Of a DNA stretch of 64,000 nucleotides, positions 1 to 64,000 are shown piece by piece. The DNA is from Isurus oxyrinchus (taxonomy: Eukaryota), in contig JANJGN010000049.1 in the NCBI GenBank assembly GCA_026770705.1, positions 4,216,001 to 4,280,000 of the forward strand. Direction: 5' to 3'. Made by a program: the position numbers and the translations under genes. Each line of letters begins with the position of its first letter. Position 1 is the stretch's first letter. The notes under the pieces are model-generated. The model did no database searches and was not told the DNA's origin. It saw only the letters and a list, made by a program, of their open reading frames with translations.

Positions 1-788
1 ATGTGAATGATAAATGGGTTCTCACAATAGTGGGAGGTTAATTTATTAGTGAATCTTCATCTACTTTCATGCTGCCATTTATCCATTGATGCGTTTTTGA
101 CATCCAAAAGTTTCAGAAATATTACCAAACAGAAACAGACTGTCACCTCCAACAGGTCGATGTTTAGATTCCCCAACAGAATTAGTCCTAATCTCACAGA
201 CCCCCCAGTCCGCCACACTTTTTCTCCCTTTGTCATTCCATTATCTTTATAACATGTTCTTCTATGTTGCCCTGGTCTCTGCTTCAATCATTGACTCTGC
301 TAATACATTTAATAGTCTCCATGGAGAAAACAACTCATCCAGCTCAGGAATAGAGCCCATATGTTCAAGTATTTTGCCCTACCTGTACTTCCACACACGA
401 GGCAGAATGCCACTGACTGAGCTGGATCCTTTCTGTCCCCTCAGCTCCAATCCTACCGTGTGGAGCTGAACAAGAACAATTTTCACTGATTGACATTTAA
501 TCCAATAAAACACCGCAAAGCAATTCACAGGAAGCATTCCCAAAGTTTGATCGTGACCCACCCAGAAGTAGATATTAGGATGGGTAGCCAGGAACGAGGT
601 AAAAGGGGTAAGTTTTAAGGAGCATCTTAAAGGAGTGGAGAGAGAGTGGACAGAGGTGGAGAGTTTGAGGGAGTGAATTCCATCACTTGGAGTCTCGGCA
701 GCTGAAAGTGAATGAAAGATGAAAGTGAGATGAGAGCTTAATAGTGAATTGACTCTAACTTTCTGAAATGGTCTGATCCATTTTTCAG

Positions 789-2663
789 AAGTGAGTCAAA
801 TCGCGGAGTCACAGGAAAGTACACCACAGGAGGAGATGGTTTGACCCACTGTGACTGTAAGAGCTGTGCAACCAGTCCCACATCCACCTCCTTTCCCCAC
901 ACAGGAGGAGATGGTTTGACCCACTGTGTCTGTAAGAGCTGTGTAACCAGTGCCACATCCACATCCTTTCCCCACACAGGAGGAGATGGTTTGATCCACT
1001 GTGTCTGCAAGAGCTGTGAAACCAGTCCCACATCCGCACCCTATCCCCACACAGAAGGAGATGGTTTTACCCACTGTGTCTGTAAGAGCTGTGAAACCAG
1101 TCCCACATCCGCACCCTTTCCACACACAGGAGGAGATGGTTTGATCCACTGTGTCTGCAAGAGCTGTGAAACCAGTCCCACATCCACACCCTTTCCCAAT
1201 ACAGGAGTGGATGGTTTGACCCACTGTGTCTGTAAGAGCTGTGAAACCAGTCCCACATCCACACTCTTTCCCCACACAGGAGGAGATGGTTTGACCCACT
1301 GTGACTGCAAGAGCTGTGAAACCAGTCCCACATCCACACCCTTTCCCCATACAGGAGTAGATGGTTTGACCCACTGTGTCTGTAAGAGCTGGAAAACCAG
1401 TCCCACATCCACACTCTTTCCCCACACAGGAGGAGATGGTTTGACCCACTGTGACTGCAAGAGCTGTGAAACCAGTCCCACATCCGCACCCTTTCCCCAC
1501 ACAGGAGGAGATGGTTTGACCCACTGTGTCTGTAAGAGCTGTGAAACCAGTCACACATCCGCACCCTTTCCCGACACAGGAGGAGATGGTTTGACCCACT
1601 GTGTCTGTAAGAGCTGTGAAACCAGTCCCACATCCACACCCTTTCCCCACACAGGAGGAGATGCTTTGACCCACTGTGTCTGTAAGAGCTGTGAAACCAG
1701 TCCCACATCCACACCCTTTCCCCACACAGGAGGAGATGGTTTGACCCACTGTATCTGTAAGAGCTGTGCAACCTGTCCCACATCCGCACTCTTTCCCCAC
1801 ACAGGAGGAGATGGTTTGACCCACTGTGTGTGCAAGAGCTGTGAAACCAGTCCCACATGCACACCCTTTCCCCACACAGGAGGAGATGGTTTGACCCACT
1901 GTGTCTGCAAGAGCTGTGAAACCAGTCCCACATCCACACCCTTTCCCCACACAGGAGGAGATGGTTTGACCCACTGTGTCTGTAAGAGCTGTGAAACCAG
2001 TCCCACATCCACACCCTTTCCCCACACAGGAGGAGATGGTTTGACCCACTGTGTCTGTAAGAGCTGTGAAACCAGTCCCACATCCACACTCTTTCCCCAC
2101 ACAGGAGGAGATGGTTTGACCCACTGTGTCTGTAAGAGCTGTGAAACCAGTCCCACATCCACATCCTTTCCCCACACAGGAGGAGATGGTTTGACCCACT
2201 GTGTCTGTAAGAGCTGTGAAACCAGTCCCACATCCACACCCTTTCCCCACACAGGAGGAGATGGTTTGACCCACTGTGTCTGTAAGAGCTGTGAAACCAG
2301 TCCCACATCCACACCCTTTCTCCACACAGGAGGAGATGGTTTGACCCACTGTGTCTGTAAGAGCTGTGAAACCAGTCCCACATCCACACCCTTTCTCCAC
2401 ACAGGAGGAGATGGTTTGACCCACTGTATCTGTAAGAGCTGTCAAACCAGTCCCACATCCACACCCTTTCCCCACACAGGAGGAGATGGTTTGACCCACT
2501 GTGTCTGTAAGAGCTGTGAAACCAGTCCCACATCCACACCCTTTCCCCACATTGCTGCAGATTTTCCTCCTTCTCGTCTTCCCTTTTCAAGGCTGCAATT
2601 CATCCTGTCTGCACCGTCCTATTAGGCAGTGATTTCCAATAAATCACTTTCCATTTTAAATAA
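789..2663 (+). other. Putative terminal exon of an unidentified gene lying mostly upstream of the window
   Basis: Branch-like ctctaac (753-759) and acceptor ccatttttcAG (787-788); AATAAA at 2638-2643 and 2658-2663. Phase 1 reading gives xVSQIAESQESTPQEEMV*; phase 2 reading stays open to TAG at 2623-2625. Confidence 0.45.
826..2550. repeat. 75-bp tandem repeat (VNTR), exactly 23 units
   Basis: Consensus acaggaggagatggtttgacccactgtgtctgtaagagctgtgaaaccagtcccacatccacaccctttccccac; 1725 bp = 23 x 75; substitutions only, no indels seen. Confidence 0.97.
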
Positions 2664-4261
2664 AACACCTTATTGCCTCTGGTACTTCGGATACTCATCT
2701 TAAATCAGTGCCATCTGGTTATCGACCCTCCATCCATTTGAAGCAGTTTCTCTTTAATTTCTCTATCTGAACCTTTCATGATTTTAATCAGCTCGATCAC
2801 AATTCCTGTTTTTCCTTCTCGGCTTTCAGAAGAACAACCTCAGATTCTTCCGTCCATGAACTAAACTGTATTTCCTCATTTCTGAATTTGAACGCGGGTT
2901 TGTATCATCACAACCGTGTTTTCTCCATGTCCCATTTGGGGTGAAAAACAAGATATTGTTTAGCTGAAGAGTTAATGGATAACCGCAGCATTGGCAAATT
3001 TTAGGGAATATTTTCTGGCAGTGAAAGGACACATAAAAAAGCCTGGAACTGTGCAGCAGTCAATATCCAAGGGTATATAAAGAGAAAATATTTGACTGTT
3101 CTCGATCTACCGACCTCCCATACAATTGTTACATGTAGTAACTAATTACACCACGGAAACATGTACCAAGGTGAGTTGCAAGATACCTAAAGCTGGTATT
3201 AACAAGCTGAAGTTTCAGATTGTTGCCACAATAATTGCAGTTGTCCTCATTCCGTTTCTGTTACTGATGGACAGTGATAAGATGCAAGGCACAAGGAATA
3301 AACTGACTGAAGGGATGATGCTGCGAGGCTAAATATGGGGGATTAAAGGATAAGTTTTTCTGCTTGATGTTCAAACCGGCAGAAATATCACTCCTGATCA
3401 AACAATCGCAGCCACTATTTCAAAGCAGCACGCCAAACCGAGAAGTGTAACTTCCTATAATTATATATTTCCCAAGAGCATGGTTGTTTTTTCACCCTCA
3501 TTCTGCCATTTTATAACCCAATCCAGCAAATATATTTTCTTACCTTGTATCCTGTTCGTTGGAAGTCAAGACATAGAGCAAATTCAGTGTGTTTTCTTGT
3601 CATTTCTTGAATGAGATTTTGGAACCAGGCTCGTTGAAGGTCACTTTTATCAGTGCCAATCCTTCACTGTCTCTTGATGTTTAAAACAGGCACTGTTATC
3701 ATCAGCCTGTTATGTGCCTTACATAAGAAAATAAGAACTAGGAGCAGGAGTAGGTAATTCAGCCCCTCCAGCCTGGCCCACCATTCAATACAACCATGCC
3801 TCATCTCATTTTGGCCTCAATCTCTCCTGGTTCCATTCTTCTCTATCTAATCATAGCTAGAGAATCACTTGGAATGTCTTCCCTTCCCACTCCCACAGTT
3901 CCCTCTGTTGTCCCCCAGAGGATCCAGCCTTGGCTTCATCTTATTTCTCATCAACATGTTCCCCACAACGACATCATCTGAAAACACAATGTCAGTTATC
4001 AAGTGTACACTGACAGTGCCCAGCTCTACCTCACCACCACCTCTCTCCACTTCTCCACTTTTGTTAAATTATCAGACTGTTGTCTGATATCCAATGGTGA
4101 ATGTGCAGAAATTTCCTCCAATTAAGTATTGGGAAGACTGAACCCATTGTTTTCATCCCCGAGCTACCAACTCCATTCCTCTTCCTCACAACTGTCTGAA
4201 TCTAAACCAGACTTTTTGCACACTTGATGCCAGATTTGACCTCGAGATGTGATTCCAACTT

Positions 4262-4600
4262 GTGTGTGTGTGTGTGTGTGTGTGTCCCGCTGATTTTCCA
4301 GTCACACTGATGATGTAAATATTTCCCCACAGACAGAACAGACAAACAATTCTCCTTCCACAATCAGAGGCTGATCAGATATGAATTCAGTGATTCTATA
4401 AGATCTTGCAAGATTTTTGGTTTGAGTTTTCCCATCTGAAAATGCTCTCCCTCTAATCCCCTGTAAACAGAGTTGACAAAAGCCATCACTGTCAGTACAG
4501 GATAGAAATTCAGAACAGACTATTCTAGTTTCTATGGAACATTCTTTCTCCTTTCATTCCCCCAAATCTATAAATCCCTGTCCCACACACTCCTCCACCT
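4262..4600 (-). pseudogene. Truncated C2H2-ZNF gene relic (acceptor, 5' exon segment, one dead finger ending in a CA microsatellite)
   Basis: Paralogous to 8560-8890; translates VEGELFVCSVCGEIFTSSV*LENQRDTHT, then (CA)n at 4262-4284. Confidence 0.75.
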
Positions 4601-5995
4601 CTCTGCTCATTGTTCCAGATTCAGTGCCTAGTCACCTAATAATTCTTTTCCCCTCTCCAAATTCTCTCTCTTCCTGTCCTTAAATTGGTGGGTCAGGCTG
4701 TGGGTCAATCCCACTCCTTCACTCTAATTCTACCAAATAATTCAACTCAAAACAACAAATCATTTTTAATTACTTGATTCGTCATTTGGATGTTTGGAAA
4801 GAATCACCTTTTTCCTAACTGTGGAGAACAGAAAATCTAGTGATTAATTCAGAGCCTCTTTCTCCCCAGGTCTGTTCCAACAAGCTGTGTCTATCGAAGT
4901 TACATTGATACAGACTCACTCACTCAGGAAGTGATCAGATCTCAGTGAACTATGACACAAACTGTGTCTATCTGAGTTACGTTGATACAGACTCAATAAG
5001 TGATCAGGGCTAACTGAAATACAACAACAAATGCAACAACTTATACTTATATTGAGCTTCTAATGTAATACATTGTCCCAAGAATTACACAGGGGCATAA
5101 AGACATATTAGGTCAGATGACCAAATGCTTGGTCAATGATGTCGGTTATAAGGAGGGACTGAAAGGGGGAAAGTGAATTAGAAAGGTGGAGAGGTTTAAG
5201 GAGGAAATTCCAGAGCTGAAGGCCCGGCCACCAATGGTGGAGTGATTAAAATCGGGGATGAAGGACATCAGGTAATGATGCTCCGTGTATGTGAGCCCCA
5301 TAGCCCAAGCTCACGGCCCAATTCTGAACTTTGGGACATAGTTTGACTGTCCCGGGTCTCAGAGAAAAACAATTCCCCAAATAAACATGTTGGATTTTTG
5401 TTTATTGATACCATAAGAAGTTTGGACCAGTTGAGTCCTCCTGTGTACTCGATGGGGATTGACTTTAACAGAGTTAAAATCCTCTGGATTTCAGTGTTAG
5501 AACAAGAACATGTTTTAGCCAAAAACAAAAATATAGAAATACTGAACAAACCTGAGGAAATACACAGCAGGTCAATAACCATTAGAAAGTGATAAGTTAA
5601 TAGTCACTGTTTCAGGTGGGACTCCTTCAGAATGAACACTTCCCACCACCAGCACCAACCCCCCACCCCCCCCATCCCCCTCCCTGTAAACTGAACATTC
5701 CTCCACCCACTCATCCACCCATTGCACATCCACCCAATGGCTCCCAGCCTGGATTGACATTCAGCATGAACCTAGTGAGAGGGTGAGCTGGCCCACGGGA
5801 TGTCAGAATGGACAAGAGCTGGAAGTGGTTCCAATCAATACATTTTTTGTGTCATTGTTAAAAACAGGAAATTTAATATTTTGTTAAACCCCCATGTGCG
5901 CACCCTTGGTGAATTACAATTTCTCACCCAGTCCTTTCCTCTGCCTTCAACATGATGCATCCTATGTGGGTTCAGCAGAGGTAGAGACAGAATGC

Positions 5996-6410
5996 TCAGG
6001 AGATGGGGGCAGAGTGTCTGGACATGGAGGCAGAGGGTCGGGAGAGGGAGCAGAGGGTCAGGAGATGGGGCAGAGTGTCGGGAGATGAGGGCAGAGTGTC
6101 TGGAGATGGGGGCAGAGTGTCGGGAGATGGGGGCAGAGTGTCGGGAGATGGAGGCAGAGGGTCGGGAGATGGGGCAGAGTGTCGGGAGATGGGGGCAGAG
6201 TGTCGGGAGATGGGGGCGGAGTGTCGGGAGATGGGGGCAAGAGTGTCGGGAGATGGGGGCAAGAGTGTCGGGAGATGGGGGCGGAGTGTCGGGAGATGGG
6301 GGCGGAGTGTCGGGAGATGGGGGCGGAGTGTCGGGAGATGGGGGCGGAGTGTCGGGAGATGGGGGCGGAGTGTCGGGAGATGGGGGCGGAGTGTCGGGAG
6401 ATGGGGGGCA
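5996..6410. repeat. 21-bp G-rich minisatellite, about 19-20 units
   Basis: Unit gggggcggagtgtcgggagat, homogeneous at the 3' end, variants with cag or 20/22-bp length toward the 5' end. Confidence 0.95.
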
Positions 6411-7379
6411 GCTTTTTGGGAGACTGGACGTGTATACTTCACATGTTCATCTTGATAATTTACAACACTATTCCTGATGTCCAGGAGCTGCCTCACTTAC
6501 TTTCCTATTAATTCCAGTTGCTGATCTATCAGTAATGGACTTGCTGCCATCTCGAACAAAACTGTTTTCACCACTAAGGCTCTGCTGGTATTTAATAGTC
6601 TTCATGACATCATCGCACTGGGACTGGATGACATCATCGCACTGGGATTGGATGACATCATTAAAGTCCATTGTTTCTTAATGATCCACATCAATAGCAA
6701 GAGGAAATATTAATAAACCTGAGTACATTATCTAGGCTGACACTCCAGGGTGACATTGAGGGACTGCTGCACTGTCAGAGACAGCATCCTTCAGATGAAA
6801 CTTGTGGAGGCTCTGGTCACAATCCTCCTTATATAGTAGTGGTGTCAAAGGACTGACATATTGTAAATGTTACACCCCTGTTCAAAAACACAGCAATTCC
6901 AGGACAATCAGCTTCATATCAGTGGTGGGGAAAGGTTGGAGACAATAATCCGGGAGAAAATCAATTGGCACTTGGAAAAGTATCGGTTATTTCCAGCATT
7001 TTGTTTTTAATACCGATACTTCCCTGGATCCCAAGGCTCTCTGGGAGGTGTGGGGAGTTGGGACTTATCCATGAGAGTAACCAAAGGTCTGAGAACTGAA
7101 AGAACCTAGAGTGAGAAAGGAGAAAAGATCCAAAAATGGAGCAGTTGGGAACAGGACATCAATTAGTCTCCTCTTATCCTGGAGAAATCAAGGACTCGAC
7201 ATCCTGAGAGTTTGAAACAAAGCTGAGTTACTTAACAGACTTCAAGATATTAAACTTCAGCCCAGTTACAGGGATTATTAACATCAGCAGAAACAAACCA
7301 CAACTATCAGAATGAACATGGTTCAGTTCTGGATGTGATTAACAGCAGCAATAACAGCAGAATCCAACCCCTGCAGACA

Positions 7380-8386
<1,007 letters not shown>

Positions 8387-9261
8387 GGTGCAGGTGTCCC
8401 GGTGTCTCTCCAAGTTTGGTGATCAGTTGAAGCCTCGTCCACACAAAGAATACGTGTACAGTTTCTCCCCACTGTGAATGGTGTGATGTTATTTCAGGCT
8501 GTGTAACTGGTTAAAGCTCTTTCCACAGTCAGTTCACTGGAACACGCTCACTCGGGTGTGTGTGTCTCAGTACTTTTCCAGTTACACTGATGTTTGAAAT
8601 ATTTTCCCACAGACAGAACAGACAAACATTTCTCCCTCCACATTCAAAGGTGATGATATTCAGGTCCTGATGAATCGAGTGACTCTGTCAGATCTTGATG
8701 TGATGTTTGGTTTGAGTTTCCTGCCTGAAAATCCTCCCCTTCTAATTCTCTGTAAAAGGAGTTTACAAGTGTCATCACTGTAAGAACAGGATAGAAATTC
8801 AGAACAGACAATTCTAGTTTCTACGGAACATTTTTTCCTCTCTTGTTCCCTGAAAGCTGCAAATCCCCATCCCACACACTCTCCCTCCTCCCTGTGCTGA
8901 CATCCAAACAGAGTTTTGGACAATTCCTTCTGTATCTTTTTAACAAATTTCTACAACTAGAGGTGACAATATGTCTGATCATTCACTTCAGTCATTACTC
9001 GTGACAAAACATTAATCTGAAACCCTCCGACTGACCAGGCAGAATAGCAGATGTTAACCTTGTGTCCAAAACTTACTGTGTGGAGACTTAATGAGTGATC
9101 GTGTAGGTGGTTTCTCCAAACGTCCCAAGGTTTCCTTCCTTCTCTCCCTCTCTGAGTCAGACCTGGGATCAGTCTCATGGCCCATTCTGGTTCCTGTTTC
9201 TCTTCCTGATGATTAATTAACTCCAATTAAACACTGAGAAGACTGAAGACACAGTCTTTGG

Positions 9262-9880
9262 TCCCTGCTCCAATCTCCATTTCCCAGATACCAACTCCAT
9301 CCCTCACCCTGGGAGCAGTCTGAGATTAAACCAGTCTGTTCACAACCTTGGTGTCACATGTGATCTCGAAATGAGTTGCTGATCTCATGTCTGTGCTATC
9401 ACTAAGATCGCCTGTTTCCACCTCCGTAATATCACCTGACCTCACCCCTGTCTCAGGAGTGTCTCATCTGCTGCTGAAACCCTCATCACTGCCATTTTCA
9501 ACTCCAGACTCAACCATTCCAACACACTCCTGGCTGGTCTCCGACATTCTACCCTCCGTAACCTTGAAGACATCCATATTTTTCCTGTCTGTGTCTTCAC
9601 TCACAGCAAGCCCATTCCCTGACCTTTCTTGCCTCCCGTTCAAGCAGCAACTTGATTTTAAAATTCTCAGCCTTGTTTTCAAATCCTCCCATGGCCTCCT
9701 CTCTCCCAATCTCTGCAATCTACTGCAGACCCACAACCCTCTATGGTATCTGCACAGCTCTAATTCTAGCATTCCCTGTTTTAATTGCTCCACCATTAGC
9801 GTCCGTGCCTTCAGTTCCCTTGACCCCAAGCTCTGAGATTCTCTCCCTCTGTCTTCCACACTTTCCCCCTTTAAGACAAT
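9262..9880 (+). mobile_element. L2-group LINE 3' fragment
   Basis: Degenerate RT C-terminal and 3' sequence (ttttaaaattctc...ccatggcctc...ctctgcaat), shared with the host element at 15930-17870. Confidence 0.6.
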
Positions 9881-9892
9881 TGAGTATTAATA

Positions 9893-10277
9893 AAAAAAGA
9901 CATTTTGTCAAAATTTTATCTTGTACTCATCAGGATAGAGGGAAGAATACTAAATTTCAAAAATTATCAGTCGGGCTCATAATGTGGCTGACTTACACTT
10001 GCTAGAAGCTCCGTATGTTCATCCACAGGGACCTGTCCTCTGCAGGCAGAAGGAACAAGTCCAGGCACGGGGCCTATTGTGGAATTAAACCAAAGCACAG
10101 AGGATGACAGCTCCTGGCTGTGTTCTCCATGACAACAACCAATCAGAGCTGACTGGCCAAACAATCTGCACCCTTTTCTCATACAGTAGAAATTGTGGTT
10201 CCCTTTGAAATTTGGGATTCTTGTGTCTGTCCTGGTGAGTGCAAGTCAAAAAGCTTTGACAGCTTGTCTCTTTTTAC
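9893..10277. mobile_element. Old non-autonomous element with about 70-bp inverted ends, probably Penelope-derived
   Basis: 9895-9965 is an imperfect reverse complement of 10205-10275; both ends carry a cctg(a)tgagt(g)caag...aaa hammerhead-like relic. Confidence 0.5.
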
Positions 10278-10529
10278 AATTATAATCAAATTCCGTACAA
10301 CCAAACGACTATTTAAGTATTTTGGACACCTCCTTCCGTGTCTGGATGTCACACTTTGTTTTATAATTTCCCTGTGAAGCTCACTGGAATGATGTATGAT
10401 GTTAATAGGAGTTGTTGTTGTTTCTGACTATTGCCCTGATCTCCTGTTTTACAACAACCCATTGATTTCACACCAAACTCTATCTCTGATTTATTGTCCC
10501 TCCTGCGGGTCATTCATCCGTTTCTGCAG

Positions 10530-11060
10530 CCTCTGTAAAGATGGCGTGCACGCATGCGCCCTGTTGGACATTGCCCCCTACAAATATGGTCACCGCACAT
10601 GCGCTCTGCTGCTTCTTGCCCCCTCTAAAATGGCAGCCGTTATCTCGGGCCTACTTCCGGAGAAACAGCCTAATCAGTGGTTGGACGGATGATTCCTTAT
10701 TGAGGGTTTAGGACAGAGGCCGTGAATCCATAAAGCCTCTCAATTTACCCGCCGACCCTATCTATGCTCATGGGTTTTTTTTTCTGGCTCTCATTCCACA
10801 CTCAGTCTTTGTAAATCCCACATTTTAAATCCGCTCGTTCGAGCTCTCCCCACGTCTGACTTCACGCTCTGCACATGCCCCAGCTCACAATGATTGACGG
10901 CAGCTCCGGCCTGGAGCACAGAGCATGAGCGGCTGGTTCTCCGACCAATCGGAGTGAATGAGGGGCGTGGCCGATCTTGCATTGAAGCATGCGCACTACC
11001 AGTGCAGAACTAGGATGAAGGCGGTCGGGTGACAGTCGAGCGGGTGAGAAAGGGCCGAGT
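10530..11060. promoter_or_regulatory. CpG-rich, probably bidirectional ZNF promoter
   Basis: YY1-type AAGATGGCG (10538-10546) and AAAATGGC (about 10627); NRF1-type CGCATGCGC (10551-10559) and GCATGCGCA (about 10988); ETS ACTTCCGG (10653-10660); CCAAT (about 10945). Lies between the minus-strand ZNF and a plus-strand ZNF relic. Confidence 0.6.
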
Positions 11061-11159
11061 GCAGGAACGGAATGGAGCCGGAGGGTGGACTGGAAGGATT
11101 CACAAACACCCGGATTAGAAACTTTCGGAGCCCAGTTTACACCGAGTGTTTGGAAACTC

Positions 11160-11430
11160 CTTTTCCAGGGAGTTAGAATGGGAGGATTTACACACAGTAA
11201 ACTCAAACCAAGAGAAATAATTGTCTCTTCTCAATTTCTACCCCAGACTGACAGGGAATTTTTTTTATAAACTCCTTTTTACAGGATTTCCAATGGGAAG
11301 GATTTGCAGATGGAGAAACTCAAACCAAACATCACATCAAGGTCTGACAGAGTCACTTGAGTCATCAGGATCTAAATGACTTTGACTGTGAAAGGAAAAA
11401 GGTTTGTCTGTTCTGTTTGTGGGAAAAGCA
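11160..11430 (+). pseudogene. Truncated ZNF gene relic, divergent from the 8.4-kb ZNF
   Basis: Acceptor ttttttacag followed by aaactcaaaccaaacatcacatcaag...tttgtctgttctgtttgtgggaaa; cut off by a CR1 insertion. Confidence 0.7.
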
Positions 11431-11431
11431 C

Positions 11432-12860
11432 CGAGATTTTCAAAATCCTGGTTAGACTGCACCTAAACCACTGTAATAAAAATAAAAATGCTGGAAGTGC
11501 TCAGCAGGTCTGGCAACATCTGTGAGAGAAACAGATTTAACGTTTCAGGTCAACATGATCTTTCATCAGGACAGGAATACTGTGTTCAGTTCTGGGCAGC
11601 ACCTTAGGAAGGATTAACTATATTGGCCTTAGTGGGACAGCAGTGCAGATGTACCTGAATAACACTTGGATTCCAAGGGTTAAATTATGAGGAGAGGTCA
11701 AACAAATGTGTCAGAGTCATCGCAGCATAGAAAGAGGCCATTCAGCCCATTGAGTTCATGCCAGCTCTCGGTAAAGCAATCCAGTCTGTCTCATTGCCCC
11801 GCAGTGTCTTCAACCCCCTGCATATTTCTCTTAAATGCTGGTCCAATTTAATTTTAAAGCATTGATCATGTCTACTTCCAGCCTGCTCGTAGGCAGAGTG
11901 TTCTGGGTTATTACCACTTGTTGTGTAAAATGTTCCTCCCTGTATTTGCCCTGTATCTATTGCCCATAACCTTCAATCTGTGTCCTCCTAATCCTTGTAC
12001 CATCACCAAATGGAAACAACATTTTCTTTGTCCACCTTATCTGAACCTGTCACAATCTTGTTCACCTCTAACAAATCTCCCCTCAACTCTGTAACTCCAA
12101 GAAGAACAACTTCAGCTTCTCCAATCTCACTTTGTAACCGAATTCCCTTTTTCCTGGAACCATTCTGGTAAATCTCCTCCACATCCTCTCAAGGACCCTC
12201 ACACCTTTCCTAAAGTGTGGAGACCAGAACTGGATGCAATACTCCTGTTGTGACCTAACCAGAGCTTTATAACGAGTCAGCTTTTTTTCCTTGCGTTTAT
12301 ACACATTAATTCTGCTTATGAAGCCCACAATCTCATCCATTTTGCAAACTGCTCTCTCAATATGTCCTTTCGCCTTCAAATGTGTATGCACATCAACTCC
12401 CAGTTCCCTGAGTCCCTGCACACCCTTTAGAACTGTACCCTATTCATTCTGCTAATATTCATCATCTCACTGTGAGGTTTGTATTCCCTGGAATTTAAAA
12501 GATTGAAGAGGATTTTCTTGAAGTTTTCATGATATTAATTGGAAATGGTGTGGTAGATAGAGGGGAACAATTTCCATTGGTTCGGGAATCCCGGACTGAG
12601 GAACATGGTCTAAAAATTAGAGACAGACCTTTCAGGAATGAGATTAGGAAAATCTTTTCCAGGTAAAGTTGGGAGAAGTTTGGAATTCTCTTCCTGAATT
12701 GGCAGTTCATGCTTGATCAATGTTCAGTTTCAATCTGGCATTGATAGATCCTTCCTAACCCAAGGTATAAATTCAGGGACATGAGATAAAGGGTCACAGA
12801 TCAGCCGTGATCTGATTGCATGGTGAGACAAGCTCGAGGGACTAAATGGCCCACTACTAG
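11432..12860. mobile_element. Nested CR1-type LINE fragments: + strand copy split by a Penelope terminal fragment (about 11475-11575) and a minus-strand CR1 (about 11705-12440)
   Basis: ORF 12083-12421 (-) YKALVRSQQEYCIQFWSPHFRK...LERMWRRFTRMVPG matches the CR1 ORF2 C-terminus. Confidence 0.8.
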
Positions 12861-13089
12861 AATCATCGAAACTTAGAGCACAGAAGGAGGCCATTCAACC
12901 CTTTGTTCTTGTGCTGTCTCTTTGAAAGAGCAGTCATGTTTAGTCCCACACACCCACTTTCTGTTTGTAATCCTGTAAGTTTCTCAATCCCAAATTCCTG
13001 TCAACTCCCTTTTAAAATTCCTGAATCAGGTTCCAGCACCTTTTCAGGTAGAATGTTCCAGATCCTGACAACTCACTGTTGGTGCAGAA

Positions 13090-13405
13090 ACTGCTGAACT
13101 TGATGTTGAGTGTGGAAGGTTGTAAAGAGCCGAATCAAAAGATGAGCTGCTGTTCCTCGAGCCCCCATTGAGCTTCATTGGAACAGTGCAGGAGGCCGAG
13201 GACAGAGAGGTCAGAGTGGGAGTGGGGTGGAAAATTAAAATGACAAGTGACCGGAAGCTCAGGGTCAAGCTCACAAACTGAACGGAGGTTGTTCCACAAA
13301 GTCATTACCCAATCTGTGTTTGGTCTTCCCAATGTAGAGCAGACCGCATCGTGAGCAGTGAATACAGTAACTAAACTGCAAGAAGTACAAATAAATCACT
13401 GTTTG
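13090..13405 (-). mobile_element. Penelope-like element fragment (GIY-YIG region)
   Basis: NLRSVCELDPELPVTCHFNFPPHSHSDLSVLGLLHCSNEAQWGLEEQQLIF, homologous to the 16.6-16.9 kb copy. Confidence 0.8.
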
Positions 13406-13855
13406 GTTTCATCTTGCACAACCTTGAGAACAGCCTGAAGAAAGATACTTTACTTGAAGAATAAAGATTAAAATATAATTACATTGTCTATCTCAGGGTG
13501 TAATCCAAGAACAACACCTTGTATTTACAGGAAGGGTTGTGGGGCTGGAGGCGGTTACAGAGATACTGAGGATCCGTTGACATTGTCTATCTCACTGGTG
13601 TCAAATTCATCTTCCATGGTGGCTCTGATCCAATATCCTGACACTGGGCGAGGGCCACATTCAGCAGAACTTATAAAAATGGAACTAGATACAAATAAAC
13701 TATATCAATATTTACTGACACCTCGGTTTGATTTATTGTTCCTGCTGCTCCCGGTACCCGGCATCTCTTAGCTTGAACCATCACATCGACACTCGGAGCA
13801 AATGACTGGGCTGAGGACTGTCTCAGATAAAAACACGAGGACCACTTGTCACCAC

Positions 13856-14420
13856 AGAAACATAGAAATTATAGCACAGAGGAGGCCATTCAGTCCATCA
13901 TGTCTGTACTGGCTGAAAATGAGCAATCCAGTCTAATCCCACTTCCCAGCTCTTGGTCCGTAATCCTGTAGGTTACAGCACATCCAGTGTATATCCCAGT
14001 ACTTTTTAAATCTGTGTATTACTGCCTCTATCACCCTTTCAGTCAGTGAGTTCCAAGACCCACCACCCTCTGGGTAAAAGCATTATTGAACTCCCCTCTA
14101 ATCCTTCCACTAATTACTTTAAATCTCTATCCTCTTGGTTCTGAACTCTGTAAATGAAATAGGTCCTTCCTATCTGGGACCCTCATAATTTTTACACCTC
14201 ATTTAAATCTCCCCGCTTCCTCCCCTGTCCCAAAGAAAACAACCCCAGCCTCTCCCACCTTTCCTCAGAGTTAAAATTCTCCAGTCCTGCCAACATCCAG
14301 GTAAATCTCTTCTGCGCCTGCTCCAGTGTGATCACATCCTTCCTGTAATGTGCTGACTACAACTGGACTCAGTACTCTAGCTGTGCTCTAACTAGTATTC
14401 TTTTATAGTTCAAGAATAAC
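13856..14420 (-). mobile_element. CR1-type LINE 3' fragment
   Basis: agaaacatagaa tail, gaggccattcag 3' motif and degenerate ORF2 end. Confidence 0.7.
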
Positions 14421-15309
14421 TGCGCTCTCAACTTCCATTTACTTCAATGTGATGGAAACTGACAGCTGGAATCTCTCAGCATTTGAAAGATATTTACAAA
14501 TGATTTGAGGGTTTCTTCCAGTTGGGATCTTTCTCTGTTCTGTCCATTCGAGGTGTTCGATAACAGACTTTCTCCTGTGAATATCAAGCTGGAGCTTTGG
14601 GCCGTGATGTGTTTCCTTGTTCATCTTGTTGACTCTAAATGGTGAATCTTGTGGATTCAGACACCAGATAATCAAGCTCACAACAGATTGTCACATGCTG
14701 ACTTTATTAACAGCACCGCAATAATACAGACAGAGTATAGTTCCCTGATCTGGAGAACAGGGATAATGTTGGGGTAGACTCCTCATTGTTCAAGTGCCCA
14801 AACTGTAAATGATATAATCATTTTCTGTGGGTCCTCTCCTGACTGAAGAGTTCGGTGTAGGATCGACATGGACATCCACAGAACTGACCATTCATATTGT
14901 TGTTGGTGGTGCTTGGGTTAACTTCTGCAGCTGTGCCACCTCTGACCTTCCTGTGGGCACGCCGGATGTTGAGTTTGGTGTAGATGGTCCTCGAAACACG
15001 CTGAAGCAAATTTCAGTGCTTGCCTCCACATATATACTCATAGAGCACAGAAGAAGGCCATTCGGCTTATTCTGTCCACGCTGCTCACAAAGTTCTGACT
15101 ACACTAATCCCATTATCCAGCGCTTGGCCCAAATCCCTGGAGGCTAAGGCAATGCAAGTGAATATCTAAATATATCTTAAATGTTAGAAGAGTTTCTGAC
15201 TCAACCACCCAAATCATTTACACCCTTTCAGGCAGTGAGTTCTAGACTCCCACCACCTTCTGGGTTCTCATCACTATGACTGCATTTATGTCCTGCCAGG
15301 CCAGGTGAT

Positions 15310-15670
15310 TGGCTGAAGCCTCGTCCACACACAGAACACGTGTACGGTTTCTCCCCACTGTGAATGGTGCTTTTTTCTTCCCAGTTCAAAATCCGATGAT
15401 ATTCAGGTTATGATAAATTGGGCGGCTCAGTCAGATCCTGATGTGATGTTTGGTTTCAGTTTCCCAACTGCAAATCCTCCCCTTCAAATCCCCTGTGAAA
15501 TTGATTCAAAACAGAAAAAAGGGAGTGAGAGAGAACCCACAAAAACACAAAGGCAGGTTGTGAAATTGAGCTGAATGAATCTGGGAATTTGTGGGGCCGG
15601 CACGAGGAAAAAGTGACCATGAAAACTGCTGGATTGTCATAAAAACCCAACTGGTTCACGAATGTCCTTC
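15310..15670 (-). pseudogene. Truncated ZNF gene relic
   Basis: gaagcctcgtccacacacagaacacgtgtacggtttctccccactgtgaatggtg matches 8429-8482; the 5' exon module gatgtgatgtttggttt is present. Confidence 0.72.
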
Positions 15671-16114
15671 AGGGAAGGGAACCTGCCACTCGGTCTGGAT
15701 CTACACTGGCCTCCATGGAAAGAGAAGTGAGAGAGAGAAAAAAAAAGAGGAACGTAGCGCAGGAGGCGAAGGAGATGGATTGTTTATATCTATAACATAA
15801 TCAGAACTTTGACAGAATCTTCCAATCCCTCAACCTCCACCCCCAGAAGGACCAGGGTAGCAGGTGTATGTGAGCATCATCGCCTCCAAGTTCCCCTCCA
15901 AGTCACACACCGTCCTGACCTGTCTGACGCACTCCCGGCTGGTCTCCAACTTTCAACCTCCCTGTAACCTTGAGGTCATCCAAAACTCTGCTGCCATTGT
16001 GCTTACTCGCACCAAGTCTTGTTCATCTATCACCCATGTGCTCACTGACCTACAAAGGATCCAGGATAAGAAGCACCTACATTTTAAAATTCTCATCCAC
16101 TTTTTGAAATTCCA

Positions 16115-17526
16115 AAACAAAAACAAAAACAGAATTACCTGGAAAAACTCAGCAGGTCTGGCAGCATCAGCGGAGAAGAAAAGAGTTGATGTTTCGAGTC
16201 CTCATGACCCTTTGACAGAACTTGAGTTCGAGTCCAAGAAAGAGTTGAAATATAAGCTGGTTTAAGGTGTGTGTGTGGGGGCGGAGAGAGAGAGAGAGAG
16301 AGAGAGGTGGGGTGGGTGTGGTTGTAGGGACAAACAAGCAGTGATAGAAGCAGATCATCAAAAGATGTCAACAACAACAATACAAAAGAACACATAGGTG
16401 TTAAAGTTAAAGTTGGTGATATTATCTAAACGAATGTGCTAATTAAGAATGGATGGTAGGGCACTCAAGGTATAGCTCTAGTGGGGGTGTTTTTTTTTAA
16501 AAAATGGAAATAGGTGGGAAAAGGAAAATCTTTATAATTTATTGGAAAAAAAAAGGAAGGGGGAAACAGAAAGGGGGTGGGGATGGGGGAGGGAGCTCAC
16601 GACCTAAAGTTGTTGAATTCAATATTCAGTCCGGAAGGCTGTAAAGTGCCTAGTCGGAAGATGAGGTGTTGTTCCTCCAGTTTGCGTTGGGCTTCACTGG
16701 AACAATGCAGCAAGCCAAGGACAGACATGTGGGCAAGAGAGCAGGGTGGAGTGTTAAAATGGCAAGCGACAGGGAGGTTTGGGTCATTCTTGCGGACAGA
16801 CCGCAGGTGTTCTGCAAAGCGGTCGCCCAGTTTACGTTTGGTCTCTCCAATGTAGAGGAGATTACATTGGGAGCAACGAATTCAGTAGACTAAGTTGGGG
16901 GAAATGCAAGTGAAATGCTGCTTCATTTGAAAGGAGTGTTTGGGTCCTTGGACGGTGAGGAGAGAGGAAGTGAAGGGGCAGGTGTTGCATCTTTTGCGTG
17001 GGCATGGGGTGGTGCCATAGGAGGGGGTTGAGGAGTAGGGGGTGATGGAGGAGTGGACCAGGATGTCCCGGAGGGAGCGATCCCTATGGAATGCTGATAG
17101 GGGGGGGTGAAGGGAAGATGTGTTTGGTGGTGGCATCATGCTGGAGTTGGCAGAAATGGCAGAGGATGATCCTTTGAATGTGGAGGCTGGTGGGGTGATA
17201 AGTGAGGACAAGGGGGACCCTATCATGTTTCTGGGAGGGAGGAGAAGGCGTGAGGGCGGGTGCGCGGGAGATGGGCCGGACACGGTTGAGGGCCCTGTCA
17301 ACGACCGTGGGTGGAAAACCTCGGTTAAGGAAGAAGGAGGACATGTCAGAGGAACTGTTTTTGAAGGTAGCATCATCGGAACAGATGCGACGGAGGCGAA
17401 GGAACTGAGAGAATGGGATGGAGTCCTTACAGGAAGCGGGGTGTGAGGAGTTGTAGTCGAGATAGCTGTGGGAGTCGGTGGGTCTGTAATGGATATTGGT
17501 GGACAGTCTATCACCAGAGATTGAAA
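16115..17526 (-). mobile_element. 5'-truncated Penelope-like retroelement (RT C-terminus, GIY-YIG endonuclease, 3' pLTR) inserted into an L2 fragment
   Basis: Conceptual translation ...HPASCKDSIPFSQFLRLRRICS...CPRKRCNTCP...NLVY*IRCSQCNLLYIGETKRKLGDRFAEH...GLNIEFNNFRS; one frameshift in a homopolymer near 17105 and one stop. Flanking direct repeat ttttgaaattcca at 16102-16114 and 17527-17539. Confidence 0.92.
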
Positions 17527-18087
17527 TTTTGAAATTCCATGTTGGTCTCGCCCCTCCCTATCACTGTAATCCAGCCTCAGAACCCTCTGAGATGTTTGTG
17601 CTCCTTTAGTTCTGACCTGCTGAGCATTCTGTCAGTTTCCATGGCCCCAAGCCCTGGAATTTTCTCCCCAAACATCTCTTCCTCTCTACTTCATTTTTCT
17701 CCTTTAAGACACTCCTTAAAACCTACCTCTTTGACCAAACGTTTGGTCACCTGCCCCAATATCTCCTTGTTTGGCTCAGTGTCAAACCTTGCTTTTAACC
17801 TTTCTGTGAAATGCTTGGAATATTGTCTTACATTGAAAGTGCCATATAAATACAAATTGTTGTTGTTGATTTGGACATATATCACTGTTCCTTCATCATC
17901 GCTGGGTGAATAACCTGTAACTCCTTACCTAACAGCATTGTGGGAGCACCTTCACCACACGGACAGCAGCGGTTCAAGAAGGTCAAACATCATCTTCTCC
18001 ACAGGCAACTGGGGATCACAATAGATGCTGGTATCTGTGGAGAGAGACAGAGTTAACGTTTCGAGGTTTGCAGAATGATTTTTCTAA

Positions 18088-18390
18088 ATTCATGTGGGCA
18101 TCACTGGCTAGGCCAACGCTCAGAGGGCAGTTAAAAGTCAACCACTGCTGTGGTCTGGAGTCATGTGTAGGCCAAGACTAAGGACGGCAGATTTCCTTCC
18201 CTAAAGGGCATTAGTGAACCAGGTGGGTTTTTACAACAATCATCATTAGACTTTTAATTCTAGATTTTTTTTCATTGAATTGGGATTCCACCATCTGCCA
18301 TGACAGGATTTGAATCCGGGTCCCCAGGATATTGCCCTGGGTCTCTGGATTACTCGTCCAGTGACAATACCATTACACCATCACCTCCTC
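18088..18390 (-). mobile_element. tRNA-derived SINE
   Basis: Head with A box (tggtgtaatgg) and B box (ggattcaaatcc); tail resembles the 3' end of the LINE at 30.2-31.8 kb; a related fragment lies at 25255-25470. Confidence 0.7.
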
Positions 18391-19341
18391 TCAGGGAGTA
18401 AAAATGCTGCCGAATATGATGGTCAATATAAGCTCAGAAGTGGAATAGAAATGGACTATAGGTCAGGAAAAGCAATTCCTGACTGAAAGATACTGTGAGA
18501 AGATAAAGCTGGGAAGCCAGCAGCACATGGTCGGGGGGTGGGCAGTGGCGGAAACTTCATTTAGACACAGTCGACAGAAGTAACAGAAAAATACTAAACA
18601 TAAGTCAAATACATCCATTATTAGAGACAGGAGAAGTTAAAAAAAATGGCAGAGAAGTGATCAGGGTGGGCAGAGGTGAAACAGATCAATGGATGAACAT
18701 GGATTCAGATCCACAGTAAAGGAGCCACACCAGCCCCAGAGCCTCTCACAGATACAGGGCATAGACCTAAAAGCTCTAAACTGTAGCTGGATGGTGAAAA
18801 ATAGTCAACTCTGAAACAGTTTCAGTTTTTAACTTTAAAATCTCCTGCTGGAGCCTGCAGCTAGAAAGGTATCAGAAACACTGGAGTCAGAGAAAAATCT
18901 CCCAGTTGAGGAAGTACCCGGGAGCCGGGTGATGTCACTGTGTAATTGTCGATGTGTGATGATGCCACAGTGTAATTGTCAATGTGTGATGATGTCACAG
19001 GCACAAAAACAGAACATCTGGGTCCGTGCAAACCAGTGATCACCACACGTTGTGAAGGATGTGAGGGTACAAAGGAGATTAACCAGAATGGTTTAAGAGA
19101 TGAGGGGTTTGAACTGTAAGATGAGGTTCGAGAAACTGGGGTTGTTCTCCTTGGAGTAAAGGAGATTGAGGGAAGATTTGATAGAGGGGTACAGGATTAT
19201 GAAAGTTAGTTAAATTAAAGCTGTTCCCATTAGCTGATTATGAAAGAATTAAGGGACAGAGTTTTAAGATGTTGGGCAAGATCCACAAGGGAGATGCCGG
19301 GAAGACTTTTTTTTACCCAGTGACTGGTAATGACCTGGAAC

Positions 19342-19730
19342 TCAAAGCTTACATTCAAAGGTAATATTCAGGTCCTGATGAATCAAATGACTTTCAGATT
19401 TTGATGTGATGTTTGGTTTTGCTTTCTCATCTCCCTCGAGTTTGCCCTCCTCTTCTAACACCCTGTAAATAGAGTTCACAAAATCCATCATTGGCAATCC
19501 CGAACAGAAATTCAGAAAGGGCAAATGTTTCTCTTGGTTTGAGTTTGCTGTGTGCAAATCCTCCCTTTCGAAACCTCTGCAAAAGGAGTTTCCAATTTCC
19601 ATCCCTGTCAGTCCAGGATAGAAATTCCCAATATTATCTCCTCCTGTCTTTTGGACCAGGATGACCGGGCATGCGCGCTGCTACACATTGCCCCCTATAA
19701 AGATGGCGGCCGTTACCCAGCGCCTGGCGA
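19342..19730 (-). pseudogene. Truncated ZNF 5' module with YY1/NRF1 promoter-proximal block
   Basis: atattcaggtcctgatgaatc...gatgtgatgtttgg matches 8656-8712; gcatgcgc...gccccctataaagatggcggccgttac matches 10594-10642. Confidence 0.7.
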
Positions 19731-19882
19731 AGGGAGAAATCCAGACTTTTTTGGTCCGTTCTCTGCAAACACAAGACGGGTACCTTGTTATTTGGGGTCT
19801 GCGGTCTGCACTGTGTCTTTATGAAGCCTCCCTGCCCACTCCGCTGGCTCCATTACTCCTCACACAACCACTAACTCTGTTA

Positions 19883-20014
19883 TAAAAACAAAAAAACTGC
19901 GGATGCTGGAAATCCAAAACAAAAACAGAATTACCTGGAAAAACTCAGCAGGTCTGGCAGCATCGGCAGAGAAGAAAAGAGTTGACGTTTCGAGTCCTCA
20001 TGACCCTTCGACAG
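19883..20014 (-). mobile_element. Solo Penelope 3' terminal (pLTR) insertion
   Basis: Near-identical to 16115-16220 and 30370-30500; flanking direct repeat aactctgtta at 19873-19882 and 20015-20024. Confidence 0.88.
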
Positions 20015-20711
20015 AACTCTGTTAGTTTGCTCCGCTCGACATTCACCCGCTCTGAGCAGCTTTAGTCACAGACCAGCACTGCGCATGCTCATGCCCCACC
20101 ACACGTAGCAATGCGCATCCGCAGGGAGCTGCTGGAGTGAAGATAGGGCACATTCTTTCTCGCAGTGAAACCTGCGTTCCGCTCCGCCATTGAAAGACTA
20201 TATAAAAGAACAGAAACCTATGTCCTGTGATCAGAATAAGATGTGTGACATTGGGGCAAGACTTAAAATTGTTGAATCAATTGATTCAGCGGCCAAATTG
20301 ATCAGGGCTCCACCACACTTTTTGCCTGGACATAATAATCCTTCAGTTAGATCTGAACTCAGTGCAGTCTCAGCAGATGGGGTGAGCTCGTGACTTTTCC
20401 CCCTATACGTGAAACATTTAAACCGTGTCATGCTATTATCATTTCTCTGATTGTGGATCAAATCCTTTGAGCTTTTAAAGTTGGAGTGTTAACTTGTGGG
20501 AAAACTGAATAAAGCCCTTTGCACACGTGAAGTATCTGAATGGTCTCCTATCAGCACGACTGTGTTGCTGTGTCAGTAAATGGGATGATAACGAACACCT
20601 TTCCAATTCCAGATGGGAAACAATCAGTTTACAGTGTGAATTTGCCGACACATTTTCAGCTCAGACATGATCTCAAAATCTACTGGTAATGGGTTCCACA
20701 TTCTTAGCACT

Positions 20712-21090
20712 ACATAAGAGAAAGGAGCAGGAGTAGGCCATTCGGCCCCTCAATCCTGCTTCGCCATTTAATAAGATCATGGCTGATCTGACAGTCACCT
20801 GAAATCTGTACCCCAACTATCTCCAATAACCTGCCTCACCCTTGCTGGCCAAGAATATATCCACCTCAGCCTTAAAAAATATTTAACGACTCTGCTTCCA
20901 CAGCATTTTCAGGAACAGAGTTCATAAGTTTCACGACCCACTGAGAGAAAACAAATTGCCTAATCTCCGTTTTAAATGGGGGAACCCTTATTTTTAAACA
21001 GCGATCCCGAGTTCTAGATTCTCCCACAAGAGGTAACATCCTCCCCAAACCCGCCCTGTCAAGATCTCAGGGTCTTATATGTTTCACTAA
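20712..21090 (-). mobile_element. CR1-type LINE 3' fragment
   Basis: acataaga...ggagcaggagtaggccattcggcccc tail and 3' ORF2 remnant. Confidence 0.7.
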
Positions 21091-21765
21091 TCAGGAAAAG
21101 AAAAGAAAAGCACTGCAGATATTGGTTATCTGAAATAAAAACAGAAAATGCTGGAATTTTCAGCAGATCTGGTAGCGTCTGTGGAGAGAGAGACATCGTT
21201 TTCATTTCAGGTCTGTTGCCTTTAATTAGAACTGCAGTGCATCTGAAATGTTAATTAAGCCTCTCAATCCAAAGATGTTGCCAGATGAGGTCAGGGAGCT
21301 CAAGAGGGAAATGAAAATCCCTTTTGAGGAATGGAATCCAATGAGAATGAAGGGTGAACTGGAGAAAGTCAAGGCACCTTTCCCTTCGTTAAGATGCTGG
21401 AACATAGATTCTGATGTTATCAGTGAAATTAACTGATCTGAGAAATTGAAAGGATTCTCGTTACTGCACATCAGGAATTCAAACCTAATATTGGCTTCGG
21501 GACAATCAGAATACTTGGTAACAGACAAGACAATGAAAGGCTTGAAGGGAAATGGCACCAGTTGAAGGCGAGCTGATTTCCGGTGACTTGGATATGTCTG
21601 TAGTGGGTGGGATTAGACTGTTTCCATATATCCATAATGAATGTCTCACCCTTTTTTTGGAAGTAAAAAACTGATAGCGTGCGATAGCCATCTGGGTAGT
21701 GGCAATCTGAAGATTAGACTCACTGACACCCTGGTTCTGATACCTTTTCGGTCAGGTTTGTGTAA

Positions 21766-21840
21766 GTGTCTGTGATACAATTGGTCAGCATGTTTGCCTG
21801 TTAACTGAAAAGGTAGTGATTCAAAACCACTCAGGGGGTG
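21766..21840 (+). pseudogene. tRNA-Asn(GTT) pseudogene
   Basis: Aligns to vertebrate tRNA-Asn; GTT retained; most CpGs mutated. Confidence 0.8.
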
Positions 21841-22801
21841 AAGGTTTTTACTGTTTTTCCCCCTCAGCACCAATCATTGCCACACAGTTCTGGATTGTGA
21901 TTGGATACTTGGGCCGCAAGATATCATCCCCAAAACGGTGGCAGGTCTTTTGCTGTCCAGTCAGCTCCCACAAAAACAGCTTCTTTTTAAAATTACGTTT
22001 TCTGTCAAATACAGTGAGAAAAGATTTGGACCCACTCTGTAACCCACTAGAAATCCATGAAATTGTTGGAATCAAACGAACCCATCAATTACTAAGTCTT
22101 CCTCAGCTCCATGGTGAGTGAGACAGGGAAAAGCAGAAAAGCAGCAATATTCCTGCCCCACACTCTCCAATCACCCGCAGCCAGCAGAAAGCAGCGACTG
22201 CAGTTACTGCCCATCCCTGGGACGCGAGATACTCCAACCCGGGCCAAACCTCCCAATACACCAAGCACAGGCTCAGGAAAATGCGTGTACATTATATCCC
22301 GCTCACTAAACCTCCGAGCAGCATTTACAGAATACCTGAGTGAGTGAGTCACAAATAAAAGTCACACCAACTTTCTAATTCTTCTCGCTGTAAAATTCCT
22401 TAATTTTATTGAAAATCTGACTGTTGTGAATCTGAAAATGAGCACCATGGGATTTGTGTTACCAAGTGATTTGTTTTCCATTGTTTGTCCATCAGGTTTG
22501 CAATTCAATTTCTGTTGGATATTGAAGCGAATCTGATTTCAAAATGAGGACACAAAGCAGGTAAATATTAAATGCAGGAGAAAATCCTGAGGAAAATGGA
22601 TCGCAGTATTTGGAAGGAGGCGCAGCTAAGTAGTGAAAGATGTGAATGATGTTATTGATGATTGAGAGGAATGCATTGCAACCTTGAGGCTTTTGTAGGT
22701 CGATTACATCCCACACTTTAAAATTCCGACCAAGTTGAGATATCACGTGGAAAGCAATAGGTTTATCCATGTATATTGGATTACGAGACATTTATTCATA
22801 T

Positions 22802-22872
22802 TCCTGTTTAGCTCAGTCGGTGGAGCATGAGACTCTTAATCTCAAGGTCGTGGGTTCGAACTGGATGCTGTA
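22802..22872 (+). pseudogene. tRNA-Lys(CTT) pseudogene
   Basis: tagctcagtcggtggagcatgagactCTTaatctcaaggtcgtgggttcgaa; 3' T-stem and acceptor strand destroyed. Confidence 0.85.
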
Positions 22873-23628
22873 ATTTTTAAAAAATCTGATTAAGAGTCGT
22901 ACAGTCTGGAAACATTGACTCTGTGTCTCCCTCCAGCTGCTGAACTTTTCCAGCATTTTCTGTGTTTGTTTCAGATTTCTATCATTTGCAGTAATTTGCT
23001 TTTATCTTTTTACTTTTAAATCTTGCTACTTAAAAAAACACCAACTAATCACTGCGGCTCCTGTGAAATTTACAAGGCAGACATTCACCACCGAAAGCAA
23101 CTGAAACACATCAAATTGAAAGCACTTTATTGTAGTATTTCTTCCTGCTTCTGTCCCTGCCTCGCCTCCTACTCCCTCTGCTCGTCCAGCCCCCAGGTCA
23201 ATGAGCTGCTCGATGCAGACACAGTCAGTTCGTGGGAATGGGTAAAACTCGTGGATAAAGAGACACCTGGATCTCATCTTCCTGGTTCTCCCAGATACTG
23301 ATTACAGGAATGTGCCCAGTGCCGATTATCCACAGTCACTCCCCTCCCAGTTGTTCAACTTTGAAATTGATTTTCACACTGGATTTCAATGTGAATAAAG
23401 CAGAGCTGTGATAAGCTTATATTGTTCAGCAGATGTACTGCAAGAAGGTACTTTGCTTTGTAAACAGCCCTTCTCCTCTCCTCTTCCTTCACTGCCACTC
23501 ACGAGTGTGATGTTTTCCAGATCTGAGGCGAAATTTAAACCCTCACTCCTCTGATTATGGTGAAGCCTTTAAATATTTCTAATCAATGAGTGATCAACAC
23601 TTGTTTAAAAAAAATCAATAAATCGACA

Positions 23629-23700
23629 TTTCCGGACTAGGAATTGAACCCGGGCTGCGGCAGTGAGAGCACCGAACCCTAAACAGTAGACCACCAAGAA
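23629..23700 (-). pseudogene. tRNA-Glu(CTC) pseudogene
   Basis: 72-nt colinear match to tRNA-Glu-CTC with many substitutions. Confidence 0.85.
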
Positions 23701-24691
23701 AGTTGCACGAGAGTTTTTTCGATTCGCCTTATCTACGCTGCTTTTGCCTATTGTTTTTCAGTTCAGATCTCTTTCACCACAACCTGTCTGTTTAGGTTCA
23801 AGATAAACAACTTCGTCAGCCAATGAAAACAACGGTTGTTCTGAGCTGGAACATGAAAATGACAGTGAAGTGAAATAGTCCCACAAGCTGCTCATGTGCA
23901 ACTTTCAATTTCCAAAACCCTCCACCCGATTCGCTGTTGGTCCAATGGAAGCGCCAATCCCTAGTCACTGGACTTGTGTTCAGTTGAACACAAATGACTT
24001 CTTCATCAATGAGAAGAACCATTGCTGTGAGCTGGAACATGAAATCGATACTTTCCTCCGTTAAGACAATTGTTAAAGCCTCCCCCTTTGACCGAGCTTT
24101 TAGTCATCTGACCGAATATGAGGCTCGGTGTCACACTTTGTGATAAAATGCTCACAGGGAACGCCTTGTGACGTTTCAACAGGTTAAAGGCGCTTTCTAT
24201 ATACAAGTTGTTGTTGTTGTAGGATATATATAGAAAGGGCCAGTCTCCTGTTTTACCTTTCACGCTGATACTTTTCTCATCGACATTTTAATCTGAACTA
24301 ATGTGAATTAAGTTTGCGACATTAAAAAAGTTTTCACCCCCTCAGGAAACTGAACCTCATTGACAATCGCAGAGGAACAGACACAGAGATATACACCGAG
24401 AGTGACAGAGGCCTAAGGAGAGACACACAACTAGAAAGCAAGGATGTCACCAACTTGGCTCAGTGTTTGACCCATTGCCGAAAGCAAATTTCCTGAATGC
24501 TGACAAATGAATGGAAATCAGAAAATGCAGACGTATTTGGATGGGTTTCCATCTAATTAACTGATAATCAATGTGGTTAAAATCACAAATGGTGAAAAAT
24601 TTAGTCAGCAGGATTCCAACCGTCGTGTTCATATTTACAACAAATGTAAATTATCGAACTTTCACTCACTCAAATAAACACGCTTGGATAA

Positions 24692-24763
24692 TGCTCTTGC
24701 CAGGTATCAAACCACAGCTCCATCATATGTAAAATGAATATGACCCCACTCGCCTCTATAAAC
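24692..24763 (-). pseudogene. Highly decayed tRNA-Val pseudogene
   Basis: Paralog of 32225-32296; same upstream block as the other Val copies. Confidence 0.55.
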
Positions 24764-26288
24764 CCTGCGCTGTAAAGATCCCAATGGAGCTGTCTGGAAT
24801 GTTAAACGGTGACGTCATGCAGCAGCACTTTGGGTCTTTGTTTTGAAGAAATGGAATTCGGCTGTTCTCATTAGGAATGCTGGAGACAGACTGATCAACA
24901 ATGTCATCATCAAATGGCACAGCGCAGTAAGAGGATTTTCCGGACATTTTATTTAGACCAGTTTTTTACAAAGATCTTGTCAATTAATCCCAAATTCCTT
25001 TCCTCTTTCCATGGATCAGAATTTTCTCCCTTTCAACCATTGACAAATTCCCCTTTGTAGAAGGAGTTTCTGCAGAATCCATGCAGTTTACCTTAATGAA
25101 TAGTTCCCTTACCCAATGAACTTAAGAGTTGGACTAGGGTTCCTTCTCCAGTTTTCGATACAAACATAAGTTATTTATGCAATTCCTTTCATGGTGAACT
25201 TACAAAAGTTGTTTATTCTGATCTGACATGTCCTCAGTATTTCCTCAGTCATGATGACCATGAAACTATCACTGATTGCCGTTCAAACCCATGTGGTTCA
25301 CCAGTCCTTTAGGGAATTCAATCGGCCGTCCTTAGCTGGTCTGACCTGCACGTGACTCCGGACACACAGTAATGTGGTTGATTCTCAACTGCCCTCTGAA
25401 ATGCTTTAACAAGTTCAACAGTTGAAGGGCAATTCGGGATGGGCAACAAATGCTGGCCAGTGATGCTCATGAAAGATTGAAGATCCATGATAAAAAGCGA
25501 TACAAAGTGATTTTCTACCATCTCTCCCACTCCCTCATATTCAATCATAGTATCAGTTGCATCTATCTTTAGGATGACGCTAGTCTTTGGATCACACTGA
25601 TTGTAATCTTTCAGTCAGTAAGTAACTGTGAATTTGCATTTGTAAACTCATTAATTTCTGTTGTTAATTAAAGAAACTTATTTTTTTGTGCCTGGTCAGT
25701 TTCATCCCTCTTGATTTTGTGGGGGCTTTTGGAGGCTTGGCGAAGAGCAGATTTAATGTGGCAGTTAGATACTATATTCAATTAATATTCAACAACAAAT
25801 GTGAATTATGGAACTTTCCCTCACACTTAGATGTGTGAATCTCGATAATGTCTCTACCCATTTCCAGACAGGGGACATTTTGTGTGTACATAGTAACCAC
25901 TGCACGACAGAAACAATGGGCAGAACCACATGGACTGACTAAGAATATCAAACCATGCCGTCTTACTGCACTTCCGAGCCCTGCTTTGTGGAAGTACATT
26001 TCGGCTGAAAAACATAGCCATGCGGCAGAGAAATTGACCTGACATTAGAATCATAAAATGACAGAGCACATCAGCAGGTTATTCAAAACTTCCCACATGT
26101 GTGAACTATCTTATTGCAATTCGTCTGATTTATTGTCTCTTTCTCATAACTATGCCTTTTGGAGAAAATCAGTCAAAGCCTGGGGAAGTGCCAATGTCAC
26201 ATGGCTGTGAGATAATGTATTCAGCTATTATTTAGCAGCAAACGGGAATTGTGCAACTTCTCACAATTAAATTATTCAGTTTTGATAA

Positions 26289-26411
26289 TGTTTCTGTCAG
26301 TTTTCGAACTGGCGACCTTGCATATATGAAGTGAATGTGAAAACACTATTTGTTTCTGTAATCATTTATAGGATATGGACATCGCTGGCACAGCCACTAC
26401 ACTACAGAAAC
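26289..26411 (-). pseudogene. tRNA-Val pseudogene split by a 46-bp insertion
   Basis: 5' gtttctgtagtgtagtgg and 3' gttcgaaaactgacagaaaca halves; insert at 26349-26394 between two cacta. Confidence 0.7.
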
Positions 26412-26875
26412 AATTTGTGAGAAAAAGCCAAAAGGACTTGTATGCAATGTCAAACTGTGTAGACATGCTGCACTGCAAGATCCTGTTTTACAGGAATAGA
26501 ATTGGAGTGGGACATTTTGGAATGCTGCAGAGAAATTGATCTAATTGTAAATTGACACAGCTCATTAGGAGGCCATTCGACCCATCGGGTGTGTTCTTTC
26601 TTCCACTTAGTTCCAATATCATTCTCTTTCTTCATAACCCTGAAGTTTTATTTTCCATTTCAAATAATTGCTCAATCCCCTTTTGAAAATTCTGATTGAA
26701 GAAAACCAATATTGAAAGAGGTGCAGGAGCTTCTGCAGTGTCCATGCACAGTGTGTGAAAATTAACAAAGTTCCCCTGACCCAATTACATGGAGAGTTGT
26801 GCTGGGGATTCATATATGGACTTCTAAATGAAAAGAAATAATTCGAAAAAAGAAGTCAATTATCAGCAACACCAT

Positions 26876-26948
26876 AGGCTACAGCGAGAGTTGAACTCTC
26901 GACCCCAGGTTTTCGAGACCAGTGCTCTAACCACTGAGCTACGGAGCC
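26876..26948 (-). pseudogene. tRNA-Thr-body gene with anticodon CGA (probable pseudogene)
   Basis: ggctccgtagctcagtggttagagcactggtctCGAaaacctggggtcgagagttcaactctcgctgtagcct; one mismatch each in the acceptor, anticodon and T stems. Confidence 0.8.
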
Positions 26949-27739
26949 AACTGCTAAGCAGAAAGCACGGAAAGTCGTCCATATTCAGTAGACGAGGACC
27001 AGGACGACATTTGATAGACCTGGAAATATCTGAGAGGGAGAACAGGAAGTTAAAATATGCCACATGTGGCAGAATTTGATGTGTGTCAGTTAATATAAAC
27101 TGACGCAGTGTCTGGTGAATTAAATACCGGCAAAGGTACGAGATTAATAAAAACAGAGACATGGACAAGTACAGCAATAAGAGCGACATGGTATAGGACA
27201 ATAACAACGGAAACAGGAAACTGTGTGATATGAATGGAGCAGCATTAACTGAGACAGGATTCTGTTTGATAGACACGTGGCAGGTTCTACTGGAGTAATG
27301 GCTGAGACAGAGTCTTGTGAAATGCAAATAAAAACATGTTCTAGTCTTCTATAACCAGAGACAAGCTCTAGTGCAGTGCCAACTGGGGCATGGCTTATTG
27401 TAACTTTAGCCGAGATCTGCTTCAGTGCAGTCATGACTGAGATAGTGTCAACTGTATTACGGCCCTAGTCCAGTACATAAACAACTGAGAGATGACCTTC
27501 TCTAATATGATCAGAGACCTGTCCAAGAGTAATGGAAACAGAAACGGCGTCTAATTTAATATGAACAGAGACAGTGGCATTTGCAGTAATAATTGAGACT
27601 GCGCTTGCTTCATGTTATGGAAGCAATCATGGTTTCACTGCCATCCACTGGTCAAACCTTGCTATTGCAGGTGTTGTGAAAATGTTGATTCTATTTTCTG
27701 TTTCTGAGATCAATGGTCAAAATCAGAAATAATGGAAAA

Positions 27740-27821
27740 CGTAGTCGGCAGGATTTGAACCTGCGCGGGGTAACCCCAATGGATTTCAAGTCCATCGCCT
27801 TAACCACTCGGCCACGACTAC
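27740..27821 (-). tRNA. tRNA-Ser(TGA), apparently intact
   Basis: GTAGTCGTGGCCGAGTGGTTAAGGCGATGGACTTGAAATCCATTGGGGTTACCCCGCGCAGGTTCAAATCCTGCCGACTACG; 82 nt, stems as in canonical tRNA-Ser, long variable arm, TTTT terminator directly after. Confidence 0.93.
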
Positions 27822-29918
27822 AAACCTCGATAATAGAACATATATATTTCATATATGAAATCATAGAATAGTTACAGCAGAGAAAGAGGGTCTTCTTCCT
27901 ACCCTGACACTGCAACAACCCAGTCTTTTCCCCGTAACCCTGCAATTTATGCTGTCCCTCCTCGTTCTCCCACCCAAGCTGGGAATGAAAGAGTGAGAAT
28001 GAGAAAGGAACAGAAGTGATGGGTTTTGTAGATCCCAGGGAAAAGAAACTCCCGGAACAGTTCATTGTGACAGTTCACACAGCAACAAGAAAACAACATT
28101 CACAGAGGAGGGTCAGGAGTGGGAGCGTGTTTAGTTCAAACACAGAAGACTTGTTCAGCCAATAACAGCATCGAGTGTGTTAGACATGAACATGAAGTGA
28201 ACAGTGAGGTAAAATAATGGAATAGTTTCTTTACCCAGAGAGTGGTGGGAATGTGGAACCCGATGCCACAAGGAGTGGTCGAAATGAATTGTACAGATAC
28301 ATTTAAGTGGAAACTAGGCAAGAATTTAAAGGAGAAGGGAATAGATAATTACAATTGCAGATTTAAATGAAGGTAATTTGGAGGAGACTGAAGTGGATCA
28401 TAAACACCGGAGCGGACTGGTTGGACCAAATTCCCATTTCTGTTTCCTCCATCCTGTGAGAATAATACCAGATTCTGCCGGCTCTCCAGATGATTGAAAT
28501 AGCTTATCCCTGACAGTACATGTGAATACTGCCCATAACCTCTCCAAAGACTTAACATCATTCCCAAAATGTGAACATAATCTTTCAGCTGAGGTTTAAT
28601 AAATGGTTTACAAAGATTCAGCAGCATCAGTTTGATTTTGAACTCCAAGCCTCCATTAATGAAGCCAAGGACCACATGAGATATTTTTAAAGAAAGCAGA
28701 GAGATCAACTTGTCCCGCTACCTTCGAAGATTTGTGTACACGTCACTCTATCTCTCTACTCAGTTCTCCACCAAACAAACTTTCACAGCCTGTGTGTTTT
28801 TTCCTTCATCTCCTCGTTCCGAACACTGTCCACAAGCCTTGCAGAATGGCTCGTCCACTCCAGTTTTGCCATTTCCTCGCTTCAGACCCGCTTCACTAGG
28901 GATATCTTTGTCCTACAAAATGGTGCGTTTACTTGGAACAGGAAGGGCTTGTTCAATGGCAATTGTTCAGCCAATGAGGACAACGGTTTCTGTGAGCTGG
29001 AACACAAAACCGACAGTGAGGTGACATAGTCCCACAAACTGCTCCTGTGTAAATTTCAATTTCCAAAACCCACCAACCTCATCACTGCGGCTCCTGTGAA
29101 ACTGACAAGGCGACACACGCAGACATTCATCACTGAAAGTAACTGAGACACATCCAATTCAAAACACTGTCATGTCGCATCTGTTTCTGCTTCTGTCACT
29201 GCCTCTCCTCCAGCTCCTTCTGCCCGTCCAGCTCCCAGGTCAATTAGCAGCTTGATGCAGACACATTCAGTTCATGAACACAAGCTTTCCCTGGAAATCA
29301 GGAACAGGGAATGGAAGTCCCAAAGCTTCCAGAAGGGATGGGTTCACAGATGACAGTGTAAAGATAAAACATGATCTCTCTTACTGCTTCTCCCATATAC
29401 TGATTACATGAAAAGGACACAAGGGTAACCCAGTGTCTGTTTAAATGTTGTTCAGTGAAAATTTCAATCATCCTCCACTGTGTAACATTCGGGCACTGAG
29501 TCAACAAGCAGTCTGCATTCAAAAATAAACACAGGAAGTGGCAAGCACATCTTGCAACATTTAAACCTGTTGTTATTCTCTGTACCATTTACCACGAAAA
29601 TACCGAACAAAAGTGAAAACATTTTCGATGGTAAAAATGTGTTCACCCCTTGGTGAACTGAACCACACTGATACACACAGAGGAGCATAGACAGACATAT
29701 ACACCGAGAGGGACAGAGGTCTAAGGAGAGACAAATGTCAGAGTGAAATCATGTGACCAAATTGGCTCAGTTTTGTTTTCCACTTCCCATTGGACATTTG
29801 CAGAAGGCTGACAAATGAACGGTAACAAGAGAACACGGGTGTGTTTGGATCGCTTTCCCTCGATTCAAACAATAATTAGCTCTGTTTGTGCGCCGATAAA
29901 ACCCAAAATAATGAAAAA

Positions 29919-30000
29919 CGTAATCGGCAGGATTCGAACCTGCGCAGGGTAACCCCAATGGATTTCTAATCCATTGCCTTAACCACTCGGCCACGACTAC
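29919..30000 (-). tRNA. tRNA-Ser(AGA), probably intact
   Basis: 82 nt, A and B boxes intact, changes give G-U pairs or fall in unpaired positions, TTTTT terminator. Confidence 0.82.
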
Positions 30001-30265
30001 ACAAGCTGCTCCAGTACTCTTATTACGTATATGAAATCATGCAATGGTTACAGCGAACAAAGAGGTCTTTCTGCCCGTCCTGTCACTCCCATTACCTGAC
30101 CTTTTCCCCGGAACCCTGCAATTGATTCTGTCGCTCCTCGTTCTTCTGACCAAACTGGGAATGAAAGAGTGAGAATGATCCAACCCAGCCAATTACCACC
30201 CCATCAGTCTACTCTCCATCATCAGTAAGGTAATGGAAGGGGTTATCAGCAGTGCTATCAAGCAG

Positions 30266-30514
30266 AACAAAAACAGAATTACCTGGAAAAACTCAGCAGG
30301 TCTGGCAGCATCGGCGGAGAAGAAAAGAGTTGACGTTTCGAGTCCTCATGACCCTTCGACAGAACTTGATCAAGTTCTGTCGAAGGGTCATGAGGACTCG
30401 AAACGTCAACTCTTTTCTTCTCCGCCGATGCTGCCAGACCTGCTGAGTTTTTCCAGGTAATTCTGTTTTTGTTTTGGATTTCCAGCATCCGCAGTTTTCT
30501 TGGTTTTTATCTCT
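30266..30514. mobile_element. Penelope pLTR insertion forming a perfect 208-bp palindrome (30266-30473)
   Basis: Centre agaacttga|tcaagttct at 30369/30370; 14-bp target-site duplication gtgctatcaagcag at 30252-30265 and 30515-30528. Confidence 0.93.
30373..30411 (+). ncRNA. Minimal type I hammerhead-ribozyme-like motif (mirror copy on minus strand at 30328-30366)
   Basis: agtt-CUGUCGA-a-gggtc/atgag/gactc-GAAA-C-GUC-aact: stem I agtt/aact, 5-bp stem II, GUC cleavage triplet; core has U at the usual A of CUGANGA. Confidence 0.6.
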
Positions 30515-32224
30515 GTGCTATCAAGCAGCACTGACTTAGCAATAACCTGCTCACTGATGCCCAGTTTGGGTTCCACAAGAACCACTCAGCTCCTGATCTC
30601 ATTACAGCCTTGGCTCAAATATAAACAAAAGAGCTGAACTCCCGAGATGAGGTGAGATCAGCATTTGACCGAGAGTGGCATCAAGGTGCCCGAGCACAAC
30701 TGGAGTCAATGGGAATCAGGGGGAAACTCTCGGCTTGTTGGAGTCATAACTAGCACAAAGGAAGATGGTTGTGGTGTTGGAGGTCAGTCATCTTAACTCC
30801 AGGACATCACTGCAGGAGTTCCTTAGCGTAATGTCCTCGGCCCAACCATCTTCAGCAATGAACTTCCATCCATCATCAGGGCAGAAGTGGTGAAGTTAGT
30901 TGATGATTGCACAATGTTCAGCACCGTACCCGACTCCTCAGATACTGAAGCAGTCCAAGTCCAAATGCAGCAAGACATGGGCAATATCCAGGTTTGGGCT
31001 GACAAGTGGAAAGTAACATTTGCACCCCACAAGTGTCATGCAATGACCATCTCCAACACAAGAAAATCCAACCATCGCCTCTTGATGTTCAATGGCATTA
31101 CCATCACTGAATCTCTCACTATCAACATCCTGGGTGTTCCCATTGACCAGGAACTGAACTGGACTATCCATATAAACACTGTGGCTACACGAGCAGGTCA
31201 GAGGTTAGGAATCGTGCAACGTGTAACTCACCTCCTGACTCCTCAAAGCCTGTCTACCATCTACAAGGCACAAGTTAGGAGTGTAATAGAATACTCCCCA
31301 CTTGCTTGGCTGAGTGCAGCACCCACAACACTGAAGAAGCTGGACACCATCCAGGGCAAAGCAGTCCACTTGACTGACACTACACCCACATTCACTCCCT
31401 TCACCAGCGATGCACAGTAGCAGCAGTGTGTACCATCTACAAGATGCTCTGCAGTTTTTCCCCAAGGCTGCTTAGACAGTAGCGTCCAAACCCACGATCA
31501 TTCCCAGCTAGAAGGACAAGGGCAGCAGGTAGATAGGAACACCATCACCTGGAAGTTCCCCTTTAATTCACTCACCATCCTGACTTGGAAATATATCGCC
31601 GTTCCTTCACTGTCACTGGGTCAAAATCCTGGAACTCTCTTCCTCACAGCACCATGGGCGTACCTACACAACATGGACTGCAGCGGTTCAAGAAGTAGAC
31701 CACCTTCCCAAGGGCAATCAGGGAGGGCAATAAATGCTGGCCCAGACAGCAAAGCCCACATCACGTGAACGAATAAAAGAAATCCAGATTTACCTGCAAA
31801 TTATATTGCCTTGAGCTGCTGACCAAAATAAAGCACTACAAACGTCATTGCCTGGAGCAAGGCTGACGTAATGGCTCAATTGAGGGACCACCTGAAGCTT
31901 TCAATATTGGTTTCCTTAACACTGATTTTCCAAATGGGTAATGTTCAATGGATTGAAAGCGGAAAAAACAGGGTTAAGGTGAAAGGTAAGGAAATTGTCA
32001 TTAATTATAAAGCTCTTTGTACAAAACGGACATAGGCACCATGAGTGGAAGGTCCTCTTACTGAGCTGTGCCATTTGATGATGACATTGTTGATCAGTCT
32101 GTCTCCAGCATTCCTAATGAGAACAGCCGCATTCCATTTCTTCAAAACAAAGACACAAAGTGCTGTTGCATGACGTCACCGCTTAACATTCCAGACAGCT
32201 CCATTGGGCTCTTTACAGCGCAGG

Positions 32225-32296
32225 GTTTATAGAGGCGAGTGGGGTCATATTCGCCTCACATGTGATGGAGCTGCGATTTGAAACCTGGCAAGAACA
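32225..32296 (+). pseudogene. tRNA-Val(CAC) pseudogene
   Basis: ttcgcctCACatgtga anticodon arm recognisable; A and B boxes decayed. Confidence 0.65.
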
Positions 32297-33287
32297 TAAT
32301 TCAAGCGTGTTTATTTAAGGGAGTGAAAGCTCGATAATTAACCTTTGTTGTAACTATGAACACAAGGGTTGGAATCCTGCTGACTAAAGTTTTCACCATT
32401 TCAGATTTTAACCAAATTAACTATCAGTTAATTAGAAGGGAACCCATGCAAATACGTCCGTATTTTCTGATTTCCATTCATTTGTCAGCATTCGGGGAAT
32501 TTGCGTTCGGAAATGGGACAAACACGGAGCCTAGTTGATGACATCCTTGCTTTCTGGGTGTGTGTCTCTCCTTCAGCCTCCGTCACTCTCGGTGTATATC
32601 TCTGTGTCTGTTCCCCTGTGATTGTCAATGTGGTTCAGTTCCCTCAGGGGGTGAAAACTTTTTTAATGTCGCAAAATTGATTCACATTAGTTCAGGTTAA
32701 AATGTCGATGAGAAAAGTATGAGCGTGAAAGATAAAACAGCAGACTGGCCCTTTCGATATATATCCTAAAACAACAACAACTTGTATATATGAAGCCCCT
32801 TTAACCTGTTGAAACGTCACGAGGCGTTCCCCAGGATCATTATATAACAAAGTGTGACACCGAGCCTCATATTCGGTCAGATGACTAAAAACTCGGTCAA
32901 AGCGGGAGGCTTTAAAAACTGTCTTGAAGGGGGGAAGTATCGATTTCATGTTCCAGCTAACAGTAATCGTTCTTCTCATTGGTGAAGAAGTCATTTGTGT
33001 TCAACAGAACACAAGTCCAGTGACTTGGAATTGGCGCTTTCATTGGACCAACAGCGAACAGGATGGAGGGTTTTGGAGATTGGAAGTTGCACATGTGCAG
33101 CTTGTGGGACTATTTCACTTCATTGTCGATTTCATGTTCCAGCTCACGGCAACCGTTGTTTTCACTGGCTGACGAAGTCGTTTATCTTGAACCTAAACTG
33201 ACAGTTTTGTGGTGAAAGAGATTTGAACTGAAAAACAATAGGCAAAAGCAGCGTAGATAAGCCGAATCGAAAAACTTTGGTGCAATT

Positions 33288-33359
33288 TCCCTGGTGGTCC
33301 AGTGGTTAGGTTTCGGCGCTCTTACTACCACTGCCCGGGTTCGATTTCCAGTCAGAGAA
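33288..33359 (+). pseudogene. tRNA-Glu pseudogene (anticodon position reads CTT, stem broken)
   Basis: tccctggtggtccagtggttagg...cccgggttcgatttcc. Confidence 0.85.
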
Positions 33360-34522
33360 CGTTGCTTATTGAATTTTCTGAAACGAGTGTAGATCACTCA
33401 TTGATGAGAAACGTTTAAAAGCTTCAGCAGAATCAGATAAGTGAGGGTTTAAATTTCGCCTCAGATCTGGAAAACATCACACTCGTGAGTGGCAGTGAAG
33501 GGAAGAGGAGACGGGTGTTTACAAAGCACTCACTATAGAAGTGTTGGTGTGAGGCAAAATATGGCCGGGAGAAGTACGAACTTTGCTGCCTACTGTTTGC
33601 ATTGGCACAAATATCACTCCTGATGGATCAACCAATCACTACTGCTCTTTGAAAGCAGCACGCCCGGCCGAATGGCCTCTTTCTGTGCTGTGACTTTCTA
33701 TAATTTTATGTTTCCCAACAGCACGGGTCATTCTGCCATTTTACCACCCACTCGAGCGAGATGTACTTTCTCACCTTGCATTTGGCTCTTTTGAAACCTA
33801 AACATGGAGCATATTGCGCGAGTTTTCTTGTCATTTCCAGCACGGGATTTGTCGAGAGGCTAATTGAACGACACATTAATGGTACCAATCCTTGCACTGG
33901 AGCTCACTGCGTCCATAGAATGCTGTTATCATCAGCCTGTTATGCACCTCCTTGCAGTACATCTGCTGAACAATATACGCTTATCACAGCTCTGCTTTAT
34001 TCACATTGAAATCCAGTGTGAAAATCAATTTCAAAGCTGAACAACTGGGAGGAGATTGTGACTGTGGATAATCGGCATTGGACACATTCCTGTAATCAGT
34101 ATCTGGGAGAACCAGGAAGATGAGATCCAGGTGTCCCTTTACTCACGAGTTTTACCCATTCCCACGAACTGACTGTGTCTGCATCAAGTAGCTCATTGAC
34201 CTGGGAGCTGGACGGGCAGAGGGAGCTGGAGATGAGGCAGGGACAGAATCAGAAAGAGATGCGAAATGAAATTACTTTCAATTTGATGTGTGTCAGTTGT
34301 TTTCAGTGGTGAATGTCTGTCTTGTAGGTTTCACAGGAGACGCAGTGATTAGTTGGTGTTTTTTAAGCAGGACGATGTAAATATGAAAAGATAAAAGCAA
34401 ATTACTGCTAATGATGGAAACCTGAAACAAAAACAGATAATGCTGGAAGTACTCAGTAGTTGGAAGGAGAAACAGGGGCCATGTTCCCAGCCCGTACAAC
34501 ACTTCCCCAGATTTTTAAACAG

Positions 34523-34595
34523 CACCCAGCTTGGGGTTCGAATCCACGATACTAACATAAAGAATCTCTTGCTCTACCGGCTGAGCTAGCCAGGA
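34523..34595 (-). pseudogene. tRNA-Lys pseudogene
   Basis: cctggctagctcagccggtagagca...gtggattcgaacccca; anticodon arm broken. Confidence 0.8.
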
Positions 34596-35568
34596 ACGTG
34601 CATAGTCATTGCCTATCCCAACATACGTGGATGGTTTTGTTGCTTTCCACCTGATTCCTCAGCTTGGTCGGAATTTTAAAGTGTGGAACGTAATCGGCCG
34701 ACAAATGCCCCAAAGTTGCAATTCATTCCTCTCAATCATCAATAACATCATTCACATCTTCCCCTTCTTAGCTGCACCTCCTTCCAAATACTGTGTTCGA
34801 TTTTCCTCAGGATTTTCTCCTGCATTTAATACTTACCTGCTTTGTGTCCTCATTTTGAAACTTTTCGCATCAACATCCAACACAAATTGAGTTGCAAACC
34901 TGACGGACAAACAATGGAAAACAAGTCTATCGTAACACAAATCCTAGGGTGCTTATTTTCAGATTCACAACAGTCAGCTTTTCAATAAAAAGAAGGAATT
35001 TTATAGTGAAATGATTAGCAAGTTGGTGTGACTTTTATTTCTAGGTCACTCACTCGGGTACTCTGTAAATGTTTGTCGGAGGTTTAGTGACCAGGATATA
35101 ATCTACCTGTGTTTTCCTGAGCCTGTGCTCCGTGTATTGGGAGGTTTGGCCCGGGTTGGGGTATTTTGTGTTCCAGGGATGGGCAGTAACCCGCTGATTG
35201 AAGCTGCGGTCGCCGCTTTCTGCTGGCAGCGGGTGATTGGAGAGTGCGGGGCCGGAATATTGCTGCCTTGCTGCTTTTCCCTGTCTCACTCACTGTGGAA
35301 ATGAGGAAGAGGGAAGAATTGATGGATTTGTTTGAATCCAATAACTTCATAGATTTCCAGTGTGTTGGATATCGGTACATGGCATGCCTAATTGTTTTCC
35401 CTTTACATTTGAAATGAATATTCGAAAAAAAGCCGCTTGCCTGGGAGCTCACTGGATAACAATGGATCCGGCAACATTTCTGGAGTCTTGACATTTAGTT
35501 CAAGGACCCAATGACAACCAGGAATTGTGTGACAGTGAAGGCTGATGGGGAAAAAACAATAACAGCTT

Positions 35569-35642
35569 CGCCCCTGGGTAGCCGCGAGCCACCAACCTTT
35601 CAGTTAACAGTCGAACGCGCTAACCGATTGCTTCACAGAGAC
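35569..35642 (-). pseudogene. tRNA-Asn(GTT) pseudogene
   Basis: 74-nt colinear match; B box altered (ggctcgcggc). Confidence 0.85.
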
Positions 35643-36787
35643 TAATGCATGCGTAACCGGCGTGTCAGCGAGTTAAAGCTTCAGATTGCAGCGAACGGAA
35701 TGACAATTGTTCTCTCTCGGTTTTACTCTTCCGAAATAAATGGGGACATTCATTGTGGATACATGGAAATTGACTGATCCCACCCACTGCAGACCTATCC
35801 CTGTCACCGGAAACCGGCTCTCCTACAACCGGAGCTGTATCCTTTCGAGCCTTTCGGTGTCTTGTCTGTTACCAAGTATTCTGATTGTCCTGAAGCCGAT
35901 ATTAGGTTTGAATTCCTGATTTGCAGTAACGAGAATCCTTTCAAAGTCTCAGATCAGTAAATTTCACTGATAACATCAGAGTCAATGTTCCAGCATCTGA
36001 AAGAAGGGAAAGGTGCCTTGACTGTCTCTGGTCAGTCGGACAATTCACCCTTCATTCTCCTCTGATTCCGGTTCCCAAAGTCTTTCTGAAGATTCATAAA
36101 GCTGGAGACTGGGTTTTCTGTTTTGGTTCTTTCTCCAGTTACCCACCTGCCAACTGACAATATTTTCCAAAATCTTGCCTCAATCCTCCGCCTTGCATCA
36201 TATCCAGAGATGAGGAAATTCAGTTTTATGGATAGTTTATGGAGACCGGGATTGTCCTTATGGAGCAAAGAAGGTTCAACGGAGATTTCACGGAGCTGTT
36301 CAAAATGACGGGGTTGGGGACGACAGGGACGAGGCGGTTTGATATTGCAGATAGGAAGGGGCTGTTTCCACTGACGGGGGTCAGTAACCAGAGGACTGGG
36401 AGTTAAGATAATTAAAGAAGGACAGACTTGCATTTTAATAGCACTATTCCCGACCAGTGGATGTCTCAAACCACTTTCCAGCCAATTAAGTACTGTCTTG
36501 AAATAAAAACAGAAAATGTTGGAAAACTCAGCAGGTTTCTCTCTCCGCAGATGCTGTCAGACCTGTTGAGTTATTCCTGCATTTTCTGTTTCTCTTTCCA
36601 GGTTTCCGCAATTTTGCTTTTATTGAAGTGGAGCCATTGATGTAATGAAGGGAACACGGCAACCAATCACCGCTCAGGAAACAGCCAAAACCAGGGACGT
36701 CACAATGAGCAGACCATGTGCTGTTGGTTGAAGGATAAACACTGACAAGGCCACGTGGCTGCAACGTGAACCCACAGATTTTGATAA

Positions 36788-36861
36788 TGGCTCTGCCCAG
36801 TTATGAACCAGAGACCGTTTCACGTGTTAGACAAGCATGATAATCACTGCACCACAGAAAC
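36788..36861 (-). pseudogene. tRNA-Val(AAC) pseudogene
   Basis: gtttctgtggtgcagtgattatca...ctAACacgtgaaa...ggttcataact. Confidence 0.8.
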
Positions 36862-37618
36862 AGGAAACAGCACAAAGGCTCGATGGGCTTTACTAAAATG
36901 TAAAGCGGTGACGTCATGCAGCAGCACTTTGGGTCTTTGTTTTGAAGAAATGAAATTCGGCTGTTCTCATTAGGAATGCTGGAGACAGACTGATCAACAA
37001 TGTCATCATCAGATGGCACAGCTCAGTAAGAGACCTTTCGGACAATCATATCTTTGTCAGTTTTGTACAAAGAGATTTCTAGTTAGTCTCAATTTCTTTG
37101 CCTCCTTCCATAACCTTTTTTTCTCCCTGTCAAGTCTTTGTCCAATTCCCTATTGAAAACTCCGAGTTACGAAAAACCATATTGAAAGAGGTGCAGGAGT
37201 TTCTGCTGTGTCCATACTCAGTGTGTGAACATTAACAACGCTTCCCTGACCCAATGACATGAAGAGTTGGCTTTTGACACTTTAACAGTTTTCAAAATTT
37301 TAAAAATAGTTGATCTCAAATCGAATTATTAAAAAATGTTTATCCTGACCAATCATCTGCTCATTTTTCTTAGTCAATATTTACAATTTCATTACCTTTT
37401 ACCAACATTTTTACCAACATTTCACGGACAGTCACACAGGAAAAAAGAAACATCATTTGAAACATCGAACTAATGAAACATTGAAAAATAAGTTAGCAGT
37501 AGAGATGATTTCTGATTTTTGTATGTTACAAAGTGCAGGATGATCTGATTAACTGGCGGAGCTCGTTCGAGTTTCCCAATAACTTATTCCTGCTCCTTTG
37601 CCTTTGTTCTGTTTCATT

Positions 37619-37695
37619 GGCAATACCAGCGGTCTAAGGCATGGATTAAATATCTAGTCTCTTAGGAGGGCATGGGTTCAAATCCCACCGCTATT
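37619..37695 (+). pseudogene. tRNA-Leu pseudogene
   Basis: agcggtctaaggc...agtctctt...gggttcaaatcccaccgct matches the Leu(AAG/TAG) body. Confidence 0.75.
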
Positions 37696-37979
37696 AAACG
37701 TTTAATTTATCTGCCTTTTAGGATCTGCAGCTGTTCCAATTTGAACCAACAGATACCAACTCATATTAAATCCAACGTAGCATGTTGGGCTTTACTTTGA
37801 TAGGAGGAACGAGGAGCGATGATATAAATATGAGTTGCTGTAGTAAAAAGGCGGTGTGTGGAATTACAGTCGCTGAGCTGCTCTGGCACAGAGTCGGCAT
37901 GTAAAGAACATGCTGAATGACCGTCTGATGTAGCCGCCTATAATTTTGTACAAATGTCATTAATGCAAATCTGGGGCTT

Positions 37980-38061
37980 GGATTCGTGACTGAGTGGTTC
38001 AGGTGACGGGTTTTGAATGCATTGGGATCTCCACAGGTCGGCTGGAATCCTGCCAATTACG
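37980..38061 (+). pseudogene. tRNA-Ser pseudogene
   Basis: tcgtgactgagtggttcagg...gaatcctgccaattacg. Confidence 0.65.
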
Positions 38062-38795
38062 CTTCTTAGCATTCCTGAATTTTACAGTGTATCTGCACAA
38101 TTAATTGTCTAAACAAGTTGAATAAAAACCATCTAAAACCTTCAGCGTTCTCTAATGTCTATTCGTCTGCAAGCTTTCACAAGAGTTGCAGCGAGAATTG
38201 GAACAAAGACGGAACCAGGTTGGTGTCAGGCTTCATTTCTGGGTGTTTGTCTCTCTTAGAGAAAATCCCTTGCCCTCTGTTATTCTCGGTGTATATGTCT
38301 GTGTGTGTCCCTCTGTGTGTATCAATGTGGTTCAATTCCCCGCTGGGATTAACATTTATTTACCATCACTAAGTTTATTCACATTAGTTTCGAATTTCAC
38401 AGAGAAAAATATCAGGATGGAAGTTGCAGGAGGAGTTTGCAATGTTTGGAAGGAGGTGCAGCTAAAAAGGGAAAGATTCAGGGAGAAGTTTTGGAACAAG
38501 ACTGGGAGGTATTTGTGTCGGTGTAAACTGTAAAGCCTTCCTTATTCCCGTTATAATTTGCCTTGCACAAACATCTCTCTGGTCAGGGTTTTGCAACCTA
38601 TCACAGACCTTCTCTCATTCCCTATCTTCACCTTTACATTTGTTCTCGACCTGTTGCACGGGTGATATTTCCAGCTCTGAGGCAGAACTCCAGCTCTCAC
38701 TCCACTGATTCAGGCAGAGATGAACATCTTCTGTTTTTCATCAAGAAACAACTCAGACTCATTTTAACAGTTTGCACGAGGTCAGTAAATCTCCA

Positions 38796-38867
38796 TTCCC
38801 TGACTAGGAATCAAACCTGGACCACAGCAGTGAAAGGACTGAATCCTGACCACTAGACCACCAAGAA
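38796..38867 (-). pseudogene. tRNA-Glu(TTC) pseudogene
   Basis: 72-nt colinear match with systematic CpG loss. Confidence 0.8.
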
Positions 38868-38955
38868 AGCTGCTCACAAGCCTCACAACGTGCCTTATCC
38901 ATGCTACCTTTGCCTTTTATTTTTGCTTCAGACCTCTTTCACCAGAGACACGTTT

Positions 38956-40005
38956 CATAAGAACATAAGAACATTAGAAATAGGAGCAGAAGTCGGCCTT
39001 TCGGCCCGTCAAGCCTGCCCCACTACTCAATAAGGTCATGGCTACTCTGCCCAGGCTTCAACTCCTCTTTCTTGCTTTCTCCTTATAGCCCTCAATCCCC
39101 AATATTTCAATAATTTATCTACCTCGTCTTTAAATACTCTCAGTGAGCTACCCTCCACAACTCTCTTGAGTAGAGAATTCCAAACATGCACTACCCTCTG
39201 GGAGAAGAATTTCCTTCGCATCTCAGTTTTTAATGAGTGCCCCCTGATTCTGTAACTATGTCCCCAAGTTGGAGGTTCCCCCATTAGTGGAAACATCTTC
39301 TCAAAATCTATCCTGTCAACTGCCTCAGAATCTTTCATGTTTCAATAAGATCACCCCTCAGTATTCTAAACTCTAATGAATAAAGTCTTCACTTGCTTCA
39401 CAGTTCTTGATTAGTCAACCCCTTCTTCCCAGGAATCAGCCTAGTGCATCTCTTTTGAACTGCCTGCAATGCCAATATATGCTTCCTTAAATATGGGGAC
39501 CAAAACTGTACACAGAACTCCAGGTGCGGCCTCACCAACACCCTGTAGGCTGTAACAAGACTTCTCGATTTTAAACTCCAACCACGAGCAAAACGGGCCA
39601 AAATTCCATTTGCCTTCTGAATTACTTGCTGCATCTGCATGCCAAGTTTTTTTTAAATAGGAACACCCAGATCCCTCTGAGCTGCACTTTTTTTGGAGTC
39701 TCCCTCCAGTTAAATAATATTCTGCCTTTCAATTCTTCCTAGCAATGTGTATGATCTTAAACCTTCCTACAATAAACTCCATCTGCCAACTTTTGCCCAC
39801 TGACATAACTTATCTATATCCCCTTGAAGATTCTTCAAGTCCTCATCACAACCTGACCTCCCACCTATTTTTGTATCATCAGAAAATTTGGATACATTAC
39901 ACTCTGCTCCCTCCTCCATGTCATTAGTATAGATAGTAAATAATTCAGTCCCTGGGACTGATCCTTATGGCACTCCATTAGTTACATCTTTCTAATCTGA
40001 AAATT
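38956..40005 (-). mobile_element. CR1-type LINE 3' fragment
   Basis: YRVLVRPHLEFCVQFWSPYLRK and HSLKTEMRRKFFSQRVVHVWNSL; cataagaa tail repeat. Confidence 0.9.
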
Positions 40006-40496
40006 CCCGGCTCTCTGACTTCTGTGTGTTAAATTAGGCTCTTCACATTGCAGGGTTTGTGTAGGGTAATAGGGATCATGGTGTCTCACACATGGAAAGT
40101 TTCCCCGCTCCAAGTGAGGTGGAAGCATTAACAGAATTAAGTGTGAGGAAAGGTTGCATCGTTCCCGTTTGTTGTTAAATAGTAACTGGATGCAACATTT
40201 CAAAACCATGTGACATTTATACTTCTCCAGGTTTTGAGTAATATTCTGAAAAATACATGGCTGTGAAAAAAGAGAGAAAGATGGGGACGGATTTGCTTCA
40301 AGGTTGTTCGCACATATGGGAAGTGTTGAATGAGCTGCTGATGTGCTGTGTCATCTGATGATTCTAATGTTTGATCAATTTCTCTGCCGCAGGGCTAAGG
40401 TTCTCAGCCGAATTGTACTTCTATAAAAAAGGTTCGGAACTGCAATAAGACAGCACAGTTTAATATTCTAGATCGTTCTGCAAAGTGCTGCATGTA

Positions 40497-40570
40497 GTTT
40501 TTGTAGTCCAGTGATTATCACATTTACTTTACATGGGGAAGATTCTCTGGTTCAAAACCCACTGCAGAGA
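40497..40570 (+). pseudogene. Decayed tRNA-Val pseudogene (an Asn remnant follows on the minus strand at about 40672-40734)
   Basis: gtttttgtagtccagtgattatcaca...ctggttcaaaacc. Confidence 0.6.
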
Positions 40571-40924
40571 AGTATAACTGGAAACATTTGTGGAAAAATT
40601 TCTTGCCGCCGTTGACAACCCAAATCTGTGGGACAATGAATGCTGATGGGAGGAAAAAACATTGGAACCTTCATCCCTGAGAACCGCCAAACTTTCAGTT
40701 AGTTGAACACGCTGATCAATTGTGCTGTAGGGACTGATGTAACTTTTCACGTTCTTTGCACAAGTGCAGCCGAGTCTCTTTGAACATCAGCACATCTTTC
40801 TCAACTTTTCAAACGTGTTCTGCTTTGTTGCTTTTGAAAATTTACTGCGACTAACTGAGTTGCTTCAGTCTTTGCCAGATTTTTCTCCATCTTACATCTT
40901 GTTGTCCAGTCACTTCTTATATAT

Positions 40925-42215
40925 TATAAAAACAGAAAGTCCTGGAAAAAAACTGAACAGTTTTGAGTTTTATCGCAGACTTGGTGGTGAGGGAAACACT
41001 GTTCACGTTTCGGGTCCGTATGACTCTTCTTCAGAGATGAAGGGAAGTAGAAAGTGATGGAATTTACACTGTTTAAGTGAGGCAGGGAGGGGGAGGGGCG
41101 GGACCAGTAGAGCCGGTGATTCTGGATAGAAGGTCAGCGATACGTGGGGGCTAAGGAGGGACTGACAAAGATGCCCTGGACACAAGACAAAGGCGATGTT
41201 AATGGTAGTGGTAAGGGCTGAAGAAGGTGCTGATAGTGGTATAAATGTAAGAAAGCAGGATGTGTGAATAGCAGAACAAGGATCAGCGCTCTGTTTAAAA
41301 ACAACATGGAATGAGTAACAGATGGCCCTTTTGGGGGTGGGATATGGGAGGGGGAGATAGTTGGGGGAAAAAGATAGAAAAGGGGATAATAAAGGGGTGA
41401 AATAATGAATAAATGAATGAAAAATATGTTAATAAAATACTTTTTTATAAAGAGATTTTGAAAAGGGTGAAAATGGGGGAGAGAGTTCGTGATCTGAAGC
41501 TATTGAACTCAATGTTAAGTGCGGAAGGCTGTAAAGTGCCTAATCAGAAGATGAGGTGTTGTTCCTCCATTTTGCGTTGAGCTTCACTGGAACAATGCAG
41601 CAAGCCAATAATAGACATATGGGCATGAGAGCAGGGTGGAGTGTTGAAATAGCAAATGACAGGGAGGTCCGGGTCATGCTTGCAGACAAACTGAAGATGT
41701 TCCATAAAGCGGTCTCTCAGTCTGTGTTTGGTCACTCCAATGTAGGGGAGACCCCATTGGGGGCAGTGAATGCAATGGACAAAATTGGAGGTGCAAATGA
41801 ATAGCTGCTTCACCTGAAAGGAGTGTTTGGGCCTGTGGAACGTGAGGAGAGAGGCCCCTAAAGGGCCATCTGTCATTGCTCTATGTTGTTCTTTCACAGA
41901 GTGCTGATCCTTGTTCTGCTATTCACACATTCTGCTTTCTTACCTTTATGCAAATATCAGCACCATTTTTAGCTCTTACCGCTACCATTAACACTCTCTT
42001 TTTCTTGTGCCCATAATATCTTTGTCAATTCTTCCTGACCTCCCCACCTGCTCCACCCCACCCCCTTGTAAACAGTATAAAAACAGTGAACAGTTCTGCT
42101 TCTCTTTAGCTCTGAAGAAGATCACATGGAATCGAGACGTTGACTCTGTTTCTCTCTCCATAGATGCTGCCAGATGCTGAGTTTTTACTTCAGATTTCCA
42201 GCATCCACAGTACTT
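40925..42215 (-). mobile_element. Older Penelope-like element with inverted 5' pLTR
   Basis: GIY-YIG remnant FVHCIHCPQWGLPYIGVTKHRLRDRFMEH (41544-41830); 41862-42215 is an inverted copy of 40925-41330; canonical CTGAAGA-a-gagtc...gaccc-GAAA motif at about 41003-41036 (-). Confidence 0.85.
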
Positions 42216-42328
42216 TAACTTAAAAGCAAAATGCTTCACCGCATTACTTTTCTTTTTCTTCGTATATATTGTTCTGCGGTTTTTCAGCTTTCCGCATAAC
42301 TTCGTATTCTCAGCTAAAGGTTAATGAT

Positions 42329-42401
42329 AGGCTCTAACAAAGGTTGAACTTACAGCCCCTGTATGGCAAGAGCAGTGCTCCAACCACTGAGCTATGGAGC
42401 T
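42329..42401 (-). pseudogene. tRNA-Thr pseudogene
   Basis: gctccatagctcagtggttggagcactg...; flank paralogous to 26950-27090. Confidence 0.75.
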
Positions 42402-42667
42402 ACATGGTAACAAGACCACACGGGAAAGTCCACCATATTCAATAGACTGAGGTAGATGCTAAGTCCCAGGTGGGTGACATTTGATAGACGTGGAAATGTC
42501 TGAGATGGAGAACAGGAAGTTAAAAGATGCAACATGAAAGCGGCAGAATTTGATGTGTGTCAGTTACTTTCAGTAATGAATTTCTGACGTGTGTCGCCTT
42601 GTCAGTTTCACAGGAGCCACAGGGATGAGGTTGGCGGCACTGGGATAAAATGAGGAATAATGTGAAC

Positions 42668-42748
42668 TGTGGTCAGCAGGATTCAAACCTTCAGGGGGAG
42701 ACCCCAATGGATTTCAAATCCATCACCTTAAACATTCAGCTCGACTAA
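42668..42748 (-). pseudogene. tRNA-Ser(TGA) pseudogene
   Basis: atggattTGAaatccattggggtctcccc retained; acceptor stem and boxes decayed. Confidence 0.8.
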
Positions 42749-43406
42749 AAGCTGCTCACGAGCTCCAATGTGTCCTTATCAAATCAGAGATGGCTGCAAA
42801 ATAAGTCAATCGGCCCGTCGTGTCTGTGCTGGCTCTCTGGAACAGCAGCTCTACCGATTCCACACACCCGCCTTTACACCCACAAAAAATTATATTTGTA
42901 TTGCCTCTCCAAACAAAACAAAAGACCACAACCCGCCCTATATTAAACTAGAGCCCCCTATTGTTCTCTGAAAGGGAATTTCTAAAGTGCCCAAAAGTGG
43001 GAATGTGACACAAACTGCGGCAGCGCTGGGATTAGGATCAACTCCTCGAGGGACTGGAAGAAACCCAAGTCCAAATCTCCATGTCACTGGGTCAGGGAAA
43101 CTGTGCATGGATTCTGCAGAAACTCCTTCTTCAAAAGTGAATTAGACAATTACTTGAAATAGAGAAATTGAGGCTTATGGAAAGAAAGAAGAATATTGAG
43201 ACTAATTGATTGCTCTTTAAAAAAGAAGCTGCGATGATCAGAGAGACTCTGAAACACGCTGTGCCATTTGATGATGACATTGTTGATCAGTCTGTGTCCA
43301 GCATTCCTGATGAGAACAGCCGAATTCCATTTCTTCAAAACAAAGACCCAAAGTGCTGCTGTGGAACTGCATTGTGGTCAGGTGCACTTATCGCCTAGTG
43401 TATTAA

Positions 43407-43479
43407 GTTTCTGTAGTGGAGTGGTTATCATATTTGCGTCACACGTGAATAGTTCCTGATTCAAAACCATGCCGGAACA
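43407..43479 (+). pseudogene. tRNA-Val(CAC) pseudogene
   Basis: gtttctgtagtggagtggttatca...gtCACacgtgaa...gattcaaaacc. Confidence 0.8.
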
Positions 43480-43946
43480 TTATTGAAACTTGTTCAATTA
43501 AGGGAGAGGGAAAATTGCTTTGCTCCTGCTTGTTGTTGAATATTAGCTGAATGCAGAATCTCACATCTGTATTGCATTTACTCTTTGTCTTTTCACAAAG
43601 TGGACACTCAGCAAAGTGATGATATCCTTCAACTGCCAACGCGTGAGTGGAGAATATTCAACATGAATATTCAATAAAAACATATCTGTTGGAACTCGCT
43701 GGGTAACAGGAGAGTTGGCGATTTTTGCACTTTTTTGTCACTTAAGGAGTCAATGACAACGCGGGACTGTGTGACAATGAATGCTGCTCCAGCTAACTGC
43801 AATCGCTGTCGTCATTGGCTGAAGAAGTCGTTTGTGTTCTACATAAACGTGTCATTTTGTGGGAGAAAAGTGCCTCTGGTGAAAGAAATGTGAAATGGAA
43901 ATAAAATGCACAGGTAGCATGGATAAGCCGGGTTGTGAATTTGCAA

Positions 43947-43979
43947 GCCTGGGGGTCTAGTGGTTAGGATTCGGCGCTT
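43947..43979 (+). pseudogene. tRNA-Glu 5' half (a Glu 3' fragment lies on the minus strand at about 44833-44884)
   Basis: ggtctagtggttaggattcggcgct is identical to tRNA-Glu, then similarity stops. Confidence 0.7.
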
Positions 43980-46332
43980 ATAAATGTCATGGAAATGATT
44001 AAAATAAATGTGCATTACTTCTTGATTGAAAACTGAAAACGCATATCAGCTCCGCTTGAATCAGTGGAGTGAGAGCTGGAGTTTTGCATCAGAGCTGGAA
44101 ATGTCACCTGTGCAACAGGTCGCGAACAAATACAGAGGTGAAGATCGGAAATCAGAGAAGGGCTGTGATAGGCTGAAAAGCAGTGACCATAGAGATAGTG
44201 GTGCATGGGAAAATGTAGAGGTGATAGGGGAGATTTTATTGTTTGCACTGACACAAATATTTCCCAGAGCTGTTTCCAAATCTCGTGCCAAATGAGAAGG
44301 AAATTTCCCACTGAATTTATTCAGTTCCATGATCTTAAAGGAGCAGAACACAAGGGAAGAAGGTGTATTTTGCTGGAAAGGGTTGTAAGATGATGGAATA
44401 ACTGTGAAGGCAGCAGCAGTGAGGATGGAAATGAAACTATTATAGAAAATTACAGCACAGAAAGAGGCCATTCGGCCCGGCGTGCTGCTTTAAAAAAGCA
44501 GTTGTGATTGGTTGATCAGAGATATTTGTCCCAGTTTGAACAGCAGGAAGAAAAATCTGTCCCATTCCCACCCATATTTTGCACCATCATCCCTTTAGTC
44601 AGTTTCTCTCTCGTGCCTTGTAACCTATCACAGTCCTTCCCTTTTGCCCTTTCACTCCCCTCTCTCCCCATCCGGACTTGTTTTCCACCTGTTACATCTC
44701 TGGCTTTTCCAGCTCTGATGAAGGTTCATCCAGCTGGAAGATTAACTCCCTTTCTCACTCCACAGATCTGATTCCATTCAATAAGGAATTCCTGTTCATT
44801 GTGATAGTTCACACAATGAAAAGGAAAAGGTTATCCCTGTACGGGAATTAAACCTAGGCTGCAGCGGTGAAAGCACCAAATGCTCAGAATTAAATACTCT
44901 GACATTCAATGGCGCAGAGAGCAGTTTTCACTCAGAAACCAGCAGCTGTGATATTAACAAAGCAGGATGGAGAAAAACTCAGTTTGAGCGGTGACCCTGC
45001 CGGAGGAATGGAAACCTGGGGATCACCAATGAAAGCAGCAAAGATTAAAAAGGGAATTTCGCTGAGCACAGGTCGCAAACGGAACAGACCTGGCATTAAG
45101 AGTCTCAGACGCCATCGACTGAACTCACCAGGCATGTAAGAAGAGCGAAGCATTCCACATCCCAACATCCATGGAGATCACTGCTGTTTTCGACCTCAAG
45201 CATCAGCTGGTTCTGAATTTCAAAGGTGATCGACCTCCAAGAGCCCCAAGTTTGCAATACATTCCTCTCAATCATCAATAAAATCATTCACATCTTCCAC
45301 TTCTTAGCTGCACCTCCTTCCAAACCTTGCAAACTCCTCTTCAATATTTCATCTTGATATTTTGGTATGAAATTGCACAGTTAATATAACTAAAGTTTTT
45401 GATGGTGAAAAATGTGTTTAACCCCTCGGGGATCTGAACCACATTGACACACACATTTACACCGAGAGTGACAAACACCCAGAAAACAAGGATGTCACCA
45501 ACTTGACCAATTATTGTTCCACGTCAGATTGCAGATTTAGTGAATGTTTGCAGGTGAACGGAAATAAGAAACACAGAAATAGTTTGATTTTTTTTATTTC
45601 ATTTAACTGATCATTAATTCCGAAGGCAGTTTGCTAAAGTCAAGAGTTGATCCGGGCTGTGTCGCAGGAAAGAGAGGAATAAGGATCAGGAGGAGGCCAT
45701 TCAGCCCTTTGAATCTGCTTCGCTATTCAGTAAGATCATGGCTGATCTGATTGTGGTCTCAAGGCCACTTTGCTGTCTGCTCAATATTTGGAAAATATTG
45801 TCAGTTGGCAGGTGGGAAAATGGAGAAGGAACCAAAAAAGAAAACACAGTCTCCAGCTTTGTGTATCTTTAGAAACTTTGGGAACCGGAATCAGAGGAGA
45901 ATGAAAGGTGAAATGTTTGACTGACCACAGACCGTCAAGGCACCTTTCCCTTCTTTAGGACGCTGGAACATTAACACTGAAGTTATCAGTGAAGTTATCT
46001 GACCTGAGAGATTGAAATGATTCTCATTACTGCACATCAGAAATTCAAACCTAACATCGGCTTCAGGACAATCAGAATAGTTGGTAACAGTCAAGACACC
46101 GAAAGGCTGGAAGGAAGACAGCACCGGTTATAGGAGAGCTGGTTCCCGGTGACATGGATGTGTCTGCAGTGGGTGGGATCAGACTGTTTCCATGTATCCA
46201 CAGTGAATGTCCCTCCCTTTATTTTGGAAGGGTTAAAATGAAGAGAACAATTGTCATCCCGGTAGCAGCAAACTGAAGCATAAACACGCTGACACCCTGG
46301 TTTAGGAAAGTTGGCAGGTCAGCCTTACTTCA

Positions 46333-46406
46333 GTCTCTGTGGTGCAATTGTTTAGTGCATTCCAATGGTAGCCAAAAGGTTGGTGGTTCAATACCACCCA
46401 GGGACG
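46333..46406 (+). pseudogene. tRNA-Asn pseudogene
   Basis: gtctctgtggtgcaattg...aaggttggtggttcaataccacccagggacg; anticodon arm damaged. Confidence 0.82.
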
Positions 46407-48763
46407 AAGATTTCACTTTTTTCTCCCTATCAGCTTTCATTGTCACACAGATCCGGGCTCTCATTGGCTACTTGAGCTGCAAGGAATTATCCCGCAAACT
46501 TTACCCTTAACCAGTGTGTTCCCACACCGATGTTTTTGTTTTGAATGTTCATTTCAAACACAATAAAAATCAATAAACGACTGTGTAATTACACCTAACT
46601 CATTGGACACCTGTGAAATTATTGGTTTCAGACAAACCCGTCAATTATTGTCTCTTTCTCGGCTTCACAGTGAGTGAGACAGGGAAAAGCAGAAAAGTAG
46701 CAATATTCCGGTGCCCCAATCTCCAATCACCCACAGCCAGCTGAAAGATTTTCTCACTTTGCTGAGGGTTTATCCTGTGAAATGGTGAATGGGAAATGTA
46801 ATGTGACTGAGTGATATTACATTCACTTAACATGCAACTACAAACACGAATGATGCAAAATGTGCCAGCTCACTGTCAAAAATAGATGCCTGTCATGCTT
46901 CATTTTAACAGGAAGAACGAGGAGAGACAATATAAATTTAAATTGCAGTGGAGAAAATGCGGGGTTATCAAATTAGTTGAATTCCTTTTGCCATCAGCCA
47001 GCATGGACACGATGGGCTGAATGACATCCTCCTCTGCTGTAGATATTTATGATTTTTTACCAACGACATTAACCAGTGCACAGGGCCAGTTGTCGTGGCC
47101 GGTTCGTTTAGGCGATGGAGCCCAAGTCCATTAGGATTCCCCGCTTCTCATTATTCCTGGTTTTAACTGTGTCTATAGAGTTAATTATAGGTTAAATCGA
47201 ATCAAATCTATCCAAACACTTGGGGGTTTTTCTATTCCTGTTCATTCACGAAAAGACTCACGAAACTTGGAACAGGAATAAAACTTGGCCTCATGCTTGC
47301 TTTCTGAATATTTGCCTCCCCTTAGAGACATACCCTTGCCCTCTGTCACTCTCAGTGCATATGTTTGCGTGTGTTCCTCTGTGTGTGTCAATGTGAGTCA
47401 GTTCCTCGAGGGGTGAACACATTTTTACCATCACTAACTTTATTTAAATTAGTTATGCAACTTCATGTTAAAAAGTTAGAGAAAAATATCAGTATGAAAG
47501 ATGAAAGAGAGAGTTTGAAATTTTTGGAAGGAGGTGCAATTAAGAAGCAGAAATGGGAATGATGTTATTGATGATTGAGAGGGATGCATTGCAACCTTGG
47601 GGTTTTTGTAGATCGATTCCCTTCTACACTTTAAGATTCAGAACGAGCTGAGGCTCCAGGTGGGAAAAAAACGTCTGTCGCCATATCTGTTGGGATATGA
47701 AGACTTCCTTCCCCCATTCCCGGCTACCTCAGTCAATAGAATATATTCAGGGTCATGTGTTGGAGCCCCATGCTGGGGACTGTTGTCATTTACAATCTTG
47801 CTGCTTTAAAACAAAAAAGAACACAACTTCATTCAGTGGCACCTAAAAGGCAGATATTTACCACTGGCACCAACTAACAGACATCAAATTCAAAGCACTT
47901 TCATGTCGCGTTTCTTTCTGCTTCTGTCCCTGTCTCGCCTCCAGCTCCCCCTGCCTTCACAGCTCCCAGGTCAACTAGCTGCTTGATGCAGACACAGTCA
48001 GTTCATAGGTATGTAAGACACAATACGATAGGTTTGCAGCCCATAGAGTAAAAAGATACCACCTTCCTGATTCTCCCAGATACTGATTACAGGAATGTGC
48101 ACAGTGCCGATTATCCACAGTCACACTCTCCTTCCAGTCTTGTCTACGTTAATCAGCTTTGAAATTGTTCCCATTTTCACACTGGATTTCAACGTGAAGA
48201 AAGCAGAGCTGTGATAAGCTTATATTGTTCAGCAGATGTATTGCAGAAAGGTACCTAACAGGCTGATGATAACAGTACTCTTTGGACGCGGTGAGCTCCA
48301 GTGAAGGATTGGCACCATTAATGTGTCTCTCATTTAGTCTCGTGACAAATCTCATGCTGGAAATGACAAGAAAACTCGCGGAATTTGTTATGTGTTTTGG
48401 TTTCCGACGAGCAGAATACAAGGTAAGAAAGCGCATTTCGCTAGAGTGGGTTATAAAGTGGCAGTGTTGGCGGTGGGGAAACATAACATTATAGAAAATT
48501 ACAGCACAGAAAGAGCCCATTGGGCCCGGCTCGCTGCTTCCAAAGCGGAGTTGATTGATCAGAAGTGATATTTGTGCCGGTGCAAACAGGAGACAGAAAC
48601 ATTCGTCCTTCTCGCACTCATATTTCGCCTTGCAACCAGCCTTTCTTCCTTTCTGTTTGTTCTCGACTTTTTCGAAGTGTGACATTTCTTGCTGTGAGGC
48701 TAAACTTTAACTCTCAGGGGAGCTGTTTGCAAACAGAAAGTGACGACACTCAACAAACCTTAA

Positions 48764-48835
48764 TCCCCTGACCGGGAATCGAACCCGGGACGCGACGGTG
48801 AAAGCGCCGAATCCTAACCACTTGATGACCAGATA
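48764..48835 (-). pseudogene. tRNA-Glu(TTC) gene with damaged 5' end (probable pseudogene)
   Basis: 3' two-thirds nearly canonical, including B box ggttcgattcc; 5' acceptor strand and A box mutated. Confidence 0.85.
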
Positions 48836-50037
48836 ATCTATTGAAGTTGTTGATTTGGCTTATCCACTCTGCTTTTGCCTATTGTTTTTCAGTTCAGATC
48901 TCTTTCACCACAAAACTGCTTGTTTAGGCTTAATACAAACGAATTCTTCAGCCAATGATAACGACGGTTGCTGTGAGCTGGAACATGAAATTAACAATGA
49001 GGTGAAATAGTCCCACAAGCTGCACATGCGCAACTTTCAATTTCCAAACCCTCCACCCTATTCGCTGTTGATCCAATGGAAGCGCCGATCCCCAGTCAAG
49101 AGACATCAGGGAAAGTACCAAAAAGGTTTGACATTTGGCATTTAGAAGCTACTTTCGACTTTTGTTTTCCATTCCCGATCTTTTCACCAGAGAGAACTTT
49201 CTCCGACTAATTGGTCTGTTTAGATTGAACACAGGAGACTTCTTTAGCCAATGAGAAGAAACATTGCTGTGAGCTGGAACATGAAATCGATACTTTCCTC
49301 CTGTAAGACAGTTCTTAAAGCCTCCGCCTTTGACCGAGCTTTTAGTCATCTGACCGATTATGTGGCTCGGTGTCACACTTTGTTATATAATGATCATGGG
49401 GGACGCCTTGTGACGTTTCAACAGATTAAATGCGCTTTATAAATATATTATTAGATGCAGAAGCAATATCAAAACTTGCCCTTTTAAGTGAAATGAAAGC
49501 TGCCTTGTTCCTGTTTGTTGTTGGATATTAACTGAGCGCAGTATCTTATAAGCGACTTAGATTCGCTCTTCACCATTACACAGAATAAACACTCAGCAAA
49601 GTGAATGTATCTGTTTGCTGGCAGCGGGTGATTGGGGAGTGCGTGGCCGGAATATAGCTGCTTCTCTGCTTTTTCCTGTCTCACACGCTGCGGAGCTGAG
49701 GAAGAGAGAATCATTAACGGGTCTATTTGAAACCAATAACTTCATAGATTTGTAGATACATGGTTGGTCAGTTGTTAAATTATATTTTAAATTTATATTC
49801 AGATAAAAAAATCACTGCTGTTGGAACCCGCTGGGCAACAGGAGAGTTGGATTCTTTTCTCTTTGTCGCTTAAGGACCCAATAACAACCCGGAACTGTCT
49901 GACGATGGATGTTGTTTGTGTTTTATATAAACGTGTCAATTTGAGGGAGAAACGTGTCTCTAATGGAAGAGGTTTGAAATGGAAATAAAAGGCATAGGTA
50001 GCATGGCTTACCCAGGTTGTGAGGCGTGTGAGCACCT

Positions 50038-50109
50038 TCCCTGGTGGCCCAAACGCTAGGATTCTATGCTTTCATAGTCGGGGCGTGGGTTCGATCCTTG
50101 GTTAGGGAG
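50038..50109 (+). pseudogene. tRNA-Glu(TTC) pseudogene
   Basis: tccctggtgg...ctaggattc...gggttcgatcc. Confidence 0.75.
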
Positions 50110-50554
50110 CAGTGAATTTGATAACGTAGGGCGACGTGCTAGGATGACCCTGAGTAATAAAAAACACAGGCAACCTGCATATCACCTCTACCATAATAAA
50201 TGGACCAAGAGCTTGTATCAGAGCTCGGAATTGCAACAGATCAAGAGCAAACACTGAGATGAAGATCTGGGATGTGAGGACATTGCAAATTCCTCTTTCA
50301 TCTTGATACTTTTCTCTGTTACATTGTAATGTGAAGCTGCATAACCAATGTGCAAAAAGTTTATGATGGGAAAATATGTGTTCTCGGGGGACTGAATCAC
50401 ATTGACACACAGAAAGGAACACACACGGACATGTACACCGAGAGTGAAAGAGGCCTAAGGAGAGACAAAGACCCAGAAAGCAACCGTGTCACCAAATTGG
50501 CCAATGATTGTTCCGTTTCAGACTCCAAATTTAGTGAATGTTTGCAACTGAAAT

Positions 50555-50940
50555 AACTTTTATTAACACGGATGAGAAGAAGATTTATGATTAATTCTGC
50601 AGACAGTTTGTAATACATTCTCGAGATGTGGGCTTCGCTGGCTGGGCCAGCATTTAATGCCCATCCCATTATTCCCTTGAGAAGGTGCTGCTGAGCTGCC
50701 TTCTTGACACGCAGCAGTCCTTGTGGTGTAGGTACACCCAGAGTGCTGTTAGGAAGGGAGTTCCAGGATTTTGACCCAGCGACAGTGAAGAAACAGCGAC
50801 ATATTTCCGAGTCAGGATGGTGAGCGCCTTGCAGGAGAAATTCCAGGTTGTCGTGTTCCCATCTATCTGCTGTCCTTGTTTTTCTAGGTGGTAATTGTCG
50901 TGGGCTTGGAAGGTTCTGTCTAAGGAGGCTTGGTGATTTC
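50555..50940 (-). mobile_element. LINE 3' end, same family as 30180-31780 (another copy at about 54400-54895)
   Basis: Reverse-complement match to 31460-31770. Confidence 0.8.
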
Positions 50941-51734
50941 ATGCACATGTGATAACCACTGCCCTACAGAACAATACCTGACAAAGCCAGAGGCACCTGC
51001 ATACTATGTTAACCTGTGAGGTCCTGCTGCCGCACTTTGGGTCTTTGTTTTACAGAAATGGAATTCGGGTGGCAAATTTAGAAATGTTGTCATCAAATTA
51101 ATCTGATGATGTCATCATAAAATGGCAGAGTGCGCGAGGAGACCATTTAAACCATCATATCATTACCAGCATTTTACAATGTTCTTTCCAATTAGTCTCA
51201 ATTTCCTTCTCTTTCTGCATCATCCTGATCGTTTTTCTCCCTTTCAAGTCATTGTCCAATTCCATTTCGAAAACTCTTGAGTTAAGAAAAACAATATTCA
51301 AAGAGGCACAGGAGCTGCTGCCGTGTCCATGCTCAGTGTGTGAAAATTAACAAAGTTCCCCTGACCCAAAGACATGAAGAGTTAAGCTGGTGATTCTTAT
51401 ACAGCTTTCAAAAAAATTAATTTCATTTCAAATGGAATTTGAAAAGGAATTTTAGTCTGATGAAGCATCTCCTTATTTTTCTTATTTGATTGATGCACTC
51501 TAATCCCCTTGTCTGTACAACCTGTTACAGAGGCGGTTATAGGAAAGAGGGAAAGGTTTGCTGCAGCTATACAAAGCCCTGATTAGGTCACACCTGGAGG
51601 ACTGTGTCTCGCTCTGGGAACGGAACCTTATAAAGGATCAACATTGACCTTGAAAATTTCAGAGGAGCAGCATTGATGAAGATGGTGGGTCTTGGAAATT
51701 GAAAGTGGCACATCCACAGCTTGTGGCACTATTC

Positions 51735-52888
51735 CACCTCACTGTTCACTTCATGTTTATGTCTAACAGACTCGATGCTGTTATTGGCTGAACAAGTCTT
51801 CTGTGTTTGAACTAAACACGCTCCCACTCCTGGCCCTCCTCAGGGAATGTTGTTTTCTTGTTGCTGTGTGAATTGTCACAATGAACTGTTCCCGGAGTCT
51901 CTTTTCCCTGGGACCTACAAAACCCGTCACTTCTCTTCCTCTTTCATTCTCTCTCTTTCATTCCCAGTTTGGGAGGGAGAACGAGGAGGGACAGTATGAA
52001 TTGCAGGGTTACGGGGAAAAGGCTGGGTTGTTGCAGTGACAGGGTGGGAAGAAGACGCTTTTTCTCAGCTGTAACTATTCTATGATTTCATATATGAAAT
52101 ATATATATTTCATTGCTCAGGTCTGTAGTCTTGGCCGAGTGGTTAAGGTGATGGATTTGAAATCCGTTGGTGTTACCCCGCATAGGTTCAAATCCTGTCG
52201 ACTACGTTTTCCATTATTTCTGATTTTAAACATTTATCTCAGAAATACGAAATGGAATCGACATTTTCGCAACACCTGTAATAGCAAAGATTGACCAATG
52301 CATGGCAGTGTAACCGTGATTGCTCACATCACATGAATCAGGCGCTGTCTCAATTATTACTGCATTTGACTCTGTCTCGGTTCATATTAAATTAGATGCC
52401 GTTTCTAATTCTATTACACTAGGACACGTCTCTAATCATATTAGAGAAGGTCACCTCTCAGTTGTTTCTGTAATTGGCTCAGTCACAGTTGTTTATGCAC
52501 TGGACGAGGGCTACAATACAATTGACAGTATCTCAGTCATGACTGCACTGAAGCAGGTCTCAGCTAAAGTTACAATAAGCCATGCCCCAGTTGTCACTGC
52601 ACTAGAGCTTGTCTCTGGTTATAGAAAACTAGAATATGCTTTTATTTGCATTTAACAAGACTCTGTCTCAGCTATTACTCCAGTAGAACCTGCCATGTGT
52701 CTATCAAATTGGACCCTATCTCAGGTAATGCTGCACCAATACATTCCTCCATTCATATCACACAATTCCCTGTTTCTATTGTTATCGTCCAATACCATTA
52801 CTCTTTTATTGCTGTACTTGTCCATGTCTCTGTTTTTATTAATCTCGTACCTTTGCCGGTATTTAATTCACCAGACACTGCGTCAGAT
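51735..52888 (+). repeat. Inverted duplicate of 27100-28210 (Ser tDNA block)
   Basis: Continuous reverse-complement similarity including the tRNA-Ser and the 27-bp repeat tract. Confidence 0.88.
52125..52206 (+). pseudogene. tRNA-Ser(TGA) paralog, partly decayed
   Basis: 82 nt; U7-C66 mismatch, variable-arm mismatch and several C-to-T changes relative to 27740-27821. Confidence 0.75.
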
Positions 52889-53630
52889 TATATTACAAAG
52901 AGCGCTGGATTATGTGAAGCTCCACTAGACTGTGTATCAGTTTTCTTATACTGGATCCGGTCTGTGTTATTACTGCACTAGGCTGGTTCGTATTACACAA
53001 GGTGCTGTCTCAATTATTACTGCACTCGGCACTGCCTCACTTTTGTTCCACTAATCGCAGCCCTGCTTATAACACATTCAATCATGTCTGTATTTATATT
53101 CCGCTAGACCATTTCAGAACAAGTTACACTAGACTCTGTATCAGCCTGTATCACACACGACCTTGTCTGTCTTTTCAATTAAAATGGATCCTGTCTCTGC
53201 AGAGGCTTTGTTTTTGTACCTCTGTCTCTGCTTCTATTCCACTCTCCCTTTCCCTGATTTTACACCACGAAATCATATCTGTCTCTCTTACACTGGCGGC
53301 AGTCTCCGTTATTACGACTTAGACTCTCTTTAGGAAGCAATTACTCTAGGCCCTGTGCCTGTAAGAACTGCCCTATTTCACTTGATATTGATCCAGGCCC
53401 TGTATTTCCGTCTCCGCTATTATAGCAGTAGACCCTGTCTATGTTAATATAGCACTTGTCTCCGTCCCTGCTTTTCGTGCACTCGGTCACGTCTTTGCTT
53501 AAGTAACATTAGATGTTGTCTCGATTGTTACTGCACTTGTAATGTCTTTGCTTAAATTGCACTAGGCACTGTCTCAGTAATTACCACACCAGACTCTGTC
53601 TATATTGTTATTTCACTTGTCTATGTCTCT
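52340..53630. repeat. Highly diverged 27-bp tandem repeat
   Basis: Recurring gactctgtctc...ttattactgcacta at 27-bp spacing; 9-residue periodicity in ORF 52320-52655. Confidence 0.7.
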
Positions 53631-55944
53631 ATAAGGTGGATGTCGAGTTAGAAATGGGCCTCTGACTTTGGCCTAAAACTAGAAGTTTCCCATTGACTGG
53701 TTGTTCCGCGTAGCTCCTGATATTAATTTTCGTTACAGCCAACAGTATTACATATGAGACATCGCCTTTTCTGTGTGTCTGTGTGAAAAGAAATCATGCT
53801 GCGTCATTCCGCAAAGATAAAAGATTTATCTTCACCAGAATGGTTCAGCTTTTTTTATTTTCTCTTATTCAACCTGTAACTACACATCGCCTAATATTGT
53901 AAATATTTATTGATAGTACATTCTGTTCTGTGCTCTTGTTCAGAATTTGATGTGATACTAACCATTTCTTTGCTAAGACGGGCATGTTTGTCAGCACACT
54001 TAGTTAATGTCTGTCATCTCTCTACCTGAGACAGAGTCTAACTCACTGAAACTTATTGAACTCTCTGTCTCCTTCTCTCTCTCTCTGCCTCTGAGAAATT
54101 GCACATTCATTTAACTCTCCACTTTTCTAATAACGCTATTTGGAATAAAAAACTGAATAAAGAATAATTCCCCTACATTAACTTCAGTGATAATCTTCAG
54201 CCCATCTCCACCCTCAATGAACGTGTTAAATCCCAAAGTGTTCCAGCATTTTAATTGCAGATAGATTAATACTGCAACTATTTATTGATAACTATTCGGT
54301 TGTTTTCCATTGTTTACAAAGTGATATCAGGCTGTCCATTTCGTTTCTAAGAATTGGCTTTTCTGTTCCCAATGATCAGTTAGAAAATTATTTATTATTA
54401 TTTCACGGGACGTGGGCTTCGTTGGTGAGTCCAACATTTTTCTCTCCATCCCTAATTGCCCTTGAGAAGGTGATGGTGAGCTGCCTTCTGGAACCACTAC
54501 AGTCCATGTGGTGCAGGTACACACAGAGTGCTGTTAGGAAGGGAGATCCAGAATTTTGACCCAGCGACAGTGAAGGAGCAGCGATAAATTTCCAAGTCAA
54601 GATGGTGAGTGACCTGGAAGGAAATTCCAGGTGGTCGTGTTCCCATGCATCTGCTGCCCTTGTCCTTCTAGATGGTAGTGGTCGTGGATTTGAAAGGTGC
54701 TGTCGAAGGAGCCTTGATGAGTTCCTGCAGTGCGTCTTGTAGGTGGCACACACTGCTGCTACTGTGTGGTGGTGGTGGAGGAAATGAATGGTGAAGCTGG
54801 TAGATGAGCTGGCAACAATTGAGCGACTTTGTGCTGGATGGTGTCGAACTTCTAGTGTGTTGTTGGAGCTGTGCTCACCCAGGCAAGTGGAAATAAGTGG
54901 AGCTGCTATCAGACCTGCTGAGCTTTCCAGCGTTTTCTGTGTTTACCCCTGGAGTGATGTTCAGTGAGTTCAGGAAATTGGTATCAGAGGGAATGGAGCT
55001 TGGAGAACGGATCCCTGGGGTGATGTTCAGTGAGTTCAGGGAGATGGTATCAGTACGACTGAGCTGATCAGGAATACGATTCATTATCGAAGCAGAAGGG
55101 AGAATGACAGGGCTAATGGATTTAACAGAAAAGGTGGAAGTGGAGTGTCAGTGTGTGTTTACCGGAATAAGGACGTGTATATGCTTAACAGAAAGGGGTG
55201 GGGCAGGGCAAGGTGTGGGCTATGTCTGTTTGTGTATTTAACAGAAAATGCGAAGCCAGTGTCTCAGTATCCGATCGGCCCCAGGGTCTGGGAACAAGCC
55301 TCATGTTTATGGTTACTTGCTGCATAACGTTGAACCGCGTCTTTGAGCATTTTTGCAGTTTTGTCCCCCCAGGTATGTCCAAGAGACCTAAAGCTCTGTT
55401 ATAATTTGCAGGAGTTGTACTTAATAATATATCAGTGCCAGACACGCTTCAGTCCCTGGATATGCCCATTGGTTTGTGCTCCTTATTCTGCCTGTATCAT
55501 ATATCTAGCCTGTGGCATCCCCACCTTCAAAGTGTTTAATCGAACAATGCAGAGGGATCTTTACCCTGTTACTGATCCTGGCTGCACCAACCGTGGGAGT
55601 GTTTGATGGGCCATTGTAAAGGGCGTTTTATGCTTCAATTTCCTGTCCTATATCAGCCTCCGATGAAGCCGAACCCTACAGGTTGGAATTGCCAGACATG
55701 TGACTGTGACCTTCCAGAGTGAAATCGCCGAGGTGACACTCCCTGTTCATTCATTCCGCCTCGAGCAATTGCCATAAACAGAGGTAAATTTCTCCTTACA
55801 CGGATGGGGCGATGGGTGTTAACAGAACCCCGACAGGAATGGTAAAGCTGGGAGAAATGTGCAATAGGGAAAATGGAGCGATGTCGATGGGCCTTGGAGA
55901 AAGGAATTCAGCAAAGTCACAGTTAGTTCACTTTTCATTCCAGA

Positions 55945-55986
55945 TTTATTAGTAATTTCAGAGAATATTTTACAGGAAAGTTTATT
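55945..55986 (-). terminator. Candidate polyadenylation signals for membrane IgM mRNA
   Basis: AATAAA on the minus strand at 55981-55986 and 55945-55950, about 400 nt after the TM2 stop. Confidence 0.6.
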
Positions 55987-56383
55987 TTAAAGTTAACAGA
56001 AGTGATTATATTTCCTGAAGTCACGTTGGGAACAGAACACTTGCGTTCTGAGTCCATATGCGCTCTGAGTTGGTAAACTGTATGTACCACTGGAACATAG
56101 ATCAGCATAAGAAAATAGTGGCTCAACGGAAAGGGAAGGGGGCAATAGTGAATAAGGAATGAGAAAAGTTATTTAATTAAAATTGAAATCCTAATTCCAG
56201 GGAAATTAGATGCTACAATTACATTACAACCATTACCATCTCGCACATTTCATACAGGAACACAGAAATACTGTTAGAAATTCGATCACAGATTCGGGAT
56301 CACCAAGAGAACATATTTTAAATTGAAATACAGAGATCTTAACGAACAGCTGAGGAAAAGCTACGAGGTCCAAATTCAACCGA

Positions 56384-56392
56384 TCACTTGAT
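56384..56392 (-). CDS. IGHM: IgM heavy chain TM2 exon coding part (Ile-Lys-stop)
   Basis: Acceptor ctccctgttttacAG then ATC AAG TGA, 140 nt downstream of the TM1 donor. Confidence 0.85.
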   Translation of the reverse strand: MK

Positions 56393-56532
56393 CTGTAAAA
56401 CAGGGAGAAAATAATGAAGCAGATGTTTATGATCTGGTGCATTTATGTTATAGTTTTTAATTGTTCAAATATTTAGAAAGTTTTCAAACCGCTTCTGTCA
56501 GATTGTAGTGTTAGTGGATTGAATCTTCTCAC

Positions 56533-56660
56533 CTTCACCAGAGTGACAGCAGTGCTGTAGAAAATGCTCAGGAAGAACAGGACAATGAATGTGGAAGCGG
56601 TTGTCCAGATGTTCCCGTTATCGTCCTCATTGTCTTCAATCCAGATGCGGTCTGTGGAAT
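56533..56660 (-). CDS. IGHM: IgM heavy chain TM1 exon
   Basis: ccctgtAG acceptor and GTgaga donor; (D)STDRIWIEDNEDDNGNIWTTASTFIVLFFLSIFYSTAVTLVK carries the antigen-receptor transmembrane (CART) motif. Confidence 0.95.
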
Positions 56661-57299
56661 CTACAGGGATATAACCGAGGAATTTTAATTGCATTCTTGT
56701 TAATCGAGGGTGTCTTACCGTTTTTTAAATATATTAATTCTATTGTATCTTCCTTAAGCTTTTGATCTGTTCAGTAATTAAGTTTTCAATGCATATCTGT
56801 TAATGAATAAGTGACTCTCAACAATCTCTGTCTGTTACTAACTCCACAGCTGCTCTCACTTTACATTTCTCATCCTGCCCCTATTGGAAAACGTGTTTTT
56901 ATTCCTTCGATACCAGTTTATTTTGGATGAATTTAGTACGACCTATCACTGGATTATATTATGGTGGAAATTGCAGGAGGTTTGCTAATTGATAACAATT
57001 ATTTTAATGATAAGTACTGATAGCTATTAATTCCAAGACTCTGAACTCTGTTAGTTATCTTTTGTGAATTTTGATCTTGTTTGTTTATTTGTGGTGGTAA
57101 TGTTCGGCACATAATTAACTTAAATCAGTTTATGATTAAGAACATTGCTTCAGCCTGTCTCCTGGGTCTTTATGTGCTCCCAGCAATTTTTGGAAGATGT
57201 GTCCTTTAAAAGAATAGATTTAAGATATACTTTCGTCTTTAGCCTGGCATTTGCCTTTGTGTTTTATAAATATTTGCATATATGTGCACGAGTATCTCT

Positions 57300-58224
57300 T
57301 GCTCTGCCTTTAACTGTGTTTGTGTGCCCTGTTGTATGAGCGTTGATGTGTGTGTTCATGTGGCATGAGTGTTGATATGCTTATTTATGTGTTGCCCGCC
57401 TTTGTGTGTATGTTTGTTCATTTGTAAATGAATGTGTATCAGTGTGTTAATGTGCCTGTCTGCGTTGATGTTTATGTTCACTTATTAATGTCTGTGTTAA
57501 AGAGTTTATTTACGTCCATGCCTGTTAATATATCTGATATTGTGCCTTTTTACGTTCTATGTTTGATATGTTAATGATTGTGCCCCCTTGAGCGTGTGAG
57601 TATGTTGAGGCGTGCCATTATGTGTTCTTGGATGTTTCTAGCTTTGTCTTAATGTATGTTTATGTGTCTATGTTTACTAAAGCGTGTGTTTATATATGTT
57701 TGTTTTAATGTGAGTGCGTGAATGTATTCATAGCTATTTCTTGCTCTATGTTTGTGAAAATGTTACTGTCTGTTCATCTATTTGTCTGTGTGCCCGTTTG
57801 TCAATTTTTTATGTGTGTAGAAATGCCTATGCATGTGCACTATTGTGTATGATAGTGTGTCGTTAAATCTATATTTTTGTGCTCGTTGAAGCACAGGAAT
57901 GAACATGTTCATGTACAAACTTACAGGACCTGTCTGAGTCTGTTTATGGGGCTGTGTATATCTGTAATTGTGTGTGTTGAGTGCACCCATGCATGCGTGT
58001 TTGTGTGTTTGGTCACAATCGTTTGCATGTGTGTGACTGTGTGTGCATGTGTGTGAGAGGGTATCTGTATTTTTAGATGCCTGCTTGTGTGTGTGTGTGT
58101 CTGTCTGTGTGTCTGTTTGTCGAGAGTGAGTGTATATTTCTGAGTGTGAGGTTGCATCTGTGCATATGTGTTGTGTGTTCCTGTGAGTTGCATGTCTGCA
58201 TATTTTCTATGTATATGTGTACTC

Positions 58225-58286
<62 letters not shown>

Positions 58287-59064
58287 TTGTGAGTGTGGGT
58301 TTGTTTGTGTGTGTATGCCTGTGCATGTTTATCATTGTGTGGGTCTGTGTTTGCATGTGCATTCTTGTGTGCTTGTGTGTGTGGCTATGTGTATATGCGT
58401 CTGTGTGCTGGTTTGTGTGTATATGTATGCTTGTGCTTGTGTATGTATGTGTATGTATGTGTGCATGTATGCCTGTCTATGTATGCATGCATGCTTGCAC
58501 CTGTTTGTGTATCTGTGCCTCTTTTCCCGTGCCTATGTATGAACCTGTGTGTTTGTTTCTGTGTACCTATGCATGTTTGCGTGTGTGTGTGTGTGTGTGT
58601 GATCTTCTGCCTGTGTGTGTGTTTATGTGTGTATTTTATCAGTGTGTGGGTGTGCGTTTACATGTGTGTTTGTGTGTTTTGATCGTGTGACTCAATTTGT
58701 TTTTGTGTGTATGCGTCCATGTGTTTGTGTGTGTGTGTGTGTTTGTGTGTATACATGCGTGCGGGTTTGTGTATATGCCTGTGTGATTGTGTGTGTGTTT
58801 GCGTATGTGTGTGTGTGATCTTGTGTCTGGATGTGTGTGAGTGTGTGCTTCTCTTTATGATGTATATGTGCTTCTGTGTGTCTCTGTTTGCCTGTCTGCG
58901 TGTGTGCCCGAATGTGTGTACCTCTGTTTTGCCTGCATGTGAGCTCGTGCATGCATGTGTGTCTGTGTGTCTGTCAGTGCATGTGTGTGCGCATGTCTGC
59001 TTCAATGTCTGTGGGTTTGTATCTATCCAAATGTGTGCGTGTTTGTGTATGTGTGTGTGCGTGA

Positions 59065-59110
<46 letters not shown>

Positions 59111-60642
59111 GAAAGTGTGTGTGTGTGTGTGTATGTCGATGTGTGTGGTTGTTTACATAGGCTTTTGTGTGTGTGTGTGATGCCTCTGTGTCTGGGTGTG
59201 TGCTTTTGTCTGTCTGTGTCAATGTCAGTCTGTGTTTATGTGTTCGGGCAAGTGTGCATGATCCAGTGGGTGTGTGTGTGTGTCTATCTGCCTGCATGTG
59301 TGCACGAATGTGTGTATGTCGGTGTATGCCTGTATGTGTGCTCTTTTATGCATGTGTGTGTGTATCTGTGAGTGTGTGTGTGTGTGCATGTCTGTGTTTG
59401 TGTGTGTCTATCAGAGTGTGTTTGTGAGTGTGTGTGTGTGTGTGAATGCGGGTGTGTGCGTCGATGTGTGTGCTTGTTTATGTATGTTTGTATGTGTGTG
59501 TGTGTGTGTGTATGTGTGTGTGTCTGTGTATGTGCATGCATGCGTGTGTGCCTCTGTGTCTGTCTGTGTAACTTTGTCTTTCTGTGTCAATGCCAGTCTG
59601 TGTTTATCTGTTCGGGCATATGTGTATGATCCAGTGGATGTGTGTGTGTGTGTGTGTGTGCGTCTGTCTGCCTGCATTGTGCCCGAATGTGTGTATATCT
59701 GTGTATAACTGTATGCGTGTTCATATATGCATGTGTTTGTGTGTCTGTAAGTGCGTCTGTGTGTGCACATCTGTGTCAAAGCCTGTGTGTGTTTGTGTGT
59801 GCGTGTGGATGTTAGTGTGTGTGTGGGGACGTGTGTGCTTGTTTACGTATGTGTGTGTGAGTTTGTATGTGCATCTGTGCCTGTCCGTGTGCTTTTCTCT
59901 CACTGTGTTGATGTCAGCCTTTGTTTATGTGTTCCGGCATGATCCAATGTTGTGTGTGTGTGTGTTTGTGTGTGGATGTGTTTGCTTGTTTATGTATGTG
60001 TGTGTGTGTCTGTCTGTCTGCGTGTTTTTGTCTGCATGTGTGTATGTCTTCTGTGTTGATTTGTTCGAGCGTGTGAGCTTGATCCAGTGCGCGCGGGAGT
60101 GTGTGTGTTTGTGTGTGTGCGTATGTGTGTGTGTGTGTGCGTGTGTTCATGTGGATGTGTCTGCTTGTTCATGTTTGTGTGTGTGTGCCTGCCTTTGTGT
60201 ACGTGTGTGTATGCAATTTGGTTTCAGTGCATGTGTGTGTCTCTATGTGTGTTTGTCTGTGAGAGAGGGAGAGAGACATCTGGTTTCAGACTGGGTGTGT
60301 GCCTTTGTTGTGTGTGTGTGAGTCTGTTTGTGATCTTTTGCCAGGGTGTGTGTGAGAGTGTCTTTGTCTGTGTGTGTGTGTGTATGTGCGTGTGTTTGGG
60401 TGTGTGTATGTGTGTATGTTTTACGTACTATTGTGTGTGCATTTTCCTATCACTGGTTGTGTGTGCATGTGTTTGTGTCTCTGTGTCGCTGTGTGTATTT
60501 GTCTGTGAGGGAGAGAAAGAAAGATCTGGTGTCAGATTGCGTGTGTGCCTTTGTTATGTGTGTGTGCGTGTGTGTAGGTGATCTTGTGCCAGGTTGTGTG
60601 TGAGCCTGTCTTTGTCTGTATGTGTATAAGTGTGTATGTATG

Positions 60643-60691
<49 letters not shown>

Positions 60692-60929
60692 CTGTGTGTG
60701 TGTGTGTGTGATCTTGTGCCAGGGTGTGTGTGTGTCTGTCTTTGCCTGTGTGTATGTGTGCATGTGTGTGTTTATGTGTGTATTGTTATGTACTTGTGCG
60801 CTTGCATTGTTTCTGTCAATGTGTGTGTGAATATGTGTGTGTGTTTGTGTGTGTTTCTGTGTGTGCATGTGAGTCCGTGTATGTGTGTGTGAGTCATCTT
60901 GTGCCAGGGCATGTATGAGTGTATCTTTT

Positions 60930-60999
<70 letters not shown>

Positions 61000-61045
61000 T
61001 GTGTGTGTGTGTGTTTATGAGCTTATGTCAGTGTGTGTGTGTATT
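57300..61045. repeat. About 3.7-kb degenerate (GT/CA)n tract with perfect runs, inside the CH4-TM1 intron
   Basis: Continuous TG-rich sequence; long perfect runs at about 58227-58283 and 60932-60995. Confidence 0.97.
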
Positions 61046-61993
61046 ATGTTATTAATGTAGTATGTATCACTGAACATCAATAACGTGGCCTGACAGTGAA
61101 GGTATGATCGATGGAGAACACAATTCGCCATTCTGTGTATGAATGTGTTTTCTTTGGGGTTCAATGTGACATCAAGCGATAGAATGCAACAATTAAACAG
61201 AGGTTCCCCAGAAACATTAGAAACAGAACCGGAAAAACAGGAAGGATGGAAACAGCAGTTCAGATTTGGATTATGAAAAATCATCGGCAACTTGTGATTT
61301 ACAAGAACAACAGATTGGAAATCATTTCAAAACATCACGTTGCACTATGTTTGCCATGATTGAAGATTACAATCTGAGCGCAGGAAGCTAGAAGCCACCT
61401 TGTATCTGAACCCATATCATAGACAGCTGTTCACTTCTAAACCCTCTGGTACTGGGAGGTTAGTGAGTTAATGTTCCCCTCTCCACTCTCTCTCGTTGGC
61501 TAAACAATTTCCTCTCCAGTTGTCTGTGTTGGGGATGTGCAGGTGCATTGCGTTAACTAATGCCCTCCCCCATTTCTATGTTGGCAAAGTCGAGATAGAT
61601 TTCACCTTCCCGTGTGACCCTCACTTCAGTTCCCAGTGGGTGCGATGTGGCAACATCCGGCTGGTAGAAGTTTGAATGGATGGACGAAAAGTGAAGCAGG
61701 AACAACGGGATCTGAATGCTGCTGCTCTGTGTGCTTGTGCTAAATGGGAAATGGTCAGAATTCACCTCAGCGAGGGGCAAGTTGGTGAAGTAACTTTACG
61801 GAATTCTGTGATGAATGAGCTTTATTCTGTCTCTAAGCCAGGGGGTATCTGAGCTGGGGGCACGGATTGCACAAGACTTGGGTCTGAGACCTGTAAATTC
61901 CCGACATCAACTAAACAGGCCTAACATTAGCAAAACTGGAAAACATAATTAATTAAGTGGCTGTGTATTTAATTCACAATTGGAGGAATATCC

Positions 61994-61999
61994 TTTATT
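61994..61999 (-). terminator. Polyadenylation signal for secreted IgM mRNA
   Basis: AATAAA 36 nt after the secretory-tail stop codon. Confidence 0.85.
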
Positions 62000-62035
62000 A
62001 TTTCTACTAAAGTTCGAAAAGTAAGTGATAGATTC

Positions 62036-62427
62036 TCATTGACATGAATTAACGGTATCCATCAGTGCAAGGGAAATGTTCACAAAACTCGGTTTACCGC
62101 TGGATTTATCAACCGTTCTGTTGATGATCTTCAATGGAATCGCTTCATGTCCCACCACACAGGAGTAAGAAGCGCCGCTGGCCCACTCCTCCCCTGCAAT
62201 GGATAACAGGCTGTACATGAAGAAGGAGTTATTGCCGTTCTCCGCCATCACCTCAGTGTTCTTGTAGTTCCCCGGATTCACCGGCTTGTCATTGACGGTC
62301 CACTTGATGAAGATCTCTCCGGGGGAGAAACCTCTCACTAAGCAGCTGAGGGAGATGAATCTCTGAGCGCAGACATCTTCAGCCGAGGGCAGGAGGACAG
62401 AGACGGACGGTTCCCACGGATATTTAG
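62036..62427 (-). CDS. IGHM: IgM heavy chain CH4 exon plus secretory tailpiece
   Basis: tttgcAG acceptor; C1-set domain [10 protein letters not shown]...KW...YSCVVGHEA; internal donor G|GTAAAC at 62098/62097; tail [20 protein letters not shown] with NIS sequon and penultimate Cys. Confidence 0.97.
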
Positions 62428-62897
62428 CTGCAAATAATTTACAATAAATGTCAAAAAAAACTGGAGAATTCCAGGGACAATGACACCGGTGGTTAGATGT
62501 GAGAGAAATGTGTTTTGTTTTGACTTTTCAAGATCTCCATTTTCCACTTTGTGGTCTGACCGGCTTTCTAGATCGGAGCAGATGTGGATGCAATCACTGG
62601 AAAGTTTCACCAGTAACAGTAACAGGCCATTCGGCCTAACAGCTCTGTGCTAGTGTCTGAACTCCACACCAAGCTCCTCCCACATTATATAATCAAACTC
62701 TGCAGTACAGTTTCTTGTTCATTCACCTAAATATGAATTTACTACTTAAATGCATCATTTACGGACCTAGGGGTTATAGTTAGTGAAATTGCCATTCAGA
62801 CTTGCTCATTAGTACATTGTGCATTGATTATTGGTTCTTAAACTTACACTGGGAATTTGCACACTCTTTCACTTATTGATTCATTCTCACCACTCAC

Positions 62898-63203
62898 CTT
62901 CTTCCTTGTGGATGGAATTTCTTAAAGGAGTCGGCAGATCCTGATGGCTCACCACGCAGTAGAACTCAGCCCCACTCAGCCAGGCTTGTGTTGAGATGTT
63001 CAGGTTACTGATCACGCTGTTAGGATCCTCTCCCGGCTGGACAGCAATCTCTGATTTCAAAGGCTTCTGTTCTTGTGTCCAGGACACGAGCACACCATAA
63101 GGGGCGTTACTCACGATACAGGTTAAGGTCACTGTCGCCACCAGTAAGACCTGTGCTATTGGCGGCGGCTGTAGAGTAATTACGGTGTCGTTGCAGTTGG
63201 AAA
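62898..63203 (-). CDS. IGHM: IgM heavy chain CH3 exon (acceptor reads AC, not AG)
   Basis: 306-nt open phase 1-1 exon [14 protein letters not shown]...[18 protein letters not shown]...[22 protein letters not shown]; donor GTgagt. Confidence 0.92.
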
Positions 63204-64000
63204 GTGTGAAGCAGAAATGAATGTCAACCAAAACATCATCTTCAGAATGAGAAACCCAGTATTCAGCTTTCACTCTCACGACGGGAATATTTATTTGACT
63301 TGCCCCTGCCGTGTTAACGCCTTCATTGTTTGAAGGTCAATGACTTGCAATAATTCCGGAAGACTCCATAACATTCCCTGGGTATTTCCAGCCAGCACCA
63401 CTGGGAATGACTAAACCAAATGCCGGTCCAACAATGTGAATAAATTCAGGTACAATCGTCTTACAGACAGAATATCACTCGTCCCGAAATCAAGGAATCA
63501 GAGAATGATAGAATGCTAACAGCACAGGAGGAGACCATTCAGCTCTCTATGTCTCTCTGTAAGAATAATGTGCGCCTTAACCCCATTTATCCTCCCCGTT
63601 CTGTCATGTGCGATAACATTTTCAAAAAAAATGTTAATCTCTTTTTTTGAAATGTCAATTGATTCCCAGCCTCAGAAATTCTTGGGGAAAATGAAAGTGA
63701 TAATATTTCCCAGTGTGAGGAAAATGTTGCCAAAATCGCCTTCCTCAGTATTTTCCTATCTCTAATTTGGAGGACTAAGCATTTTCTCCCCACTTTATTA
63801 ATTAACAGAAACACTGCAATTCGATCACTCATTAGACTTTTGTACTCAAAGGAATGCAGCCGAGACTATGCAAACTGCTATCAGCGCTGCTCAATCTGAA
63901 AACAGCAGCAGAAATAAAGTGCAGATCTTTGTCAGAATTGAAGTCGTGGGCAATTACCAGTAAAGGCCTGCAGTTACCGATTCTACCCACAATCAATTTC

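Follow-up and report, generated by a model that had tools for sequence, protein, structure and literature searches.

A probably decaying germline IgM minicluster with an AC splice acceptor at CH3 in Isurus oxyrinchus

Elasmobranch IgM heavy chains, as described for horn shark and nurse shark, are encoded in miniclusters of the form VH-D1-D2-JH-Cmu1-4-TM (PMC2435157, PMC5192425), and the cluster analysed here shares their layout, RSS arrangement, four constant exons, secretory tail and transmembrane exons. It differs from them in carrying an AC acceptor, a CAG heptamer, relaxed constraint, and a leader and V of IgW type. Non-functional copies are likewise part of the multi-cluster family of nurse shark, for which IgM pseudogenes are described as Groups 6-8 and G2C (PMC2435157), and three pseudogenes are reported beside 9-12 functional genes (PMC5192425); compared by description, the present copy is distinguished by keeping all of its reading frames open. 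A further nurse shark gene, IgM1gj, is reported to lack CH2 and to have a germline-joined VDJ (PMC5192425, PMC4279169). A CH3-skipped product of our copy would likewise have three constant domains, but this copy has four constant exons and split V, D, D and J segments, and IgM1gj, which the first-pass annotation had brought in as an analogue, is a poor one because it lacks CH2, not CH3.

The CH3 acceptor and the rest of the cluster

The window, by which we mean the whole stretch of 64,000 nucleotides that was analysed, contains an Ig C1 exon on the minus strand within 63330-62890, whose match is shark IgM CH3 (84% identity to horn shark Ig heavy chain C region P0002), the identity that the first-pass annotation had given it. 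That annotation had also read the acceptor of this open exon as AC, and so it stands in the assembly sequence, where the minus strand at the boundary runs ...tcatttctgcttcacAC and then tttccaactgc, so that 63205 is A and 63204 is C. RNA-type contigs of two organisms, A and B, whose runs lack this copy, join CH2 to exactly 63203 (joint 1704-5314 of L038, with a loose end at 63203), which indicates that the boundary at 63203 is the homologous acceptor. It is the sole non-canonical splice site, all others in the cluster being canonical. The parts of the cluster inside the window are as follows.

63206..64000, minus strand: 3' part of the CH2-CH3 intron (3608 nt)
63204..63205, minus strand: CH3 splice acceptor dinucleotide, AC replacing AG
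62898..63203, minus strand: IgM CH3 exon, open, with GT donor
62036..62427, minus strand: CH4 exon and secretory tail, with a GT donor inside the exon, at 62097, for the membrane form and, by paralogue alignment, five private amino-acid changes including a new Cys
56533..56660, minus strand: TM1 exon, open, AG/GT
56384..56392, minus strand: TM2 exon, two codons and the stop

With AATAAA signals at 61999 and 61826 and at 55986 and 55950, the sequence bears out the earlier statement that CH4, tail, TM1, TM2 and the polyadenylation signals are intact. The secretory tail and TM1 are separated by ~3 kb of degenerate CA-repeat (window ~58000-61050). Elsewhere the window holds a C2H2 zinc-finger array with frame breaks (7382-8422, minus strand) and, at 825-2551, a tandem repeat of 75 bp in which long frames are open.

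The cluster continues past the window end on contig C49 (loci L031 and L032), where we continued the window numbering.

67123-66812, minus strand: CH2
68373-68074, minus strand: CH1
74120-74073, minus strand: J
74523-74513, minus strand: D2
74903-74897, minus strand: broken 3' heptamer of D1, CAGGGTG
74917-74904, minus strand: D1
75642-75341, minus strand: V
75813-75768, minus strand: leader

Leader, V, D1, D2 and J lie within 1.7 kb as split segments, each with its RSS, so that one V, two D and one J fall within the ~2 kb typical of a minicluster, together with four Cmu exons, tail, TM1 and TM2. Leader, V, J, CH1-4, TM1 and TM2 contain no stop and no frameshift. The 3' heptamer of D1, in contrast to this general integrity, reads CAGGGTG (CAC to CAG, position 3), a form unique to this copy among 44 aligned copies, in which CACGGTG was present in 37/44 and CACAGTG in one, while D1 and D2 were joined in four and one was gapped. 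The joined D1-D2 (V-DD-J) of four clusters was found at C38:9.52 Mb, C38:11.19 Mb, C20:76.72 Mb and C126:0.34 Mb. A heptamer change of this kind is reported essentially to abolish recombination (PMC7337519), and in nurse shark V-to-D1 is described as the commoner first step, with every order seen (PMC2435157), suggesting that alleles of this copy would likely stall after that step, although V-to-D2 joining would still be possible. In the family at large, V RSS heptamers read CACAGCG in 35/39, and J heptamers read CACAGTG, not CACTGTG, in 23/46.

Paralogues and the substitution pattern

The first-pass annotation had proposed comparing the acceptor across the IgM clusters of the assembly. A genome pattern search for this acceptor type found 49 copies, and 10-30 kb around each was analysed; 46 of the 49 have AG and three have AC. 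One more copy, the 50th, was found later; its tract is shortened and its acceptor is AG. The constant regions were clean in 28/49 copies, and the other 21 were damaged by a stop codon, a frameshift, the absence of exons or a splice lesion, among the last a CH1 acceptor reading AA and a CH3 donor reading AT; some of the frameshifts that involve one base could stem from errors in the assembly. A clade of eight copies, all on small contigs (C544, C132, C336, C342, C502, C506, C523 and C358), has a longer J-CH1 intron and V matches in two pieces, with stops in 7/8 of its constant regions, and likely duplicated after damage.

All three AC acceptors are on contig C49, at loci 1.7-2.0 Mb apart. The other two copies (C49:663.8 kb, L035; C49:2614.9 kb, L036) are near-identical to each other, have a TAA in CH3, and carry a CH4 Trp-to-Arg change at a site invariant in the remaining 47/47 copies. 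They are not sisters of the window copy in a tree of 48 copies (one, without CH1 and CH2, being omitted), which needs two changes to AC. The tree thus speaks against common descent of the three AC copies, and 300-nt windows gave no long shared tract. The AC at non-sister copies may thus reflect either recurrence or short gene conversion.

To describe selection, which was judged from differences among present-day copies, we called a change private when its allele was absent from all other copies. Private coding changes in CH1-4 of this copy were 16 non-silent to 2 silent, and in V 3 to 1. The neutral expectation is 77% non-silent, from which 16:2 does not differ (p=0.40), whereas the pooled ratio in intact copies was 11:14, which does differ from 16:2 (Fisher p=0.004, or 0.008 when a 3-base tandem change is counted once), the counts being small. 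This pool comprised 23 of the 28 clean copies; five were omitted for V or leader damage, for having no V found, or as an identical duplicate. Pairwise pN/pS was 0.49-0.67 in five pairs with this copy, compared with 0.11-0.28 in six intact pairs and 0.32-0.47 in six pairs with other damaged copies. In 1307 nt of exon, the intact close relative C20_76110 has 1 private change and this copy 19, at intron private rates of 0.60% and 0.72% and with 3 and 5 indel runs, respectively. The density of private changes in this copy is higher in exons (1.45%) than in introns (p=0.012, one of 13 tests), as it is in the stop-bearing copy C342_357, and this exonic excess is not predicted by pure neutrality.

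Non-silent private changes occur in all four constant exons, with most in CH2 and CH4. One of them replaces Ile by Asn at the second residue before the CH2 Cys, a position that is Val, Ile or Met in six of six shark IgM proteins, and two others, Arg to Gly and Ala to Gly, fall in CH4 at positions conserved in the shark IgM proteins that cover them; burial of the changed residues is inferred from Ig-fold patterns. The 3-base tandem substitution is at the end of CH2 (L031:2824-2826, minus strand), private to this germline copy. Tandem changes are described as typical of shark somatic hypermutation (PMC4279169), and the resemblance is probably a coincidence. An apparent bias of private changes toward C>G was rejected, with 4/61 private changes of that type.

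Taken with the old upstream AG described below, the two signal lesions and the relaxed constraint over the constant exons lead us to regard this germline IgM minicluster, with its AC acceptor and CAG heptamer, as very probably a decaying pseudogene in a birth-and-death array. The first-pass annotation had listed a one-base pseudogene among its options; the pseudogene option is supported, and it is "one-base" that fails, since the D1 RSS is damaged as well and constraint is relaxed in every constant exon. Neither canonical splice sites throughout, nor CAC at every heptamer, nor purifying selection on the C exons, as looked for in a functional cluster, was found here. Nor was there a stop or frameshift in the coding exons, as looked for in a pseudogene, and the case for what would be an inactivated gene rests on signals and on the pattern of substitution. 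Against it stand the open exons, the other splice sites, all canonical, the in-frame AG with its pyrimidine-rich run, the exonic excess of private changes, the small counts, and the two separate origins of AC that the tree requires.

Under the pseudogene reading, selection would have been lost after duplication and neutral point changes would then have gathered. V-to-D1 joining would still be feasible and D1-to-D2 joining would fail, leaving V-to-D2 as the sole remaining route. Every transcript would be without the normal CH2-CH3 junction, with CH3 skipping or use of an AG at +35 (frameshift and early stop) as likely outcomes and the AG at -36 used less often, and any in-frame products would carry several substitutions that are likely to be destabilising.

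Splicing routes and rival explanations

The sites that bear on how such a transcript could be spliced are listed here, with offsets counted from the CH3 boundary.

63240..63241, minus strand: AG in the intron at -36, in frame without a stop; long-standing intron sequence, found in 37/49 copies, and a possible cryptic acceptor
63204..63239, minus strand: the 36 nt that use of this AG would add, 12 residues with one Cys
63223..63227, minus strand: branch-point-like TTGAC (putative), A at -21, between the upstream AG and the dead acceptor
63169..63170, minus strand: first downstream AG (CTACAG), +35; shifts the frame, with a stop 20 codons after CH2

The first-pass annotation had presented the AG at -36 as a rescue site. 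Its arithmetic is right, in that use of the AG would keep the frame and bring in 12 residues with no stop, but the D-D junction that it gave is not, since CH2 here ends in A and the first residue becomes Asn. The notion of rescue is not borne out either: 34 of the 46 copies with a normal acceptor carry the same AG, which therefore predates the lesion, and a compensatory gain was rejected on the same ground, the AG being unchanged old intron sequence. Within the 60 nt examined, 11 copies have no upstream AG, and in one it lies at -33. For CH2 (-36) and CH4 (-33) of this gene, too, the closest AG upstream is in frame and open, making three of its seven acceptors, and the in-frame AG at -36 is no excess over chance. 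Its pyrimidine-rich run (12/17, compared with 13/17 at the true site) suggests that use as a cryptic site can occur. The trinucleotide is AAG, and it lies upstream of TTGAC, which we take, from the general consensus, to be the candidate branch point. An open reading frame and a nearby in-frame AG are thus no proof of rescue.

As the first-pass annotation had said, the internal ctacAG throws the message out of frame, and translation confirms its statement that skipping of CH3 preserves the frame. It had overlooked further in-frame exonic AGs at +48 and +72. Retention of the intron gives a stop after 27 codons, and the frame through the AC itself is fully open. Exon skipping is a frequent result of acceptor loss. 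Among human disease cryptic 3' sites that follow YAG mutation, Table 1 of PMC1636351 gives 83 unique exonic and 28 unique intronic sites, and the medians given there are +12 nt for exonic and -44 nt for intronic sites.

This copy is not contained in any of 24 listed public runs, the best share of words being 0.40, and the contigs described here come from runs without it. In four RNA-type runs, at 88% likeness, CH1-CH2, CH2-CH3 and CH3-CH4 joints are present; among 15 of the 36 joint rows from these runs there was no joint at 63239 and none from CH2 to CH4. RNA-type runs X15 and X17, likewise without this copy, had no contig cover over 63206-63340 (2/2 runs). Listed DNA contigs over 63204 stop within ~30 letters of the site.

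It is very unlikely, in our view, that the copy is expressed through the AG at -36, with 12 residues including a Cys inserted between CH2 and CH3 of the mu chain. The insert is in frame and free of stops, all exons are open and the pyrimidine tract is decent; the exonic excess of non-silent changes could mean divergence to a new role, and V-to-D2 joining might bypass the D1 lesion. The AG is, however, sequence that most normal copies already have, its trinucleotide is AAG and precedes the likely branch point, human cryptic sites after YAG loss are mostly exonic by the counts cited, the same route in the other two AC copies runs into a stop, and the D1 RSS lesion remains. In addition, 63206-63240 is uncovered in 2/2 RNA-type runs, neither of which has this copy, and the insert is hydrophobic, which is unlike the hinges of antibodies, these being Pro/Cys-rich. 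A selected isoform that skips CH3, yielding a three-constant-domain mu chain, seems to us highly unlikely. Skipping keeps the frame and commonly follows the loss of an acceptor, the only stop of the other two AC copies sits inside CH3, and AC occurs on two branches of the tree. CH3 has nonetheless decayed no faster than the exons that would be retained (changed codons in 3/101 for CH3, compared with 11/331 for CH1, CH2 and CH4; p=1.0), leaving the CH3-less option of the first-pass annotation unsupported by the pattern of change; the non-silent changes fall mostly in CH2 and CH4, the other two AC copies have the CH4 Trp-to-Arg change, and the known three-domain chain, IgM1gj, lacks a different domain and is germline-joined.

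An assembly error at 63204 in an otherwise normal gene would require one base only, and the DNA-type runs X1 and X2, which do not contain this copy, gave no contig with its private base at any of 63140, 63198 and 63300. We hold such an error to be very improbable, since the identical base occurs at three distant loci, this copy and the intact C20_76110 are alike in intron private rate and indel runs, and the independent RSS lesion and relaxed constraint agree with a real lesion. Direct use of the AC to give a normal chain is extremely improbable. The frame is open through it, and the minor spliceosome takes AC ends. Introns of the U12 type with an AC end have an RTATCCT donor and a TCCTTAAC-like branch site, whereas the donor here is GTAAGA and the final 50 nt contain no U12 branch motif, and U12 splicing was rejected. 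If transcripts did use the AG at -36 or skip CH3, a hinge or the loss of a domain would have arisen from one splice mutation, which would bear on how antibody classes gain hinges. We continue to favour the decaying pseudogene.

IgW-type leader and V segments in the family

The V segment of this cluster does not group with conventional IgM VH. Of the longer database matches to V, 13 in number, every shark chain with a class name is IgW or carries an IgW-type constant region, with identities of 62% to Triakis IgW and 56% to sandbar shark IgW; a catshark protein V is 81% identical. Within the genome, V is 64-65% identical to the C88 V segments, of which two precede IgW C exons, compared with 47-51% to IgM V on C26/C151. 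In a 26-row V tree the conventional IgM VH separate at 100/100 and the V of this family falls on the IgW side. The leader (MGFALCLCFFLACFT) resembles the C88 leader (MGFAPYLCVLLLCLT) and is unlike that of conventional IgM. A PDB search with V returned only mammalian-type VH among its best 60 matches.

L032:1341-1813, minus strand: IgW-type leader and V, with paralogues on C38, C42, C49, C20, C100 and other contigs

On the constant side, all C exons and ~1 kb spanning D1-D2-J can be aligned to those of conventional IgM clusters, of which a separate array is present on C26/C151 (67-82% identity over the D-D-J and C regions), while IgW is on C88. An IgW-type leader and V joined to conventional-IgM-like D-D-J-C places the join between V and D1. 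Judged by these alignments, the gene family is one of IgW-type L-V on IgM D-D-J-C in the germline, with the join between the V RSS and D1. V aligned in 39/49 clusters, and in another seven, fragments of a broken V lie farther upstream.

Somatic inter-cluster switching in nurse shark is reported to pair IgW V with IgM C too (PMC4279169), but the pairing here is in the germline and is repeated in dozens of clusters. IgH classes are described as linked, with V exchanged over evolutionary time (PMC12227049), and in horn shark a monotypic second VH family has been described (PMC2191167). The V of our family may be that second family, for which pairing with IgM C is only a lead. A text search, mostly over titles and abstract starts, gave no literature match for an IgW-like variable region with shark IgM. 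RNA-type contigs from other organisms align to the C exons of the family, for the most part at 90-99%, show normal splicing, and have CH2-CH3 junction letters like those of the family, a hint that the family may be expressed in the organisms from which the RNA came, although some contigs may be conventional IgM. We tentatively raise the possibility that this is an undescribed, expressed IgM subclass of ~50 germline clusters, a second large array next to the conventional one, in which an IgW-type L-V was grafted on IgM D-D-J-C, long enough ago for catshark to have a near relative of its V.

Other unusual arrangements were seen among the IgH loci. A second IgW-clade V with an IgM-type J and a V-J span of ~1.1 kb is present at C26:38727852 (L146) and at C140:224725 (L150), where ~19 kb contained no C exon of either IgM or IgW at an identity of at least 45%. 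At C26:24432881 (L154), a conventional IgM cluster has its J motif directly after V, apparently as a germline-joined VDJ.

The cluster with the AC acceptor is a single one of many damaged copies within a birth-and-death antibody array, and the IgW-type V, a side finding of this analysis, may outweigh the splice lesion in importance. If the proposed subclass is real, an exchange of V between antibody classes would have been fixed in the germline and amplified, which would alter how the IgM repertoires of sharks are counted and PCR-amplified.
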